Assembly (NCBI GenBank): GCA_913020445.1
Contig: CAJWAR010000002.1
Span: 20,275-84,274, forward strand
DNA: 64,000 nucleotides
Source of the DNA: an uncultured Rhodospirillaceae bacterium
GTDB lineage: Bacteria; Pseudomonadota; Alphaproteobacteria; Rhodospirillales; UBA2165
Reading direction: 5' to 3'
The notes beneath the pieces were generated by a model that searched no databases, was not told the DNA's origin, and worked only from the letters and a program-made list of their open reading frames with translations. This document shows positions 1 through 64,000 of the stretch, one piece after another. The position numbers were made by a program, and so were the translations under genes. Positions within the stretch are counted from its first letter, which is position 1; each line of letters begins with the position of its first letter.

Positions 1-808
1 TACCACCACCAAGACCCGCACCACGATGGCGGCCGACGGCATCAAGCTCATCGATAAAGATAATGCAGGGAGCGTTCTTTTTGCCCTGTTCAAACATATC
101 GCGAACCCGGCTGGCGCCAACACCGACAAACATTTCAACAAAGTCAGAACCGGAAATGGTAAAGAACGGCACATTCGCTTCACCAGCAATCGCGCGCGCC
201 AACAAAGTTTTACCGGTGCCCGGAGGGCCAACCAGCAAGCAGCCTTTCGGAATTTTACCGCCGAGGCGTTGGAACTTGGCTGGATCTTTGAGAAAATCGA
301 CAATTTCCTCAAGTTCCTGCTTGGCTTCATCAATACCGGCAACATCTTCAAAAGTCACACGACCCGTTTTTTCGGTCAGTAGTTTCGCCTTTGATTTGCC
401 AAAGCCCATGGCTTTGCCGCCACCGCCTTGCATTTGCCGCATGAAGAAAATCCACACACCGATCAGCAACAGCATCGGGAACCAGGAGATCAGAATACCG
501 AATATCGATAGTTCATCTTCCATCGGGACGGCTTTTATATGAACGCCTTTTTTGCTCAGATTAGGGATCAGCGACGGGTCATCCGGCAGATAGGTACGGA
601 ACTCACGACCGTCACCATAATGGCCGGTTACTTTCTTGCCTTGAATGGTAACATCTCGCACATCGCCACTATCAACGGCGCCGATGAAATCGGAAAATGC
701 CAAGGATTGTTGCTGGCCTTTATTAGGTGAGCCTTGGAACATGTTAAACAGCGTAAAGATCAGCAACGCTATGATGACCCAAAGGGCCATATTTTTTCGG
801 AAATTCAA
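1..808 (-). CDS. ftsH: ATP-dependent zinc metalloprotease FtsH (5' part; runs off window start)
   Basis: Not in ORF track because it is open-ended. Manual minus-strand translation: TTG start [18 protein letters not shown]..., and Walker B region [20 protein letters not shown] at the window edge. Follows tilS as usual. Confidence 0.95.
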
Positions 809-946
809 CTTATTTCCCTTCCTTAATGAAACCGCCGCACGGTGATTTGTAAAAATGACACTCTAAATATAAGAGATAGTGCAAAATTCTCTAATCTCAA
901 GAGGTCTAAGAGAGTTCCCTACACGAATTATCGCCCTATTTCCAGG

Positions 947-2290
947 TTATTTGGAAAGATTCTTAATCGGCGAAATATTAAGGAACTCAGCCCTAACAAT
1001 ACGCAACCTGTTAATTTCTCTACCTTCTCGCCGAAAATTAAGATGTGGAACCTCAAAAACACCCTGTAGGTCAAACAATGCCGGCAACGTTAGACGTACC
1101 GGGTAAGGCAGGGAAATATCTTTAAGTTCCGGGCTTTTTTGCAATATTTCGGCCCAGCCTTTTTTACCCAGCGGAGCCAATAAAACGTCGTTTCCCCGGG
1201 TGCCACTGATTTCGATATCAAACAGATTATCCCAAACCAAGTTGGCACCCGAGCCGATTTGTTGGCTCGAAATCCCCCGCATTTCACGGCAGATCATAAT
1301 TTCGTTACTTTTTCCGGTAAAACGGCAGCCGCCGAGGGTGAAGCCCGGGAACTCACTTTTTTTGAGGTTCATTACGGCCCGCAACAATCGATCACGGCGC
1401 GGCGGATAGGTCTTGCCGCCAAAAACTTTCGTCAGCCGCACGAGAATACGCTCGATAATCGGCTCCGGCATTTGCCTGAAAACGTCACCCTGCACGACCG
1501 CGTAGCCTTCCGGAAAAATCTGTACAACTTGGTCAACAAATACCGAGACAATTTCGCCGGTAGAATTGCGGAGGTCCGAAAAGTGATCAACCAATGTACC
1601 AAAGCGACTGGCATCAAGACCTCTTTGCTCCAATGCATTGACGAGTTTTCGCATCTTGGTTCGCCGGTAGGCAGGATTTTGGTTCGAAGGGTCTTCCAGC
1701 CAGTTCTGATCCGAGGCGATAAGAGTTTCCCGCAAGCGATTTTTCGAGACCGCCAAAAGGGGCCGCAAAAGCTTGATCCCGCTCACTTCAGTTTCAGCAG
1801 CCATGCAGGCGAGGCCATCTACACCGCTGCCCCGTTCGGCCCGCAGCAAAAAGGTTTCGACCTGATCTTCAAGATGGTGCGCCGTCATGAGAGCGCTGAC
1901 ATTGTTGGTTTGGCACCAATCCGTCATTAATTGGTAACGTGCCTCGCGCGCTGCCGCCTGAATGCCTGATGCCGGTTTATCGCCCTGCCAGTGCAGAACA
2001 TGATGTTCAATACCGCAGGCGGCTAACCAGCCGGCCACCGTTTGAGTTTCTGCGGCGGCCTCCGAGCGCAAGCCATGATCCACCGTTAAGGCAACCATTT
2101 GGCAGCCCTGGGATTTCGCCCATTGGTCAGCCAGCAGACACAAGGCCATGCTATCCGCGCCGCCGGAGACGGCGACGGCAAACTGATCGTTTTTAGAAAT
2201 TAAGTCAGCAATAGGCGCAAGAAGATTGGCAAATTCTTGCGCAGAAATCGCGTTATTTAGACGCGGGCTATTTACAACCTGTGCGTCCAA
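947..2290 (-). CDS. tilS: tRNA(Ile)-lysidine synthetase
   Basis: PP-loop AVSGGADS, TVDHGLR, AAREARY, AHHLEDQVET, RPLL, EDPSN. Start uncertain: the ORF extends to 2365 inside cpoB, TTG at 2290 chosen. Confidence 0.93.
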   Translation of the reverse strand: MDAQVVNSPRLNNAISAQEFANLLAPIADLISKNDQFAVAVSGGADSMALCLLADQWAKSQGCQMVALTVDHGLRSEAAAETQTVAGWLAACGIEHHVLHWQGDKPASGIQAAAREARYQLMTDWCQTNNVSALMTAHHLEDQVETFLLRAERGSGVDGLACMAAETEVSGIKLLRPLLAVSKNRLRETLIASDQNWLEDPSNQNPAYRRTKMRKLVNALEQRGLDASRFGTLVDHFSDLRNSTGEIVSVFVDQVVQIFPEGYAVVQGDVFRQMPEPIIERILVRLTKVFGGKTYPPRRDRLLRAVMNLKKSEFPGFTLGGCRFTGKSNEIMICREMRGISSQQIGSGANLVWDNLFDIEISGTRGNDVLLAPLGKKGWAEILQKSPELKDISLPYPVRLTLPALFDLQGVFEVPHLNFRREGREINRLRIVRAEFLNISPIKNLSK

Positions 2291-3353
2291 TTTCCCGCTT
2301 GAGCTGCTTTTTAATGTTTGCTGAAGCATCCGGATAATCCTGGGCGAGCTTGCTGAAAGTTGCACAAGCGTCCGACTGTTTCTTCAAATTTGCCAGCGAC
2401 ATGCCGAGCATTAATAATGTATCTGGCGCTTTTGGGCCTTTAGGTGCTTGTTGAAAACCCCGCAAAAAAGCTTCAGCGGCATCCCGGTAATTGGTCCGCA
2501 CATAATGGGTCTTACCGAGCCAATAGCGGGCGTTAGGCGTTAGCTTGTCTTGGGGATGTTTTTCAATAAATTCCCGCAGCGCCAATTCCGCGTTATCGTA
2601 ATCCGCTTTGCGCAATATGGAAAAGGCGAATTTGTACTGAGAATTTGGCGTACCTTCAGGCAGAATGGATTTTTTTACCGGAGCCGGTTGTTGCTGCGGC
2701 AACGCGGCTTGCGTCGTCTGCCCCTGCTGCAAAGTTTTTGCATCTCTTTGCACCGAGCTTAGATCGGTTTCACTGATTTTACCGAGTGTACTGGGCTTGC
2801 CGGAAGTCACCACCGGGCCACCCGTTGTCGGACCGATTTGCTGAACCCCTGCTGCCCGCGGTACAGCAGAAACTGTTGGCGGACCGAGCGGCCGCTGAAG
2901 TTGCCCACCTGCCCCAGCTTGGCCGGGCCGAACAGCCCCGCTTTCGAGACGCGTCAGACGGAAATCAATGTCAACGACCAGCTTATCGAGCCGCGCCTTC
3001 ATTTGATCCATATTGTGGTTCATACTTTCGATGGTATTGGTGGTATTTTGTAGTTCGCCTTCAAGCTGGGCCAATCGCTCTTCCAGGCGAATAATATAGG
3101 CTTTGCTGCTGGCCGGCGTTGCGGCCGGCTGAGGAGTGCCAGGCTTGGCACCTGATGAAACAGATTTTGGTGGCGTGCCACCCTTATAGACTTGGCGGTT
3201 GAGCGTTTGAATATCGCGTTCCAAACGGTTCAGCTTGGCGACCAATCCTTCGAGGCTTTTATCTTGTGCCTGCACATCTGAGGCGCCAGCGGTAAACACG
3301 GCAATCATAATTGCCGCTGTTACGAGTCTGAAGTTTGGAATAATTCTTGTCAT
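2268..3353 (-). CDS. cpoB: Tol-Pal-associated TPR protein CpoB/YbgF
   Basis: Signal peptide, coiled coil, C-terminal TPRs (NARYWLGK, KAPDTLLMLG). Immediately downstream of pal. Confidence 0.92.
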   Translation of the reverse strand: MTRIIPNFRLVTAAIMIAVFTAGASDVQAQDKSLEGLVAKLNRLERDIQTLNRQVYKGGTPPKSVSSGAKPGTPQPAATPASSKAYIIRLEERLAQLEGELQNTTNTIESMNHNMDQMKARLDKLVVDIDFRLTRLESGAVRPGQAGAGGQLQRPLGPPTVSAVPRAAGVQQIGPTTGGPVVTSGKPSTLGKISETDLSSVQRDAKTLQQGQTTQAALPQQQPAPVKKSILPEGTPNSQYKFAFSILRKADYDNAELALREFIEKHPQDKLTPNARYWLGKTHYVRTNYRDAAEAFLRGFQQAPKGPKAPDTLLMLGMSLANLKKQSDACATFSKLAQDYPDASANIKKQLKREIGRTGCK

Positions 3354-3493
3354 ATTTGTTAACGCTCTTCGTTAATGTCTGCTTATTCAAAAATGGTGAT
3401 AATTTTTAATAGGCGATTATAGCGCATATTGGCTAGTAAAATTGGCTAAATAATGGCGAGATTTAGATCGCCCGTAGTAATTGGCCTAAACGG

Positions 3494-3538
3494 CAAGACG
3501 CCCGCCGCCCCGAATAACCCGGGATGGCAGGCGTCTTG
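3494..3538 (-). terminator. GC-rich hairpin between pal and cpoB (terminator or mRNA-stabilising stem)
   Basis: CAAGACGCC...GGCGTCTTG inverted repeat, extended by G-U pairs on the minus strand. U-tract is weak. Confidence 0.5.
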
Positions 3539-3559
3539 AAACGCTTCGATCAGTATTGG

Positions 3560-4087
3560 TTAGCTACCAGCGCCCGATACAGTGGTTACACCACGACGGT
3601 TCTGTGACCATGACGATTCATCATGGCCCAAAGCAACGGGGCGTTCTTTACCGTAAGAAATCGTTTTAACGCGATTTGGGCTGATACCTAAAGCAACCAA
3701 AAAGTCTTTCGCTGAATTGGCGCGGCGTTCGCCGAGCGCTAAGTTGTATTCACGTGTGCCGCGTTCATCGGCATGACCTTCGATGGTAACTTTGACGCTG
3801 CCATATTTTTTAAGCCAGGCAGCCTGTTTTTCCAAAGTGGCGCGCGCAGCGGAGCTAAGATTGGATTTGTCGAGGGCATAGAAAACACGATCGCCAACGT
3901 TAACAACCAAATCTTGTGATGAACCAGGCGTAATCGAGAAACCTTTGGGTGGGCCTTTTCTCTTGCCTTTTTTCTTCGCTACCTGTTTGCCATCGCCGGA
4001 GCCTTTGCCCGATTCCGTTGACGTAGACTCACAAGCCGCAACAAGGAAAAGCGCTGCAATCACAACTGCTAAATTTCTAAATTTCAT
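3560..4087 (-). CDS. pal: Peptidoglycan-associated lipoprotein Pal
   Basis: Lipobox LVAAC; IEGHADERGTREYNLALGERRA; SYGKERP; NRR. Confidence 0.97.
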   Translation of the reverse strand: MKFRNLAVVIAALFLVAACESTSTESGKGSGDGKQVAKKKGKRKGPPKGFSITPGSSQDLVVNVGDRVFYALDKSNLSSAARATLEKQAAWLKKYGSVKVTIEGHADERGTREYNLALGERRANSAKDFLVALGISPNRVKTISYGKERPVALGHDESSWSQNRRGVTTVSGAGS

Positions 4088-4250
4088 TTTTTTGGTACCC
4101 CTGATCGGAACATTTGTTAAAAAAACCGCAAACCGCGACCTTTCGCGTCCTGCACTAAGTCACTGTTTAGCACAATCGTCACAAATTACGACACAAAAAT
4201 GCATCAAATGACTGAAAAATCATTGACTTATAGACTATAAGCAACCGCAA

Positions 4251-5585
4251 CTATGGAATCAAGGGGGACCATGCAGGATCAGATGCATCCATTGGTGTTA
4301 CCATTTCACGCTCATTGTGCCCCGTTAGATCAATCGAAAAGAGTTTAGATACTTTACCACCTTTTTTACTAATAGGTGTTTCCCTAAAATACATGATGAC
4401 GCGGCCATTCGGCGCCCAAGTTGGTGATTCGACCAAAAAACCTTCGGCTAACAGGCGTTCCCCTTTGCCATCGATATCCATCACGCCAATAAAAAACTTG
4501 CCGCCGGTTATTTTGGTAAAGGCGATGAGATCTCCACGCGGCGACCATACTGGCGTCGCATAACGGCCACGCCCAAAACTAATTCGTTTGGCCCGCCCGC
4601 CATTGGCACCCATGACATAAAGCTGCTGAGTACCGCTGCGGTCCGAGTTAAAGACGACCCGTTTGCCATCCGGTGAATAATGCGGCGAGGTATCAATAGC
4701 CGAATGCTTGGTCAGGCGCTTCACGGCGCGAGTGCGTAAATCCATCGTATAGATTTCAGTATTACCGTCCTTCGCCATGCTCATGATGACCTTATTGCCA
4801 TCCGGCGAAAAGCGCGGCGCAAACGTCATGCCCGGAAAATCACCGAGTAATTCCTGACGCCCCGAATCAATATTAAAGATGTAAACCCTCGGCACATTGC
4901 CATGATAGGACATATAGGTAATTTCCTGGCGGCTCGGCGAGAAGCGCGGCGTTAGGACAAGCGCGCTGCCATCGGTTAAAAAGTGATGATTCTCGCCGTC
5001 CTGATCCATAATGGCGAGGCGCTTGATACGCCGGTCGCCACGTCCGGTTTCAGCAATATAGACAACGCGGGTATCGAAATAGCCATCTTCGCCGGTCACC
5101 CGTTTATATATTGAGTCGGCAATAATATGCGCAATGCGACGCCAGTTCTCAGCGACTGTCGAATAGACACGTCCCACCATCTGCTGCTCGGCAAAGACGT
5201 CCCATAGGCGAAATTGAACTTTTAATTTATTGCCGCCTTCAAGTTGCACCATACCTTGCGACAAAGCTTGCGCTTTTAAGACCCGCCAATTGCCGAATTT
5301 AGGCACAGTATCAAGCGAGCGCTCAACATCGATAAAAGCTTTGGAATCGATCGCCGCAAAAAGCCCGGAGCGCACCAGATCAGCCTTAATTACATTAGCT
5401 ATATTACGGCCGATGTTTTGCTCCTTGGCGGAGGCGCCCAATAAATCTGTCACCGCCAACGGGATCGGCTTAACTACACCACGTGTGATATCGACCCGCA
5501 ATTCGGCGTGTGCTGGCAGGGTTGCCATCAGCAGTAACAGCGCTGCAAAAAGAATACGCCCGATATGATGATTTATTTTGATCAT
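4251..5585 (-). CDS. tolB: Tol-Pal beta-propeller protein TolB
   Basis: Signal peptide from ATG 5585; PD40 repeats (PRFSPDG, PVWSPRG, PAWSP); position in the tol operon. Confidence 0.96.
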
Positions 5586-5647
5586 AACCCCGCCCGGATT
5601 TTTGCCCAGTATAGCTTGGGTCTTTGATTTATACGAAATCATTCTAT

Positions 5648-6592
5648 TTATCTACCTAACATTTCTCTGGGATTAAATGTAAGAGTCATAATCTTCCAAT
5701 TCTCATAACTTTTCACGGGCAAACTCCAGGGTTGGCATTCCTCATCTAGCACTGCCCTTAAAGCACTCTCCCCCGAGACGGTTCCAAACTCATTTAGTTT
5801 TAAAGTACCCCAATTGTTAACATTTGCATGTTGAACAATTCCTCCGCGACTGAGTGACACTTTAATCTCTACATTTATGTTGTGAGCATTTTTTGCACCA
5901 GCCGGAACAATCCAACATGGTTTTACAGCGTTGCGAACAATATTGATCATCGCATGTTTTTCGCTCATCGATATCTTTCTATCCGGATTGAATTCGGTCG
6001 GCTTGCGCGTCAAAGACTTGGAAAGCCGCGCCATCAAATCCTCTTCGGCTTTGGTCTTTTTCTTCGCTTTCTCTTTTTTCTTCGGCGTTGGTTTTTCCAA
6101 GGTTTTTTCTAAGTTTTTCAAAACCATGGCAAAGCGATCCGGCGGCTTTGGTTTGCGGCGCGGTTTCGCCTTCACCAAGCTTGGTGACGCTTTAGGCTTG
6201 GGCTTCGCTTTGGGTTTAGGCTCAGGCTTCGGTTTTGCCTCAACTTTGGGTTTGGGCTTCGGCTTGGCTTTCGGCTTAGGCTCTGGTGGTGGCGGCACAA
6301 CGGCAACCTCCGGCTCTTTGGCAGGAGGCGGCGGAGCTGGCGGTGGTGGTGGCGCTTTTTTTACTTTTGGTGCCGGCGGCGGCTTCGGTGGTTTCTTTTC
6401 TACCTTCTTCTCTGGTTTTTTGGGTGGCTCAGGCGCGGATGGTAAATTCGTCAGCGCTGCGATCGGCACAATTTCGACAACCATCGGAATATCTTGCAGC
6501 ACCGGTGGCTTGCGGATTACCGGCAGCCCATAAACGCCGAGCACCATCACAACAGCATGCAAAATTGTCGAAAGCAAAACACTTGAGCGCAT
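5648..6592 (-). CDS. tolA: TolA-like energy transducer
   Basis: N-terminal TM with SxxxH (STILH), Pro/Lys-rich linker, C-terminal domain (ESALRAV, FNPREM). Lies between tolR and tolB. Confidence 0.88.
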
Positions 6593-6597
6593 CTAAA

Positions 6598-7110
6598 TTA
6601 TTTCTTCCCAGTTTTATTTTTTGGCTTTTTTTGAAGTTTTTTACCGGAAGTTTTTTTAGCGCCGGAATGTGGCATTTCCGTGATCAAGGCGACTTTATTG
6701 AAACCGGCGGCATTGAGTGTCCCCATTACCTCCATCACGCGGCCATATTCGATTGCTTTGTCGCCGCGGACAAAAATGCGGACATCGGGATTGGCACCGG
6801 TGATGGCGATAAGTCTTGGCGCCAGTACGGATAATTCAATTTCTTTATCCTGCAGAAATATCTGACCGCTGGCGCTGACCGTGACAGCGAGCGGCTCAAC
6901 TTGATCCTGAATAAGGCCGGCTTGGGTTTTCGGCAGATCAACCTGCACGCCAACAGTCAGCAACGGCGCCGTCACCATAAAGACAACAAGCAGCACCAAC
7001 ATGACATCGACCATTGGTGTGACGTTAATTTCGGACATCGGTCGCGTATGTTCACGCCGCCGCCGACCGCCCCGGCCACCACTGCTGCCTCTGACAATCG
7101 CCGCCGCCAT
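6598..7110 (-). CDS. tolR: TolR
   Basis: EINVTPMVDVMLVLLVVFMVTAP; RGDK..YG.VM.VM. Confidence 0.95.
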   Translation of the reverse strand: MAAAIVRGSSGGRGGRRRREHTRPMSEINVTPMVDVMLVLLVVFMVTAPLLTVGVQVDLPKTQAGLIQDQVEPLAVTVSASGQIFLQDKEIELSVLAPRLIAITGANPDVRIFVRGDKAIEYGRVMEVMGTLNAAGFNKVALITEMPHSGAKKTSGKKLQKKPKNKTGKK

Positions 7111-7112
7111 GG

Positions 7113-7838
7113 CTATTCGCGCCCTTCCATCTGACGGGACACAATGGCGGAAAATTCATTGGCAAAATCATCCAGCCGGGCCGCATAGCGATCCATATCT
7201 TTGGAAATTTTATTGTAAGCGATCACTGCCGGGATCGCGGCAACGAGGCCAAGTGCGGTGGCAAACAATGCTTCGGCGATACCAGGGGCGACAATTGCAA
7301 GACTGGTATTTTTAGTAATCGAGATCGCCTGAAAACTGTTCATGATCCCCCAGACCGTGCCAAACAAACCAACAAACGGTGCCGTTGAGCCGGTCGACGC
7401 CAAAATCGTCATCTGCCGTTCAACTCGTTCGATCTCCCGGTTAACCGTCACATCCATCACCCGGTGAATGCGTTCCATCAGGCTTGAGCCATTGTCGCGG
7501 CCAGAGCCGGCTTCGTTTGAGCGCCGCCACTCCCGCATCGCCGCAGCAAAGACCGCCGACATCGGATCACGCGGCTGCGCCCCGATCCGGTCATAAAGCG
7601 CATCGAGTGAACCGCCTGACCAAAAGCTATCTTCAAACTCAGCCGCTGCCGTGTTTAGTTTTCTTAAGCGCAGTGTTTTCTCAATGATGATCGCCCAACA
7701 CCAGACCGAGGCCACAAACAGAAATATCATCACCGCTTTAACGATAATGTCAGCCTTCAGAAATAAGGCCCACACCGAGAAGTCAGTTACTGCGACCGCC
7801 CCCGCCAATTGCGCGGCTTCTACCGCATTGCCTTCCAT
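7113..7838 (-). CDS. tolQ: TolQ
   Basis: APFVGLFGTVWGIMNSF; VAPGIAEALFATALGL. Confidence 0.96.
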   Translation of the reverse strand: MEGNAVEAAQLAGAVAVTDFSVWALFLKADIIVKAVMIFLFVASVWCWAIIIEKTLRLRKLNTAAAEFEDSFWSGGSLDALYDRIGAQPRDPMSAVFAAAMREWRRSNEAGSGRDNGSSLMERIHRVMDVTVNREIERVERQMTILASTGSTAPFVGLFGTVWGIMNSFQAISITKNTSLAIVAPGIAEALFATALGLVAAIPAVIAYNKISKDMDRYAARLDDFANEFSAIVSRQMEGRE

Positions 7839-7840
7839 CT

Positions 7841-8296
7841 TTAATCCTCACTTTTCGAAATTATTAAATCGGCCATCGCTGTGCGGACCCCCTCCGGGAT
7901 GCGGGCAGCGCCGCCGTCAAAATTCATGCAGGCGAGTTTTACCTCCATAATCACTAAGGCTTCGTTAGCTCTTGTCACGGATTGCCGCATTTGAATGCTG
8001 GCCCCGCGCACCGCTAATATTTCGGTTTCAACCTCGAGCAAATCATCAAGCTGCGCCGGCTTCAGATATTCTGCATTGCACGTTCGAACCACAAAGCCGA
8101 CGCCGTATTTTTCCTTGGTATCCTGATGTTCTGACCCAATCTCACGCAAAAACTCGGTGCGGGCGCGCTCGGCATAATTCAAATAATTGGCGTAATAGAC
8201 GACGCCACCGGAATCGGTATCTTCATAATAAACCCGGATTGGCAGCCGGTGCTTACCATCCAATATCGACGACGCTGAAGGATCGATCTTATTCAT
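7841..8296 (-). CDS. ybgC: Tol-Pal-associated acyl-CoA thioesterase
   Basis: [19 protein letters not shown] hot-dog-fold motif. Start ATG 8296 overlaps the end of ruvB. Confidence 0.92.
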
Positions 8297-9335
8297 CTTC
8301 GCTCTCGTCCTGGGCCAGCAATTCCAGCTGTTTGAGATTCTTCGGCGCGGCAATACCGAGATGACGATAGGCACCCGCTGCCAAAACCCGCCCTCGCGGT
8401 GTGCGCATCAGTAAACCCTGCTGGATCATGTAGGGTTCAATCACCTCTTCAATGGTGTCCCGCTCCTCGGAGAGTGCTGCCGACAAGGTCTCTGCGCCAA
8501 CCGGGCCGCCGCCATAATTGTCGGCGATACATTTAAGATACCGCCGGTCCATTGCATCCAGCCCCATCACGTCAACATCCAGGCGGTTAAGCGCGGCATC
8601 GGCGATCTTGGCGTCAACGGTGGTATTGCCTTCAACGGTGGCGAAATCTCTTACCCGTCTGAGCAGCCGGCCCGCTACCCGAGGCGTACCTCGTGAGCGC
8701 TTGGCGATTTCCGCCGCGCCGTCATCGGTGAGATCAAAATCCAGGATGCGTGCGTTGCGGCTGATGATGCCTTGCAATTCGTCGACGTCATAAAAAGATA
8801 AGCGTAGCGGGATACCAAAGCGATCGCGGAGCGGCGTCGTGATCAGGCCGGACCGGGTCGTCGCCCCTACCAATGTAAAGGGTTGCAGATCGATGCGCAC
8901 CGAACGCGCCGCCGGGCCTTCGCCGATCACCAGATCAAGCTGGAAGTCTTCGACGGCGGGATAAAGAATTTCTTCAACTGCCGGGCTGAGGCGATGAATT
9001 TCATCAATGAATAAGACGTCCCGGGCTTCAAGATTGGTGAGGATGGCGGCAAGATCACCTGCTTTTGCGATCACCGGCCCGGAGGTCGCCCGGAAACCTA
9101 CCCCCAATTCACGGGACACAATTTGTGCGAGCGTCGTTTTACCAAGTCCCGGAGGGCCAAACAGCAACACATGGTCCATCGCTTCACTGCGACCCCGCGC
9201 GGCTTCAACAAAAACCCGAAGATTGTCACAGACCGAGCGCTGGCCGACAAATTCATCGAGAGTTTGCGGGCGCGTTTGGGTATCGCCAGCATCATCCATA
9301 TTCGTATCCGGATTAATTAAGCGCTCTTCATCCAT
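8289..9335 (-). CDS. ruvB: Holliday junction branch migration helicase RuvB
   Basis: [42 protein letters not shown]. Confidence 0.98.
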
Positions 9336-9951
9336 GGGCACTTAACTCCGACAAGCCGTCTTTGATCAAAACTTCAACCGAAGCATCAGTGCCCAATTTA
9401 GCCGCGGCCTGATGCACCACCCGGAAGGCATCCGAGCGGCCATAGCCGAGATTAACGAGTGCTGAAACAGCATCATTGGCAAATGGATTGCCACCTTCCG
9501 CTACCGCCACCTCACCTTCCAGGGTTGCTGTCGTTGATCCGAGCGCGATACCGCCGACTTTATCTTTAAGCTCGCTTAAAATCCGGGTCGCCAATTTGGG
9601 CCCAACGCCGGGTGCTTGGGTCACGGCTGCTTTGTCCTGCGCGGCAATCGCCTGGACTAGATGATCGGGCGACAAGACAGATAGAATAGCAAGGCAAACC
9701 TTGGCGCCGACGCCTTGAACCGTTGTCAGCAATTTAAACCAGGCGCGCTCAGCCTCATCGGCAAAGCCATAAAGATGAATATGATCTTCCCGCACATGCG
9801 TTTCGATCATCACCGAAACCGTGCCGGTTGCGGCTGTCAGCATGTTGAGGGTGCGATTGGAGCAAAAAACCGCATAGCCTACTCCGTTCACATCAATGAT
9901 GACGTAATCCTCGCCGGTGGAATCAACCAGACCTGTCAGCTTGGCAATCAC
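9328..9951 (-). CDS. ruvA: Holliday junction DNA-binding protein RuvA
   Basis: MIAKLTG, VNGVGY, VRED..LYGF, HhH motifs (GVGAK, GVGPK), ALVNLGY. Confidence 0.97.
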
Positions 9952-10454
9952 TTGCCGGCCTCCATTAATTCAGCTTGATAAGCAGCCGAGCCCCGGTGAT
10001 GGGCATGACAAATCGCGATTGCCAAGGCATCAGCCGAATCCGCGGACTGAAAATCACAGCCTGGCAACAGGGTGTTGATCATCATTTGAACTTGTTCCTT
10101 CGCCGCATGCCCCGACCCGACGAGTGATTTCTTGACGAGATTCGGTGAATACTCCGCCACCGGTAGACCAAATTTTGATGGCACAAATAAGGCAATGCCA
10201 CGCGCTTGCCCCAATTTCAGGGTTGAAGCTGCATTGACGTTGACGAAAGTCTCCTCGACGGCAACTTCTGCAGGGTGAAAATCTTCGAGAATTTGGACCA
10301 GACCATCGTGCAATTGGACAAGGCGTTCGGCGAGACTGAGCGATGCATCACTTTTAACGACGCCGTCGCCAACATAAGCCAAACGGTTGCCGTCAGACTC
10401 AATGATGCCCCAACCCGTATTACGCAATCCTGGATCGATGCCGAGTAACCTCAT
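9948..10454 (-). CDS. ruvC: Holliday junction resolvase RuvC
   Basis: [33 protein letters not shown]. Confidence 0.97.
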
Positions 10455-10522
10455 AATCCCCAACATTCCCTATAATTCTAGTATCCCAGGATAATAAACA
10501 CTTGTTAATTAAGCCCTAAATA

Positions 10523-11272
10523 TTAGGCGCTCAATTTGGCCATCACCTCTTCTGACATTTCAAAGTTAGCCGATACGCGCTGGACGTCGTCATTGTCTTC
10601 CAACGCTTCGAAAAGACGCATAATTGTTTCGGCTTCTTTGTCACTGACCTCAACCGTATTTTGCGGCCGCCAATCGAGCTGTGCCGATTCCGGATCACCG
10701 AGTGCCTCCGCCAAGGCTTCGCTGACCGTGTGAAAATCATCCGGCTGGCAAAAGATATTATGACCGGACTCATTGCTTTCGACATCTTCGGCGCCGGCCT
10801 CGAGAGCGGCTTCAAATACGTCATCTAGTGAGCCGGTTTCAGCCGCGTAATGGATTGCGCCCATGCGATCAAACATAAAGCTCACCGCACCTGTTTCCGC
10901 CAAATTGCCGCCATTTTTTGAGAACGCCGTCCGCACGTCGGATGCTGTACGATTGCGGTTGTCGGTCAAGGCCTCGACAATGACCGCGATGCCGCCCGGG
11001 CCATAGCCCTCATAGCGCACCTCATCATAAACTTCGCTCTCATCGCCTCCGGCGACTTTTTTAATCGCTCGTTCAATATTGTCTTTCGGCATATTCGCTG
11101 CCCGGCACGCTATAATCGCTGAGCGCAACCTTGGATTAGCGTCCGGATCAGGCAGGCCTGATTTCGCTGCGACAGTAACCTCGCGGATGAGCTTGGCAAA
11201 AATCTTGGCACGCTTTTTATCCTGCGCGCCTTTACGATGCATAATATTTGAAAACTGGGAATGACCGGCCAT
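10523..11272 (-). CDS. yebC: YebC/PmpR family protein
   Basis: [35 protein letters not shown]. Confidence 0.96.
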
Positions 11273-11522
11273 GTGTCGTTTCTTTTATATTAGTTGATCA
11301 GAAGGCTTTCATTACCACACTTATTTCAACTGCGCACCCCTAACTATAGTGACTTTTCAACATCAATTTGGCGAGTAGTTAGAGAGCTTTTTCAACGATC
11401 AATAGTTTTCTCACGAGATTGAGAGAAAAAGGTGAGTTTAAGTAGCGCTCAGTTGATTGGAATGTGATCGATCTAAGTTCCAACTAAAAGGCACCCCAAG
11501 CTATCTCAGGAGATATTTTAAA

Positions 11523-12455
11523 ATGTCAGCTTCTCAACCCCACAATAGAATTAGTTCAATTGCAGTTGCCATGGCGGTTTTAGCCTTTGGATTCGCAATC
11601 CCATCTCACGCTCAAGCCGATACGAATTCGGCGCTTTACCAGCAGGGCATGGATATTACTGGTGAGCTCGCTTTACTTCACGAAGCCAACGGCTCACATG
11701 CCGAAAAAGTGCGTAATGCCCCAGCAATCACTAATCGCCTGCCACGCCACGTTTTCCAGAAAGCTCGAGAAGTACTGGTTAAAGTTCAAGTCTCTCGCAA
11801 GCTCAATGGATTGCCGCTGACTAAAACGCCACCAATTCCGGCCAAGCAGATTACCGCCGCCGATATTACGCCGGTACTTGCGCTTATTCTCAAAGACGTT
11901 CGCGATCTCAGGCCTAAATTTGCCGTATCCAAACAATCGCCAAAAACCACGGCAGTTGATGGTAAATCATCTAATGATGTGTACGTTCTGCTGGAAAAAG
12001 CCAACCATGCGATTGACGGTTTGGACATTCCTCACATCAATCCCAATGAGGTATTGCAAATTGCCGAAACCATTGTCGCTGATTTGGAAGCAATTCGCGC
12101 CAAACGTGGATTGACGGATAAAATTGCCTACAGTTCGGGCGCTAAGAAAAAACCGAAAGCGGTTTACCAACATGCATTCGAATTGATGAAAGCCTTAAAA
12201 AATGTAACCGAGAGTAATGCTGCCTACAAGATTGACGGCGGAATTGCGTTGACCGCGCAAAAAGCCAAGGGCCGTGTTGCGGGCAACCAAGTAATTGAAA
12301 ATCTGAACAATGTGATGGCTGATGTTGCCGCCATGAAAGTGAAGGTCGGTGTGAATAAACCAACGGTTTGGGCTGCCCTGAAATCCGGCAACAAACCTGG
12401 CAATGTTTTCGATGCTGTCGATACGGCAATCAAACTCGCCAATTCATTGAAGTAA
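11523..12455 (+). CDS. Secreted hypothetical protein made of ~8 helical repeats
   Basis: AGGAG SD before ATG 11523; Sec signal peptide ending AQA; recurring P/S-x-x-V-(Y/F/L) helix starts. Confidence 0.85.
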   Translation: MSASQPHNRISSIAVAMAVLAFGFAIPSHAQADTNSALYQQGMDITGELALLHEANGSHAEKVRNAPAITNRLPRHVFQKAREVLVKVQVSRKLNGLPLTKTPPIPAKQITAADITPVLALILKDVRDLRPKFAVSKQSPKTTAVDGKSSNDVYVLLEKANHAIDGLDIPHINPNEVLQIAETIVADLEAIRAKRGLTDKIAYSSGAKKKPKAVYQHAFELMKALKNVTESNAAYKIDGGIALTAQKAKGRVAGNQVIENLNNVMADVAAMKVKVGVNKPTVWAALKSGNKPGNVFDAVDTAIKLANSLK

Positions 12456-12477
12456 CTAAATATGACCAGAACCTAAG

Positions 12478-12516
12478 ATATTGGGCGTGTTTGGGATTTC
12501 TGAGCACGCCCAATAT
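12478..12516 (+). other. Intercistronic RNA hairpin
   Basis: ATATTGGGCGTG...CACGCCCAATAT 12-bp perfect stem, extended by G-U pairs on the + strand. Confidence 0.6.
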
Positions 12517-12588
12517 TGTTGAAGACGGTAAGAATAACCCATTTCAAAAACCAAAAAATAAATATGTGTAAATGACAGGAAATCTAAA

Positions 12589-14634
12589 ATGAAAAAATTC
12601 AGGATATTTGGCGTCGGTGGTAAGGTGCTCACATTGGCAATTCTGCCTATCCTGCTTATGGCGGGTTTGAGCGTATTTAACGTCAACAATACGTTTTCAC
12701 TTTTCACCGACACATTAAAAACACGCAGCGCCGCAGATCTTCAGCGCGACGTCATCAGTAAAGTAAATGACGATATCAAAAACGAGATGGTCACCTTAAT
12801 TAATGCTGTGAACAAGTTCGTTAAGTCGCATCAAAACAGTATTATGAATGAAGATGCCGATTTGGTTGAAGACACTCTGGACGCTCGCGACGCTCTCGGC
12901 AAAGTGGTTAAACCTTTCCTCGCCAAAGTCACGGCCCTGACCAAGACTTTAGACCAATCAGGTCTGCTTAAAGTGAATGAAGATGCCGCAAAAGATTCGG
13001 CAGAATTCAAATTGGCGCAGGTCAACAAGCGGCGTATCTCGATTATTTCGCGTAGTTCATCTCAAATCCCTGGTTTGTTTGACCTGCTGGTGAAAGAAAA
13101 CAGCACATCGATCAAAAATATCGAAAAAGAAGAGTTTTCCGACGCTGCCCAAAACTTTTTCTTTCAGGAAAAGACCAAAATCGACGCCTTAAGCAAAAGC
13201 CTCAACCGCATTCGCAGCAACCTGAATGGCCTCGCTTCAGATGTAAACAAAATCCAGGCAGAATCCAGGGCCACTCAAGACACCGCCGCTGTCGCAGCGC
13301 TTGAAACTTCCGGTCAGCAAACATTCTTGCTGCTTGGCGTTATATCTTTGTTATTGATTGCGGGTGCTGCCTTTATCGCCATTGCCAATCTTGCCCGCCC
13401 GCTCTCACGCCTTGGAGATTCAATGGGTCAACTGGCAAATGGCGATCTGGATATGCTAATTCCCGCTTTAGGCCGTAGCGACGAAGTCGGCGAAATGGCT
13501 GCCGCCGTTCAAGTCTTCAAAGAAAATGCAGAAGCGACGCTACAGCTTGAAGCAGAAGCTGATAAACAACGTAAAAAAGCGGATAAGCAGGCACGCCTCC
13601 AACGTGAAAGTGAAGAAGCACAGGCAACCAAGGAACGTGAGCGCGACGCGGCAGAACGTCAACGGCTCGCTGATGATGCCGAAGCAGAACGTCTGCGTGA
13701 GCAGGAAGCGCAATTGGTTGAACAACGCCGCCAAGCTCAGGAATTGGAAGATCGCGAACAACTTCAGAAAGAAGCCGAGGAAGAACGCCGTCAAATGCTC
13801 TTTGAAATGGCGGATGAATTTCAACAAGCCGTCGGCTCGGTTGTTTCCATTGTCGGCAATGCTTCGGTTGAAATGAAAAACTCTGCTTCCGCGATGTCGG
13901 AGACGGCGGAAAAAACGTCCAGCCAAACCGCAGAAGTCGCTTCAACGGCAGAGCAGGCCTCCGCCAACGTGCAAACTGTTGCGTCGGCAGCCGAACAACT
14001 AAGTGCCTCAATCACCGAAATCAGCCAACAAGTGACACAAAGCTCACAAATTGCCTCTGATGCGGTTTCAAAAGCACAATCGACCAATGAAGTTATCCAG
14101 GGTTTGGCGGACTCGGCCAATAAGATCGGCGAAGTGGTTGGCATCATTACTGATATCGCCGAGCAAACAAATCTGTTGGCTTTGAACGCAACCATTGAAG
14201 CAGCACGGGCCGGCAATGCTGGTAAAGGTTTTGCTGTCGTCGCCTCCGAAGTTAAGAATCTCGCCAATCAAACGGCCTCCGCAACGGAAGAAATCAGCTC
14301 GCAAATTGATGGTATTCAACTTGCCACCAAAGAAGCGGTTGAAGCAATTGGCGGCATCGGCACGACGATCAACGAAGTCGAAAAAATCTCGACGGTTATT
14401 TCAGCGGCAGTCGAGGAACAAGGTGCGGCGACCCAGGAAATTGCCCGCAATGTTCAGCAGGCAGCTACTGGTACCGAAGAAGTAACGTCGACAATTACCC
14501 AAGTGACCCGCTCAGCCCACGAAACCGGCCAAGTATCGGGACAGGTATTGAGCGCTGCAGATGAGTTATCTACCCAATCCGGTGTGCTGCAGGGTCAGGT
14601 TGATCACTTCCTGGCCCAGATCAGAACGGGGTAA
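12589..14634 (+). CDS. Methyl-accepting chemotaxis protein (periplasmic sensor, HAMP, long charged linker)
   Basis: Two TMs, HAMP (GRSDEVGEMAAAVQVFK), signalling tip IAEQTNLLALNATIEAARAG..GKGFAVVASEVKNLA. Confidence 0.95.
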   Translation: MKKFRIFGVGGKVLTLAILPILLMAGLSVFNVNNTFSLFTDTLKTRSAADLQRDVISKVNDDIKNEMVTLINAVNKFVKSHQNSIMNEDADLVEDTLDARDALGKVVKPFLAKVTALTKTLDQSGLLKVNEDAAKDSAEFKLAQVNKRRISIISRSSSQIPGLFDLLVKENSTSIKNIEKEEFSDAAQNFFFQEKTKIDALSKSLNRIRSNLNGLASDVNKIQAESRATQDTAAVAALETSGQQTFLLLGVISLLLIAGAAFIAIANLARPLSRLGDSMGQLANGDLDMLIPALGRSDEVGEMAAAVQVFKENAEATLQLEAEADKQRKKADKQARLQRESEEAQATKERERDAAERQRLADDAEAERLREQEAQLVEQRRQAQELEDREQLQKEAEEERRQMLFEMADEFQQAVGSVVSIVGNASVEMKNSASAMSETAEKTSSQTAEVASTAEQASANVQTVASAAEQLSASITEISQQVTQSSQIASDAVSKAQSTNEVIQGLADSANKIGEVVGIITDIAEQTNLLALNATIEAARAGNAGKGFAVVASEVKNLANQTASATEEISSQIDGIQLATKEAVEAIGGIGTTINEVEKISTVISAAVEEQGAATQEIARNVQQAATGTEEVTSTITQVTRSAHETGQVSGQVLSAADELSTQSGVLQGQVDHFLAQIRTG

Positions 14635-14638
14635 ATGC

Positions 14639-14727
14639 AATTAAGGGGACATATAATTAAGGGGACACGATACTTAATTAAGAAAGTTATGAATTGATGT
14701 TAATTAAGTATCGTGTCCCCTTAATTA
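14639..14727. repeat. Perfect 28-bp inverted repeat with 18-bp spacer plus a partial third copy (REP/REPIN-like)
   Basis: TAATTAAGGGGACACGATACTTAATTAA at 14654-14681 and its exact reverse complement at 14700-14727; partial AATTAAGGGGACA at 14639-14651. Confidence 0.85.
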
Positions 14728-14740
14728 ACTGGCTGTACAC

Positions 14741-14790
14741 TTGACAATGTAATACAGTTACTTTACTTATGTAAAATGTATGTTTTACAT
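14741..14790 (+). promoter_or_regulatory. mazEF promoter (-35) and putative autorepression operator
   Basis: TTGACA at 14741-14746; palindrome ATGTAAAA-N6-TTTTACAT at 14769-14790 just before SD TAAGGAG. The -10 element is not clear. Confidence 0.6.
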
Positions 14791-14804
14791 TAAGGAGCTA
14801 CGCC

Positions 14805-15050
14805 ATGATTACCGCGAAACTTTCAAGCAAATATCAGGCTGTCGTGCCCCTCGCTGTTCGGCAATTATTAGAAATCGAGCCGGGTGATGAAATCGCTTAT
14901 GAAATTGAGGGTGATGCCGTCTCTTTACGCAAACTTGGCCGCAAAAATCCTCAAGCCTATCAGTTAGATGATTTGGTTGGCGCGATTACGCCCGATAATT
15001 TACCCGAAGATAATTTTGACGATAGCCCTCAAGGATCTGAGTTGCTGTAA
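14805..15050 (+). CDS. mazE: AbrB/MazE/SpoVT-family antitoxin
   Basis: AKLSSKYQAVVPLAVRQLLEIEPGD AbrB fold; C-terminal LDDLV..ITPDN...G.ELL typical of MazE; overlaps the toxin start. Confidence 0.85.
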   Translation: MITAKLSSKYQAVVPLAVRQLLEIEPGDEIAYEIEGDAVSLRKLGRKNPQAYQLDDLVGAITPDNLPEDNFDDSPQGSELL

Positions 15051-15385
15051 TGGCGGTGCCGGATCAAGGGGATCTCGTTTGGGTGGATTTCAATCCGCAA
15101 GCGGGTCATGAACAGTCAGGACGCCGCCCTGCTCTCGTGCTTTCACCAAAAGCCTATCACGAAAAAACCAATTACGCCGTTGTCTGCCCAATCACCTCGA
15201 CCGTCAAGGGCTACCCGTTCGAAACCACTTTGCCGACTGGCTTGGTAATTTCAGGCGCGGTGCTCGCTGATCAAGTTAAAAGTATCGACCGCAATGTCCG
15301 TAATCTGGAAATCGCCGACCGGGCGCCACCTGACATACTCAGCGATGTCTTGAGCAAAATTTCTGCGCTGTTGGATTTAAGTTAA
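15050..15385 (+). CDS. mazF: MazF/PemK endoribonuclease toxin
   Basis: GDLVWVDFNPQAGHEQSGRRPALVLSP, CPITS, KGYPFE, LADQVKSID. Confidence 0.95.
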   Translation: MAVPDQGDLVWVDFNPQAGHEQSGRRPALVLSPKAYHEKTNYAVVCPITSTVKGYPFETTLPTGLVISGAVLADQVKSIDRNVRNLEIADRAPPDILSDVLSKISALLDLS

Positions 15386-16201
15386 TCAGACATTTGGCAG
15401 TTGCTCCGCTAGCCTCCCACCTACCCGGATCGGCTCGAAGCGGGAGGCGAGGCCGGTTTCATCATCAGTTTCGAGATACACACCGCACACCGTCGCTTCG
15501 CCTTCGGCAGGAGATAACCTCTCGCCCGGCATAACTTTCTTAAAGCGGCCAATGGCCGCATCCGGCTTCATACCGATCACCGAATCATAGTCACCGCACA
15601 TGCCAATATCTGTTTGATAAGCCGTGCCACCGGGCAGGATTTGCGTGTCCGCGGTTGGAACATGCGTATGCGTGCCGACGACCATTGAGACCCGGCCATT
15701 GAGATATTGCCCGACCGCCATTTTTTCAGAAGTTGCCTCGGCATGGATATCAACCACCGCGCAATCGACCGCATTACCTAATTTAATTTTCGCCAGCTCA
15801 TTATCAATAGAGACGAACGGATCGTCGAGACTATCCATGAAGAGGCGGCCCATAATCTGGCCAACGAAGACTTTGGCGCCATTGCGGGCTTCAAACACCC
15901 CTGCCCCGTTGCCGGGTGTCAGTTCGGGATAATTGATCGGACGCAACAAACGCGGCTCTTCATCGATATAGGTGATGATTTCTTTCTGATCCCAGGCATG
16001 ATTGCCGGTCGTAATAACGTCAACACCGAGCTCGAAGAACCGGCGGCAGATTTTTTCCGTGATGCCAAAGCCATGGGCGGCGTTTTCGCCATTGACGATA
16101 ATGAAATCAGGGGCGAGCCTGTCAACCAGCATCGGCAGATGCTGTGCCAGGCCGGTCCGACCCGACTTTCCCAAAACATCACCTAAGTAAATCAGCCTCA
16201 T
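15386..16201 (-). CDS. YmdB/TIGR00282 family metallophosphoesterase
   Basis: GDV.G..GR, NGENAAHG.G, TTGNH, DIHAEATSEK, GTHTHV.TAD. Confidence 0.95.
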   Translation of the reverse strand: MRLIYLGDVLGKSGRTGLAQHLPMLVDRLAPDFIIVNGENAAHGFGITEKICRRFFELGVDVITTGNHAWDQKEIITYIDEEPRLLRPINYPELTPGNGAGVFEARNGAKVFVGQIMGRLFMDSLDDPFVSIDNELAKIKLGNAVDCAVVDIHAEATSEKMAVGQYLNGRVSMVVGTHTHVPTADTQILPGGTAYQTDIGMCGDYDSVIGMKPDAAIGRFKKVMPGERLSPAEGEATVCGVYLETDDETGLASRFEPIRVGGRLAEQLPNV

Positions 16202-16207
16202 ATATTG

Positions 16208-16780
16208 CTACCGATCCGCATTATATTGCGTTGCCCCGTTTTCGGTTATCACCCAATCAAGACGCTGATCAAAGCTTTCATTGGGGATCGAGTCAACTTC
16301 CTGCCCGCTATAGGCTATGCCGATCGCCGTGATATCGCGCTCACCACGAAATTCCGACAGCGTCATGTCATAATAACCGCCGCCATAGCCGAGCCGATTT
16401 CCTTGGCTGTCGAAAGCTAAAAGTGGCACCAGAAGAATGTCGGGCTGGCCAGAGGCTTTGTCTGTTCTCGGTTCAGAAATGCCCAAATCTGATGGTATTA
16501 ATTCATCACCGGGCTGCCATTGCCGAAACAATAATGCAGTATCCCGCGCAATAACCACCGGCAACAGGCAAATGCAGCCATTATCATGCAGCACCTTCAA
16601 CAGCGGTTTTACATCGACCTCATTGGTGATCGGCCAATAGCCGGCGACTTTGTCACCTGTCTGAACCTCAAAATTCGCCAAGAATTGCTCGACCATCTTC
16701 GTGCCAAAGCCCAGCCCCATTGTTTTGGCCAGATCACGACGGCGCAGCCGCGCCTGTTCTCTTATCTTTTCTTTATCCAA
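16208..16780 (-). CDS. 5-formyltetrahydrofolate cyclo-ligase
   Basis: VPLLAFD..GNRLGYGGGYYD; directly downstream of 6S RNA. Confidence 0.95.
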   Translation of the reverse strand: MDKEKIREQARLRRRDLAKTMGLGFGTKMVEQFLANFEVQTGDKVAGYWPITNEVDVKPLLKVLHDNGCICLLPVVIARDTALLFRQWQPGDELIPSDLGISEPRTDKASGQPDILLVPLLAFDSQGNRLGYGGGYYDMTLSEFRGERDITAIGIAYSGQEVDSIPNESFDQRLDWVITENGATQYNADR

Positions 16781-16815
16781 ATCATTATCCCGGGGCGGGT
16801 GCTTTCAAGTGGAAT

Positions 16816-16974
16816 TGGTGACGCCGCGTGGGTCGTTACGCGTCTAATCTTCCTAGGCCGGTAGGTCTAGGTGGGCGCCGTATACCGTACCCAGGGGTAC
16901 GACAGGGACAGCTCCCGAGTAGTATGTATTGGCCCTGGAGATTTACCACACTTCACGGGCCCCGCAGCGTCAAT
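16816..16974 (-). ncRNA. ssrS: 6S RNA
   Basis: Conserved position between zapA and the cyclo-ligase. Closing stem GACGCUGCG/CGCGGCGUC; GGGAGCUGUCCCUG and GGCGCCCACC motifs typical of alphaproteobacterial 6S. Ends approximate. Confidence 0.9.
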
Positions 16975-16980
16975 CTATAT

Positions 16981-17304
16981 TTAGGATGCTTCGAGCTTGT
17001 CGGCAATACTTTCGATGCGCGTCGCCATTTTTTCAAGATCGCCGGCGCCGAGCGCAGATTGAGCCGGCGCGCGTTTTTCATTTCTGAGCGAATCAAGCTC
17101 GGTATACACTTCGGAAAGCTCATCAGCGACCAATAGGCTAGTCATCACCAGCAAGCGGGCATCGCCGACTTGCCCTACTGCTGCCACCAATTCATCAACC
17201 CTCCGGTCAACATATTGGGAAAGCCTCGTTAAATGCGCTTCCTGGCCATCATCGCAGGCAATGTCGTATTTTCGGCCGTTAATGGTAACAGTGACTTGGG
17301 CCAT
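16981..17304 (-). CDS. zapA: Cell division protein ZapA
   Basis: MAQVTVTINGRKY.IACDDGQE.HL..L; RLLVM. Confidence 0.93.
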   Translation of the reverse strand: MAQVTVTINGRKYDIACDDGQEAHLTRLSQYVDRRVDELVAAVGQVGDARLLVMTSLLVADELSEVYTELDSLRNEKRAPAQSALGAGDLEKMATRIESIADKLEAS

Positions 17305-17305
17305 A

Positions 17306-17563
17306 TTAGCTTTCCAAAATTTCTTTCATGTGGCCAATCGCGCCGTCGAGCCGGGTCGAAATTATTTGATTCTTTTCTTTGAGCTCGGAGATTTCAGCTT
17401 TAGCCGCTGATAGCTCTTTATTTAGCTTGCTATTCCCGGCTCCGGAACCATTGGTCGATTTAGCTTTCGAATCGATAGCCTTGTCCAACCGATCAAGCGC
17501 TGCATCAAGTTTAGATTTCGCCACCTGAATAGAAGAAGTGCTTTGTGTAGAAGGTTTTGCCAA
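17306..17563 (-). CDS. Small coiled-coil protein (DUF4164-like) upstream of zapA
   Basis: LDAALDRLDKAI...ISTRLDGAI heptads; TTG start after GGGGAG; typical synteny. Confidence 0.75.
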   Translation of the reverse strand: MAKPSTQSTSSIQVAKSKLDAALDRLDKAIDSKAKSTNGSGAGNSKLNKELSAAKAEISELKEKNQIISTRLDGAIGHMKEILES

Positions 17564-17738
17564 GATTTCTTAAACTCCCCAATTAGGTTCAGACATTACG
17601 CCTTTGGCTGTGATTCCGTCAACCGTGCGATTGCCAAAATTATTAGATACCTGCGATGAATTTTGAGGGCTTGACGAGAGCGGTGTAACTTAGGATTGTG
17701 CGCCGCAAGTTGATGGCTTTTTTCTAACGGAGGAACGA

Positions 17739-18749
17739 ATGGCCCTACGGGTAGCAATTAATGGATTTGGCAGAATTGGCCGATTGGTCTATCGCGCAAT
17801 TTTGGAAGCCAATAATGATGGCATAGAAGTCGTCTGTATAAATGATTTGGGTCCGACCGAATCCAATGCGCATCTTTTGAAATTTGATTCGACCCACGGC
17901 ATCTTGCCGCAGGACGTCAAAGTCGATGGCGATACGATGGATGCCGGCCAAGGCCCGGTCCGCGTCACTGCTGAGCGTGATCCAGCGAATTTGCCTTGGC
18001 AAGAGTTGGATGTTGATGTCGCTCTTGAATGTACCGGCTTTTTCGCCAGTAAAGAAAAAGCCTCGGCTCATCTGGACGCCGGCGCCAAGCGCGTCATCGT
18101 TTCAGCCCCGGCATCAGGAGCAGATATTACGGTGGTTTACGGCGTTAATTCAGATCAGATCAGCGCTGATCATACGGTGATCTCGAACGCCTCTTGCACA
18201 ACCAACTGTCTCGCTCCGGTTGCGCATGTTCTTCATAACGCCGTCGGTATTGAGCGTGGCTTCATGACAACCATTCACTCCTTCACTGGCGATCAGCGCA
18301 CGGTCGATACATTGCACAGCGATCTTCATCGCGCCAGAACGGCATCGGGTTCGATGATCCCGACCTCGACCGGTGCGGCCAAAGCTGTTGGCCTGGTCTT
18401 GCCGGAATTGAACGGCAAACTGGACGGCACCTCGGTTCGCGTCCCGACTGCAAACGTTTCATTGATCGATTTCACCTTTACGCCCGGACGCGAGACCAGC
18501 GTTGAGGAAATCAACGGCGCGGTCGAAGCAGCTGCCGCTGATGGTCCCCTAAAAGGCATCCTCGGCACCAATGATCTGCCGCTGGTATCGATCGATTTCA
18601 ATCACAATGCTCATAGCTCGGTCTTTGATTTGTCGGAAACCCAGGTGATCGAAGGCAATTTCGTGCGCGTGCTCAGCTGGTACGACAATGAATGGGGCTT
18701 CTCGAACCGGATGGTCGACACCACCTTGGCTGTCGGCGCCACAATTTAG
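17739..18749 (+). CDS. gap: Glyceraldehyde-3-phosphate dehydrogenase, type I
   Basis: [31 protein letters not shown]. Confidence 0.98.
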
Positions 18750-18761
18750 AATTTTAAAGCG

Positions 18762-19457
18762 ATGGCGGGAAGCAGCGAAATCGACCTCGCACTTACCGCC
18801 GCCGCTGAATTCTTACGGCAAAAAGCCGATCCTGAAAAAGCGTTTGAACGTAAACGCTACCTCAAAAGTCCCTATGACATGCTGGGCTGTACGGTGCCAA
18901 CCATTCGCACCGCCGCCAAAAAGGTCAAACGCGCCTGTCCGGAGCCGCCACTCGATGAGTTAATCCAGGCCCTCAACGACTATTATTCAAAAAATTGCCA
19001 TGAAGACCGGTTGCTGGCGAACTTTGCGGCCACTCACTATGTCGAAATGTTCGATGACAGCCACGTCTCAGGAATGTTTAAAGATTGGCTCCTGGACAGC
19101 CATAATTGGGATTTTGTCGATGGCATTTGCACCTGGGTTGTCGGCAGGATCGCCCTGACCTATCCGGACGCCTACCAAGAGATTGAAAGCTGGACGGTGC
19201 ATGAGTGGATGTGGCTCCGCCGCGCCTCGGTGTTATGTCACCTGCCGGCTATTGGAGCTGGGACGTTGCGGGTCGATCAGCTTAAGCGGTCGATTGACCT
19301 ATTGATCGAAGAAAAAGAGTTTTTTATCCGCAAGGTTATCGGCTGGGTTTTGCGGGAATTGTCCAAGCACGATCCGATTCTCGCCGAACTTATTATTGAT
19401 GAATTTAGAGACCGCGCGTCGGGTTTAACGCTGCGGGAAGCAACTAAGTATTTATAA
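18762..19457 (+). CDS. DNA alkylation repair protein (AlkD-like HEAT repeat)
   Basis: NWDFVD, W..WLRRAS, EFFIRKVIGWVLRELSK, L..REA.KYL. Confidence 0.85.
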   Translation: MAGSSEIDLALTAAAEFLRQKADPEKAFERKRYLKSPYDMLGCTVPTIRTAAKKVKRACPEPPLDELIQALNDYYSKNCHEDRLLANFAATHYVEMFDDSHVSGMFKDWLLDSHNWDFVDGICTWVVGRIALTYPDAYQEIESWTVHEWMWLRRASVLCHLPAIGAGTLRVDQLKRSIDLLIEEKEFFIRKVIGWVLRELSKHDPILAELIIDEFRDRASGLTLREATKYL

Positions 19458-19465
19458 ACTTCCTT

Positions 19466-19535
19466 TGTCATTCTGGCGAAAGCCAGAATCCAGTATCCAC
19501 CTCAGCCTGGACCCTGGATCAAGTCCAGGGTGACA
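19466..19535. repeat. Bipartite palindromic REP-type element between convergent genes
   Basis: TGTCA-TTCTGGC-GAAA-GCCAGAA-TCCAG...CTGGA-CCCTGGA-TCAAG-TCCAGGG-TGACA: outer stem enclosing two hairpins. Confidence 0.8.
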
Positions 19536-19551
19536 GCGTATTTTTTATTTC

Positions 19552-19998
19552 CTAAGCATTCGGATCATAAAATTCGAGGCCGGGGATTTTGTCCTCATCT
19601 TCGAGACGGCCGCGCAGCTCAATGGTGTTGCGGTCGGGATCGCGAATAAAGACCGAGACATGACCGTCACCACCAAAAGTTACCGGGCCTTGAGAAATGG
19701 CGATATCGTTCTCATCCAGCGTTTTCATAGCTTCGATGATCGATTCGACACGCAACGCAATATGGGTGATGCCGGTGTGCTTTTCGGGCACATCCATCAA
19801 GATGTTCTTGCCATCGTTAAGATCAACGCCATTGACCACCAGATTAATCTCGACGCCATTGCCATTCTTAATCACGATGACCGCGTCGAAATCCACTTCG
19901 AGATGAATTTTGAAACCAAGTGCTTCGTAAAACTTAAGCGCCCGGTCCCGATCCGTGATGCGAACGCCCGCGTGGTCAAATTGTTCGATGTTGATCAT
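19552..19998 (-). CDS. VOC/glyoxalase family protein
   Basis: DHAGVRI...FYE.LGF, THIALRV, FIRDPDRN.IEL. Confidence 0.88.
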   Translation of the reverse strand: MINIEQFDHAGVRITDRDRALKFYEALGFKIHLEVDFDAVIVIKNGNGVEINLVVNGVDLNDGKNILMDVPEKHTGITHIALRVESIIEAMKTLDENDIAISQGPVTFGGDGHVSVFIRDPDRNTIELRGRLEDEDKIPGLEFYDPNA

Positions 19999-20077
19999 TA
20001 GATTTCCGTTTTCTGTTCCCAATTGGAATTAGATTTAGGCGAAAAGAATAGAAACGCAAATCTTATTGTTGTGAGCC

Positions 20078-20245
20078 TTATTCAAAATGGGAATGCAGCA
20101 AGGCTGAAATATTTCGGGAAATGCTGGAAATGGTATAAGCCAGCGCTTCGCGATAGACATCGCCTTCGGTGATGGGGTGACCATGCAAAGCGGCCAATCG
20201 ATCCTGAGAGTCAGTCAATACGGCAATTTTTTGTGAATAGGTCAT
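20078..20245 (-). CDS. Small hypothetical protein (55 aa), below ORF-track cutoff
   Basis: SD TAAGGAG then ATG: MTYSQKIAVLTDSQDRLAALHGHPITEGDVYREALAYTISSISRNISALLHSHFE; divergent from the LysR gene. Confidence 0.65.
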   Translation of the reverse strand: MTYSQKIAVLTDSQDRLAALHGHPITEGDVYREALAYTISSISRNISALLHSHFE

Positions 20246-20332
20246 CTGTTTTCTCCTTAAGATTTACTAATCTAATAACCAAGAGTTTCCGCTATTTATG
20301 TCAATAAAACAAACGACTTTATCTTTAGCGAT

Positions 20333-20351
20333 AGTTTAGTTATACTAAACT
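20333..20351. promoter_or_regulatory. LysR-type binding site (T-N11-A dyad)
   Basis: AGTTTAGT-TAT-ACTAAACT perfect dyad abutting the LysR start codon. Confidence 0.7.
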
Positions 20352-20352
20352 C

Positions 20353-21270
20353 ATGTCAGCGCCTTACAGCTTTCCACCCTTGAATGGCCTGCGCGCCTTT
20401 GAAGCCGCCGCCAGGCATATGAGCTTTCAAAATGCCGCTGAGGAACTGCACGTTACGCCCGGCGCCATCAGCCAGCAGATCAAGAAACTGGAAGATATTC
20501 TCCAAGCCCCCTTGTTTCACCGCGACAGCCGCGCCGTCACTTTGACCGAAGCGGGCCGGTTGCTTCAGCCGGGCCTCAGTAGCGGTTTCGAAAGCCTTGA
20601 TGACGCCGTTCAACAGCTCAAACAAGCCGCCGAACATCAGCACATTACGATCAGCGTCACCCCCTCTTTTGCCGCCAAATGGCTGGTGCCGCGACTGGAA
20701 AAATGGACTACCCGATATCCGGATGTCGACATTAGAATTTCGGCCAGTCTTGGCCTGGCTAATTTCGGCCCGGATGGGGTTGATCTTGGGGTGCGCTTTG
20801 GCAGCGGCAATTACGACGGCCTCGCCTCTTCGCTATTGCTGAAGGAGTCCTTTGTTGTCGTCTGCAGCCCGATTTTCATTGATGGCAGCAAATCGATCGC
20901 CGCGCCGGAAGATCTGCGCAACCATACGCTGATCCATGTGGCGGCATCCGGCACCACGCCCGGTACCGACTGGCAGGAATGGCTGAAGACTGCGGGCATC
21001 GAAGACATTGATGCGTCGCGCGGCTTGGTATTCGATGATACTGCCGTCGCGATCTTAGCGGCGATTGGCGGCCAAGGGGTGTTATTGTCCCGTCGCGCCC
21101 TGGTTGAGGACGATATTGCCGCCGGCCGCCTCGCCCTGCCCTTCGATTTGGATTTGCCGCTCGAGTTCGCATGGCATATTGTCGCGCCGGAAGACAAATT
21201 GAAACGTCCCGAAGTCAGTGCTTTTAGCGACTGGCTGTTATCAGAAGCTCAAATTGAAGAGACCGAATAA
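20353..21270 (+). CDS. LysR family regulator, GcvA-like
   Basis: [45 protein letters not shown]. Confidence 0.93.
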
Positions 21271-21920
21271 TGCCGAAAGAAAAACAAGAAGAAACATGCC
21301 GCCTCTATCTCATTACACCGCCGAAATTTGATCCGGCTGTATTTAAAGACGAATTGGCGGCAGCCCTGGATGGCGGCGATGTCGCCTGCGTGCAATTGCG
21401 CCTTAAAGATGCCAGCAGAGACGCTATCTTAAAGGCCGCTGAAATTCTGATCCCGATCGCGCAAGACCGTGATGTCGCCTTTTTAATGAACGATGATCCG
21501 GAGCTCGCCAAAGCAAGCGGTTGTGACGGCGTGCATATCGGCCAAGAGGATGCCTCCTACGAAGACGCCCGGAACTTGCTCGGTGATGAGGCGATTGTCG
21601 GCGTGACCTGTCACGACTCCCGCCATCTCGCCATGGAGGCTGCCGAAAAGGGGGCTGACTATGTGGCGTTTGGGGCTTTTTTCCCGACCAATACGAAAGA
21701 CGCCAAAGCCCGTCCTGAGCCGGAAATACTCCAAGCCTGGTCGATGATGACCAATGTGCAGTCGGTCGCCATCGGCGGCATCACCCAGGATAATTGCGGG
21801 GTTTTGGTCGAGGCTGGCGCTAATTTCCTTGCTGTCGTCGCCGCCATTTGGGACTACACCGCCGGTCCCGCTGCGGCTGTCAAAGCGTTCAATGAAGCGA
21901 TTGCGGCAGCGAGCCAGTAG
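21270..21920 (+). CDS. thiE: Thiamine-phosphate synthase
   Basis: [38 protein letters not shown]. Confidence 0.92.
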
Positions 21921-22023
21921 ACCGATTTAACTCCCCCATTGCCATTGTTATTGCCCGGTGCTTCGCAACCTGATAGGTTCCGCGCCTTCAACGTGAAAAA
22001 CTCTAAAAACGACGGTTTAAGTC

Positions 22024-22593
22024 ATGAAAATCAACGGAAATGCCATTCGCCCCGGCAATGTTATCGAACATCAGGATCGCTTGTGGCGGGCGGTCAAAAT
22101 TCAGCACACCCAGCCCGGCAAGGGCGGCGCCTATCTGCAGGTCGAATTGAAAGATTTGCGCAGTGGCACCAAGCTCAATGAACGTTTTCGCTCGTCTGAA
22201 ACGGTTGAACAGGTGCGGCTGGAGCAAAAGCCGTTTCAATACCTCTATGCCGAAGGCGACATGCATACCTTTATGGACACCGAAACCTATGACCAGATTT
22301 CGCTCAACGCCGAGCTGATTGGTGAAGAGCGAGTGATCTATCTGCAGGATGGCATGGAAGTCATGATCGAGAGTTTTGAGGGTGAGGCAATCGGTTTGGA
22401 ATTGCCGAAACAAGTGACTTTGGCAGTCGTCGAAGCCGATGCTGTCGTTAAAGGCCAGACCGCAGCCTCCAGCGCCAAGCCAGCGCTCTTGGAAAACGGT
22501 ATTCGCACCACGGTGCCGCCGCACATTGAAACCGGCAACCGGGTCGTCGTCAGCACTGAAGACGGCGCCTATGTCGAGCGGGCCAAAGACTAA
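22024..22593 (+). CDS. efp: Elongation factor P
   Basis: PGKGGAY loop, [18 protein letters not shown]. Confidence 0.97.
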
Positions 22594-23406
22594 ATGGCAG
22601 CTCTTCAATCAGCCAACATTACGGTCATGATCAAGGCGGCCCGCAAGGCCTCCCGCAAGCTGAAACGCGATTACGGTGAAGTTGATCAGTTGCAGGTCTC
22701 CAGCAAAGGACCGGCTGATTTTGTCACCGCAGCCGACGTTCGCACCGAAGAAATGCTGCGTGATGAACTTGCTTATGCCCGCCCCGATTACGGTTTCTTG
22801 CTGGAAGAAGGTGGCGAGATTACCGGCGAAGATGCGAGCCGCCGCTGGATCATTGATCCGATCGACGGCACGACAAATTTTATCCACGGCATCCCCCATT
22901 TCGCCATGTCGATTGCGCTGGAAGAAAACGGCGAGATAACCGCCGGGGTTATTTATGAGCCGATCAACGAGCAGATGTTCTGGGCCGAAAAAGGCCAGGG
23001 CGCCTTTCTCAATGACCGGCGTATGCGGGTCTCTGGCCGAGCGCAGATGGACCAATCTATTTTTGCCACCGGCATTCCGTTTATGGGCCGGGGCGAACCC
23101 GGCGACCACGAGGCGTTCTTAAAACAAATGGGAGCGGTGATGGCAGTCTCTGCCGGCATTCGCCGCTTTGGCAGTGCAGCACTTGACTTAGCCTATGTCG
23201 CCGCCGGACGGTTTGACGGCTTTTGGGAAACCGGTCTTAAGCCTTGGGATATTGCAGCGGGCATTATTATGGTGCGGGAAGCCGGCGGCATGGTTACGGA
23301 GCTCGATGGCCGCGACCGTATGCTTGAAAGCGGCTCAATTCTGGCGGTTAATCCAAATTTACATCAAGAACTCGGCCAAATAATTAGAATGGCAGGAAAA
23401 AAGTAG
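22594..23406 (+). CDS. suhB: Inositol monophosphatase family protein SuhB
   Basis: DFVTAAD, WIIDPIDGTTNF.HG.PHF, RRFGSAALDLAYVA.GRFDGFWE, WDIAAG. Confidence 0.94.
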   Translation: MAALQSANITVMIKAARKASRKLKRDYGEVDQLQVSSKGPADFVTAADVRTEEMLRDELAYARPDYGFLLEEGGEITGEDASRRWIIDPIDGTTNFIHGIPHFAMSIALEENGEITAGVIYEPINEQMFWAEKGQGAFLNDRRMRVSGRAQMDQSIFATGIPFMGRGEPGDHEAFLKQMGAVMAVSAGIRRFGSAALDLAYVAAGRFDGFWETGLKPWDIAAGIIMVREAGGMVTELDGRDRMLESGSILAVNPNLHQELGQIIRMAGKK

Positions 23407-23605
23407 TCAATTCTTCACCATTTTGGCCATACTTTCGACACAAGATTTGATTACAGACTAACGCCCAAATGCTGCGGTATCGCCTGTTGTATCTCCGCCG
23501 CCGCTTGGGTATGTTGAAGCAACTAGGGAGTTGCTTCGAAGAAACTGCGTCAAATACGCTGTCGAGGTAAATATGCGCAAATTTGTATGAAGGGGGAAAC
23601 TCATC

Positions 23606-24532
23606 ATGTCGCGCCAGAAATTAACGGCTAGCCGTATCACCATTGTGATCCTTGCCGCGGTTGCAATATTTGGCCTCATTAGCCCGGCTCAGGCTCAGCT
23701 GCGGCCATGGGACGCCACCAACCAAGTGATGGTTGATTTGAGTGTCCTTGGTGACAATGGCGTCGGCCCAGCGCCTGCCGGCGGTTCAGTTATGCTGCCA
23801 AGCCTAACCGGCGATTTGCTTGACCCACCGGCGCGAACACCCAGGTCCCGCTTGCTGGTCAAACGCCCCCCCGTAACCGGCGCTCGAGCAGTTGAAGATC
23901 TACCGAAAGTCACGCTGAAGCGCCCGGGTAAAGCTGCCAAAAAACGCCGCATCGTCCGCCGCAAATCGAAGAAGCCCCGTTCCCGTGCACCAAAAGTAGC
24001 TGCCTTAAAAGCACCGCCGCCAAAACCAAGTGTTAAAGCTACAAAACCGGCAAAAAAATTGGCGCCAGCGCCGAAAGCCCAGCCTAAACCACCGGTTGTT
24101 GCTAAAGCCGCACCGCCGCCACCGCCAAAAGTCAAAGCACCTGCACCAGTTGAGAAAAAGCAGCCGGCACCGCAGCCGAAACAAACCGAAACCGCGTCTC
24201 GACCGGGCCCAGCACCCGCAGCTGGCATTAGTCAGCTGATTTTTACCCAAGGCGCGACCAAGCTCAATCCGGCGGCACAAAAGTCTCTAGATGCTTTGGC
24301 GGCGAAACTTAATGCCCAACCGCAATCCCGGATGCAACTATTGGCCTATGCCGGCGAAGGTAATCTTTCGGCAAGTAAAGCGCGGCGGCTGTCGCTTTCG
24401 AGGGCTTTGTCAGTGCGCTCATATTTGATTAAAAAAGGCGTACGCAGCACCCGCATTGATGTGCGGGCACTTGGCAATAAAGTCCCTTCGGGCGTGCCCA
24501 ACCGCGTCGATCTTAAGATTGTCGGGAAATAG
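23606..24532 (+). CDS. Secreted protein with Pro/Lys-rich linker and C-terminal OmpA-like domain
   Basis: Signal peptide (AQA); ARRLSLSRALSVRSYL..GV...IDVRALG...NRVD. Confidence 0.85.
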   Translation: MSRQKLTASRITIVILAAVAIFGLISPAQAQLRPWDATNQVMVDLSVLGDNGVGPAPAGGSVMLPSLTGDLLDPPARTPRSRLLVKRPPVTGARAVEDLPKVTLKRPGKAAKKRRIVRRKSKKPRSRAPKVAALKAPPPKPSVKATKPAKKLAPAPKAQPKPPVVAKAAPPPPPKVKAPAPVEKKQPAPQPKQTETASRPGPAPAAGISQLIFTQGATKLNPAAQKSLDALAAKLNAQPQSRMQLLAYAGEGNLSASKARRLSLSRALSVRSYLIKKGVRSTRIDVRALGNKVPSGVPNRVDLKIVGK

Positions 24533-24602
24533 TTAGTTAGGAGTGATTTACCCTGCAGGCCTCTCATCAAATCCAATTTAGACTATTAAACGGGGCTCAG
24601 CT

Positions 24603-25736
24603 ATGACATCACCCCAACGTTTTGTCATCCGCATGGTATTGTTCGTGCTGGCCGTGGCTTTGGTCTGCTTTTTCCTATTCCTGCCGCTGCAAAAAGCCTT
24701 CGCCGCGAATGTCGGTCTTAATGGCTTGATTGTCAGCGTGCTGGTATTGGGGATCCTCTATAATTTTCGGCAAGTCCTGATGCTCTATCCTGAAGTTGCC
24801 TGGATCGAACGCTATCGCAAATCTTCTGACGCAGTTACTTCAATCAAGCCGCCCAAATTATTGTCCCCAATGGCAACCATGCTGGGCGAACGAAAGGACA
24901 GCCTCAGCCTGTCGACATTGTCGATGCGCTCATTATTGGATGGTATTGCCTCACGCCTCGACGAATCGCGGGATCTATCACGCTACACAATCGGCCTGCT
25001 GATATTCTTAGGTTTGCTCGGCACATTCTGGGGATTGCTCGAAACAGTTGGCTCTATCAAAGGCGTAATTGACAATCTCTCGATCAACGGCGGTGATTTT
25101 ACCGCGGTGTTCAGTAATTTGAAATCCGGACTGGCCGCCCCGCTATCCGGCATGGGCACGGCCTTTTCTTCATCTTTGTTTGGCTTGGCGGGCTCCTTGG
25201 TGTTGGGTTTTCTTGATTTACAGGCCAGCCAATCGCAAAATCGCTTTTACAATGATCTGGAAGAATGGTTGTCGAGCCTAACCCGGTTGTCATCCGGCGC
25301 GTTGACCGGCGATGGCGATCATTCGGTGCCGGCTTATGTGCAGGCGCTGCTGGAACAAACTGCGGAAAGCCTCGAAAATTTACAACGGACCCTCGCCCGT
25401 GGCGCCGAAAGCAATATTCAAAGCAATAACAATCTAACGCGCCTGACCGAAAGTCTGTCGACACTCGGCGATCAAATGCGGGCCGAGCAAAATCTGCTGA
25501 TTAAGCTTACCGAAAGCCAGTCCGATCTGCGCGCGACCTTGGAGCGACTGGCAACTGCGAATGTGGGTGGCGGTATGGATGAGGCAACCCAAACCCATGT
25601 CCGCAACATTGACGTCTATATGGCGCGCTTGCTTGAAGAATTGGCTGCTGGTCGCGATGACGTCGTCCACCAGCTACGTAGTGAGATTAAACTTCTCGCC
25701 CGCACCATAGCGGCCGCCCAAGAAACCAACAGATAG
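24603..25736 (+). CDS. MotA/TolQ/ExbB-like membrane protein with long C-terminal helical tail
   Basis: LIFLGLLGTFWGL and GMGTAFSSSLFGL channel helices; ~170-aa coiled-coil tail. Confidence 0.85.
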   Translation: MTSPQRFVIRMVLFVLAVALVCFFLFLPLQKAFAANVGLNGLIVSVLVLGILYNFRQVLMLYPEVAWIERYRKSSDAVTSIKPPKLLSPMATMLGERKDSLSLSTLSMRSLLDGIASRLDESRDLSRYTIGLLIFLGLLGTFWGLLETVGSIKGVIDNLSINGGDFTAVFSNLKSGLAAPLSGMGTAFSSSLFGLAGSLVLGFLDLQASQSQNRFYNDLEEWLSSLTRLSSGALTGDGDHSVPAYVQALLEQTAESLENLQRTLARGAESNIQSNNNLTRLTESLSTLGDQMRAEQNLLIKLTESQSDLRATLERLATANVGGGMDEATQTHVRNIDVYMARLLEELAAGRDDVVHQLRSEIKLLARTIAAAQETNR

Positions 25737-25747
25737 GATAATCGGCG

Positions 25748-26941
25748 ATGGCCGCGCTTTCCCGCCGCAACCAACACCGCACCGATATTTGGCCGGGCTT
25801 TGTCGACGCGCTGGCGACGTTATTGATGGTCATCATCTTTCTGTTGATGATTTTTGTTATTGCTCAATTTTTCTTGAGTGAAGCCCTTACCGGACGTGAT
25901 CAGGCGCTCGACCGGCTACGCAGCCAAGTAACCGAGCTTGCTGATCTGCTGAATTTGGAGCGCAAAGCCAATGAAACATTGCGCGGCAATATCGCCCAAT
26001 TGTCAGATGAGTTATCCGCTTCCGTCACGCTACGAGATGATCAGAAACAGCAAATTCAAGCCCTGATGCTGCGTGCGGAAACAGCAGAAAACCAAGCAAA
26101 TAGACTTAAGAGCGAGCTCGCCTCGGCGATGAAAAGTGTTGCCGACGATCAGCAAAAAATCAAACAGCAACTCAGCCAGCTTGCTGCCCTCTCTGATGAC
26201 ATCGAAAAATTGAAAGCGCTACGCGAAGAGCTGGAGGCCAAAGTTAAAACCCAACTGACCGCGTTAGCGTCAAAGGATGAAGCCATCATCACCGAGAAAA
26301 AACTTTCGGAAACGGCGCGCGCCGAGGTTGCTCTGTTGAATAAGCAATTGCGCGTGATACGCCAGCAGATTGCGCAAATCGCCGCAACCTTGGATGCCTC
26401 AGAGGCGTTGGCTAAAAAACAACGTGTCCGGATCGCCAATCTCGGCAAGCGGCTCAATGCCGCACTCGCCAGCAAAGTTCAGGAACTGTCCCGTTATCGT
26501 TCGGAATTTTTTGGCAAGTTGCGCGAAGTGTTGGGTAATCAAAAAGGTATTCGTATTGTGGGTGATCGCTTCGTTTTCCAATCAGAGGTACTTTTTACCA
26601 CTGGCTCCGCTGATCTTGGCGGAGAGGGCAAAACTCAAATCACTCAGCTGGCCGGAACTTTGAAGGAAATCATCAAAAAAATTCCGCCCAAAATTGAGTG
26701 GGTTCTGAGGGTCGACGGCCACACTGACCGCGTCCCAATTCAGACATCACGGTTCCCATCAAATTGGGAACTATCGACAGCACGCGCCATATCGGTAGTA
26801 AAATTTCTGGTTGGTCAGGGCATATCGCCAACCAATCTTGCGGCCACGGGATTTGGCGAATTTCAGCCGATCGATCCCCGTGACGATGAAATTGCCAATC
26901 GCCGTAACCGCCGGATTGAGCTGAAGCTCACTCAACGGTAA
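25748..26941 (+). CDS. MotB-like protein: TM with conserved Asp, coiled coil, OmpA peptidoglycan-binding domain
   Basis: WPGFVDAL TM; VDGHTD, SNWELSTARA, GFGEFQP, NRRIEL. Confidence 0.88.
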   Translation: MAALSRRNQHRTDIWPGFVDALATLLMVIIFLLMIFVIAQFFLSEALTGRDQALDRLRSQVTELADLLNLERKANETLRGNIAQLSDELSASVTLRDDQKQQIQALMLRAETAENQANRLKSELASAMKSVADDQQKIKQQLSQLAALSDDIEKLKALREELEAKVKTQLTALASKDEAIITEKKLSETARAEVALLNKQLRVIRQQIAQIAATLDASEALAKKQRVRIANLGKRLNAALASKVQELSRYRSEFFGKLREVLGNQKGIRIVGDRFVFQSEVLFTTGSADLGGEGKTQITQLAGTLKEIIKKIPPKIEWVLRVDGHTDRVPIQTSRFPSNWELSTARAISVVKFLVGQGISPTNLAATGFGEFQPIDPRDDEIANRRNRRIELKLTQR

Positions 26942-26966
26942 AGCCACATTGGGATAAAAATGGGCG

Positions 26967-27674
26967 ATGATCGACAGCGAACAAGTTCCATTTTACATGT
27001 TTCTTCACATCCCCAAAACAGCTGGTACGACGCTACGCAGCATTGTTGATCAGAATCTTGGTGCTGAAAACGTTCTCACTTATTACAATCAGAACTCACG
27101 GCAACTCCTGGACAATTTGGATGCCCACCTCAAGTTCAAGCCGAATTATCGGGCCATCATTGGCCATTTTAAATTTGGCCTCCATCAACTCATAGATCGG
27201 CCTTCAACCTATATAACTTTTCTTCGCCATCCAGTAGCGCGGACAATTTCACAGTATAAAGAACACTACGTAAATCATCGCTACCATTTGGAGGATGCCG
27301 ACGGCAATATTCTCAGCTTAGCCGGCAGTGTTAAGAATAATCCAAGTCTGTACGCAAACTATCAAACCGGCTTTCTAATCGGTGATGAGGTTTCCGATCT
27401 AAGCGATGTTGCAAACGCGGAACTTGCCCTAAAAAACTTGGATTCATGTTTCGCTGTCGTTGGCTTGGTCGAGTATTTTGACCAGTCATTGGCCCTAATG
27501 AGCAATCTACTCAAATGGCAAGTTGATGAAATTCAACAGCTCAACGTCAAAGATATTGAAGTTGAAGTTACGCCCGACCTGATCGAAGAGATCGAAGCCA
27601 TCAATAGCAGTGATTTAATTATCTACGAAGCGATAAAATCGAAACTGCTGGAAGAGTTCGAAATTACGCCTTAA
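26967..27674 (+). CDS. Sulfotransferase family protein
   Basis: 5'-PSB FLHIPKTAGTT and 3'-PB LRHPVARTISQY motifs. Confidence 0.85.
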   Translation: MIDSEQVPFYMFLHIPKTAGTTLRSIVDQNLGAENVLTYYNQNSRQLLDNLDAHLKFKPNYRAIIGHFKFGLHQLIDRPSTYITFLRHPVARTISQYKEHYVNHRYHLEDADGNILSLAGSVKNNPSLYANYQTGFLIGDEVSDLSDVANAELALKNLDSCFAVVGLVEYFDQSLALMSNLLKWQVDEIQQLNVKDIEVEVTPDLIEEIEAINSSDLIIYEAIKSKLLEEFEITP

Positions 27675-27769
27675 GTGCGCAGGAAAATTAGAAAGTTTAA
27701 CGCTTGTTTGTTGGACTTGGGCTGGTTATTAGCTTACTTCCCCTATCCGCCGAGGAATGCACACGTTTT

Positions 27770-28948
27770 ATGTTCATCATTTTTATTATTGTTTTCATTA
27801 ACCTCGTCGGCTTCGGCATCGTCATACCACTGCTGCCGTTTTATGGTGAGCATTTTGGCGCGTCGCCGGATGAAGTCACCTGGTTAATGGCAATCTACTC
27901 GTTTACTCAGTTTATTACCGCACCGATCTGGGGGCGCTATAGCGACCGCTTTGGCCGCCGTCCCATTTTGCTGATTAGTTTAGCCGGCACCGTGGCTGCT
28001 TATGTGTGGCTGGCTCTCGCTGAGGATTTGCAGACACTCTATTGGGCACGGGCACTTGCCGGCGCGACTGCCGGCAGCATCTCCGCAGCGTTTGCCTATA
28101 TGGCAGACATCACAACAGATGAGAATCGCGCGAAAGGTATGGGATTGCTGGGCGCTGCATTCGGGCTTGGCTTCATCGCCGGCCCGGCAATTGGCGGCTT
28201 GCTGGCGGGCAGTGATCCGGCAACGACGAATTATCAAATGCCATCTTATGTCGCCGCAGGTTTTTCGGGCGCGGCATTACTGGCCGCGCTTTTTATCTTA
28301 AAAGAATCGCTATCCGATGAACTAAAAGCCAAAATTGCCGGCCGGACTTCAGGTGAAAGGTGGACGCTTTTTGTCTATACGATGAAGCTGCCGACCGTTC
28401 GTCTGACGATTATATTGACCTTTGTATCAATTTTCGCCTTCGCCGGTCTGGAAGCGACTTTTGCCATGTGGTCCGAGCGAGAGTTCGGCTGGGGGGTTGA
28501 GCAAAACGGTTATATTTTTGCCTTCATCGGAATCATTAGCGCCGTTATTCAAGGTACTTTAATCGCCCCGCTATCGCGTCGCTTGGGTGAGATCGGCATG
28601 GTCAGACAGGGCTTCCTGGCGCTCGGTATCGGCCTGGCAGCCCTGCCCTTCGCTGAAAACCTGCCGCTGCTGTTGTTTACCTTGGTTATCATCGCCTACG
28701 GCTTCAGCATATCGTCACCGGCACTAAATAGTTTGCTGTCACTAAACATACCTGCTGAACAGCAAGGAGGCATTTTGGGGATCGGCAGATCCGCTTCGAC
28801 ATTGGCGCGGGCACTAGGCCCGGCAGGTGCGGGCTATCTGTTTGCCCTGATCGGCCGAGATTGGCCCTTTTACGTTGGCGCATTGCTTATGTTTGTCGTG
28901 TTGATAATGGCTTTGAAATTTGAGACGGCACCAAAACAAGCCGAATAA
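27770..28948 (+). CDS. MFS transporter, TetA/DHA1-like
   Basis: GFGIVIPLLP, motif A GRYSDRFGRRP, GLGFIAGPAIGG; highly hydrophobic. Confidence 0.92.
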   Translation: MFIIFIIVFINLVGFGIVIPLLPFYGEHFGASPDEVTWLMAIYSFTQFITAPIWGRYSDRFGRRPILLISLAGTVAAYVWLALAEDLQTLYWARALAGATAGSISAAFAYMADITTDENRAKGMGLLGAAFGLGFIAGPAIGGLLAGSDPATTNYQMPSYVAAGFSGAALLAALFILKESLSDELKAKIAGRTSGERWTLFVYTMKLPTVRLTIILTFVSIFAFAGLEATFAMWSEREFGWGVEQNGYIFAFIGIISAVIQGTLIAPLSRRLGEIGMVRQGFLALGIGLAALPFAENLPLLLFTLVIIAYGFSISSPALNSLLSLNIPAEQQGGILGIGRSASTLARALGPAGAGYLFALIGRDWPFYVGALLMFVVLIMALKFETAPKQAE

Positions 28949-29043
28949 AAAGGCGTGAGTATTATAGAAAAAATGTATTTCCGGACTTGCGCTTTGAAGA
29001 CAGTTTCGCTATATAGTGCGCCACATTCCGTGGAGCTTTGGAA

Positions 29044-29268
29044 ATGAAAAAAGAAATTCACCCAGAATATCATGAGATCACTGTCGCGATGACAGATGGC
29101 ACCACCTTTACGACGCGTTCGACCTGGGGCGCTGAAGGTGACACCATGAAACTTGATATTGATCCTAAATCCCACCCCGCGTGGACCGGCGAGCATCGTC
29201 TGGTTGATAGCGGCGGCCAAGTTGCTAAATTTAACAAGCGCTTTCAGGGTATTGGGCTTAAAAACTAG
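29044..29268 (+). CDS. rpmE: 50S ribosomal protein L31 (Cys-free type)
   Basis: [10 protein letters not shown]...[13 protein letters not shown]...KFNKRF. Confidence 0.96.
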
Positions 29269-29300
29269 ATATCAATCAATTAATTTTGATTGCTTGCCTT

Positions 29301-29330
29301 AAGCGTCACCAGGTTTTGGTGGCGTTTTTT
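29301..29330 (+). terminator. Rho-independent terminator of rpmE
   Basis: GCGTCACCA-GGTT-TTGGTGGCGT hairpin (with G-U pairs) followed by a T-run. Confidence 0.7.
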
Positions 29331-29575
29331 GGTATTTACACCTTTTTGGCTTAAATACGAGTGTGGCTTTAGTACTTTTTCAATTTTAGCGTGATAACCA
29401 CTTCATTGATTCAATAAATTGTTAATGGAATCACTGTTAGAACTACCACTGTGTTTGAATTAAAAAGCCAAAGTGTCTATTTTACAGGCGCTACGCAAGA
29501 AAATGAGTATGATTCAGATAGTACAATCGAACAAAAGTGATACCATCAGTCAGGAAAGAATCCTGGGAGCTAAAC

Positions 29576-31330
29576 GTGTCAGAACGAACACATAGTTACG
29601 AAATATATGTCCACCAGAAAGGTCGATGGGAACTTCATGCGCGACACGCCTTGAACAAGCGTGACGCCGCGCTTGAAGAAGCAAAATCTCTGAAAAATAT
29701 TCCGTCTATTCAAGAAGTTAAAGTCGTCCATGACGTGTTCGATACCAATCGAGGAAAAAGCAACGAAAGTGTCATTTATCGCTCCAATGAAAGCAGTTCG
29801 GCAGCTTCCTCACCAGCAAATGACGATCGCAATATTAGGCGCCACGACGATGACGACGGCGAGTATGACGATATTGATGATGAACCGCAGCCCGTCAGTT
29901 TAGGCGCCGCGGCGAGCCCTCGGAGAAAGCCAATTCAGCGAACCACGCGCAAAGTTAAAACGGGTGTTTTTACCAAACTGCTTTTACTGGCCCTTGCCAG
30001 TTTTATCATCGCCGGCATGATAACTTGGGTTATCGCTTTGGCGATTGAAGAATTACCCGAACTTAAAGGCTGGATCGGTCGCTCCAACTATGACGACATT
30101 CTATTTCTGATTTTTATTATCGGATTTTTACTCAGTATTTCAACTTCGGCTTTTGCCTTTTTGACAAAAGAAGAGCTTGCTGGCGAAGTCCATGTCAAAG
30201 AGATGGAGGACAGCGAACAAAGAAAGTGGGCTCGAGCGATGGCGCCGCCCAAATTAACCCCCAAACAAAGGCGCGCCTTGGAACGAGCTAACGCCAGACG
30301 ACTTGAAGAAGCGAATGCCGAATTTTTTGATGGCGACGAGAATGAAGGAGGGGCTGATAACCTCGACGATGTCCTGGCCGCCTCAGAAGGGGGCGAGGCT
30401 CCTCCAGAAGATGTCAAACTAACCATCGGGGCCGAAAAACAAAAAGTAAATGTCATGACCTTTCTCAGCAAAGGTTTGGAATCCGTCATGGCAACTCGGC
30501 CAAAATTGGATTCATTTAATAAGTTTGGCGTTAATTTGTATTTGGCAGGTGCCTGTGAAACTGTCGGCATTGAGGAGAATTTGAATGACGACGAAATCCG
30601 CCAAATTCTGATCGACAGCGTTGGTGTTTTAGGCACCAAGCCGGAACAGGCCATTATGTTTGCCGAAAAGTATGACGAATACCTGATGAACCCAAAATAT
30701 CTCGGCATGATCGAAAATGGCCGCTCCGCGATGAACGCTCAGGTCAACGGTGATCCTGACGCCGCCCAAAAACTTGATAAAGCCATGGATTAGTGGAACA
30801 GCAAGAAAGTCGAAGATGAAACTTCTGTCGGTACTATTGCTGTGATGTTTACCGACATTGTCGGTTCAACTGATATGACGCAGACGCACGGTGATGCGGC
30901 GGCCCAGGAAGTTGTCAGAACTCACAATCGCATTGTCCGCAATGCCCTGACGACGTATCAGGGGCGTGAGGTAAAACATACCGGTGACGGTATTATGGCG
31001 TCTTTTAATAACACCGCCAACGGCGTCTCAGCGGCCATCTATATTCAGCAAAAAACGGCTGAAAATAACTCTTCAAACCCCGACGTACTGCTGGGTATTA
31101 AAATTGGTATTAATGCCGGCGAACCGATTGTTGAAGACGATGATTTATTTGGCACTACCGTGCAGTTATCTGCCCGCATTGTCGACAAAGCGGGCGACAA
31201 AGAAATCTTTGTATCTGAAATTGTTAAAGGTATTTGCCTTGGTAAAGACTTCAATTTTGAGTCTCGCGGCGCCCGTGAAATGAAGGGCTTCAAGGATCCG
31301 ATTACACTTTACGAAGTTTTGTGGCAGTAG
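29576..31330 (+). pseudogene. Membrane-anchored class III adenylate/guanylate cyclase interrupted by one in-frame TAG (30791-30793)
   Basis: ORFs 29537..30793 and 30842..31330 are in the same frame and read LDKAMD*WNSKK...IAVMFTDIVGST; cyclase motifs VKHTGDG, DLFG.TV..SARI, KGF. GTG start after GGGAG. Confidence 0.75.
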
Positions 31331-31380
31331 ACGTGTAAAAGTCCAGCCATTCTATCTGGCAATGCCCATTCATATAAAAC

Positions 31381-31499
31381 AAAAAAATTGGGGCGCCGTT
31401 TGCGGCTGCCCCAACTAATGCATTCCCTGTTAAACTCGCCCGTTTAAAAATGCACGGGAAATGTACCTAAGACCTGTTCATCAGGTCAAGAGGTCAATC
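31381..31499 (-). ncRNA. Candidate sRNA B (~120 nt)
   Basis: Minus-strand TTGAAA-N17-TGTAAT promoter (31534-31506), two hairpins, linker GAGUUUAACAGGGA, GC-rich terminator + U7 with no minus-strand CDS to terminate. Confidence 0.55.
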
Positions 31500-31645
31500 T
31501 CATTTATTACAAAAAAAATATATTGCTTTTTCAAAAAAAATTTTATCAGAATTCTAGTGTTGGTCTTTAAAGCACTGCTTCTTTGACAAACTAAGCAAGG
31601 CTAAATATTCTGCTGGCTTGATTATCACCGAATTGGAACAGACCA

Positions 31646-32506
31646 ATGATTGTTCTCAAAGACCTTTGCTATATTCGATTGGGTACTGAAGATTTAGCGG
31701 GTGCCGAGCAATTTACGACTAATATTGTCGGCCTTCAGGCAATCCGGAAATCTGCTGACCGTCTTTATCTCCGCAGCAATTACCGGGATCATACATTGTG
31801 CTACTTCAAAGGTGATCCGTCTGATCACATGGTTGGCATTGAACTGAAAGACTGGCTTGGCCTTGAAGCAGCTATGTCATCTCTTGAAGCGGCGGGATAT
31901 CCCTGTACCCGGGGAACTAAGGACGAAATTGAAGATCGCTCGGTTGAAGATTTCTGCTGGTTTAAAGACCCGACTGGAAATCGCATTGAACTCGTCATCC
32001 GTCCACACGACGCCAACCGCCGCTACTTTCCATCGCGCGATGCCGGCGTGGTCGGCCTTGGACATATTGGCTTGAATTCTACTGACCCGGCGCGGGACGA
32101 AGCGTTTTGGACGACCTACTTCAATATTAGAGTGAGCGATTGGATCGGCGAATGCCCGCTTTTGAGAATGAAAGATGTACATCATCAGATCGCCCTTTTC
32201 CCGACCACCAAGCCGGGCGTTCAACATATCAATCATCAAGTTGAAGATATCGATGATGTTATGCGGTCGTGGTATTTCCTCCAGGAGCAGCAAATCAAAA
32301 TAGTTTTCGGCCCGGGACGCCATGCAACTTCGGGCGGCTACTTTCTTTATTATGATGGCCATGATGGCATGGTGTTTGAGTATTCGAATTCTGATCGATT
32401 TATCATTGAAGATGATGAAAATTATCGTCCCCGGCAATTCCCGATGTCGGCGGAATCTTTTTGCGTCTGGGGGAGTAAACCCGATATCCCCGAATTTCAG
32501 GCCTGA
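31646..32506 (+). CDS. Two-domain VOC extradiol ring-cleavage dioxygenase (CmtC-like)
   Basis: YIRLGT..., F.DPTGNRIEL, GHIGL, HHQIAL, QHINHQV, GPGRH..SGG.FLY, FEYS (His/His/Glu metal triad). Confidence 0.82.
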   Translation: MIVLKDLCYIRLGTEDLAGAEQFTTNIVGLQAIRKSADRLYLRSNYRDHTLCYFKGDPSDHMVGIELKDWLGLEAAMSSLEAAGYPCTRGTKDEIEDRSVEDFCWFKDPTGNRIELVIRPHDANRRYFPSRDAGVVGLGHIGLNSTDPARDEAFWTTYFNIRVSDWIGECPLLRMKDVHHQIALFPTTKPGVQHINHQVEDIDDVMRSWYFLQEQQIKIVFGPGRHATSGGYFLYYDGHDGMVFEYSNSDRFIIEDDENYRPRQFPMSAESFCVWGSKPDIPEFQA

Positions 32507-32517
32507 TCAGCGCCAAC

Positions 32518-32602
32518 AAAAAAAGCCGCTCCTAATTTGGAGCGGCTAGAGTTTAACAGGGAGGTGTCATAGTCTTCATTTGAAAGAAGGGAACCTATGA
32601 CA
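32518..32602 (-). ncRNA. Candidate sRNA A (~85 nt) with anti-SD CCUCCC motif
   Basis: 5' stem UGUCAUAG/CUAUGACA, single-stranded CCUCCCUGUUAAACUC, terminator AGCCGCUCC/GGAGCGGCU + U7. Confidence 0.7.
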
Positions 32603-32625
32603 GCTTGCAGAATATCCCGGGCGCA

Positions 32626-32641
32626 TTAAAACTTCGTTAAC
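32626..32641. promoter_or_regulatory. CtrA-type binding box upstream of candidate sRNA A
   Basis: TTAA-AACTTCG-TTAAC exactly matches TTAA-N7-TTAAC, about 25-40 nt upstream of the predicted 5' end; TATTCT could be the -10. Confidence 0.6.
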
Positions 32642-32700
32642 ACTTTTATGTTCGGCGGATTAGCGAGCAAGTCCCACAAAGTTGGCGTCAAAAAGTCGAG

Positions 32701-32883
32701 TTATTTCTTAAACACGTCTTCCGCACCGGCCCGGGCTTTTTGCTTTAATTCGATTTCCACTTCAACACGCTTAATTTCGGCCTGAAGTTCTTCAATATAT
32801 TCGCCAAGCGCTTCAATCGACATAACCTCGAGGTCTTTAATCTCCGGCTTTTTTACAATTGGTTCCAGATCATCTGTATCCAT
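32701..32883 (-). CDS. DUF1192 family protein
   Basis: MDTDDLEP...DL..MSIE.L.EYI..L.AEI.R...AE.VFK. Confidence 0.85.
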   Translation of the reverse strand: MDTDDLEPIVKKPEIKDLEVMSIEALGEYIEELQAEIKRVEVEIELKQKARAGAEDVFKK

Positions 32884-33113
32884 AGCGCGCTCCCGAAATA
32901 TATATATCGACCCAAAATTTCACAATCAGCGCCTATTTTCTCCATCATAAACAGGTGATGACAACCTTTTTTAACGCCAACTCCGCATTTTAATACAAAT
33001 AAAGTGCTCCGCATGGTTTGACGCGGCTTTATGTCAGGCTTATATTCCCGGTCATGTGAAAAGCCCTGCTGGCTTAAGCAACCCCCGAAACTTTGAATAT
33101 AGGGAAATGGAAG

Positions 33114-34124
33114 ATGGCTCAGCCACTTATGCCGAAGGCAACCGCCGTTTGGCTCGTTGATAACACGGCACTTACTTTTGATCAGATCGCTGATTTTTGC
33201 GGTTTGCATAACCTTGAAGTTCAAGCAATTGCCGATGGTGAAGTCGCACCTGGGATGCAGGGGCTGGACCCGACTGCCAACGGCCAATTGAACCGCGACG
33301 AAATTGTCCGCTGCGAAGCCGATGTATCGGCGCGGATGGAAATGGCCAAGCCATCGGTGCCGATGCCGAAAGTGCGGCAAAAAGGCGCCCGCTATACGCC
33401 AATTTCCAAACGCCAAGATCGCCCGGATGCGATCTCGTGGTTGCTGCGCAGCTATCCTGAACTCAGCGACGCCCAGATTAGTCGCCTCATTGGCACGACC
33501 AAGCCAACTATTAATGCGATACGCGACAAAACTCACCGCAATTCGGCCAACATTAAACCGCAAAGTCCGGTTTATCTTGGTCTTTGTGTGGCCGCTGATT
33601 TAGAGAAAATGATTGCCATTGCGCGGGCTCGGGCAGGTACCACCCACACGCCAACGCAGCCTTTGCCGCCAATAGCCGCGAGCGAGCCACAGGAAGAACC
33701 CGCTATTCTCCCGTCTCAACCACAAGAACCTGCGGTTACTGAGCCGACGGCAGAAGACGTATTCGGTACTGCCAAAGCACCTAAACCAGAAGAAGAGCAA
33801 GTTAGCAGCTCGGATGTCTTTGGACCTGCGGCGGCGCCATCTGAAGATAGCGCAACGGAAGCTGCGCCTGCCGAAGATAGCTCAACAGAATCTGAGCCAG
33901 CAAAAGAAACTGCGCCAGTGGAAGATAGCTCTACAGAAGACGAGCCTGTGAAAGAAGCTGCGCCAGTGGAAGACAAGCCCACAGAAGACGAGCCTGTGAA
34001 AGAAACTGCGCCAGTGGAAGACAAGCCCACAGAAGACGAGCCTGTGAAAGAAGCTGCGGCAGTGGAAGATAGCTCTACAGAAGACAAGCCGGCTGAGGGT
34101 AGTTCAGCAGGCGTACCTGAATAG
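33114..34124 (+). CDS. trcR: DUF1013 family cell-cycle transcription regulator TrcR with acidic repeat tail
   Basis: PLMPKATAVWLVDNT.LTF.QIA.FCGLH.LEV..IADG; RYTP.SKRQDRPDAI.WL; L.GTTK.TI. Confidence 0.88.
   Translation: MAQPLMPKATAVWLVDNTALTFDQIADFCGLHNLEVQAIADGEVAPGMQGLDPTANGQLNRDEIVRCEADVSARMEMAKPSVPMPKVRQKGARYTPISKRQDRPDAISWLLRSYPELSDAQISRLIGTTKPTINAIRDKTHRNSANIKPQSPVYLGLCVAADLEKMIAIARARAGTTHTPTQPLPPIAASEPQEEPAILPSQPQEPAVTEPTAEDVFGTAKAPKPEEEQVSSSDVFGPAAAPSEDSATEAAPAEDSSTESEPAKETAPVEDSSTEDEPVKEAAPVEDKPTEDEPVKETAPVEDKPTEDEPVKEAAAVEDSSTEDKPAEGSSAGVPE
33873..34085 (+). repeat. In-frame 48-bp tandem repeat (~4.4 copies)
   Basis: Units start at 33873, 33921, 33969, 34017, 34065 and mostly encode ED(SS/KP)TEDEPVKE(A/T)APV. 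Confidence 0.92.
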
Positions 34125-34187
34125 CTCGCGACATTAGCCGCGCTTAATCAAATTTATTGGCTAGGTGTGTTTTGGTTTCGGCGCTAT

Positions 34188-34355
34188 TTAAAGCGCGTGC
34201 ATACTTGCTAGTTCGTCTTTTATTCGAAGCTTTTGCCGTTTTAGATCGGCGACGAGCGTATCGTCGGGATGGGGGCGTTTGTTCTCAACATCAATTTCGT
34301 GTTCAAGGTCGACATGCTTGGTTTTAAGCATTGATACTCGATCTTGCTCGTTCAT
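34188..34355 (-). CDS. DUF465/YdcH family protein (55 aa, not in ORF track)
   Basis: GGAG SD; MNEQDRVSMLKTKHVDLEHEIDVENKRPHPDDTLVADLKRQKLRIKDEL. Confidence 0.88.
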   Translation of the reverse strand: MNEQDRVSMLKTKHVDLEHEIDVENKRPHPDDTLVADLKRQKLRIKDELASMHAL

Positions 34356-34513
34356 AGATAAATCTCCATCTAATTCAAAGCGCCAATATCCAAGATGCTA
34401 ATCCTATCAGATATGAAAATCCAGAAAAAAACTGTAACAGTTTGTTCTAGAACCATTCAAAAAACAGCGGTTCTCTGCGGGAAAAATTAATTTAGAACTG
34501 TAAAATCAAATGC

Positions 34514-35056
34514 TTAGACCTTGAGAGCTTGCGCAATTACCCAGATTAATTTTCTCCCGTTTTCAGACAAATCTCCTGATACTGCTTCGAGATAATTAAC
34601 CGTACTCGTCTCAGCTATTTGAACGCAGCCTGCTAAATCTAGCGCATTAATTGTTGGCGGTTGGGAAAACTCACGTTGGCCGGACTGGTAGAGAATCCCC
34701 TGTTCTATTTTTTCACCATCAAGTTCACAACTCTTAATCGCCTGACGTAACTCATCAGATAGTTCGCCAAAATTAATTGACTGGTTCTGTTTCATTTCTT
34801 GCCTGATCTGGCGAAGCCGTTGCACCACACCAGTTTGCCAAGGCTCGATGACAGCCATAATTTCCACCAACTCGGCTTTCTCAAGTATTTCGGCCCGTTC
34901 AACAGCCACCCAGCAGCAATAGAGTACGATATTAACATCGGCGCCAAATTGATCTTGCAGTTTCAAACAGGCGTCTGCCACGCCTTCCCGGCCATAAAAA
35001 TCTAGCGAGAAATTCCAAAATGGATTGTCTTCCATCACGTGATTTGATTCGCTCAT
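34514..35056 (-). CDS. TIGR02444/DUF2390 family protein
   Basis: FW.FSL.FY...GVA.ACL.LQD..GADVN..L.C.W; W...VV..LR..R; EL..E..EQ. Confidence 0.85.
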   Translation of the reverse strand: MSESNHVMEDNPFWNFSLDFYGREGVADACLKLQDQFGADVNIVLYCCWVAVERAEILEKAELVEIMAVIEPWQTGVVQRLRQIRQEMKQNQSINFGELSDELRQAIKSCELDGEKIEQGILYQSGQREFSQPPTINALDLAGCVQIAETSTVNYLEAVSGDLSENGRKLIWVIAQALKV

Positions 35057-35066
35057 TTGGTTTCCA

Positions 35067-36200
35067 TTAATTGCCTAAAGATATGCCGAGCCCGCGCGCC
35101 GTCTGCACCAATGTATCTGTAATATCGACTTCACGGGTGCGCGATGTTACTTCTTCCAACGGCAGATCAACAACTTGGCGATGTTGCCAGGCGACCATGC
35201 GACCATTTTCACCGCTGGCTAAAAGATCTACTGCGCGCACGCCAAAGGCCGAGGCAATAATCCGGTCGTGACTGTTTGGTATACCGCCGCGCTGAACATG
35301 GCCCAATATCGTCACCCGGGTTTCGGTGCCGGTCGCCACATTAATCTGTTCGCCCAATTGATGGCCGATGCCGCCATAGCGCTTCTGGCCGTCGCTGTGC
35401 TCGGCCATCACCGCTTCACCATCCGCTGGACGCGCCGCCTCCGAGCAAACGATCAACGCGTGATCCCGTCCCTGCTCGTGCAATGCTTTTATTTTATTGG
35501 CAATCGGCTCCAGGCGATACGGAATTTCCGGAATCAAAATGACGTCGGCACCGCCGCCAATGCCGGCATTGAGCGCGATGTGCCCGGCATCCCGGCCCAT
35601 CACTTCCAAGATCATCACCCGCTCATGACTTGCGGCCGTCGGCTGCAAGCGATCCAGCGCCTCAACGGCAGTACTCACGGCAGTTGAAAAACCGACAGCA
35701 AATTCAGTAAGCGGCACATCATTGTCGATGGTTTTAGGGACGCCGATGAAGTTAATACCGCCCAGTTTGGTCAGGCGATTAAGGATATCGAGGCTGCCAT
35801 CACCGCCGATTCCAATCAAACCATCGAGTTCCAATTCCTTAAAACCAGCAGCAAATTCCTTCGCGCGGTTTTTTCTGGTGCCGTCCGGCATCGGAAAATC
35901 AAATGGATCACCTTTGTTCGTCGTGCCTAAGATGGTGCCGCCCATGCGTAAAACATTGCCGGTGAAAAGTTTGAGCGTGAGCTCTTCATATCGCGGTGGG
36001 CTGTCCATCAGCCCTCGGGTACCATCGTGGATACCAAGGACACGCCAGCCATAACCCTGAATAGCACGATGCGTCACCGCTCGGATAACCGCATTTAAAC
36101 CGGCACAATCGCCCCCGCTCGTCAACACGCCGATGGTTTTTCCAGGGGTGTTTCCGGGGGTGTTTCCGGGGGTGTTTTTTGTCGAACTATTTTTGACCAC
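35067..36200 (-). CDS. pfkA: 6-phosphofructokinase (group III / mixed-substrate type)
   Basis: TSGGDCAGLNAVIR, GGTILGT, GGDGS, PKTIDND, EVMGR.AG, LGHVQRGG. Confidence 0.93.
   Translation of the reverse strand: MVKNSSTKNTPGNTPGNTPGKTIGVLTSGGDCAGLNAVIRAVTHRAIQGYGWRVLGIHDGTRGLMDSPPRYEELTLKLFTGNVLRMGGTILGTTNKGDPFDFPMPDGTRKNRAKEFAAGFKELELDGLIGIGGDGSLDILNRLTKLGGINFIGVPKTIDNDVPLTEFAVGFSTAVSTAVEALDRLQPTAASHERVMILEVMGRDAGHIALNAGIGGGADVILIPEIPYRLEPIANKIKALHEQGRDHALIVCSEAARPADGEAVMAEHSDGQKRYGGIGHQLGEQINVATGTETRVTILGHVQRGGIPNSHDRIIASAFGVRAVDLLASGENGRMVAWQHRQVVDLPLEEVTSRTREVDITDTLVQTARGLGISLGN
36139..36174. repeat. 12-bp in-frame tandem repeat x3 at the pfkA 5' end
   Basis: TTTCC(A/G)GGGGTG x3, encoding TPGN-TPGN-TPGK on the minus strand. 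Confidence 0.85.
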
Positions 36201-36290
36201 ACTAATATTCCAGGTTAAATAAAATCAATCATCCAATTTTGTGAATTTTTTGGTATTATAGTATTAGGGCTAATTAAATCGAAACCACTT

Positions 36291-36491
36291 ATGACTGACA
36301 ACCTTGAAACCGTAAATCGAATTAAAAAGCTAAAAGATCAGCATCGTAAACTTGATGCCGAGATTGAACTGCTTGCAAGTAAGCCGGACTTCGACCAAAT
36401 CAAGCTGCAGCGGCTCAAGAAAGAGAAATTGGCGTTAAAAGACCAGATCAGCAAAATCGAAGCCGGCGAGGTGCCGGATATAATCGCTTAA
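36291..36491 (+). CDS. DUF465/YdcH family protein
   Basis: H..LD.EI..L...DQ..LQRLKK.KL.LKD.I...PDIIA. Confidence 0.9.
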   Translation: MTDNLETVNRIKKLKDQHRKLDAEIELLASKPDFDQIKLQRLKKEKLALKDQISKIEAGEVPDIIA

Positions 36492-37258
36492 GCTGGCTGG
36501 CTCGATCTTGCTTTTTCACTCGCCGCCAGAAGCAATTGGTCAGGCTGACCATTCGCGACAATTTCCAGCATCCCCCAAACTGCCGTGATCGGATATTCTT
36601 CTTCTGCCATAACAAAAGGTATTTTACGCATCAGCTCGTTCATCGCCTCTGCCTTGGTTGTTACAGCTTCTTCCTGGTAGAGATTCAATATCACCCCAAA
36701 CTCGCCGTGATCCAACGCCCCGACGACATCGACTTCATCCAGGCAACTTCTGATAACGCCTGCGGTATGGACAAGATAGCCATCGCGCAAACCGGCGCCG
36801 TCGCGCTGCCAAAGATCATCAAGCCCCAGAATTTTGACAAACAATAAAAAACTTGGCTCTTTGGTCCTGGTAACATGCTCGGCGGCATGGCTTAGGTACT
36901 GGTCGAAAGCATGGCGGCTAACCACCGGAAGCAGGTCGTGCGAATCCAGCGCCGCCATCAGATGGGCTTCATGTTTTTTTGAGACTTCAGCTTGCCATCT
37001 AATAGTATCCATCTCATGCATGATAAGCGTCATCGCTTCATGAACACGCGGCGTGATCTCTTCAATCGGAATCCCCATGACAAAAGCGGTATCTTTAATT
37101 TGACGGGGCGTGCGTTTAGGCGGCGCCGGCTGTCCTTGTGCGAACGCAGACCGTTTGTAGAAACCGCCATAGGGATTGCTTTGAGGATTTCCTTCACCAT
37201 GCGTATCTAATTGGCGAACGCGCGCATATTCCTGAATTCCACCGATATCAGCCATCAT
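36488..37258 (-). CDS. Degenerate GGDEF-domain protein
   Basis: D.L..V.SR.AF, D.VG.L-DHGEF-GVIL in place of RxGGDEF. Confidence 0.7.
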   Translation of the reverse strand: MMADIGGIQEYARVRQLDTHGEGNPQSNPYGGFYKRSAFAQGQPAPPKRTPRQIKDTAFVMGIPIEEITPRVHEAMTLIMHEMDTIRWQAEVSKKHEAHLMAALDSHDLLPVVSRHAFDQYLSHAAEHVTRTKEPSFLLFVKILGLDDLWQRDGAGLRDGYLVHTAGVIRSCLDEVDVVGALDHGEFGVILNLYQEEAVTTKAEAMNELMRKIPFVMAEEEYPITAVWGMLEIVANGQPDQLLLAASEKARSSQPA

Positions 37259-37460
37259 CCCATCCTCTCGGAAACTAATCAAAACTAGCATTTTCCGCGA
37301 TTCAGGTAAATTTTAAGCGGAAAATTCAAGATTTTGGTCATCATCGAAGAAAACGCCGGCAATTTTCGGAAACTGATTGCCGCATTTGCTTGCAGCAGGT
37401 TATTTGCCTCTTATAATGCCGCCCTTCCCGCCTTAATTGGCTGAAAATAGGAGTTTATCG

Positions 37461-37952
37461 ATGGCCGAGTCTGATCCAATTGTTGGTATAATTATGGGTA
37501 GCCAGTCTGACTGGGCAACGATGAAGCATACCACGCTGACCCTGGAAAAACTTGGTATAGCGTATGAAGCAAAAATCATTTCGGCCCACCGCACGCCGGA
37601 TCGACTGACCAAATACGCCGAATCGGCCCGCGATCGAGGCTTGCAGGTGTTGATTGCCGGCGCCGGCATGGCAGCGGCTCTGCCGGGCGCTGCGGCGGCG
37701 CTAACGCCACTCCCGGTCTTAGGCGTACCGATGGACGGCAAGGTTATGGGCGGGCTCGACGCGTTGCTTGCGATGGCGCAGATGCCGGGTGGTATCCCGG
37801 TCGGCACACTGGCAGTCGGTAAAGCCGGTGCTGTTAATGCGGCCGTACTTGCCGCCAGCATAATCGCGCTCAGTAATGAAGATGTTGCTGCTTCACTTGA
37901 TAAATTCAGGGCCGATCAAACCGCCGGCGTCGCCGAAGAACCTAAAGACTAA
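37461..37952 (+). CDS. purE: N5-CAIR mutase PurE
   Basis: [31 protein letters not shown]. Confidence 0.96.
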
Positions 37953-38600
37953 TTAAAGTCTGAACGCCGGGCGCTGTATTCGACTTAATGGCGCAGTTAG
38001 GCGCTTTAAACGCTTTTTGATTTTGTTTTGAATATTGGGGATTTTCAGGACGCCGGCGATTCGGCGATCGAGGAAATCATGCGTCTCAAGGAATTCTTCC
38101 GAATTGTCAGACAGCCAGTAAAGAATTGTCGAGCCGTAAACGCCGGCAAGCAATGCGCGCTTACTATAATAGCTAAAATCGGTCGAGGTATCACCGATGG
38201 CGTGCCAAATCGTATCCACTGTCCGCGACGTGATTTGCATGCCAGTAAAATGATTGCCGGGAAGTGCGAGGAAGGCCAGAAGCCGCCGCACAGCTTCCCG
38301 GTGGGGGGTTAACAGTTCCAGACGCACTCGGATTCCCATGGCGATACGCTCCCGCATCGACATTTTTTCCAGATCAAGCTTGGCCAATTCAGCCTGCATT
38401 TGGCGATCCATGTAGTCGCCAAAATGTTTGGCGGCTTCTCTAAGTCCACCTGGGAACAACAATTGGGCGTCCGGTGATTTGCCACCGAGGTCTTCATAGC
38501 CGGCGAGAAGAGCTTTCTCACTCCAGCCATCGAAGAGCACATGGGGCAGCATGGCCAATAGAAGGTGGTCGCGTTCTTCAGTATTTTTCGATCGAGACAC
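37953..38600 (-). CDS. COQ9 family ubiquinone biosynthesis protein
   Basis: V.FDGWS, LFPGG, VD.IW..IGD.STDF.YY.KR..L..VY; divergent from rpsU as in the TIGR02396 family. Confidence 0.9.
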   Translation of the reverse strand: MSRSKNTEERDHLLLAMLPHVLFDGWSEKALLAGYEDLGGKSPDAQLLFPGGLREAAKHFGDYMDRQMQAELAKLDLEKMSMRERIAMGIRVRLELLTPHREAVRRLLAFLALPGNHFTGMQITSRTVDTIWHAIGDTSTDFSYYSKRALLAGVYGSTILYWLSDNSEEFLETHDFLDRRIAGVLKIPNIQNKIKKRLKRLTAPLSRIQRPAFRL

Positions 38601-39193
38601 TAACCTTCCTCCACGATTCTTAAATCTGGTTCAGCGCCATCCTCCAGCCCGTGCCCCCGGCGCATCAGTTCGATATTTCGATTGATATCTTCGGCGTAGC
38701 CGAACAGGGTAAAATCGCTCATTCGCACCGGATAAAGCATACCGTCGAGATGATCACATTCATGCTGCACGGCACGGGCATGGAATCCGCTGGCGATACG
38801 TTCCTCGCGATTTCCCTCAAGTGTGTCCCAGGAATATTTAATATGAGAATAGCGCTCGACCGCACCCATTAAATCAGGCACCGACAAACAAGCCTCCCAA
38901 TCTAAATTGGTTTCGTCGCTCAACGGCTCAATTACTGGATTAATCATGACCGTCAATTCTGCTGGTGTGTCTTCCTCGTCTTCACCATTGCGGCTTTCGG
39001 GCACAAAGAAAATTACGACCCGCTTCGATACATGAACCTGCGGCGCAGCCAAGCCGATACCGGCAGCATCTTGCAGAGTGTCCAACATATCCCCGATCAA
39101 TTGGGCAATTTCCGGATCGGTGGGATCAGCCACAGTTTCCGCGATTTGGTTCAGCACGGGATGACCCATGCGAGCGATTTTTAAGATAGCCAT
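38600..39193 (-). CDS. def: Peptide deformylase
   Basis: GIGLAAPQV, EACLS, QHECDHLDG. Confidence 0.95.
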   Translation of the reverse strand: MAILKIARMGHPVLNQIAETVADPTDPEIAQLIGDMLDTLQDAAGIGLAAPQVHVSKRVVIFFVPESRNGEDEEDTPAELTVMINPVIEPLSDETNLDWEACLSVPDLMGAVERYSHIKYSWDTLEGNREERIASGFHARAVQHECDHLDGMLYPVRMSDFTLFGYAEDINRNIELMRRGHGLEDGAEPDLRIVEEG

Positions 39194-39360
39194 GGAGGGA
39201 ATATGACCTAAAAAACCCACCAATCCAACGATTTAGCAAAAAAAAACTTCATTTTTACCAAAAAAACACCATTTGAAGGTTAGAACCCCTTCCCAAGCCA
39301 TAACTGGCGTGTTAGAAGGCCCGACCTTAATGACTATTTGCTACAGGAGTAAGCAAACCC

Positions 39361-39564
39361 GTGCACGTAACAGTCCGTGATAATAACGTTGATCAGGCCC
39401 TTAAGGCGCTGAAAAAGAAAATGCAGCGCGAAGGTGTTTTCCGGGAAATGAAACTACGCCGTTCTTATGAAAAACCATCTGAACGTAAAGCCCGCGAAAA
39501 AGCAGAAGCCATCCGACGCGCTCGGAAGTTAGAACGCAAGCGTCTCGAACGCGAAGGCTTCTAG
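39361..39564 (+). CDS. rpsU: 30S ribosomal protein S21
   Basis: [31 protein letters not shown]. Confidence 0.97.
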
Positions 39565-39660
39565 AACTTCCCTCTCAATAAAATGTTTGCTAATGATTAA
39601 AGTCCGGTTCAACTCTGGACCTTTTGTTGCGCCGATTTCTTAAATGGGCAAACATGATCT

Positions 39661-40710
39661 ATGGACTTGAGTATCATCATTGCGACAAGTAATCGTGCTC
39701 AATATTTGGCCAAAGCCTTAGATGCGCTTTCCCAACTAAACACCTCATTTCATGACATTGAAATTCTAGTTGCCGATAATGGCTCAACTGACGCCACGTC
39801 AACAATTTGCGAAATGTACGGAAATATATTCCCTCACTTCCGGCATTTATTTGACCCAAGACCGGGCCAACTTGTCGGCTGGCACACAGCCTTGCACGAA
39901 GCCAAGTCAGATATACTGGCATTTATTGACGATGATGTTCGCCCCACACCCGGATGGGCCAACGCCGTTAGTGAGATATTCAAAGACCCGGACATTGGCA
40001 TTGCAACGGGTAGAATAATTCCCGAATTCGAGCGAAAACCACCCGCCTGGCAAAGCGATATGGTGCTGGAAAATGAGTGGGGCGTTTGGTCAGCGTTATG
40101 GGGAATGCTCGATTTTGGCGATAAAATTAAGTCAATTCCCGCAGACTTTGTCTGGGGCAGTAATTTTCTCATCCGCCGAAATGCGATGATTGATGCCGGT
40201 GGATTTCACCCTGGCGGCATGCCGAAACATCTTTTCCATTTCACTGGTGACGGCGATGTGGGCGTCGGACGCATTGTCGAACAATTTGGCTATAAAGTGC
40301 TATATCATCCGGGAGCTGTGGTTGCTCACGAACTACCTGCCGCCAGAAACTCCAGTCCTAGCGAAATCCGCCGCTGGATATTCGGTGAAGGGTTGGTGAC
40401 GTCCTATGTATTGATGCGTCGTTTGGCCGCCGCACATCCCGATTTTTTGCCAGAGGAACTAATCGCTTTGGTCGATGAAACCATTAATCCCGACGAAATT
40501 GCCAATATTGGCCGTGGATATTTAAAATCCGACAGCAAAATACCGAGTGAACTTCAACAACTCTTCAACACGTGTGGAGCTGAAGGCTTTAATCTTCACC
40601 AAGAGCATTTCAAAAATGATGGGCAATTCCGAGAGTGGGTTTTGCGGCCCAATTATCTCGATATTGATGCCTGCTACACGCATCCGGATTTAGTACCGGC
40701 TAAAAGATAA
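39661..40710 (+). CDS. GT2 family glycosyltransferase
   Basis: SIIIAT.NR, DNGSTD, AFIDDD, GSNF..RR..GGF. Confidence 0.88.
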   Translation: MDLSIIIATSNRAQYLAKALDALSQLNTSFHDIEILVADNGSTDATSTICEMYGNIFPHFRHLFDPRPGQLVGWHTALHEAKSDILAFIDDDVRPTPGWANAVSEIFKDPDIGIATGRIIPEFERKPPAWQSDMVLENEWGVWSALWGMLDFGDKIKSIPADFVWGSNFLIRRNAMIDAGGFHPGGMPKHLFHFTGDGDVGVGRIVEQFGYKVLYHPGAVVAHELPAARNSSPSEIRRWIFGEGLVTSYVLMRRLAAAHPDFLPEELIALVDETINPDEIANIGRGYLKSDSKIPSELQQLFNTCGAEGFNLHQEHFKNDGQFREWVLRPNYLDIDACYTHPDLVPAKR

Positions 40711-40742
40711 AAAAAACGGCCCTCACTCTGAGGACCGTTTTC
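40711..40742. terminator. Probably bidirectional terminator between the glycosyltransferase and pntB
   Basis: AAAAAACGGCCCTCA-CTC-TGAGGACCGTTTTT-type hairpin with A/T tracts on both sides. Confidence 0.7.
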
Positions 40743-40762
40743 CTGTAAAAATTCTAACTGAC

Positions 40763-42157
40763 TTAGCCGAGCGCTTGAACAATGCTTTCGGTCATCGCCT
40801 TAGCGTCAGAAAACAGCATCATGGTATTGTCCCGGAAGAACAACTCGTTATCCACGCCAGCATAACCAGAGGCCATTGAGCGTTTGATAAACAGCACGGT
40901 TTGGGCATGTTCAACTTCAAGAATTGGCATGCCGTAAATCGCACTCGTCGGATCGGTTTTAGCCGCTGGATTGGTCACATCATTGGCGCCAATGACAAAG
41001 GCCACATCCGCTGTCGAGAACTCTGTATTGATCTCTTCCAGTTCGAACACTTCGTCATAGGGGACGTTGGCTTCAGCCAGCAGCACGTTCATGTGGCCCG
41101 GCATACGACCGGCAACCGGATGGATCGCATAGGCGACGTCAACGCCCTCTGCCTTCAACAGGTCACACATTTCACGCAACGCATGCTGTGCCTGCGCCAC
41201 CGCCATACCATAACCCGGTACAATGATGACTTTGCTGGCGTTCTTCATAATGAAAGCCGCATCGTCGCCGCTGCCGGATTTAACCGATTTATCGCCGCCG
41301 CCAGCACCGGCCGCGGGTCCTGCAACCTCACCGCCAAAGCCACCGAGCAGCACATTAAAGATCGACCGGTTCATGCCTTTACACATAATGTAGCTGAGGA
41401 TGGCGCCAGAGGAGCCGACAAGAGCACCTGTCACGATCAAGGCCGTGTTGCTGAGGGTAAAGCCGATACCGCAAGCTGCCCAACCTGAATAAGAGTTCAG
41501 CATGGATACAACGACCGGCATATCAGCGCCGCCAATCGGCACGATGATCAGGAAGCCGAGCACAGTCGATATCGCGACCACCGCCCAGAAGGCATTGGGG
41601 TCATTGGTTTGGACCAGCCACACGACAGCTGCGACCAAGGCGATGCCGAGGATGGCATTTAGCATATGCTGGCCTTTAAACACCAGTGGCGAGCCACTGA
41701 GGAGGCCCTGGAGCTTGCCAAAGGCGATCAGGGAGCCAGAGAAGGTAATGGCGCCAATCGCTGTACCGAGCGACATCTCAATCAGGCTGGCGGCCTGAAT
41801 ATTGCCAAACACGCCGATGCCATAGGCCTCCGGTGCGAAGAACGCAGCTGCCGCAACAAACACGGCTGCTAAGCCGACCAATGAATGGAAAGCCGCCACC
41901 AATTGCGGCAAGGCTGTCATCTTGATTTTAAGCGCTACCACGGTGCCGATAAGACCACCGACAACGATGCCGGCGAGGATCAACTCAAAGCTCATGATCG
42001 ATGGATCAGCCAGAGTTGTGCCAATTGCGATCACCATACCGGCAATACCGAGGGCATTACCTTTGCGGGCGCTTTCCGGCGAACTAAGACCACGCAGTGC
42101 CAAAATAAAGCACACCGCCGCGATCAGATAGGCGAAGCCTGTAAATGTCTCGCTCAT
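40763..42157 (-). CDS. pntB: NAD(P) transhydrogenase beta subunit
   Basis: IGGADMPVV.SMLNSYSG, VPGYGMAVAQAQ, HPVAGRMPGHMNVLLAEA, GANDVTNPAA. Confidence 0.97.
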   Translation of the reverse strand: MSETFTGFAYLIAAVCFILALRGLSSPESARKGNALGIAGMVIAIGTTLADPSIMSFELILAGIVVGGLIGTVVALKIKMTALPQLVAAFHSLVGLAAVFVAAAAFFAPEAYGIGVFGNIQAASLIEMSLGTAIGAITFSGSLIAFGKLQGLLSGSPLVFKGQHMLNAILGIALVAAVVWLVQTNDPNAFWAVVAISTVLGFLIIVPIGGADMPVVVSMLNSYSGWAACGIGFTLSNTALIVTGALVGSSGAILSYIMCKGMNRSIFNVLLGGFGGEVAGPAAGAGGGDKSVKSGSGDDAAFIMKNASKVIIVPGYGMAVAQAQHALREMCDLLKAEGVDVAYAIHPVAGRMPGHMNVLLAEANVPYDEVFELEEINTEFSTADVAFVIGANDVTNPAAKTDPTSAIYGMPILEVEHAQTVLFIKRSMASGYAGVDNELFFRDNTMMLFSDAKAMTESIVQALG

Positions 42158-42504
42158 TATTGAGCCTCCACTTTCTTAGGCTTCTTCTTAAACATCGCCA
42201 ACATTCGATTGGTGACGATAAAGCCACCAAAAATATTAACCGATGCCAGCGCAACGGCAATGAAACCCATGATTTTGGAGAACCCCATATCCGCCGGACC
42301 AGCAGCGATGAGCGCGCCAACGATGATCACCGAAGAGACTGCATTCGTTACACTCATAAGCGGCGAATGCAGCGCCGGTGTGACACTCCAAACGACATAA
42401 AAACCGATGAACACGGCCAAAACAAAAACCGTAAACATGAAAATAAAGGGATCGCCTGATGAGGCGGCCTCTGTTGCTTTTGCAGCCAATTTATCTGTAC
42501 CCAT
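42157..42504 (-). CDS. pntAB: NAD(P) transhydrogenase alpha subunit part 2
   Basis: VTPALHSPLMSVTNA.S, NIFGGF.VT.RML.MF. Confidence 0.93.
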   Translation of the reverse strand: MGTDKLAAKATEAASSGDPFIFMFTVFVLAVFIGFYVVWSVTPALHSPLMSVTNAVSSVIIVGALIAAGPADMGFSKIMGFIAVALASVNIFGGFIVTNRMLAMFKKKPKKVEAQ

Positions 42505-42506
42505 GA

Positions 42507-43655
42507 TTAGCTTCCTTCACCGGTTAGACGCGGATGAACAACTTTACCATCCTTACAAACCAATGTTCCTTGAATGATTTCATCTTCCCAGTCGATGTTG
42601 AGAGACTTGGTCTCTGGATCAACCAGAGGCGTAATAAAGTTGACGAGATTTTTGGCAAAAAGCTGGCTGGCGTCTTCCGCAATACGGCTTGGCACATTGG
42701 CATGACCAATAATGCTGACGCCATCTTTTTTGACGGTCTCGCCAAGCTCAGACAACGGGCAGTTACCACCAGCCTCGACCGTGAGATCAACAATCACCGC
42801 GCCATCGGGCATGCTGGCAACCATTTCTTCGGTTACCAAAACAGGTGCCGGGCGTCCTGGAATGAGCGCTGTCGTAATAACCACATCTTGTTTTTTGATG
42901 TGTTCAGCGACGACTTCTTTCTGCTTTTCGAAATACTCAGGCGGCATTTCCTTGGCGTACCCGCCTTCGGTCTGCGCATCCTTTTCCATTTCAGGATCAA
43001 CTTCGAGGAATTTTCCACCGAGGCTTTCAACTTGCTCTTTGGTCGCGGGGCGCACGTCGGTTGCGGTTACCACAGCACCCATGCGTTTAGCGGTCGCGAT
43101 CGCCTGTAAGCCAGCAACGCCAACGCCCATGATAAAGACTTTGGCTGGCGGGATTGTGCCCGCTGCCGTCATCATCATTGGATAGGCCCGGCCCAACTCG
43201 CTCGCCGCATCAAGTACGGCCTTATAGCCGGCCAAATTACTTTGCGACGACAGAATATCCATTGACTGAGCGCGCGTGATACGCGGCAACAATTCCATGG
43301 CAAAAGCCGTAACACCGGTGGCGGCCAATTTCTCCATCGCCTCGGTATTGCCAAGCGCTGACAAACTGGCGATCAGGATATTGCTGCTCGAATACTGCGA
43401 CAAATCATCTCCAGCCTCGTCGACAGGACCACGAACTTTGAGAACAATGTCACTGCCTTGAATGGCTGATCCAGCATCGGCAACAATTTCTGCGCCAGCT
43501 TCTTTCAAAGCCGCGTCACTAAAAGACGCACCTTCGCCGGCACCGGCTTCAATAGCGAAATCAAATCCCAACGCCGAAAGTTTCTTGATGGAATCGGGTG
43601 AGGCTGCCACGCGCAACTCATCTGAGAGCCGCTCCTTGGGCACTGCAATTTTCAT
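42507..43655 (-). CDS. pntAA: NAD(P) transhydrogenase alpha subunit part 1
   Basis: MKIAVPKE, PRITRAQSMD.LSSQ.NLAGY, GVGVAGLQA, GGYAKE, TTALIPGR.AP. Confidence 0.95.
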   Translation of the reverse strand: MKIAVPKERLSDELRVAASPDSIKKLSALGFDFAIEAGAGEGASFSDAALKEAGAEIVADAGSAIQGSDIVLKVRGPVDEAGDDLSQYSSSNILIASLSALGNTEAMEKLAATGVTAFAMELLPRITRAQSMDILSSQSNLAGYKAVLDAASELGRAYPMMMTAAGTIPPAKVFIMGVGVAGLQAIATAKRMGAVVTATDVRPATKEQVESLGGKFLEVDPEMEKDAQTEGGYAKEMPPEYFEKQKEVVAEHIKKQDVVITTALIPGRPAPVLVTEEMVASMPDGAVIVDLTVEAGGNCPLSELGETVKKDGVSIIGHANVPSRIAEDASQLFAKNLVNFITPLVDPETKSLNIDWEDEIIQGTLVCKDGKVVHPRLTGEGS

Positions 43656-43941
43656 ACTTTTCCCTCTCATAAACGGAATGGAAATAGGTCGAACTGTAGA
43701 CGAACTACCTGATCAGTTTTTTGACCGGGCAGTCGCCCGAAAATCTGACGCTAAAAAGACCATTTTAAGCCATTTTGCAAGCTTCAATATGATTTACATC
43801 AATATCAGGCTTAAAAATTTGAGGCCTTAGATTATACCAAGCCAAAAACACCATTTTCATCATTTAATAAGTACCTGATAGCGAGATATTTTTAGACAAT
43901 TGGTTGCTTGAAATACGCTCATAGCAAAGAATTAATGCTGC

Positions 43942-45285
43942 CTAGATAGGTCGTTCCAAATTTACACCGGCAAAAGCCGCCGCTTGATTTTTGGCGACTT
44001 GCTGTTCATCGAAATCATCAATCAGTTCGTGGAAAATTTGGTGCCAGTTGATTTCTGCTTTGAGATGAGTGAAAACCGAGCCCAGGCCAATAGCGGCGCG
44101 ATCCATCAAGACGAATTCTGGCGGCGGCGCAACGCCTCCCAGTTTATGCAAATCCTCCCGCACTTTATGGGCAATGCCCCGGCCATAAGTGCCATCTTTT
44201 TCTTGAATGCGTCGCACGCGGTCCTCGAGCAACGGCGCATAGACGAACTCGGCCCACATATTCAGCACGTCAATAATTTCCAGGGTGAGATTTTCGAAGC
44301 CCCAGGATTCATAGGCGTGCACCGCGAGTTCCGGTTTGTTGTCTCTCAGCGCGGTATATAGATCGATTACGCCACGCACAAAAGACGGTTCAAACACGCG
44401 GATACAGCCGAAATCCAACAAATTGATCGAACCATCTTCCCGCACCGAGTAATTGCCCAGATGCGGATCACCATGGATCACGCCATAATTATAAAGCGGC
44501 ACATACCACGCCCGGAACATATTGAGCGCGACGCGATTACGATCTTCAACGTCCGGATGAGTTTCGATGTAGGGCAATAAGGGTGTGCCGTGAAGCCAGA
44601 TCATACTGATCAGACGCTCGCTGCATAAATCATTAACGACTTCCGGCACATGCACCTGTTTTTCACTGCTGAGCATTGCCTGATAAAGCCGCATCTGTTT
44701 AGCCTCACGGACATAATCCAGTTCTTCGTGCAAGCGGGCAGACAGTTCGCCATGAATGGCGGTCGGATCTATCGCTTTGTCGTAGCGCCGATAGATATTG
44801 AACACCAATTTCAATTGGCGCAAATCAGCATCAACGACCGCCTGCATGTCAGGATATTGCAGTTTGCAGGCAATTTCCCGGCCGTCCAGATCAATTGCCT
44901 TATGAACTTGGCCTAACGAGGCTGCCGCTGCCGCTTCCTGGCCGAATTCAGAAAAATTCGTTTGCCAGTCAGGGCCAAGCTCTCCCGCCATTCGCCGTTT
45001 GACAAAACGCCAGCCCATCGACGGCGCATTAGCTTGAAGCTCGGCCAGTTGATCAGCGTATTCTTGCGGCAAAGCGTTGGGGATGGTTGAAAGAATTTGC
45101 GCAACTTTCATGAGCGGCCCCTTAAGCCCGCCCAAGGCAGCCGTTAAATCTGCGGCATGCTCCAGCCGATTGATAGGTAGGCCAAGATAGCGCTCACCGG
45201 CCAGCCGCGCCGCCAAGCCACCAACCGTCCTGCCGACTTTGGCATAGCGGAGTGCCCGGCCAGTTAAGCTGTTATCATCGGCCAT
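43942..45285 (-). CDS. ABC1/UbiB (COQ8-like) atypical kinase
   Basis: KG..MK.AQ, AAASLGQVH, K.QYP, EELDY..E, HGDPH.GN, LDFG. Confidence 0.92.
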   Translation of the reverse strand: MADDNSLTGRALRYAKVGRTVGGLAARLAGERYLGLPINRLEHAADLTAALGGLKGPLMKVAQILSTIPNALPQEYADQLAELQANAPSMGWRFVKRRMAGELGPDWQTNFSEFGQEAAAAASLGQVHKAIDLDGREIACKLQYPDMQAVVDADLRQLKLVFNIYRRYDKAIDPTAIHGELSARLHEELDYVREAKQMRLYQAMLSSEKQVHVPEVVNDLCSERLISMIWLHGTPLLPYIETHPDVEDRNRVALNMFRAWYVPLYNYGVIHGDPHLGNYSVREDGSINLLDFGCIRVFEPSFVRGVIDLYTALRDNKPELAVHAYESWGFENLTLEIIDVLNMWAEFVYAPLLEDRVRRIQEKDGTYGRGIAHKVREDLHKLGGVAPPPEFVLMDRAAIGLGSVFTHLKAEINWHQIFHELIDDFDEQQVAKNQAAAFAGVNLERPI

Positions 45286-45293
45286 ATCTAATC

Positions 45294-47078
45294 CTAAAAG
45301 CATTGCTCCAGCTCATCGACAAAGCCCGAAACCACACCCAGCCCGCGCTGCCAAAATGCCGGGTCGCTGGCATCCAAGCCGAAAGGCGCCAGCAATTCTT
45401 TGTGGCGCAAGGTGCCACCCGCTTTGAGCATATCGAGATATTTATCTCGGAAACCGGGATGCCCTTGCTGGAACACGTCATAGAGCGAGTTCACCAGACA
45501 ATCGCCAAACGCATAAGCATAGACATAGAAAGGCGAGTGAATGAAATGCGGAATATAGGCCCAGAAGTGACGATACTCTTCATCAAATCGAAACGCCAGG
45601 CCCAGGCTTTCAGTTTGAATATCCAGCCATATCTCACCCAGACGCTCGGCGCCGAGTTCACCACCCCGGCGCTCGTCATGGACGCGTTCTTCAAAATGAT
45701 AAAAGGCGATTTGGCGGACCACCGTATTCAGCATATCCTCGACCTTAGATGCCAGCAAAATGCGGCGCTGTTTCTCATCTTCGGCGGCATCTAGCATGCC
45801 TCTAAAAGTCAGCATCTCGCCAAAGACCGATGCCGTCTCGGCCAATGTTAAGGGCGTGTCTGATAAAAAGTGGCCATGCGGGGCGGCCAGAATTTGATGC
45901 ACACCATGCCCCAACTCATGAGCGAGGGTCATCACGTCACGGGTTTTACCGTGATAGTTCATTAGAATGTAAGGATGCGCCGACGGCACGGTCGGATGAG
46001 AAAACGCGCCCGAGTCTTTACCTTCCCGCGGGTCTGCGTCGATCCAGGATTTATCGAAAAAATGTTCCGCGAGTTCTGCCAGCTGTGGCTCGAAAGCATT
46101 ATATGACGTCAGCACTTTGTCCTTAGCCTCCGCCCACGAAATTTTGGCTTCGTCTGCTTCCGGCAGCGGTGCATTGCGATCCCAGTAATCCATCACCTCG
46201 GCGCCCATCCATTTGGCTTTCAGTTTGTAATAACGATGAGCAAGATTTTCGTAATTATCTTTGACCGCGGTCGCCAAGGCATCAACAACTTCGTCCTCGA
46301 CCTGATTGGAAAGGTTGCGATTGGAGACCGGACGCGGCAATTTACGCCAGCCATCTTCAATTTCTTTGTCTTTGGCGAGCGTATTAGTAATCAAGGAGAA
46401 CAGTTTAATGTTTTCGTCGAGCCCTTTGCCGAACGATTTGGCAGCCTTCTTGCGCACGCCGCCATCCGGATCAGACATCCGGCTCATAATTTCACTGCTC
46501 GATAATTTTTTTCCATCAACATCGAATCGCAGGCCCGCCATCGTTTCATCGAACAAGCGGGACCAGGACGAACGACCGGTTACTGATTTTTCATGCAGCA
46601 GTTTTTCAAGATTGTCTTCCAGCTGGTACGGCTTATAGATGCGAATGGCATCAATCCATGGCGCATATTTCTTAGCACTGGAATCCTTCATTTGCGAGAC
46701 CAGCATTTTTTCTTCAATACGATTGATTTCTAATTCAAAAAATATTGTTTCTGAAGATATCTCGGTCGCCCGTTCGTTCATGTTCTGATAAAAGGCAGCG
46801 ACTTCTGAATTTTCGGCATCGGCAGCGAACAAAAGTTGAGCATATGACATGACGCGAGATATGACTTCGCTTAGGTCTTCATATTCCTTGATCGCCTGGC
46901 CTAATCCCGCACCGTCAAGATTACCGAGTTTTCCCTGATGTTTCTTGGCAAATGACTTCGCTTTCTTAGCGGCAAAATCCATATCTTGTTTGATCTTTGG
47001 GTCATCCGGCCCCGTGTAAAGATCTTTTAAATCCCAACTCGGAATCTCTACCGTTATTTTCTGCCCGGAACCGGCCAT
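45294..47078 (-). CDS. M3 family oligoendopeptidase (PepF-like)
   Basis: WDL.DLY, GK.SGAF, TLAHELGHGVH, AETASVFGE, HF...PFYVYAY. Confidence 0.93.
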   Translation of the reverse strand: MAGSGQKITVEIPSWDLKDLYTGPDDPKIKQDMDFAAKKAKSFAKKHQGKLGNLDGAGLGQAIKEYEDLSEVISRVMSYAQLLFAADAENSEVAAFYQNMNERATEISSETIFFELEINRIEEKMLVSQMKDSSAKKYAPWIDAIRIYKPYQLEDNLEKLLHEKSVTGRSSWSRLFDETMAGLRFDVDGKKLSSSEIMSRMSDPDGGVRKKAAKSFGKGLDENIKLFSLITNTLAKDKEIEDGWRKLPRPVSNRNLSNQVEDEVVDALATAVKDNYENLAHRYYKLKAKWMGAEVMDYWDRNAPLPEADEAKISWAEAKDKVLTSYNAFEPQLAELAEHFFDKSWIDADPREGKDSGAFSHPTVPSAHPYILMNYHGKTRDVMTLAHELGHGVHQILAAPHGHFLSDTPLTLAETASVFGEMLTFRGMLDAAEDEKQRRILLASKVEDMLNTVVRQIAFYHFEERVHDERRGGELGAERLGEIWLDIQTESLGLAFRFDEEYRHFWAYIPHFIHSPFYVYAYAFGDCLVNSLYDVFQQGHPGFRDKYLDMLKAGGTLRHKELLAPFGLDASDPAFWQRGLGVVSGFVDELEQCF

Positions 47079-47218
47079 AAAAAAAAGTCCTTATCAATAT
47101 TCGTTTTCACCATAAAACATGCTACATGATTCCAGTGAATAACAGCGTATAATGTCGGATATAGTTCAAAAGATCGGTAGCTTCAAATCCGTAATGTTTA
47201 ATAGGGGGTATTAATAGA

Positions 47219-49003
47219 ATGAAATCCTGGCCAAGTCTGATCGCGATGTTTTTTGAGCAGGCCGAAACATTGGGAGAAAAGCCATTTCTATGGGCCAAGA
47301 AAGACGGCGCCTACCAGTCAACGAGTTGGCGCGAATCGGCTGAGATCGTCTCAGCACTCGCCCGTGGTCTTAAGGCGCTAGGCATCAATGAGGGCGACCG
47401 GGTCATGTTGTGCTCGGAAAACCGGCCTGAATGGCCACTTGCTCATCTGGCAATTATGGCCGCCGGCGGCATCACCGTGCCGGCCTACACAACGAATACG
47501 GTCAATGATCATTCTCATATTTTATCCAATAGCGGCGCCAAAGGTGCCATTGTCTCTACCAAAGAGCTAGGCCACCGGCTGGTGCCGGCGGCGACGCAAA
47601 CCGGTGGGGTCAATTTTGTTATTTCAATTGAAGATTTGGGATTAAGCCAATCACCGGGCCCGGATATCCATAGCTGGTCGTCAATTGTCGAAAAGAACAA
47701 AGCCGAGCCAGATAGCATCGCCGACTATGTAGCCAATATTTCGCGTGAAGATACGGCAGTCATCATCTACACGTCAGGTACCGGCGGTGCGCCAAAGGGC
47801 GTTATGCTGCCCCATCGGGCCATCATGCATAATTGCCGGGGCGCCTATGATGCGATCCAGGAATACGGACTGGAAGATGAAGTTTTTCTTTCTTTCCTGC
47901 CGTTATCGCATTCTTACGAATACACGGCCGGGCTATTTTTCCCCATTTTCATCGGCGCGCAGATCTATTTTGCTGAAGGCATCGAGCATCTCGGAAAAAA
48001 CATGGCCGAGGCTCGCCCGACGATCATGACCGCCGTCCCGCGGCTTTATGAAATGATGCATGGCCGCATCGCCAAAGGCGTCAAGGCGGCCGGCGGTCTC
48101 AAAGAGAAACTATTCACCAAAGCCGTCGAGCTCGGCACCAAGAAATATGAAAATCCCGGCAGTTTAAATTTAAGTGAAAAAATCACCGACGCCATCGTCG
48201 ATAAACTGGTGCGCGATAAGGTGCGCGGTAATTTCGGTGGCCGGCTTAAAGTATTGGTTTCCGGTGGCGCTCCCCTAAACACCGATATCGGCATTTTCTT
48301 TACCGCCCTTGGCCTTAATCTTCTGCAGGGTTATGGCCAAACTGAAGCCGCTCCGGTCATCAGCGTCAACCGGCCAAATCTGGTTAAGATGGAAACTGTC
48401 GGCTCACCGCTTTTCGAAACCGAAGTTAAAATTGCCTCGGATGGCGAAATTTTGGTGCGCGGCGATCTGCTGATGCAAGGCTACTGGCAGAACGAAGAAG
48501 CCACCAATGAAGTGATTAAGAATGGCTGGCTTCATACCGGTGACGTTGGCCATATGGATAACAACAATTACATCCAAATCACGGATCGCAAGAAGGACAT
48601 TATCGTCAATTCCGGCGGCGACAATTTATCGCCCCAGCGCGTTGAAGGCTTTTTAACGCTGGAACCGGAAATTTCGCAAGCGATGGTCTATGGCGATAAG
48701 CGTCCACATCTTGTCGCTTTGATCGTACCCGATGGCGAATTTGCCAAAGAATGGGCGAAGGAGACCGGTAACTCAGCTGATCTCGCTGATATCATCGGTA
48801 ATGATGATTTTCGCAAGCATATAAGTGAAGCAATTGACCGCGTAAACGAGCATCTTTCGGTAATTGAGCGCGTGCGCCGGTTCATGTTGATCGATGAAGA
48901 GTTTAGCGTCGACAACGAAATGATGACACCGACGCTCAAAGTTCGCCGCCATGTGATCAATGGTAAATATGGCGATCAGCTGGCCGCACTTTACGGCGGT
49001 TAA
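47219..49003 (+). CDS. Long-chain fatty acid-CoA ligase
   Basis: YTSGTGG.PKG, LPLSHSYE, GYGQTE, GWLHTGDVG, DRKKD, TPTLK. Confidence 0.93.
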   Translation: MKSWPSLIAMFFEQAETLGEKPFLWAKKDGAYQSTSWRESAEIVSALARGLKALGINEGDRVMLCSENRPEWPLAHLAIMAAGGITVPAYTTNTVNDHSHILSNSGAKGAIVSTKELGHRLVPAATQTGGVNFVISIEDLGLSQSPGPDIHSWSSIVEKNKAEPDSIADYVANISREDTAVIIYTSGTGGAPKGVMLPHRAIMHNCRGAYDAIQEYGLEDEVFLSFLPLSHSYEYTAGLFFPIFIGAQIYFAEGIEHLGKNMAEARPTIMTAVPRLYEMMHGRIAKGVKAAGGLKEKLFTKAVELGTKKYENPGSLNLSEKITDAIVDKLVRDKVRGNFGGRLKVLVSGGAPLNTDIGIFFTALGLNLLQGYGQTEAAPVISVNRPNLVKMETVGSPLFETEVKIASDGEILVRGDLLMQGYWQNEEATNEVIKNGWLHTGDVGHMDNNNYIQITDRKKDIIVNSGGDNLSPQRVEGFLTLEPEISQAMVYGDKRPHLVALIVPDGEFAKEWAKETGNSADLADIIGNDDFRKHISEAIDRVNEHLSVIERVRRFMLIDEEFSVDNEMMTPTLKVRRHVINGKYGDQLAALYGG

Positions 49004-49006
49004 CTG

Positions 49007-49888
49007 CTACAACTTCAAGACGAAAGCCAGCAAGAAGGGCAGCGTGGCGAAGGCAAAAAGCGTCGAAGTGACGACAAGTCCAGCGACCTCTTCAGGGTTG
49101 TTTTTGTAGCGCATGGCGAGCATGTAGTTGAACACTGCAGCTGGCATGGCGCATTGCAGGACGAAAACGCCTCTGATCACACCTTCCAAACCAAATAAGT
49201 GGCTGACCCCAAGACCAACGCCCAAGCCCATCGCGAAACGAACCAAACTGAGCGCGATGTTACGGGGGAAACTGGTTACTTTGAGTTTTGCCAAGGACAC
49301 ACCCAGCATTATTAGCATCATTGGAATGGCAAATTGGCCAAAGATATGGGCGGTGTCGGCGATCCAATCTGGCAATTGATATTTTGTAACCATCACCAAA
49401 AGCGCTGCTAAAACGGCATAGATCAGCGGATTCATTAGTAATTCTCGTGGTGAGAAGGAGCCGGAAGCAATACCCAGACCAACCGTAAATTGGGTCAAAC
49501 TTACAATTGTGTAGACAATGATCGCAAATGCGAGCCCTTCGTCACCAAATGCTAAAAAACTCAACGGCAACCCGACATTGCCCGTGTTAGGTATCATTAT
49601 CGTTGCCAAATAGGTTCGCAAGTCAAGGCGTGCAATTTTTAATACCACTACACTAATCAGCCAAAATGAAACCAACGCAACGACAACGATCATTGCCAAA
49701 TCGGCAAAGGCCTGGGGATCTGTGTTCAATTTGGTCAATGTCGAGAACACCAGCAAAGGCGTGCCCAAATTAAACACCAAGGAGGTCACAAATTCGGCAT
49801 CAAAGGGTTTGTCCAGCCGCGCCCAAACAAAGCCAAAGGCAGCGCCAAAAAAGACCGGTGCGATAATTGAAAATAGCTGAGTAATCAT
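49007..49888 (-). CDS. AEC (auxin efflux carrier) family transporter
   Basis: PNTGNVGLP, NPLIYA, IPMML..LG, AMPAAV..Y; highly hydrophobic. Confidence 0.88.
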   Translation of the reverse strand: MITQLFSIIAPVFFGAAFGFVWARLDKPFDAEFVTSLVFNLGTPLLVFSTLTKLNTDPQAFADLAMIVVVALVSFWLISVVVLKIARLDLRTYLATIMIPNTGNVGLPLSFLAFGDEGLAFAIIVYTIVSLTQFTVGLGIASGSFSPRELLMNPLIYAVLAALLVMVTKYQLPDWIADTAHIFGQFAIPMMLIMLGVSLAKLKVTSFPRNIALSLVRFAMGLGVGLGVSHLFGLEGVIRGVFVLQCAMPAAVFNYMLAMRYKNNPEEVAGLVVTSTLFAFATLPFLLAFVLKL

Positions 49889-49942
49889 GGGGGCGTTGTG
49901 CAGTAGGATTTAGAGCCCGTCAAGGTGGGCACCTAATGGAAA

Positions 49943-51361
49943 CTAATCCAGCCACACGATACGAAGAACATTGGTAGCACCGGGTGTGCCAAACGGCACG
50001 CCAGCGGTAATAATGAGACGCTGGCCTGGGGTAGCGAATTCTTCTTTCGCTGCAACTTCGATCGCACTATTAACCACATCGGCAAATTCGGTAAAATGCG
50101 ATGTTTCTACTGGATGAACACCCCAGGTCAACACCAGCCGACGGGCCGTTCTTATATCAGGCGTCAGTCCTAAAATAGGCACACTCGGGCGTTCCCGCGC
50201 GGCCCGCAATGTCGTCGAGCCCGTTGTCGTAAAGGTCACAATCGCCGCCGCATCCAACGTTTGGGCAACTTGTTTTGCCGCCGCAGTAATGGCATCTGCA
50301 TCCGTACCCCAGGTCTGCCGTCGTTCCCGCACATTTGATAATTTATAATGATCATCTTGCTCGGCACTACGGATAATCCGATCCATAATTGACACTGCTT
50401 CAACCGGGAAATCCCCAGCTGCTGTTTCAGCCGACAGCATAACCGCATCAGCGCCATCAAATACCGCCGTCGCGACATCCGATGCTTCAGCCCTCGTCGG
50501 CGTCGGTGAGGTAATCATGCTTTCTAACATTTGTGTCGCGACGATTACCGGCTTGCCCTCGGAGCGCGCGCGGCGAATAATTTTTTTCTGCAATCCAGGC
50601 ACATCTTCGGGCGGTGCTTCCACGCCAAGATCACCGCGGGCAACCATAATGGCATCAGACAGCTCAAGGATCTGCTTCAAGTGTTCAATGGCCAGGGGTT
50701 TTTCCATTTTAACCAAGACGCCGGCGCGTCCAGTAATCAGACGACGCGCTTCAGCAACATCATCCGGTCGCTGGACAAAGGAAAGCGCGATCCAATCGAC
50801 ACCAATATCGAGGGCAAACTGTAAATCATGCCGATCCTTTTCGGTCAACGCTGACATCGGTAAAATCGCACCCGGAATATTAATTCCCTTGTGATTGGAA
50901 AGCATGCCGCCAACCAGTACTTTGGTGTCGACTGAATCACCGTTATTCTGCTCTACCACCAGCTTTAACTTGCCGTCATCAAGCAAGAGCTCAATACCCG
51001 GCTCTAATGTGGGATAAATCTCCGGATTTGATATGGCCACGCGGTTTTCATCGCCATCCGTATCCTGGTCCGAATCAAGTGTAAATTTAGCGTCATTTAC
51101 GAGCTCAATTTTCTCCGTCACAAAATTGCCGACGCGGATTTTAGGACCCTGAAGATCGGCAATAATACCAATCGGCCGATCATATTCGGCTTCGATTTTG
51201 CGAATGGTGTCGTAGCGCTCTTTATGTTCCTCATGTGTGCCGTGGCTGAAGTTCAACCGAAAGACATCCGCACCAGCTTCAAATAATCTGGCGATTACTT
51301 CCGGAGATGTACTGGAGGGACCTAAAGTAGATATAATTTTTGCCGCACGTTCTCGTTTCAT
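49943..51361 (-). CDS. pyk: Pyruvate kinase
   Basis: TLGPS, RLNFSHG, DLQGPKIR, MVARGDLGVE, ATQMLESM..PTRAE..D, MLS.ETA.G. Confidence 0.97.
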   Translation of the reverse strand: MKRERAAKIISTLGPSSTSPEVIARLFEAGADVFRLNFSHGTHEEHKERYDTIRKIEAEYDRPIGIIADLQGPKIRVGNFVTEKIELVNDAKFTLDSDQDTDGDENRVAISNPEIYPTLEPGIELLLDDGKLKLVVEQNNGDSVDTKVLVGGMLSNHKGINIPGAILPMSALTEKDRHDLQFALDIGVDWIALSFVQRPDDVAEARRLITGRAGVLVKMEKPLAIEHLKQILELSDAIMVARGDLGVEAPPEDVPGLQKKIIRRARSEGKPVIVATQMLESMITSPTPTRAEASDVATAVFDGADAVMLSAETAAGDFPVEAVSIMDRIIRSAEQDDHYKLSNVRERRQTWGTDADAITAAAKQVAQTLDAAAIVTFTTTGSTTLRAARERPSVPILGLTPDIRTARRLVLTWGVHPVETSHFTEFADVVNSAIEVAAKEEFATPGQRLIITAGVPFGTPGATNVLRIVWLD

Positions 51362-51513
51362 ATAAACCAGCATAGGTGTTTTTCTATATATGTCACTTTA
51401 AAAAAAATCAGCTATACCACTCTCTTGAACTGGCCTTTTGGATTGCTACAGTGACAGGCCAGTTATCTTTCGGCTATGATTAGAAAAAGGAAATAACGGA
51501 TACTTTCACGATT

Positions 51514-51906
51514 ATGTTTGGCATTTTTTCCAAATCAAAAAAGCCCGCTGCGAAGAAAAAGAAGAAGTCGGGTTCCAAGAAAAAGAAGAAAACGGTAGCG
51601 CCGGCTGAACCCGTCACCGATTCTGGCGTCGAGACCCAACCGGAGACTGAATTACTTGACGGTGCGGTTGCCGCTGCTTCCACCATCAGTTCTGCTCAAG
51701 AAAAACTCGATCAGGCGAAAGAAAATTTAGCGGCAGGAAATTTTAAATCGAAGTCTTCACCTGCAGACAGGGCAGCTCTCATTGAGCAAGCTCTGGCTGT
51801 TCATAAAGTTCAGTCGAAACTGGTGGATGATTTGGGCGAGGATACTAAACAGCGCCTTCGCACCATTGCGAAGGAGAAAATTTTTAAAATTCAGCCTAAA
51901 AACTAA
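51514..51906 (+). CDS. Hypothetical protein with Lys-rich N-terminus
   Basis: 130-aa ORF filling the gap between pyk and cheZ; helical C-terminus. No family recognised. Confidence 0.7.
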   Translation: MFGIFSKSKKPAAKKKKKSGSKKKKKTVAPAEPVTDSGVETQPETELLDGAVAAASTISSAQEKLDQAKENLAAGNFKSKSSPADRAALIEQALAVHKVQSKLVDDLGEDTKQRLRTIAKEKIFKIQPKN

Positions 51907-52146
51907 ATGGTCTATTTCACTGCCGCTTTGACCAAAAATAGTTGAATTTATTACCGTATTTCGCTGTTAATACTTCTTCTAACCTATTGTTTCTATTGAA
52001 TTAATTAATCATTGCGCAATTAATCTGAAATAAAGCCTTTATCCAAGATGATTCAGACCTTATCTAAAGGTAAGTGATCAGTAGTCAGCTGACTATTCGA
52101 TCTGAGGTAGAAATTTTAAAATGTTAACTTTTAGTCGGAACGCAAC

Positions 52147-52677
52147 ATGACAGATTTTTCTGATGATGCAGCCTTAAAAAAGGAACTTGCTGGATTATTT
52201 CATTACATACAGCGTGTGCGCGTAGAAATTGCTGCCATTCATTATCCAGCGGATGACGAACATCGTTTTGAAAAAATGAGCGATCAATTAGATGCGATCG
52301 TCGAAACAACAAAAGCGGCCACCGACCAGATCATGGTGGCGGTCGAAGCAAATGAAGAACTGCTTAATGATTTGCGTTCGAGCGTAGCCGATGAAGATGC
52401 TTTGGCTAAAATCGATAAAATATCTGCTTCCAACTCCAGCTTGTTTGAAGCCTGCTCTTTTCAGGATTTAACCGGTCAAAGAATAACTAAAGTTGTGAAG
52501 TCGCTCACCTATGTTGAAGACCGTGTTGAATCCCTGATCGAAGCCTGGGGTAAACAGGAACTGGAAAAAATTGTTGTCAAAGGTGAGGATAAAACTGAAG
52601 ACGAGAAATTGATCCATGGACCACAGCGTCAGGATGAAGCGATCAGCCAGTCCGAAATCGACGCCCTTTTCGACTAA
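52147..52677 (+). CDS. cheZ: CheZ-like chemotaxis phosphatase (alphaproteobacterial type)
   Basis: QLDAIV..T..AT..IM, EACSFQDLTGQRI.KV, L.HGPQ, SQ.EIDALFD. Confidence 0.85.
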   Translation: MTDFSDDAALKKELAGLFHYIQRVRVEIAAIHYPADDEHRFEKMSDQLDAIVETTKAATDQIMVAVEANEELLNDLRSSVADEDALAKIDKISASNSSLFEACSFQDLTGQRITKVVKSLTYVEDRVESLIEAWGKQELEKIVVKGEDKTEDEKLIHGPQRQDEAISQSEIDALFD

Positions 52678-52689
52678 TCTTTTAATTAA

Positions 52690-53871
52690 TCAGCGAGTGA
52701 GTTCCCGCATGCCGTGATCCAGCCCATCAAGCGTGAGCGGATACATGCGATCTCCCATCAAGCGTTTGATCTCGCGAATTGTCGGCGTAACATGCCAATA
52801 ATCTTCCGGCACCGGATTGAGCCAGATGGAGCGGCTATAAATATCCAAAATACGGTTAAGCCAAACCGCACCTGGCTCTTCATTCCAATGCTCGACACTG
52901 CCGCCCGGATAAGAGATTTCGTAGGGGCTCATCGTCGCATCGCCAACAAATATCAATTTGTAGTCGGCGGGATAGGTATGCAGCACATCCCAGGTCATAA
53001 TCGAGTCGACATGACGGCGGTCATTATTTTTCCACACCCGCTCATACAAGCAGTTATGAAAATAATAATATTCGAGATGCTTAAATTCGCTGCGGACTGC
53101 CGAGAACAACTCCTCGCAGGTTTTAATGTGGTAATCCATTGAGCCGCCGATATCAAACAGGATCAGGACTTTGACGGCGTTGTGACGTTCCGGCACCATT
53201 TTAACATCCAGCAACCCGGCGTTTTTGGCGGTCGAATGAATAGTGTCCGGTAAATCCAATTCGGTTGCAGCGCCATCACGGGCAAAGCGGCGCAAGCGGC
53301 GGAGCGCCACTTTGATGTTGCGCGTGCCGATCTCAACCTGATCATCCAAGTTTTTAAACTGCCGTTTATCCCAGACTTTAACTGCCCGGCCATGACGGCC
53401 TTTGTCCTGACCGATCCGCACCCCTTCCGGGTTGTAGCCCATGGCGCCAAAAGGTGACGTACCACCGGTGCCGATCCATTTACTGCCGCCTTCGTGGCGC
53501 TTTTCTTGTTCTTCCAGACGTTTGCGCAGTTCTTCCATAAGTTTTTCAAAACCGCCCATGGCTTCGATCTCGGCCATTTCTTCCGGCGTCATGACGCGCT
53601 CAGCCAAGGAACGCAGCCACTCTTCAGGAATTTCGGCAACAAGGTCTTCTTCCGCCGTGAACTCCAGCCCTTCGAAACATTTGCCGAAAACTTGATCAAA
53701 TTTATCTAGATTGCGTTCATCCTTCACCAAGCACGAGCGGGCGAGATAATAAAAATCATCAACCTTGTATTCGGCAACGCCTTTTTCCACCGCCTCGAGC
53801 AGCGTCAAATATTCCCGCAGCGATACCGGAACCTTGGCGTCTCTTAGAGTTAGAAAAAAATCAGTGAACAT
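52690..53871 (-). CDS. VWA domain protein (CoxE-like partner of MoxR)
   Basis: GG.KWIGTGGTSPFG, D.GGSM, YFHNC.YE, VGDA.MSPYE, WLNP. Confidence 0.88.
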   Translation of the reverse strand: MFTDFFLTLRDAKVPVSLREYLTLLEAVEKGVAEYKVDDFYYLARSCLVKDERNLDKFDQVFGKCFEGLEFTAEEDLVAEIPEEWLRSLAERVMTPEEMAEIEAMGGFEKLMEELRKRLEEQEKRHEGGSKWIGTGGTSPFGAMGYNPEGVRIGQDKGRHGRAVKVWDKRQFKNLDDQVEIGTRNIKVALRRLRRFARDGAATELDLPDTIHSTAKNAGLLDVKMVPERHNAVKVLILFDIGGSMDYHIKTCEELFSAVRSEFKHLEYYYFHNCLYERVWKNNDRRHVDSIMTWDVLHTYPADYKLIFVGDATMSPYEISYPGGSVEHWNEEPGAVWLNRILDIYSRSIWLNPVPEDYWHVTPTIREIKRLMGDRMYPLTLDGLDHGMRELTR

Positions 53872-53906
53872 GACGATACCCTGTCAATTGGCTAGCGTTC
53901 TTCGGT

Positions 53907-54752
53907 CTAACGCTCTTCCTGGCGGTTGATGAAAGCGAGTTTCTCAAACAAATGAACATCTTGCTCATTTTTCAAAAGCGCGCCATAAAGCGGCGGGATA
54001 ATATCCTTGCCTTCCTTCATCCTGAGCGCTTCCGGCGGAATATCCTCGACCATCAACAACTTGATCCAATCGAGCAATTCTGACGTCGTCGGCTTTTTCT
54101 TGAGACCCGGCACATCACGCATGTCATAAAAAGCGTTCAGCGCCTCTCGCACGAGGTTCTTTTGAATATCCGGAAAATGTACATCGATAATTTCCTTCAT
54201 GATCTCCTGGTCCGGGAAGGCGATATAATGAAAAAAGCAGCGGCGCAGAAAGGCATCCGGCAATTCTTTTTCGTTATTGGAGGTAATGATCACAATCGGG
54301 CGCTGTTCAGCTTTAATTGTCTCACCGGTTTCATAGACGTGGAATTCCATGCGATCCAATTCAAGCAGGAGATCGTTGGGAAATTCAATATCGGCTTTGT
54401 CGATTTCATCGATCAACAATATCGGCAGATCATCGGAGCTAAAGGCATCCCACAATTTACCGCGCTTTATATAATTGGAGATTTCATGGACTTTCTCGTC
54501 GCCCAATTGAGAATCCCGCAAGCGCGACACCGCATCATACTCATAGAGCCCTTGCTGCGCTTTGGTGGTTGATTTGATGTGCCATTCGATCAGTGGCCGG
54601 CCGAGCGCCTCGGCGATCTCGTGAGCGAGCACAGTCTTACCCGTGCCGGGCTCACCTTTAACCAATAAGGGGCGTTCCAAGGCAATGGCGCCATTGACCG
54701 CTACCATTAGATCTTCGGTCGCGACATAATTATCGGTACCTGAAAACTTCAT
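53907..54752 (-). CDS. MoxR family AAA+ ATPase
   Basis: GEPGTGKT, LIDEIDKAD.EFPNDLL, TSNNEKELPDAFLRRC. Confidence 0.92.
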   Translation of the reverse strand: MKFSGTDNYVATEDLMVAVNGAIALERPLLVKGEPGTGKTVLAHEIAEALGRPLIEWHIKSTTKAQQGLYEYDAVSRLRDSQLGDEKVHEISNYIKRGKLWDAFSSDDLPILLIDEIDKADIEFPNDLLLELDRMEFHVYETGETIKAEQRPIVIITSNNEKELPDAFLRRCFFHYIAFPDQEIMKEIIDVHFPDIQKNLVREALNAFYDMRDVPGLKKKPTTSELLDWIKLLMVEDIPPEALRMKEGKDIIPPLYGALLKNEQDVHLFEKLAFINRQEER

Positions 54753-54774
54753 ATCTTAATATCCTTTGAATTAT

Positions 54775-57426
54775 CTACGCCGAAGCGCTAATCGCTTCTT
54801 CGATTGCATTAATGGCCGCCTCAGCATTGCCGCCATCGGGACCGCCAGCCTGGGCCATATCGGGGCGGCCACCGCCGCCTTTACCGCCGACCGCCTCGGA
54901 GCCGGCGCGCACCAGATCGACAGCGCTTAAACTTTCAGCCAGATCATCCGTCACACCTACCACCAGAGACGCTTTACCGTCATTAACACTGATCAAGGCA
55001 ACGACACCCGAGCCGACTTGTCCCTTAAGATCATCGGCCAGGCTTTTGAGATCTTTAGCCGGCACACCATCCAGGGTCTTGCCGGCAAATTTAATGCCAT
55101 TGATATCTTTTATATCTGAGGCGCTTCCTTCGCCGCCGCCGGTCGCCAGTTGACGTCGCAGCTCGGTGATTTCTTTTTCCAGTTTGCGGCGCTCATCAAG
55201 CAAGCTTTCGATGCGGCCCGGCACATCCGCTGGAGACACTTTTAAGACCGCCGCCGCATCGCTTAACGCCTTGGCTTCATCCGCTATATAGCTTTCAGCC
55301 GCCGCACCAGTGACCGCTTCGATGCGCCTGACACCTGCCGCAACGGCACTTTCGGAGACAATCCGAACCAAACCGATATCGCCCGTGCGGCGCGCATGAG
55401 TACCGCCGCAAAGCTCGGTCGAATAGGCTTCATTACCGCCCGACGTCCCCATCGCGACAACACGCACTTCGTCGCCATATTTCTCACCGAACAAGGCCGT
55501 GGCGCCGGCTTCAATCGCTTCATCCGGGGTCATCAGGCGGGTTGACACTTCGCTGTTATCCCTGACCTGGATATTGACCTGATCTTCAACGATAGAAAGC
55601 TCTTCCGCCGTCATGGCTTTGGGATGAGAGATATCAAAACGCAACCGCTCGCCAGCTACCAAAGAGCCTTTCTGGGCGACGTGATCACCGAGCTCGTTGC
55701 GCAAAGCCGCATGCAGCAAATGGGTTGCCGAGTGATGCGCCCGGAGCGCCGAACGGCGCGTGTGATCAACCTCCAGGAGAACGTCATCACCGACTTTGAG
55801 ACCGCCACCCGAAAGCGTGCCGAGGTGAACATGAAGATCACCGAGTTTCTTTTGAGTTTCGGTAATGCTTACGCTGGCGCCGCCCTCAATGGAAATCACG
55901 CCGGTGTCGCCTTCCTGACCACCGGACTCACCATAAAACGGGGTTTGGTTAAGGATAAGAGCAATCTCCGCGCCATCGGTTGCTTCGTCAACGACTTCCC
56001 CGTCTACGACCAGTGCAGTGATCTGGCCCTCCGCACTTTCAACCTCATAGCCCAAAAAATCAGTGGCGCCGGTTTGTTCGCGAATATCGAACCAGACTTG
56101 TTCGGTCGCCGCATCACCCGAGCCCGACCAGGCCGCCCTGGCATCGGCACGCTGTTTTTCCATCGCCGTATTGAAGCCGTCAAGATTAACACTAAAGCCC
56201 TGGCCGCGGAGCGCATCCTGGGTCAGATCAAGCGGGAAGCCGTAAGTATCATAAAGTTTAAACGCGACCTCGCCCGGCAACTCGCCACCAGCCGGTAACT
56301 TTTCAGTTTCTTCTGCTAACAATCCAAGACCGCGATCAAGCGTGCGCTTGAAGCGATTTTCTTCGAGTTCCAGAGTTTCCGTGATCAGGGCCTGTGCGCG
56401 GGTCAGTTCCGGGAAGGCCTGACCCATTTGCTGCACCAAGGTCGGCACCAGCTTGAACAACAGCGGGTCCTGGCAGCCCATCAGATGTGCGTGCCGCATT
56501 GCACGCCGCATGATGCGCCGGAGCACATAGCCGCGGCCTTCGTTCGACGGCAACACACCATCGGTGATGAGAAAACTGGTGGCCCTGAGATGATCAGCAA
56601 TGACCCGGTGGGATACATTGTGATCGCCCTCTGCCGGGGTGCCAGACATTTCAGCCGAGGCATTGATCAGCGCCTGGAACAAATCCGTTTCGTAATTATC
56701 ATGGGTGCCCTGCAGCACGGCGGAAATGCGCTCCAGCCCCATGCCCGTATCAATGCTGGGTTTGGGCAGATCAACACGCTCATCCGGTGTGACTTGCTCA
56801 AACTGCATAAAGACCAGGTTCCAAATCTCGATAAACCGGTCACCATCCTCGTCGGGTGAGCCGGGTGGTCCACCTGGAATATGTTCACCGTGATCAAAGA
56901 AAATCTCGGAACACGGACCACAGGGACCGGTCTCCCCCATTGACCAAAAATTATCACTGGTCGGAATACGAATTATCTTATCATCGGATAATCCGGCAAT
57001 TTTTTGCCAGAGATCAAACGCCTGATCATCTTCGGCAAAAACCGTAACCAGCAGCTTATCAGCCGGCAGACCGTATTCTTTGGTAATCAAATTCCAGGCG
57101 AGTTCGATAGCTTCATCTTTGAAATAATCGCCAAAGGAAAAATTACCCAGCATCTCAAAGAAGGTGTGGTGGCGGGCGGTGTAGCCGACATTTTCCAGAT
57201 CATTGTGTTTGCCGCCGGCGCGGACGCATTTTTGTGACGTCACGGCGCGGCTGTAGTCACGTGTTTCCTGACCGGTAAAGGTGTTTTTAAACTGCACCAT
57301 ACCGGCATTGGTAAACATCAAGGTTGGATCATTCTGCGGCACCAAGGACGAAGAAGAAACTACTTCATGACCATGCCTGGCGAAAAAATCCAAAAACAGC
57401 GTGCGAATATCGTTTGTCGACTGCAT
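54775..57426 (-). CDS. alaS: Alanine-tRNA ligase
   Basis: [63 protein letters not shown]. Confidence 0.98.
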
Positions 57427-57542
57427 TGGGAAAAACCGTACCTTAATCTATGAGCGAACTTAGCTTTTGTTCCGCGCTTTTACCTCGCAAATCGGGGCAT
57501 GTCCAGGAATCGCATGGGTTTTCGGTCACGGATTCCGAATAC

Positions 57543-57578
57543 AAAAACGGCCTTTGAGGAGAACTCAAAGACCGTCTT
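57543..57578 (-). terminator. Rho-independent terminator of recA
   Basis: Minus strand ACGGTCTTTGAG-TTCTC-CTCAAAGGCCGT followed by a T-run. Confidence 0.75.
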
Positions 57579-57608
57579 CGCAAAGTTTATGTGATTGTTA
57601 GGAAATAA

Positions 57609-58733
57609 CTATTCACCGGCCTGCAGATCAGTATTCTCTGCGGTGCCTTCTATTTCTTCATCTTCCGCGTCATCATCGGCATCTGAATCCGGGGGCGTGA
57701 TCATATCATCCGCCAGCAAGCCGGCATTTGCGCGAATTTTAAGCTCAATATCCTCAGCCATTTCAGGATTCTCTTTGAGGAAAGTTTTGACATTTTCCCG
57801 GCCCTGACCAATCCGCTGGCTGTCATACGAGAACCACGAACCTGATTTCTCGACGATTTCCGCTTTGACACCGAGATCGATCAACTCACCCATCTTGGAA
57901 ATGCCTTCGCCATACATGATATCGAATTCGACGGTCTTAAACGGCGGCGCCACTTTATTTTTGACGACCTTGACCCGGGTGTGGTTACCGACAACGTCTT
58001 CTTTGTCCTTGATGGCGCCGATACGGCGGATATCGAGCCTTACGGAAGAATAAAATTTGAGCGCATTACCGCCACTGGTGGTTTCAGGGCTGCCAAACAT
58101 AACACCGATTTTCATGCGGATTTGGTTGATGAAAATAATCATAGTGTTTGATTTGGCCACCGACGACGTCAGTTTACGCAACGCCTGGCTCATCAGACGG
58201 GCCTGCAGGCCAACATGATGATCACCCATCTCGCCTTCAAGTTCAGCCCGCGGCACCAGGGCCGCGACACTATCGATGACCAAGACGTCGATGGCACCGG
58301 AGCGCACCAGCGTGTCGGCGATTTCCAAGGCCTGCTCACCGGCATCCGGCTGTGAAATCAGCAGTTCCTCAACATTGACGCCAAGCTTTTTGGCATAGCC
58401 CGGATCAAGTGCGTGTTCCGCATCAATGAAAGCACAAGTGCCGCCGGTTTTTTGCGCTTCGGCCACGACATGCAGAGAAAGCGTCGTTTTACCGGAACTC
58501 TCAGGCCCGTAAATTTCAATCACCCGGCCTTGTGGCAAGCCGCCGATGCCGAGCGCAATATCCAGACCGAGCGAGCCGGAGGATATCGCTTCAATATCGA
58601 GCGCATCCTGCTGGCCAAGTTTCATGATGGAGCCTTTGCCGAAATTGCGTTCAATCTGGCTTAAGGCAGCATCGAGTGCTTTTTCCTTATCGATGTCTTT
58701 TTTCTCCACGAGACGAAGTGCTGGTTCTGACAT
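57609..58733 (-). CDS. recA: Recombinase RecA
   Basis: [52 protein letters not shown] before ATG 58733. Confidence 0.99.
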
Positions 58734-58786
58734 TGAGTCCCCCTCCTTATTCCATAGCGTGTTGTTGAGTGCAACTAGTGGAATTT

Positions 58787-58801
58787 GTACTCTTTTTGTT
58801 C
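58787..58801. promoter_or_regulatory. Alphaproteobacterial LexA (SOS) box 1
   Basis: GTAC-TCTTTTT-GTTC (GAAC-N7-GTAC on the minus strand) upstream of recA. Confidence 0.85.
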
Positions 58802-58855
58802 TTTTACGCAAGTGTTTTTTATAACTTATTGATAATAATTAGTTATTTAAGTTAT

Positions 58856-58870
58856 GTTCCAAATACGTTC
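58856..58870. promoter_or_regulatory. Alphaproteobacterial LexA (SOS) box 2
   Basis: GTTC-CAAATAC-GTTC, exact GTTC-N7-GTTC. Confidence 0.75.
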
Positions 58871-59304
58871 ACACAAAATTGAGGCCAAATTCGCGATTAT
58901 GAGAACCGATCAAACAGCACTAAAATGCTTGATCTGATTCCCGTTCGGGAGGGTTATGGCGGGGCCAGAGGGGTTTTTTCTTCACAAAGTATAAAGAATA
59001 GGGATTGTCACTTGTAACATCTGAAATCATCAGGCCAATTTCAGTCGCATCTATCATAAAATGCGGACCTAAATGCTATTTGCTAAAATGTCTGCTTTAC
59101 CCTGGTGGTCTCAATTGATCGACGCAACACTTTATCTTAATTGGCAAGATGGAGTGTTTGGTTATGATTCTCAGCATGAACATTAGCGGAGACTGCGAAT
59201 CCGCAGCGAGAATTAACACACGATAGTGAAAACTAATGTATTTTTTTCCATTGAATTCACACGATTTAATCTTACATTTAGATGAATTCGATTGAGGCTA
59301 TAAC

Positions 59305-60042
59305 ATGGCTAAATTTGTGTTTAGATGTCTAGTCCTTATTCTTTCGCTAATGCTCACAACAATGGCGAATAACAACCAAAAAGCATACGCGCAAGAATCT
59401 CTGGTTTTCTCCAAACCCGGACCGCTCGATTATCATGCTCAAATTTCTGAAAACATTCTAAAAGAGGCCTATGCCCGTATCGGAATTAAGGTGACCACGA
59501 TGGAATTTCCTGGCGAGAGGGCGTTACGCGAGTCTAATTCAGGCAGGGTAGATGGCGAAGTTAATCGTATTCGAGGGATCGCAAAGAAGTATCAAAGTTT
59601 GCGGATCGTTCCTGTTGCCATTAACGCTCTTAAAGGCTCGGTTTTCACGAAAAATTCTAAAATCAAGCCGACAAGTTGGAAAGACCTGAGGGCATTTAGG
59701 ATCGGCCTGCGTCAAGGAGCTAAATATGCCGAATATGGAACAACAGGGATGAATGTCATCGCAGCGGCGACAAATAAAATGGTTTTTCGCATGTTGGACA
59801 GAAATCGGATTGATGTGGCTATCAGCACTGCTTTAGAAGGCTCTAATACGATCCGGATTTTGGGGTTAAAAGGAATTTCCATGGTAGAACAACCTCTGGT
59901 CACACTAGAATTGTTTCACTTTCTTCACGAGAAGCACGAAGCCCTAATAGCGCGAATTACGAAAGCTCTAGAGGCCATGGCACGAGAAGGACGTATCCAA
60001 AATATCAGGAATAAAACCTTCGAAGAACGACCTAATAATTGA
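59305..60042 (+). CDS. Orphan periplasmic solute-binding protein (family 3-like)
   Basis: Signal peptide; L.EAY..IG, P..RAL...N.G.VDGE..RI, ML...RID, L.H.LH.KH. Confidence 0.8.
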   Translation: MAKFVFRCLVLILSLMLTTMANNNQKAYAQESLVFSKPGPLDYHAQISENILKEAYARIGIKVTTMEFPGERALRESNSGRVDGEVNRIRGIAKKYQSLRIVPVAINALKGSVFTKNSKIKPTSWKDLRAFRIGLRQGAKYAEYGTTGMNVIAAATNKMVFRMLDRNRIDVAISTALEGSNTIRILGLKGISMVEQPLVTLELFHFLHEKHEALIARITKALEAMAREGRIQNIRNKTFEERPNN

Positions 60043-60050
60043 GCGCTTTC

Positions 60051-60178
60051 TAATTTGATGTCCGCTTTGGGTCAGAAGCTGCCGAAATTTGCTGTAGGTG
60101 TTTTCGACCGCTTTCGGAGGTAGAGCGGACGTCAAATTAATCCCGTCTGATGTCGGCCATTAGCCATAATCGGACGTT
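60051..60178. repeat. Cluster of degenerate GTCCGCT...AGCGGAC palindromic repeats
   Basis: TAATTTGATGTCCGCTTT (60051-60068) pairs with AGAGCGGACGTCAAATTA (60122-60139) at 16/18; further degenerate units lie inside and at ~60149-60178. Confidence 0.65.
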
Positions 60179-60198
60179 AGTCTGAGATAAAGTGTAGA

Positions 60199-60587
60199 TT
60201 AAGGCGCATGACAGATAAGTATATGCGCTTCAACATCTATAAGAAGAGGGAGCAATTCATTTTTAGCCTAAAAAGGGTTCATATAAACCGAATGAGCGTC
60301 GGCCGCCCAAACGCCCCAGTTAGCAATAATCGCTTTGTTCGAGTTGCTCAAAGCGATCGCCACACGCTGGTCTCCGGCGCCGAGCGCAATTAGTTTATTT
60401 TTGAGGCCCGCGACGCATCTTGCCTGTTTTTGATAGATGAGAACCTCATCGTCGCATATAAGTGCGACTCGATCGGGCGCGTTCGCCGACACGTCAGCGA
60501 GTAGGCGCAATAACGTTGGAAAGTCGGGTCGCTCTCGGCCCGGCAAAGACGAAGCGGCAGGCGTGCCGATTGATATAGAGTCCGCAT
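60199..60587 (-). pseudogene. N-terminal remnant of an AMP-binding acyl-CoA ligase
   Basis: PDRVALI...Y...A..L..LG...RVAI.L.NS...MNPF*AKNELLPLL.D; in-frame TAG where Tyr is expected, probable 5' frameshift, truncated before the P-loop. Confidence 0.75.
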
Positions 60588-60844
60588 GAATTTTCCCGGT
60601 CGGCCAGTATGAAAATAGGACGCATTTAATTTAAGCTATCGATACATCGGACGCGAGGGTTACGAACTCTAAAAAACAATAATTGCACATAAAAAAATTG
60701 ATTGCTCATTAAGCAAGTAAACGATAACCTCTCCATGGCGTATTGAAAAGATATTTTATAGCAAAATTTGGGGTGTTTCAGAGTATTGGTCACCTTAATT
60801 TTACGCTGAAAAAGTTTACCTTATAATGGAAAGAATTGGCTCCG

Positions 60845-63202
60845 ATGGATTTTGAATTTAACGAAGAGCATTCGCTTTTTCGCGAGCAGTTGCGGCGATT
60901 TTTGTCTGAACAGGTCGGTTTTGGTGAAACGCGAAACCTGTTGGACGGGAACGCAGTCATTTCCGAATTAACCTGGGATGGGCTGGTTGAAATGGGCATA
61001 ACCGCTATTTCCATCCCGGAAGAGTACGGCGGACTTGGACTGGACCCTCTTTTCATGTGTGTCGCGGCAGAGGAACTCGGCCGCGTCTGCGCCTCGGTAC
61101 CCTTTTCATCCTCGATTTACGGCGCCGCGGAAGTAATTAATCTATTCGGAACCGATGCACAAAAACAGGCATATTTACCACAATTGGCGGTCGGAAAGAC
61201 CATAGGAACCTGGGCCTTTTCTGAAAATTCATTGCCAGACTCGCCGGAGAACATCAAATGCCGTCACGGTTCGGCAGGTTTAGTTGGAGTGAAGTTGCCG
61301 GTCTTTGATGGTGTACTCGCGGACATCGCAATTATCCTTTCAGCCGATGAAACTGATAATGAAAAAGTTGCCTTGCTAATCGTCGATTTGAAACAAGATG
61401 CGGTCAACATTAAACCGCTAAACAGTGTCGATAATAGCAGGCCGATCAGCCAAATTGAGTTTTCAAATGCTGCCTATGAAATACTTGGTGGTCCGGCGAC
61501 AATTGACGGCTGGGCAAAATATCAGGACCTACTCAATCGCGCCGCAGTATATACAGCGTTTGAGCAAATTGGCGGCGCCGACAGCGCCCTGGAAATGGCG
61601 CGCGATTATGCCCTGGAAAGAAAAACTTTCGGGCGGCAAATCGGCTCATACCAGGCCATCAAACATAAGCTTGCCGACGCTTATGTAAAAATCGCCTTGG
61701 CTAAAGTAAATGCCCTTTACGCCGCCAAAATGATAGAGGCCGAAAGTGATGAAGTGGCGATCAGCGCTGCGGCGACACGGATCGCCGCCAGCGATGCCTA
61801 TAGCTATACAGCAAAAGAAAATATTCAGACCCACGGCGGCATGGGCATGACCTGGGAGGCTGATCCGCATCTGCATTATCGGCGGGCGAAAGTTCTCGAG
61901 CTTTCACTTGGTGCTCATAGCTGGAACAGCAAACTCGTTTCAGAGTTGATCCGTCAGCCAGCACCTAATAGACGAGAGAAAAAAATCTCCCATTTCGACA
62001 ATCCGGAACACGCAGAATTTAGGCGCAACGCGCAAGCATGGTTAAACGAAAACCTGCCTGCCTTCGAGAAAAAGCATCCGGGCGACTCGTTGTCCTACGA
62101 GCAGACGCTTGAACGCTCAAAAGCCTGGCAGCTGCTTAAATTTGAAGCAGGCTATGCCGGAATTTTTGTGCCCAAAGAATATGGCGGTGGTGGACTTTCT
62201 TTTGTCGAGGAAATCATTTTTCGCCAAGAACAAGGTAAACTCGACGTTCCACTAGATTTCTTTTTTATTGGTAATGCTCTTACCGTTCCCGTTTTATTGA
62301 TGTATGCCGCAGAAGAAATAAAAGCAAAGCTCATTCCGGAAATTCTCAGTGGCCGAGATGTTTGGTGCCAACTGTTCTCAGAACCGGGCGCTGGGTCGGA
62401 TCTCGCGGGTATCAGAACAAAATCCACGAAGTCGGGTGAAAATTGGATTGTGAACGGCCAAAAGATATGGAACTCGTTAGCACATATTGCCGATCGGGCC
62501 ATTCTGGTTACGCGCTCGAATCCCGATGTACCCAAACACAAAGGACTGACGTTTTTCCATTGCAGTATGAAATCCGAAGGCGTCGATGCGCGACCCATCA
62601 TTCAGATGAGCGGTGAACCAGACTTTGGTGAAGTGTTTCTCGATGACGTCGTTGTCCCGGATTCCTATCGCCTTGGTGAAGAAGGCGACGGCTGGAAAGT
62701 GGCAATGTCGACACTGATGTACGAAAGATTTGATACTGGTGAAATTCCAGGTCCTAGCTTGGATAAGTTTGTAGACCTTGTTAAGGAATTAGAAGTGAGC
62801 GGACGCCCGGCCATCGAAAATGATTTGATAAAATCCCAGCTCGCAAATTGGTATGTACAATCAAAAGGCATCGAATACACTCGTTTGAGCGCTCTTTCGG
62901 CTTTATCGCGCGGCGAACAACCAGGGCCGGAAATGTCGATTGGGAAGTTGGTAAGCGCTTCTAAAATGCAAAATGTGGCCGCTCTGGCGATGTCACTACA
63001 GGATGGTGCAGGGCTTGTTCGCGATCCGGATATTTCACTTCAGGCAGCCGTTTTTCAAGAATCATGGCTTTTTTCACCTGGCTTTAGAATTGCCGGCGGC
63101 ACTGATGAGATTCTCAGGAATATCATCGCCGAGCGTGTGCTCGGATTTCCGCAAGAGGACCGGCCAGACAAGGACGTGCCGTTTTCCGAGCTGAAAAATT
63201 AA
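60845..63202 (+). CDS. Fused two-domain acyl-CoA dehydrogenase
   Basis: Domain 1: PEEYGGLG, R..FGR.IGSYQAIKH..AD, IQ.HGGMG.TWE. Domain 2: WCQLFSEPGAGSDLA, NGQKIW, F.EVF.D.V, GW.VA..TL..ER, IAGGT.EI.RNII.ER.LG. Confidence 0.9.
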   Translation: MDFEFNEEHSLFREQLRRFLSEQVGFGETRNLLDGNAVISELTWDGLVEMGITAISIPEEYGGLGLDPLFMCVAAEELGRVCASVPFSSSIYGAAEVINLFGTDAQKQAYLPQLAVGKTIGTWAFSENSLPDSPENIKCRHGSAGLVGVKLPVFDGVLADIAIILSADETDNEKVALLIVDLKQDAVNIKPLNSVDNSRPISQIEFSNAAYEILGGPATIDGWAKYQDLLNRAAVYTAFEQIGGADSALEMARDYALERKTFGRQIGSYQAIKHKLADAYVKIALAKVNALYAAKMIEAESDEVAISAAATRIAASDAYSYTAKENIQTHGGMGMTWEADPHLHYRRAKVLELSLGAHSWNSKLVSELIRQPAPNRREKKISHFDNPEHAEFRRNAQAWLNENLPAFEKKHPGDSLSYEQTLERSKAWQLLKFEAGYAGIFVPKEYGGGGLSFVEEIIFRQEQGKLDVPLDFFFIGNALTVPVLLMYAAEEIKAKLIPEILSGRDVWCQLFSEPGAGSDLAGIRTKSTKSGENWIVNGQKIWNSLAHIADRAILVTRSNPDVPKHKGLTFFHCSMKSEGVDARPIIQMSGEPDFGEVFLDDVVVPDSYRLGEEGDGWKVAMSTLMYERFDTGEIPGPSLDKFVDLVKELEVSGRPAIENDLIKSQLANWYVQSKGIEYTRLSALSALSRGEQPGPEMSIGKLVSASKMQNVAALAMSLQDGAGLVRDPDISLQAAVFQESWLFSPGFRIAGGTDEILRNIIAERVLGFPQEDRPDKDVPFSELKN

Positions 63203-63230
63203 ATCTGATCGACGCTGCGACAAGTCCGAG

Positions 63231-64000
63231 CTAATTCAAGTTCATGCCGAGCGCGCGGGGCAGCCATAAAGATATAATCGGGAACCAAATAAGGATATTT
63301 ATGCGCACGATATCGGCATAAAAAAACGGGAAGATTCCAGAAAAAATTGTCTTTAGTGGTATGTTATCGGCAACACCGAAAATCACAAAGACATTCATAC
63401 CTATGGGAGGCGTGATCAAGCCCACTTCCATGACCATGACTAAAATAACACCCCACCAGTAGGCATCATAGCCCATGCCGATAATAAGCGGGAAAACAAA
63501 CGGCAAGGTGATGAGCATGGCGGCGATGGAGTCAAAAATACTGCCAAGAATGAGGTACACGATGACGACGGCGTAGACCACAATAATCGGGGACAAATCC
63601 ATGGCTTGGATATTTTCAACTAAATATACCGGCATTTTTGAGGCTGATATAAAGAAAGAAAATATCGAGGCGCCGGTAACCATGACATAGAGCATAGATG
63701 AAGCAGCTGCCGTTTCCTTTAAAACTTGACCAAGTGTTTCCCAATTTAATTTTCCTCGGCCGACCGTAAACAGGAACGACAGGCCTGCACCCAGTGCAGC
63801 CGCTTCAACGACGGTAAAGACGCCGCCATAGATACCGCCAATGACCGCGCCCAGCAAGAACATGACTCCCCAGCTTTTCTTGAGGACGATTAGGCGCTCG
63901 GCCCAATCAACTTTCTCTCCTGCCGGACCAATTTCAGGATTTCGTATCACCTGAATCCAGATCGCAAGGAGATGCCCAAACAAAGCCAATAGTGCCGGAA
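63231..64000 (-). CDS. dctM: TRAP transporter large permease DctM (3' part; runs off window end)
   Basis: GGIYGG.FT..EAAA, WWG......E.GLITPP.G.N.FV, P...LWLP. Confidence 0.9.
   Translation of the reverse strand, partial: PALLALFGHLLAIWIQVIRNPEIGPAGEKVDWAERLIVLKKSWGVMFLLGAVIGGIYGGVFTVVEAAALGAGLSFLFTVGRGKLNWETLGQVLKETAAASSMLYVMVTGASIFSFFISASKMPVYLVENIQAMDLSPIIVVYAVVIVYLILGSIFDSIAAMLITLPFVFPLIIGMGYDAYWWGVILVMVMEVGLITPPIGMNVFVIFGVADNIPLKTIFSGIFPFFYADIVRINILIWFPIISLWLPRALGMNLN

Follow-up and report, generated by a model that had tools for sequence, protein, structure and literature searches.

QrrX with Qrr1-4 and SroC with GcvB are bacterial systems in which one sponge RNA acts against one sRNA, or against a family of siblings, through pairing with the seed, as set out in PMC13501541. 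In Caulobacter crescentus, PMC12559287 describes a purine-rich RNA, CrfA, that is complementary to the anti-Shine-Dalgarno (anti-SD) core of four dispersed sibling sRNAs, SisA-D, with a terminator after the seed and with Hfq present. Here we describe a locus that shares these features, in a 64,000-nucleotide stretch of DNA from an uncultured Rhodospirillaceae bacterium (the window, to which all coordinates refer). Two predicted minus-strand RNAs follow a DUF1192 gene: RNA A, with an anti-SD seed, and RNA B, with its complement. We consider it probable that RNA B is a separately transcribed tandem sponge that pairs with the seed of RNA A, a likely CtrA-activated sRNA of the BjrC1505 type, and with its siblings, and on our best reading it would work like CrfA with SisA-D.

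The locus also differs from these systems. The sequences and taxa of QrrX/Qrr1-4 and SroC/GcvB are unrelated to RNA A and RNA B, and SroC is a processed mRNA fragment, whereas RNA B has a predicted promoter of its own. Compared with CrfA, RNA B is shorter (about 74 nt against a model of 136 positions), does not match the CrfA model RF01527, and lies directly behind one of its partners, with which it co-varies across orders. Compared with SisA-D, RNA A has the seed CCUCCCUGUUAAACU and not the 10-mer of the alpha-r8 family, and it has a CtrA-type box, whereas PMC12559287 found no motif in common upstream of sisA-D.

Organization of the locus

On one strand the module consists, in order, of the DUF1192 gene, a TTAA-N7-TTAA promoter, RNA A, a separate sigma-70-type promoter and RNA B (Table 1); trcR is divergent, beyond the DUF1192 gene. 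The original prediction had pointed to exactly complementary 14-nt segments, each before a GC stem and a U7 run, and this is borne out on the minus strand. Both 14-mers lie directly 5′ of such a stem (32547-32524 in RNA A, 31414-31388 in RNA B), and the exact repeat cannot be extended. The RNA B stem was seen by folding, having been overlooked by the terminator scanner that detected the RNA A stem. Each RNA folds better than 200 of 200 shuffles. A longer, bulged pairing into the 5′ stem of RNA A, also proposed originally, does not hold up: it is seen in duplexfold alone, a prediction that takes no account of intramolecular structure; neither cofold structure contains it, and it is not conserved, with only 14 of 81 orthologous pairs reaching −6 kcal/mol in the extended register.

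Table 1. Positions and strands of the features at the RNA A and RNA B locus.
Feature	Position in window	Strand	Evidence or remark
DUF1192 gene (60 aa), conserved upstream anchor	32701..32883	-	Pfam PF06698, E 5.6e-14
TTAA-N7-TTAA box, CtrA full-site type, over RNA A -35 region	32626..32640	-	
Predicted RNA A -10 hexamer, 11 nt after box	32609..32614	-	
RNA A, about 85 nt: variable 5′ stem, single-stranded anti-SD seed, terminator	32518..32602	-	fold z -6.3; 5′ end inferred from promoter
RNA A seed CCUCCCUGUUAAACUC (14-nt complement 32562-32549)	32549..32564	-	core common to three sibling loci
RNA A intrinsic terminator, 9-bp stem and U run	32518..32547	-	
Extradiol-dioxygenase-like gene (286 aa), between RNA A and RNA B, outside module	31646..32506	+	PF00903
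Predicted sigma-70-type promoter of RNA B, TTGACC-N18-TACATT	31460..31489	-	
RNA B, about 74 nt, putative sponge: anti-seed, A/U-rich linker, terminator	31381..31454	-	fold z -4.5; 5′ end inferred
RNA B anti-seed GGCGAGUUUAACAGGGA (exact complement 31437-31424)	31424..31440	-	covariation with RNA A
RNA B terminator hairpin and U7	31381..31414	-	+ strand side without U run
Class III nucleotide-cyclase domain ORF, convergent neighbour downstream of RNA B, outside module	30842..31330	+	PF00211

Taken by itself, the 14-nt repeat could be a chance match: the genome has 51 exact inverted repeats of 14 nt or more whose arms are separated by 200-1500 nt (0.78 per 64 kb), and the window has 5. The repeat rises above chance because of its conservation and covariation, which are treated below. 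The four other exact inverted repeats of the window (14-15 nt; 14678-15543, 34733-35783, 55712-56435 and 59484-60800) are without flank similarity and are probably due to chance.

Some neighbouring features may be recorded here. The dioxygenase-like gene fails to reach the cut-off of any of four NCBIfam dioxygenase models. At 30791-30793 an in-frame stop splits the cyclase-domain ORF from a 418-aa upstream ORF (window 30791-30841); the same frame is continuous in the relatives L159 and L045, which suggests a recent nonsense change or an assembly error here. A gathering-level Rfam scan of the whole window gave only 6S RNA, at 16817-16973 on the minus strand (72.1 bits).

RNA A as a positional orthologue of BjrC1505

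Searched against Rfam, RNA A gives only matches below gathering. It aligns through its seed and terminator to BjrC1505 (RF02356; 27.3 bits, E 0.011), SorX (22.4 bits) and suhB/MmgR (21.4 bits). The match to BjrC1505, the best of them, covers the full length of the model and stays under the gathering cut-off of 50 because the 5′ stem differs. Among the loci that do exceed the RF02356 cut-off, 7 of 10 have a DUF1192 gene on the same strand upstream, within the 1.5-kb flank, as does the window; RNA A, judged by synteny, is therefore the positional orthologue of BjrC1505. The two also have in common a TTAA-N7-TTAA-type upstream region, which in BjrC1505 falls within the Rfam model, and the conserved CCUCCCUGUU seed followed by a terminator. 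They differ in the 5′ stem, and the accessible sources mention no partner RNA for BjrC1505, which was detected as an RNA by northern blot in Methylorubrum (10.1101/2022.01.24.477521). The Rfam model of BjrC1505 seems to start at the CtrA-type promoter box, and its first 40-45 positions may be promoter; the BjrC1505 RNA itself is therefore probably shorter than 140 nt.

RNA A is not a member of the alpha-r8/MmgR/SisA family (RF00519), as core, score and synteny all show. The family core is the 10-mer UUUCCUCCCU as defined in PMC12559287, and RNA A has CACCUCCCU in that place. It scores 21.4 bits against a cut-off of 41, which no match in the genome exceeds. The alpha-r8 genes usually adjoin a gene for N-formylglutamate amidohydrolase (FGase) according to the same paper, and the neighbour of RNA A is DUF1192. 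SorX (RF02784) and MmgR/SuhB share with RNA A and its siblings a related CCUCCCU seed followed by a terminator and match them weakly, but all of these matches are below gathering. SorX is derived from a response-regulator 3′ UTR, that of RSP_0847 (PMC13501541); RNA A has a predicted promoter of its own behind DUF1192, and its SorX score compares with a cut-off of 46.6. CC3552 (RF01529) was rejected as the Caulobacter counterpart of RNA A: its sole match over cut-off is at an unrelated locus without DUF1192. In family f32 (L112, L119, L144, L155 and L175) the A-like RNA behind DUF1192 lacks an exact TTAA-N7-TTAA box, is not accompanied by RNA B and has a different seed that resembles the alpha-r8 core more closely, which may hint at a link between BjrC1505 and alpha-r8.

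RNA A is likely to be a CtrA-activated sRNA, to judge from its promoter region. An exact TTAA-N7-TTAA lies at most 140 nt upstream of the seed in 73 of the 81 loci that have both RNAs, against 0 of 484 background windows. Of the 73 boxed loci, 48 have TAnnnT 11 nt after the box, and 6 more have CAnnnT. A TTAA-N7-TTAA box with its 5′ end near -35 to -39 is the geometry of CtrA-activated promoters in PMC4287350, and RNA A shows this geometry relative to its inferred start site. The genome encodes CtrA (NF045991, 418 bits against a cut-off of 350) and Hfq. Genome-wide, TTAA-N7-TTAA occurs 58 times against 67-139 times for spacings of 5, 6, 8 and 9, which fits avoidance of a functional site. The RNA A seed is predicted to be unpaired with a probability of 0.92. 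A scan of 2553 candidate starts for mRNA targets of RNA A gave a best value of −21.9 kcal/mol, with no clear gap and no outlier.

RNA B and its predicted promoter

RNA B was originally proposed to begin near 31499 with a 5′ hairpin. That hairpin lies in the 18-nt spacer of the predicted promoter (31489-31460), and in the three closest relatives it is weaker or missing altogether; RNA B therefore probably extends over about 31454-31381 (~74 nt). In 43 aligned A-B regions, TTGAC is at least 90% conserved and is followed 17-18 nt later by a TAnnnT-like hexamer; the strict promoter pattern matches in only 26 of 81 loci, though TTGAC itself is conserved. Over 63 orthologues the sole consensus structure is the terminator; its stem covaries, two-sided changes being seen at 8 of 8 pairs. 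The consensus leaves the anti-seed unpaired, and the only conserved single-stranded part of RNA B is the complement of RNA A. In this genome the anti-seed is partly folded into a weak hairpin, with a probability of being unpaired of 0.43. Partial tandem copies of the RNA B motif GGCGA(G/A)TT are found upstream of the main anti-seed in L041 and L114 and hint at extra binding sites.

RNA B is present in a single strong copy in the genome and belongs to no Rfam family: it has no match above gathering and none meaningful below. It is not CrfA, for whose model (RF01527) the genome has 0 matches at E<=5, while a Caulobacter control scored over cut-off. Searches of the open-access literature showed no description of RNA B or of the tandem, though subscription papers and supplements could hold one, and the accessible parts of PMC13501541, PMC7143759, PMC3616915 and 10.64898/2025.12.09.693200 mention no partner RNA of this kind. 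RNA B is apparently an undescribed, new RNA family.

We also considered whether the RNA B region might be a plus-strand inverted paralogue of RNA A, might belong to the cyclase gene as its 3′ UTR, or might act in cis as a leader of the gene downstream. The plus strand does contain the RNA A seed and does fold (z -3.0), and the next gene lies on the RNA B strand in 23 of 75 scorable loci. The polarity of promoter and U run is, however, that of the minus strand, and by a crude ORF call the gene after RNA B is convergent in the other 52 of 75. Since this gene varies between lineages in orientation and identity, RNA B is not a fixed UTR. True siblings, moreover, carry seed and then terminator on one strand, which RNA B does not, and a plus-strand copy would predict A-C and not G-U departures from perfect pairing, contrary to what is described below. 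We regard such a reading as very improbable, and a minus-strand RNA B remains our preferred interpretation.

Conservation behind DUF1192

For conservation in the order we used the DNA downstream of DUF1192, a sample not selected on the feature. It comprises 159 loci in 30 families among the matches listed, this genome included, with 26 further matches and a few listed ones left out. Because most regions span only 1.5 kb and some matches were left out, absences are upper bounds. Both RNAs are found in 81 loci (19 of 30 families), RNA A only in 14, RNA B only in 8 and neither in 56, of which 37 are in families f21, f24 and f5. Two of the B-only loci need qualification, one (L078) being probably a false call and another (L044) having a degenerate RNA A; of five B-only genomes tested, four have a seed-bearing locus elsewhere. 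For the divergent RNA B of genome G028, the predicted exact partner was not found in that genome, whose seed-bearing loci pair with it only imperfectly, and G027 gave no match to the same partner pattern.

The two seeds are 106-232 nt apart in 74 of the 81 loci, with no gene between them, and in the other seven the gap is 441-3959 nt long and its contents differ. A dioxygenase gene lies between RNA A and RNA B in only 3 of 81. Since the gaps are mostly gene-free and the dioxygenase occurs in three, it is a lineage-specific insertion into an older module. The alternative that the 14-mers bound such an insertion as its footprint, or match by chance, is thus refuted: the frequency of comparable repeats in the genome favours chance, but 19 families and genomes of other orders retain the pair, in most cases with no gene inside it. 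The terminator of RNA A, the promoter of RNA B and the inserts of 441-3959 nt in seven loci argue for pairing in trans.

Covariation of seed and anti-seed

Complementarity between the two RNAs is kept, and the compensatory changes named beforehand as the decisive test strongly support a locally encoded sRNA with a complementary anti-sRNA. We tabulated six inner positions in 68 pairs of equal length (408 cells), setting aside 13 of 81 pairs for unequal length. The cells comprise 362 Watson-Crick pairs, 38 G-U, 0 A-C and 8 others. Three positions show two-sided swaps: T:A to A:T in 2 families, T:A to C:G in 2, A:T to G:C in 2 and C:G to T:A in 4. In L028 both seeds carry a matched 1-nt insertion. 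Shared GC drift could account for the swaps that are transitions; it explains neither those that are transversions nor the matched indels. Perfect pairing also has exceptions: A:G in 5 loci, the 13 of 81 pairs of unequal length, and L316, which has one A-C and whose RNA A pairs better with 51 of the 73 other RNA B sequences than with its own.

An independent count over 43 MAFFT-aligned A-B regions found 91.5% of cells paired, against 24.5-50.2% in slid controls, and 12 two-sided cells against 4.7 in shuffles (0 of 500 as many). Two further measures from this count were not significant, namely pairs with a two-sided change (186 of 500) and further pair types (48 of 500). With one representative per lineage, cognate partners paired better than swapped ones; z was about -9, and 0 of 2000 permutations were as good in each of 100 draws. 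The 33 lineages comprise 19 families, which are not wholly independent of one another, and 14 genomes of other orders. RNA B adds GAGG after a short bulge in 35 of 81 loci (9 families), able to pair with the CCUC at the start of the seed, and in 49 of 81 the pairing of RNA B overlaps the RNA A terminator stem by at least 2 bp.

The tolerance of G-U together with the absence of A-C indicates RNA pairing on the given strand, which also pairs better than the opposite strand in 57 of 95 cases, against 15. This bears on whether the 14-mers might be oppositely oriented DNA sites of one protein, co-varying with its specificity and without any RNA duplex. Binding sites for a single factor would change in concert from lineage to lineage, and the motif does occur at 4-5 places in the genome. 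DNA sites give no reason, however, for preferring G-U over A-C on one strand (38 against 0; 57 against 15 of 95), all copies are immediately 5′ of terminators and not at promoter positions, and BjrC1505 is itself a detected RNA (10.1101/2022.01.24.477521). We find protein sites highly unlikely and return to the RNA duplex. At the level of sequence comparison, covariation shows that pairing has been selected; it is symmetric as to which RNA is the controller and as to inactivation versus stabilization. RNA B thus has the property expected of a sponge, complementarity to an sRNA seed that is maintained by selection.

Sibling loci

The original prediction treated RNA A as an orphan, which it is not: besides its orthology to BjrC1505, it has three siblings in the genome. 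The seed core recurs at sites on contigs C5, C18 and C69, each time directly before a terminator-like hairpin and a U run, and RNA B is the only copy of the motif that is antisense relative to its terminator. The cofolding gain with RNA B is 19.6 kcal/mol for RNA A and 15.7, 19.7 and 18.4 kcal/mol for the siblings, with 0 of 200 shuffled RNA B sequences as good in each case. RNA A thus stands as a pairing partner of RNA B, as had been proposed, while the restriction to RNA A falls away: the prediction is that RNA B pairs with all members of the sibling family. Of 201 genomes of the order, 121 contain matches to the seed pattern, frequently at two or three places apart from each other. Overlapping matches inflate the raw counts; the reversed pattern, used as a control, gave close to none.

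A phasin-linked locus on C12 does not pair with RNA B, 129 of 200 shuffles being as good. At this locus (around 77275 in genome G000; L341) the motif CCUCCUCCCUGUU precedes a long hairpin and may represent a 3′-UTR-derived relative of the family; the flanking ORFs we take from their translations to be phasin-like and PhaC-like. The sibling on C18 (around 23103; L338) lies behind a LysR-like gene, matches suhB below gathering (23.4 bits) and has a distinct 5′ hairpin motif that also occurs in two distant genomes of the class (L328 and L334); it is possibly a separate conserved subfamily. The seed of the C5 sibling (around 29466; L340) lies ~37 nt past the stop of a same-strand 154-aa ORF, which suggests a 3′-UTR-derived sRNA.

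Occurrence beyond the order

A scan of 185,579 genomes with the RNA B promoter and anti-seed alone gave 113 matches, a set that overlaps the DUF1192 sample. An RNA A seed lies upstream on the same strand in 81 of the 113, and 64 of these 81 have DUF1192 in the flank. The 80 matches listed of the 113 are mostly metagenome assemblies of Rhodospirillales, and the non-alphaproteobacterial ones among them are without RNA A. A single viral match to the pattern, which is neither preceded by RNA A nor followed by a terminator, seems to be due to chance.

Class-wide, RF02356 scores over cut-off in 10 of 151 genomes. Of 29 non-self loci, 11 have a B-like element after RNA A; 6 of these are among the 10 over-cut-off BjrC1505 loci, the other 4 of which are without RNA B. 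The 11 elements, from other orders, were picked by eye with the complementarity in view. A covariance model of RNA B yielded new full-length matches, of which 7 were examined. Three have RNA A 146-184 nt upstream, with matching changes, and of the remaining four, three lie directly behind DUF1192 without RNA A and one has neither. Partial matches below about 30 bits are mostly matches to the terminator and were not counted. In the three genomes with RNA A upstream, which are out-of-sample and from other orders, the cognate RNA B comes 2nd, 1st and 1st when 73 distinct RNA B sequences are ranked as partners. In L308, L311, L314, L321, L327 and L330 a BjrC1505-like RNA A is followed by an ORF that we take from its translation to be rcdA-like, and RNA B is usually missing; L169 has both.

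Discussion

We propose a mechanism in which high CtrA~P would switch on transcription of RNA A, a likely cell-cycle-controlled regulator that, together with Hfq, would repress mRNAs at purine-rich ribosome-binding sites. RNA B, made from a housekeeping-type promoter, would mimic such a site and occlude the RNA A seed; in most relatives it would also pair into the base of the RNA A terminator stem. Seed occlusion and pairing at the terminator base would favour displacement from Hfq and decay, and RNA B would thereby set a threshold or an off-switch for RNA A and its siblings.

The two RNAs might instead pair with another logic, in which RNA B is an effector titrated by RNA A, or the duplex stabilizes or stores RNA A. 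The symmetry of the covariation leaves room for this, as do the promoter and terminator of RNA B and its persistence behind DUF1192 where RNA A is missing. Against it, the anti-SD motif of RNA A is common to the mRNA-repressing sRNAs SorX, MmgR and SisA, and RNA A has several siblings, while RNA B is single-copy and has as its only conserved single-stranded part the complement of RNA A; four of the five B-only genomes retain a seed-bearing locus elsewhere. We judge this other logic unlikely and favour RNA B as the sponge.

More tentatively, and with somewhat less than even confidence, the module may be an ancient two-gene RNA switch over much of Alphaproteobacteria, in which a CtrA-driven anti-SD sRNA is followed directly by a sponge that also titrates the siblings and pries open their terminator stems, giving the cell-cycle regulator a built-in post-transcriptional threshold. 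If so, it would have been missed because it is best kept in uncultured marine lineages.

The bacterial sponge RNAs cited here were found experimentally, species by species, as far as the accessible parts of the sources describe; here genome sequences suffice to reveal an sRNA-sponge pair. Compensatory changes over 33 lineages are direct evolutionary evidence of a selected sRNA-sRNA duplex, and the natural variants already specify compensatory mutant pairs. The long-known but uncharacterized BjrC1505 gains a likely regulator, CtrA, and a likely antagonist, RNA B. Our findings suggest that CrfA-type control of sibling sRNAs with the CCUCCCU seed either arose more than once or is class-wide.
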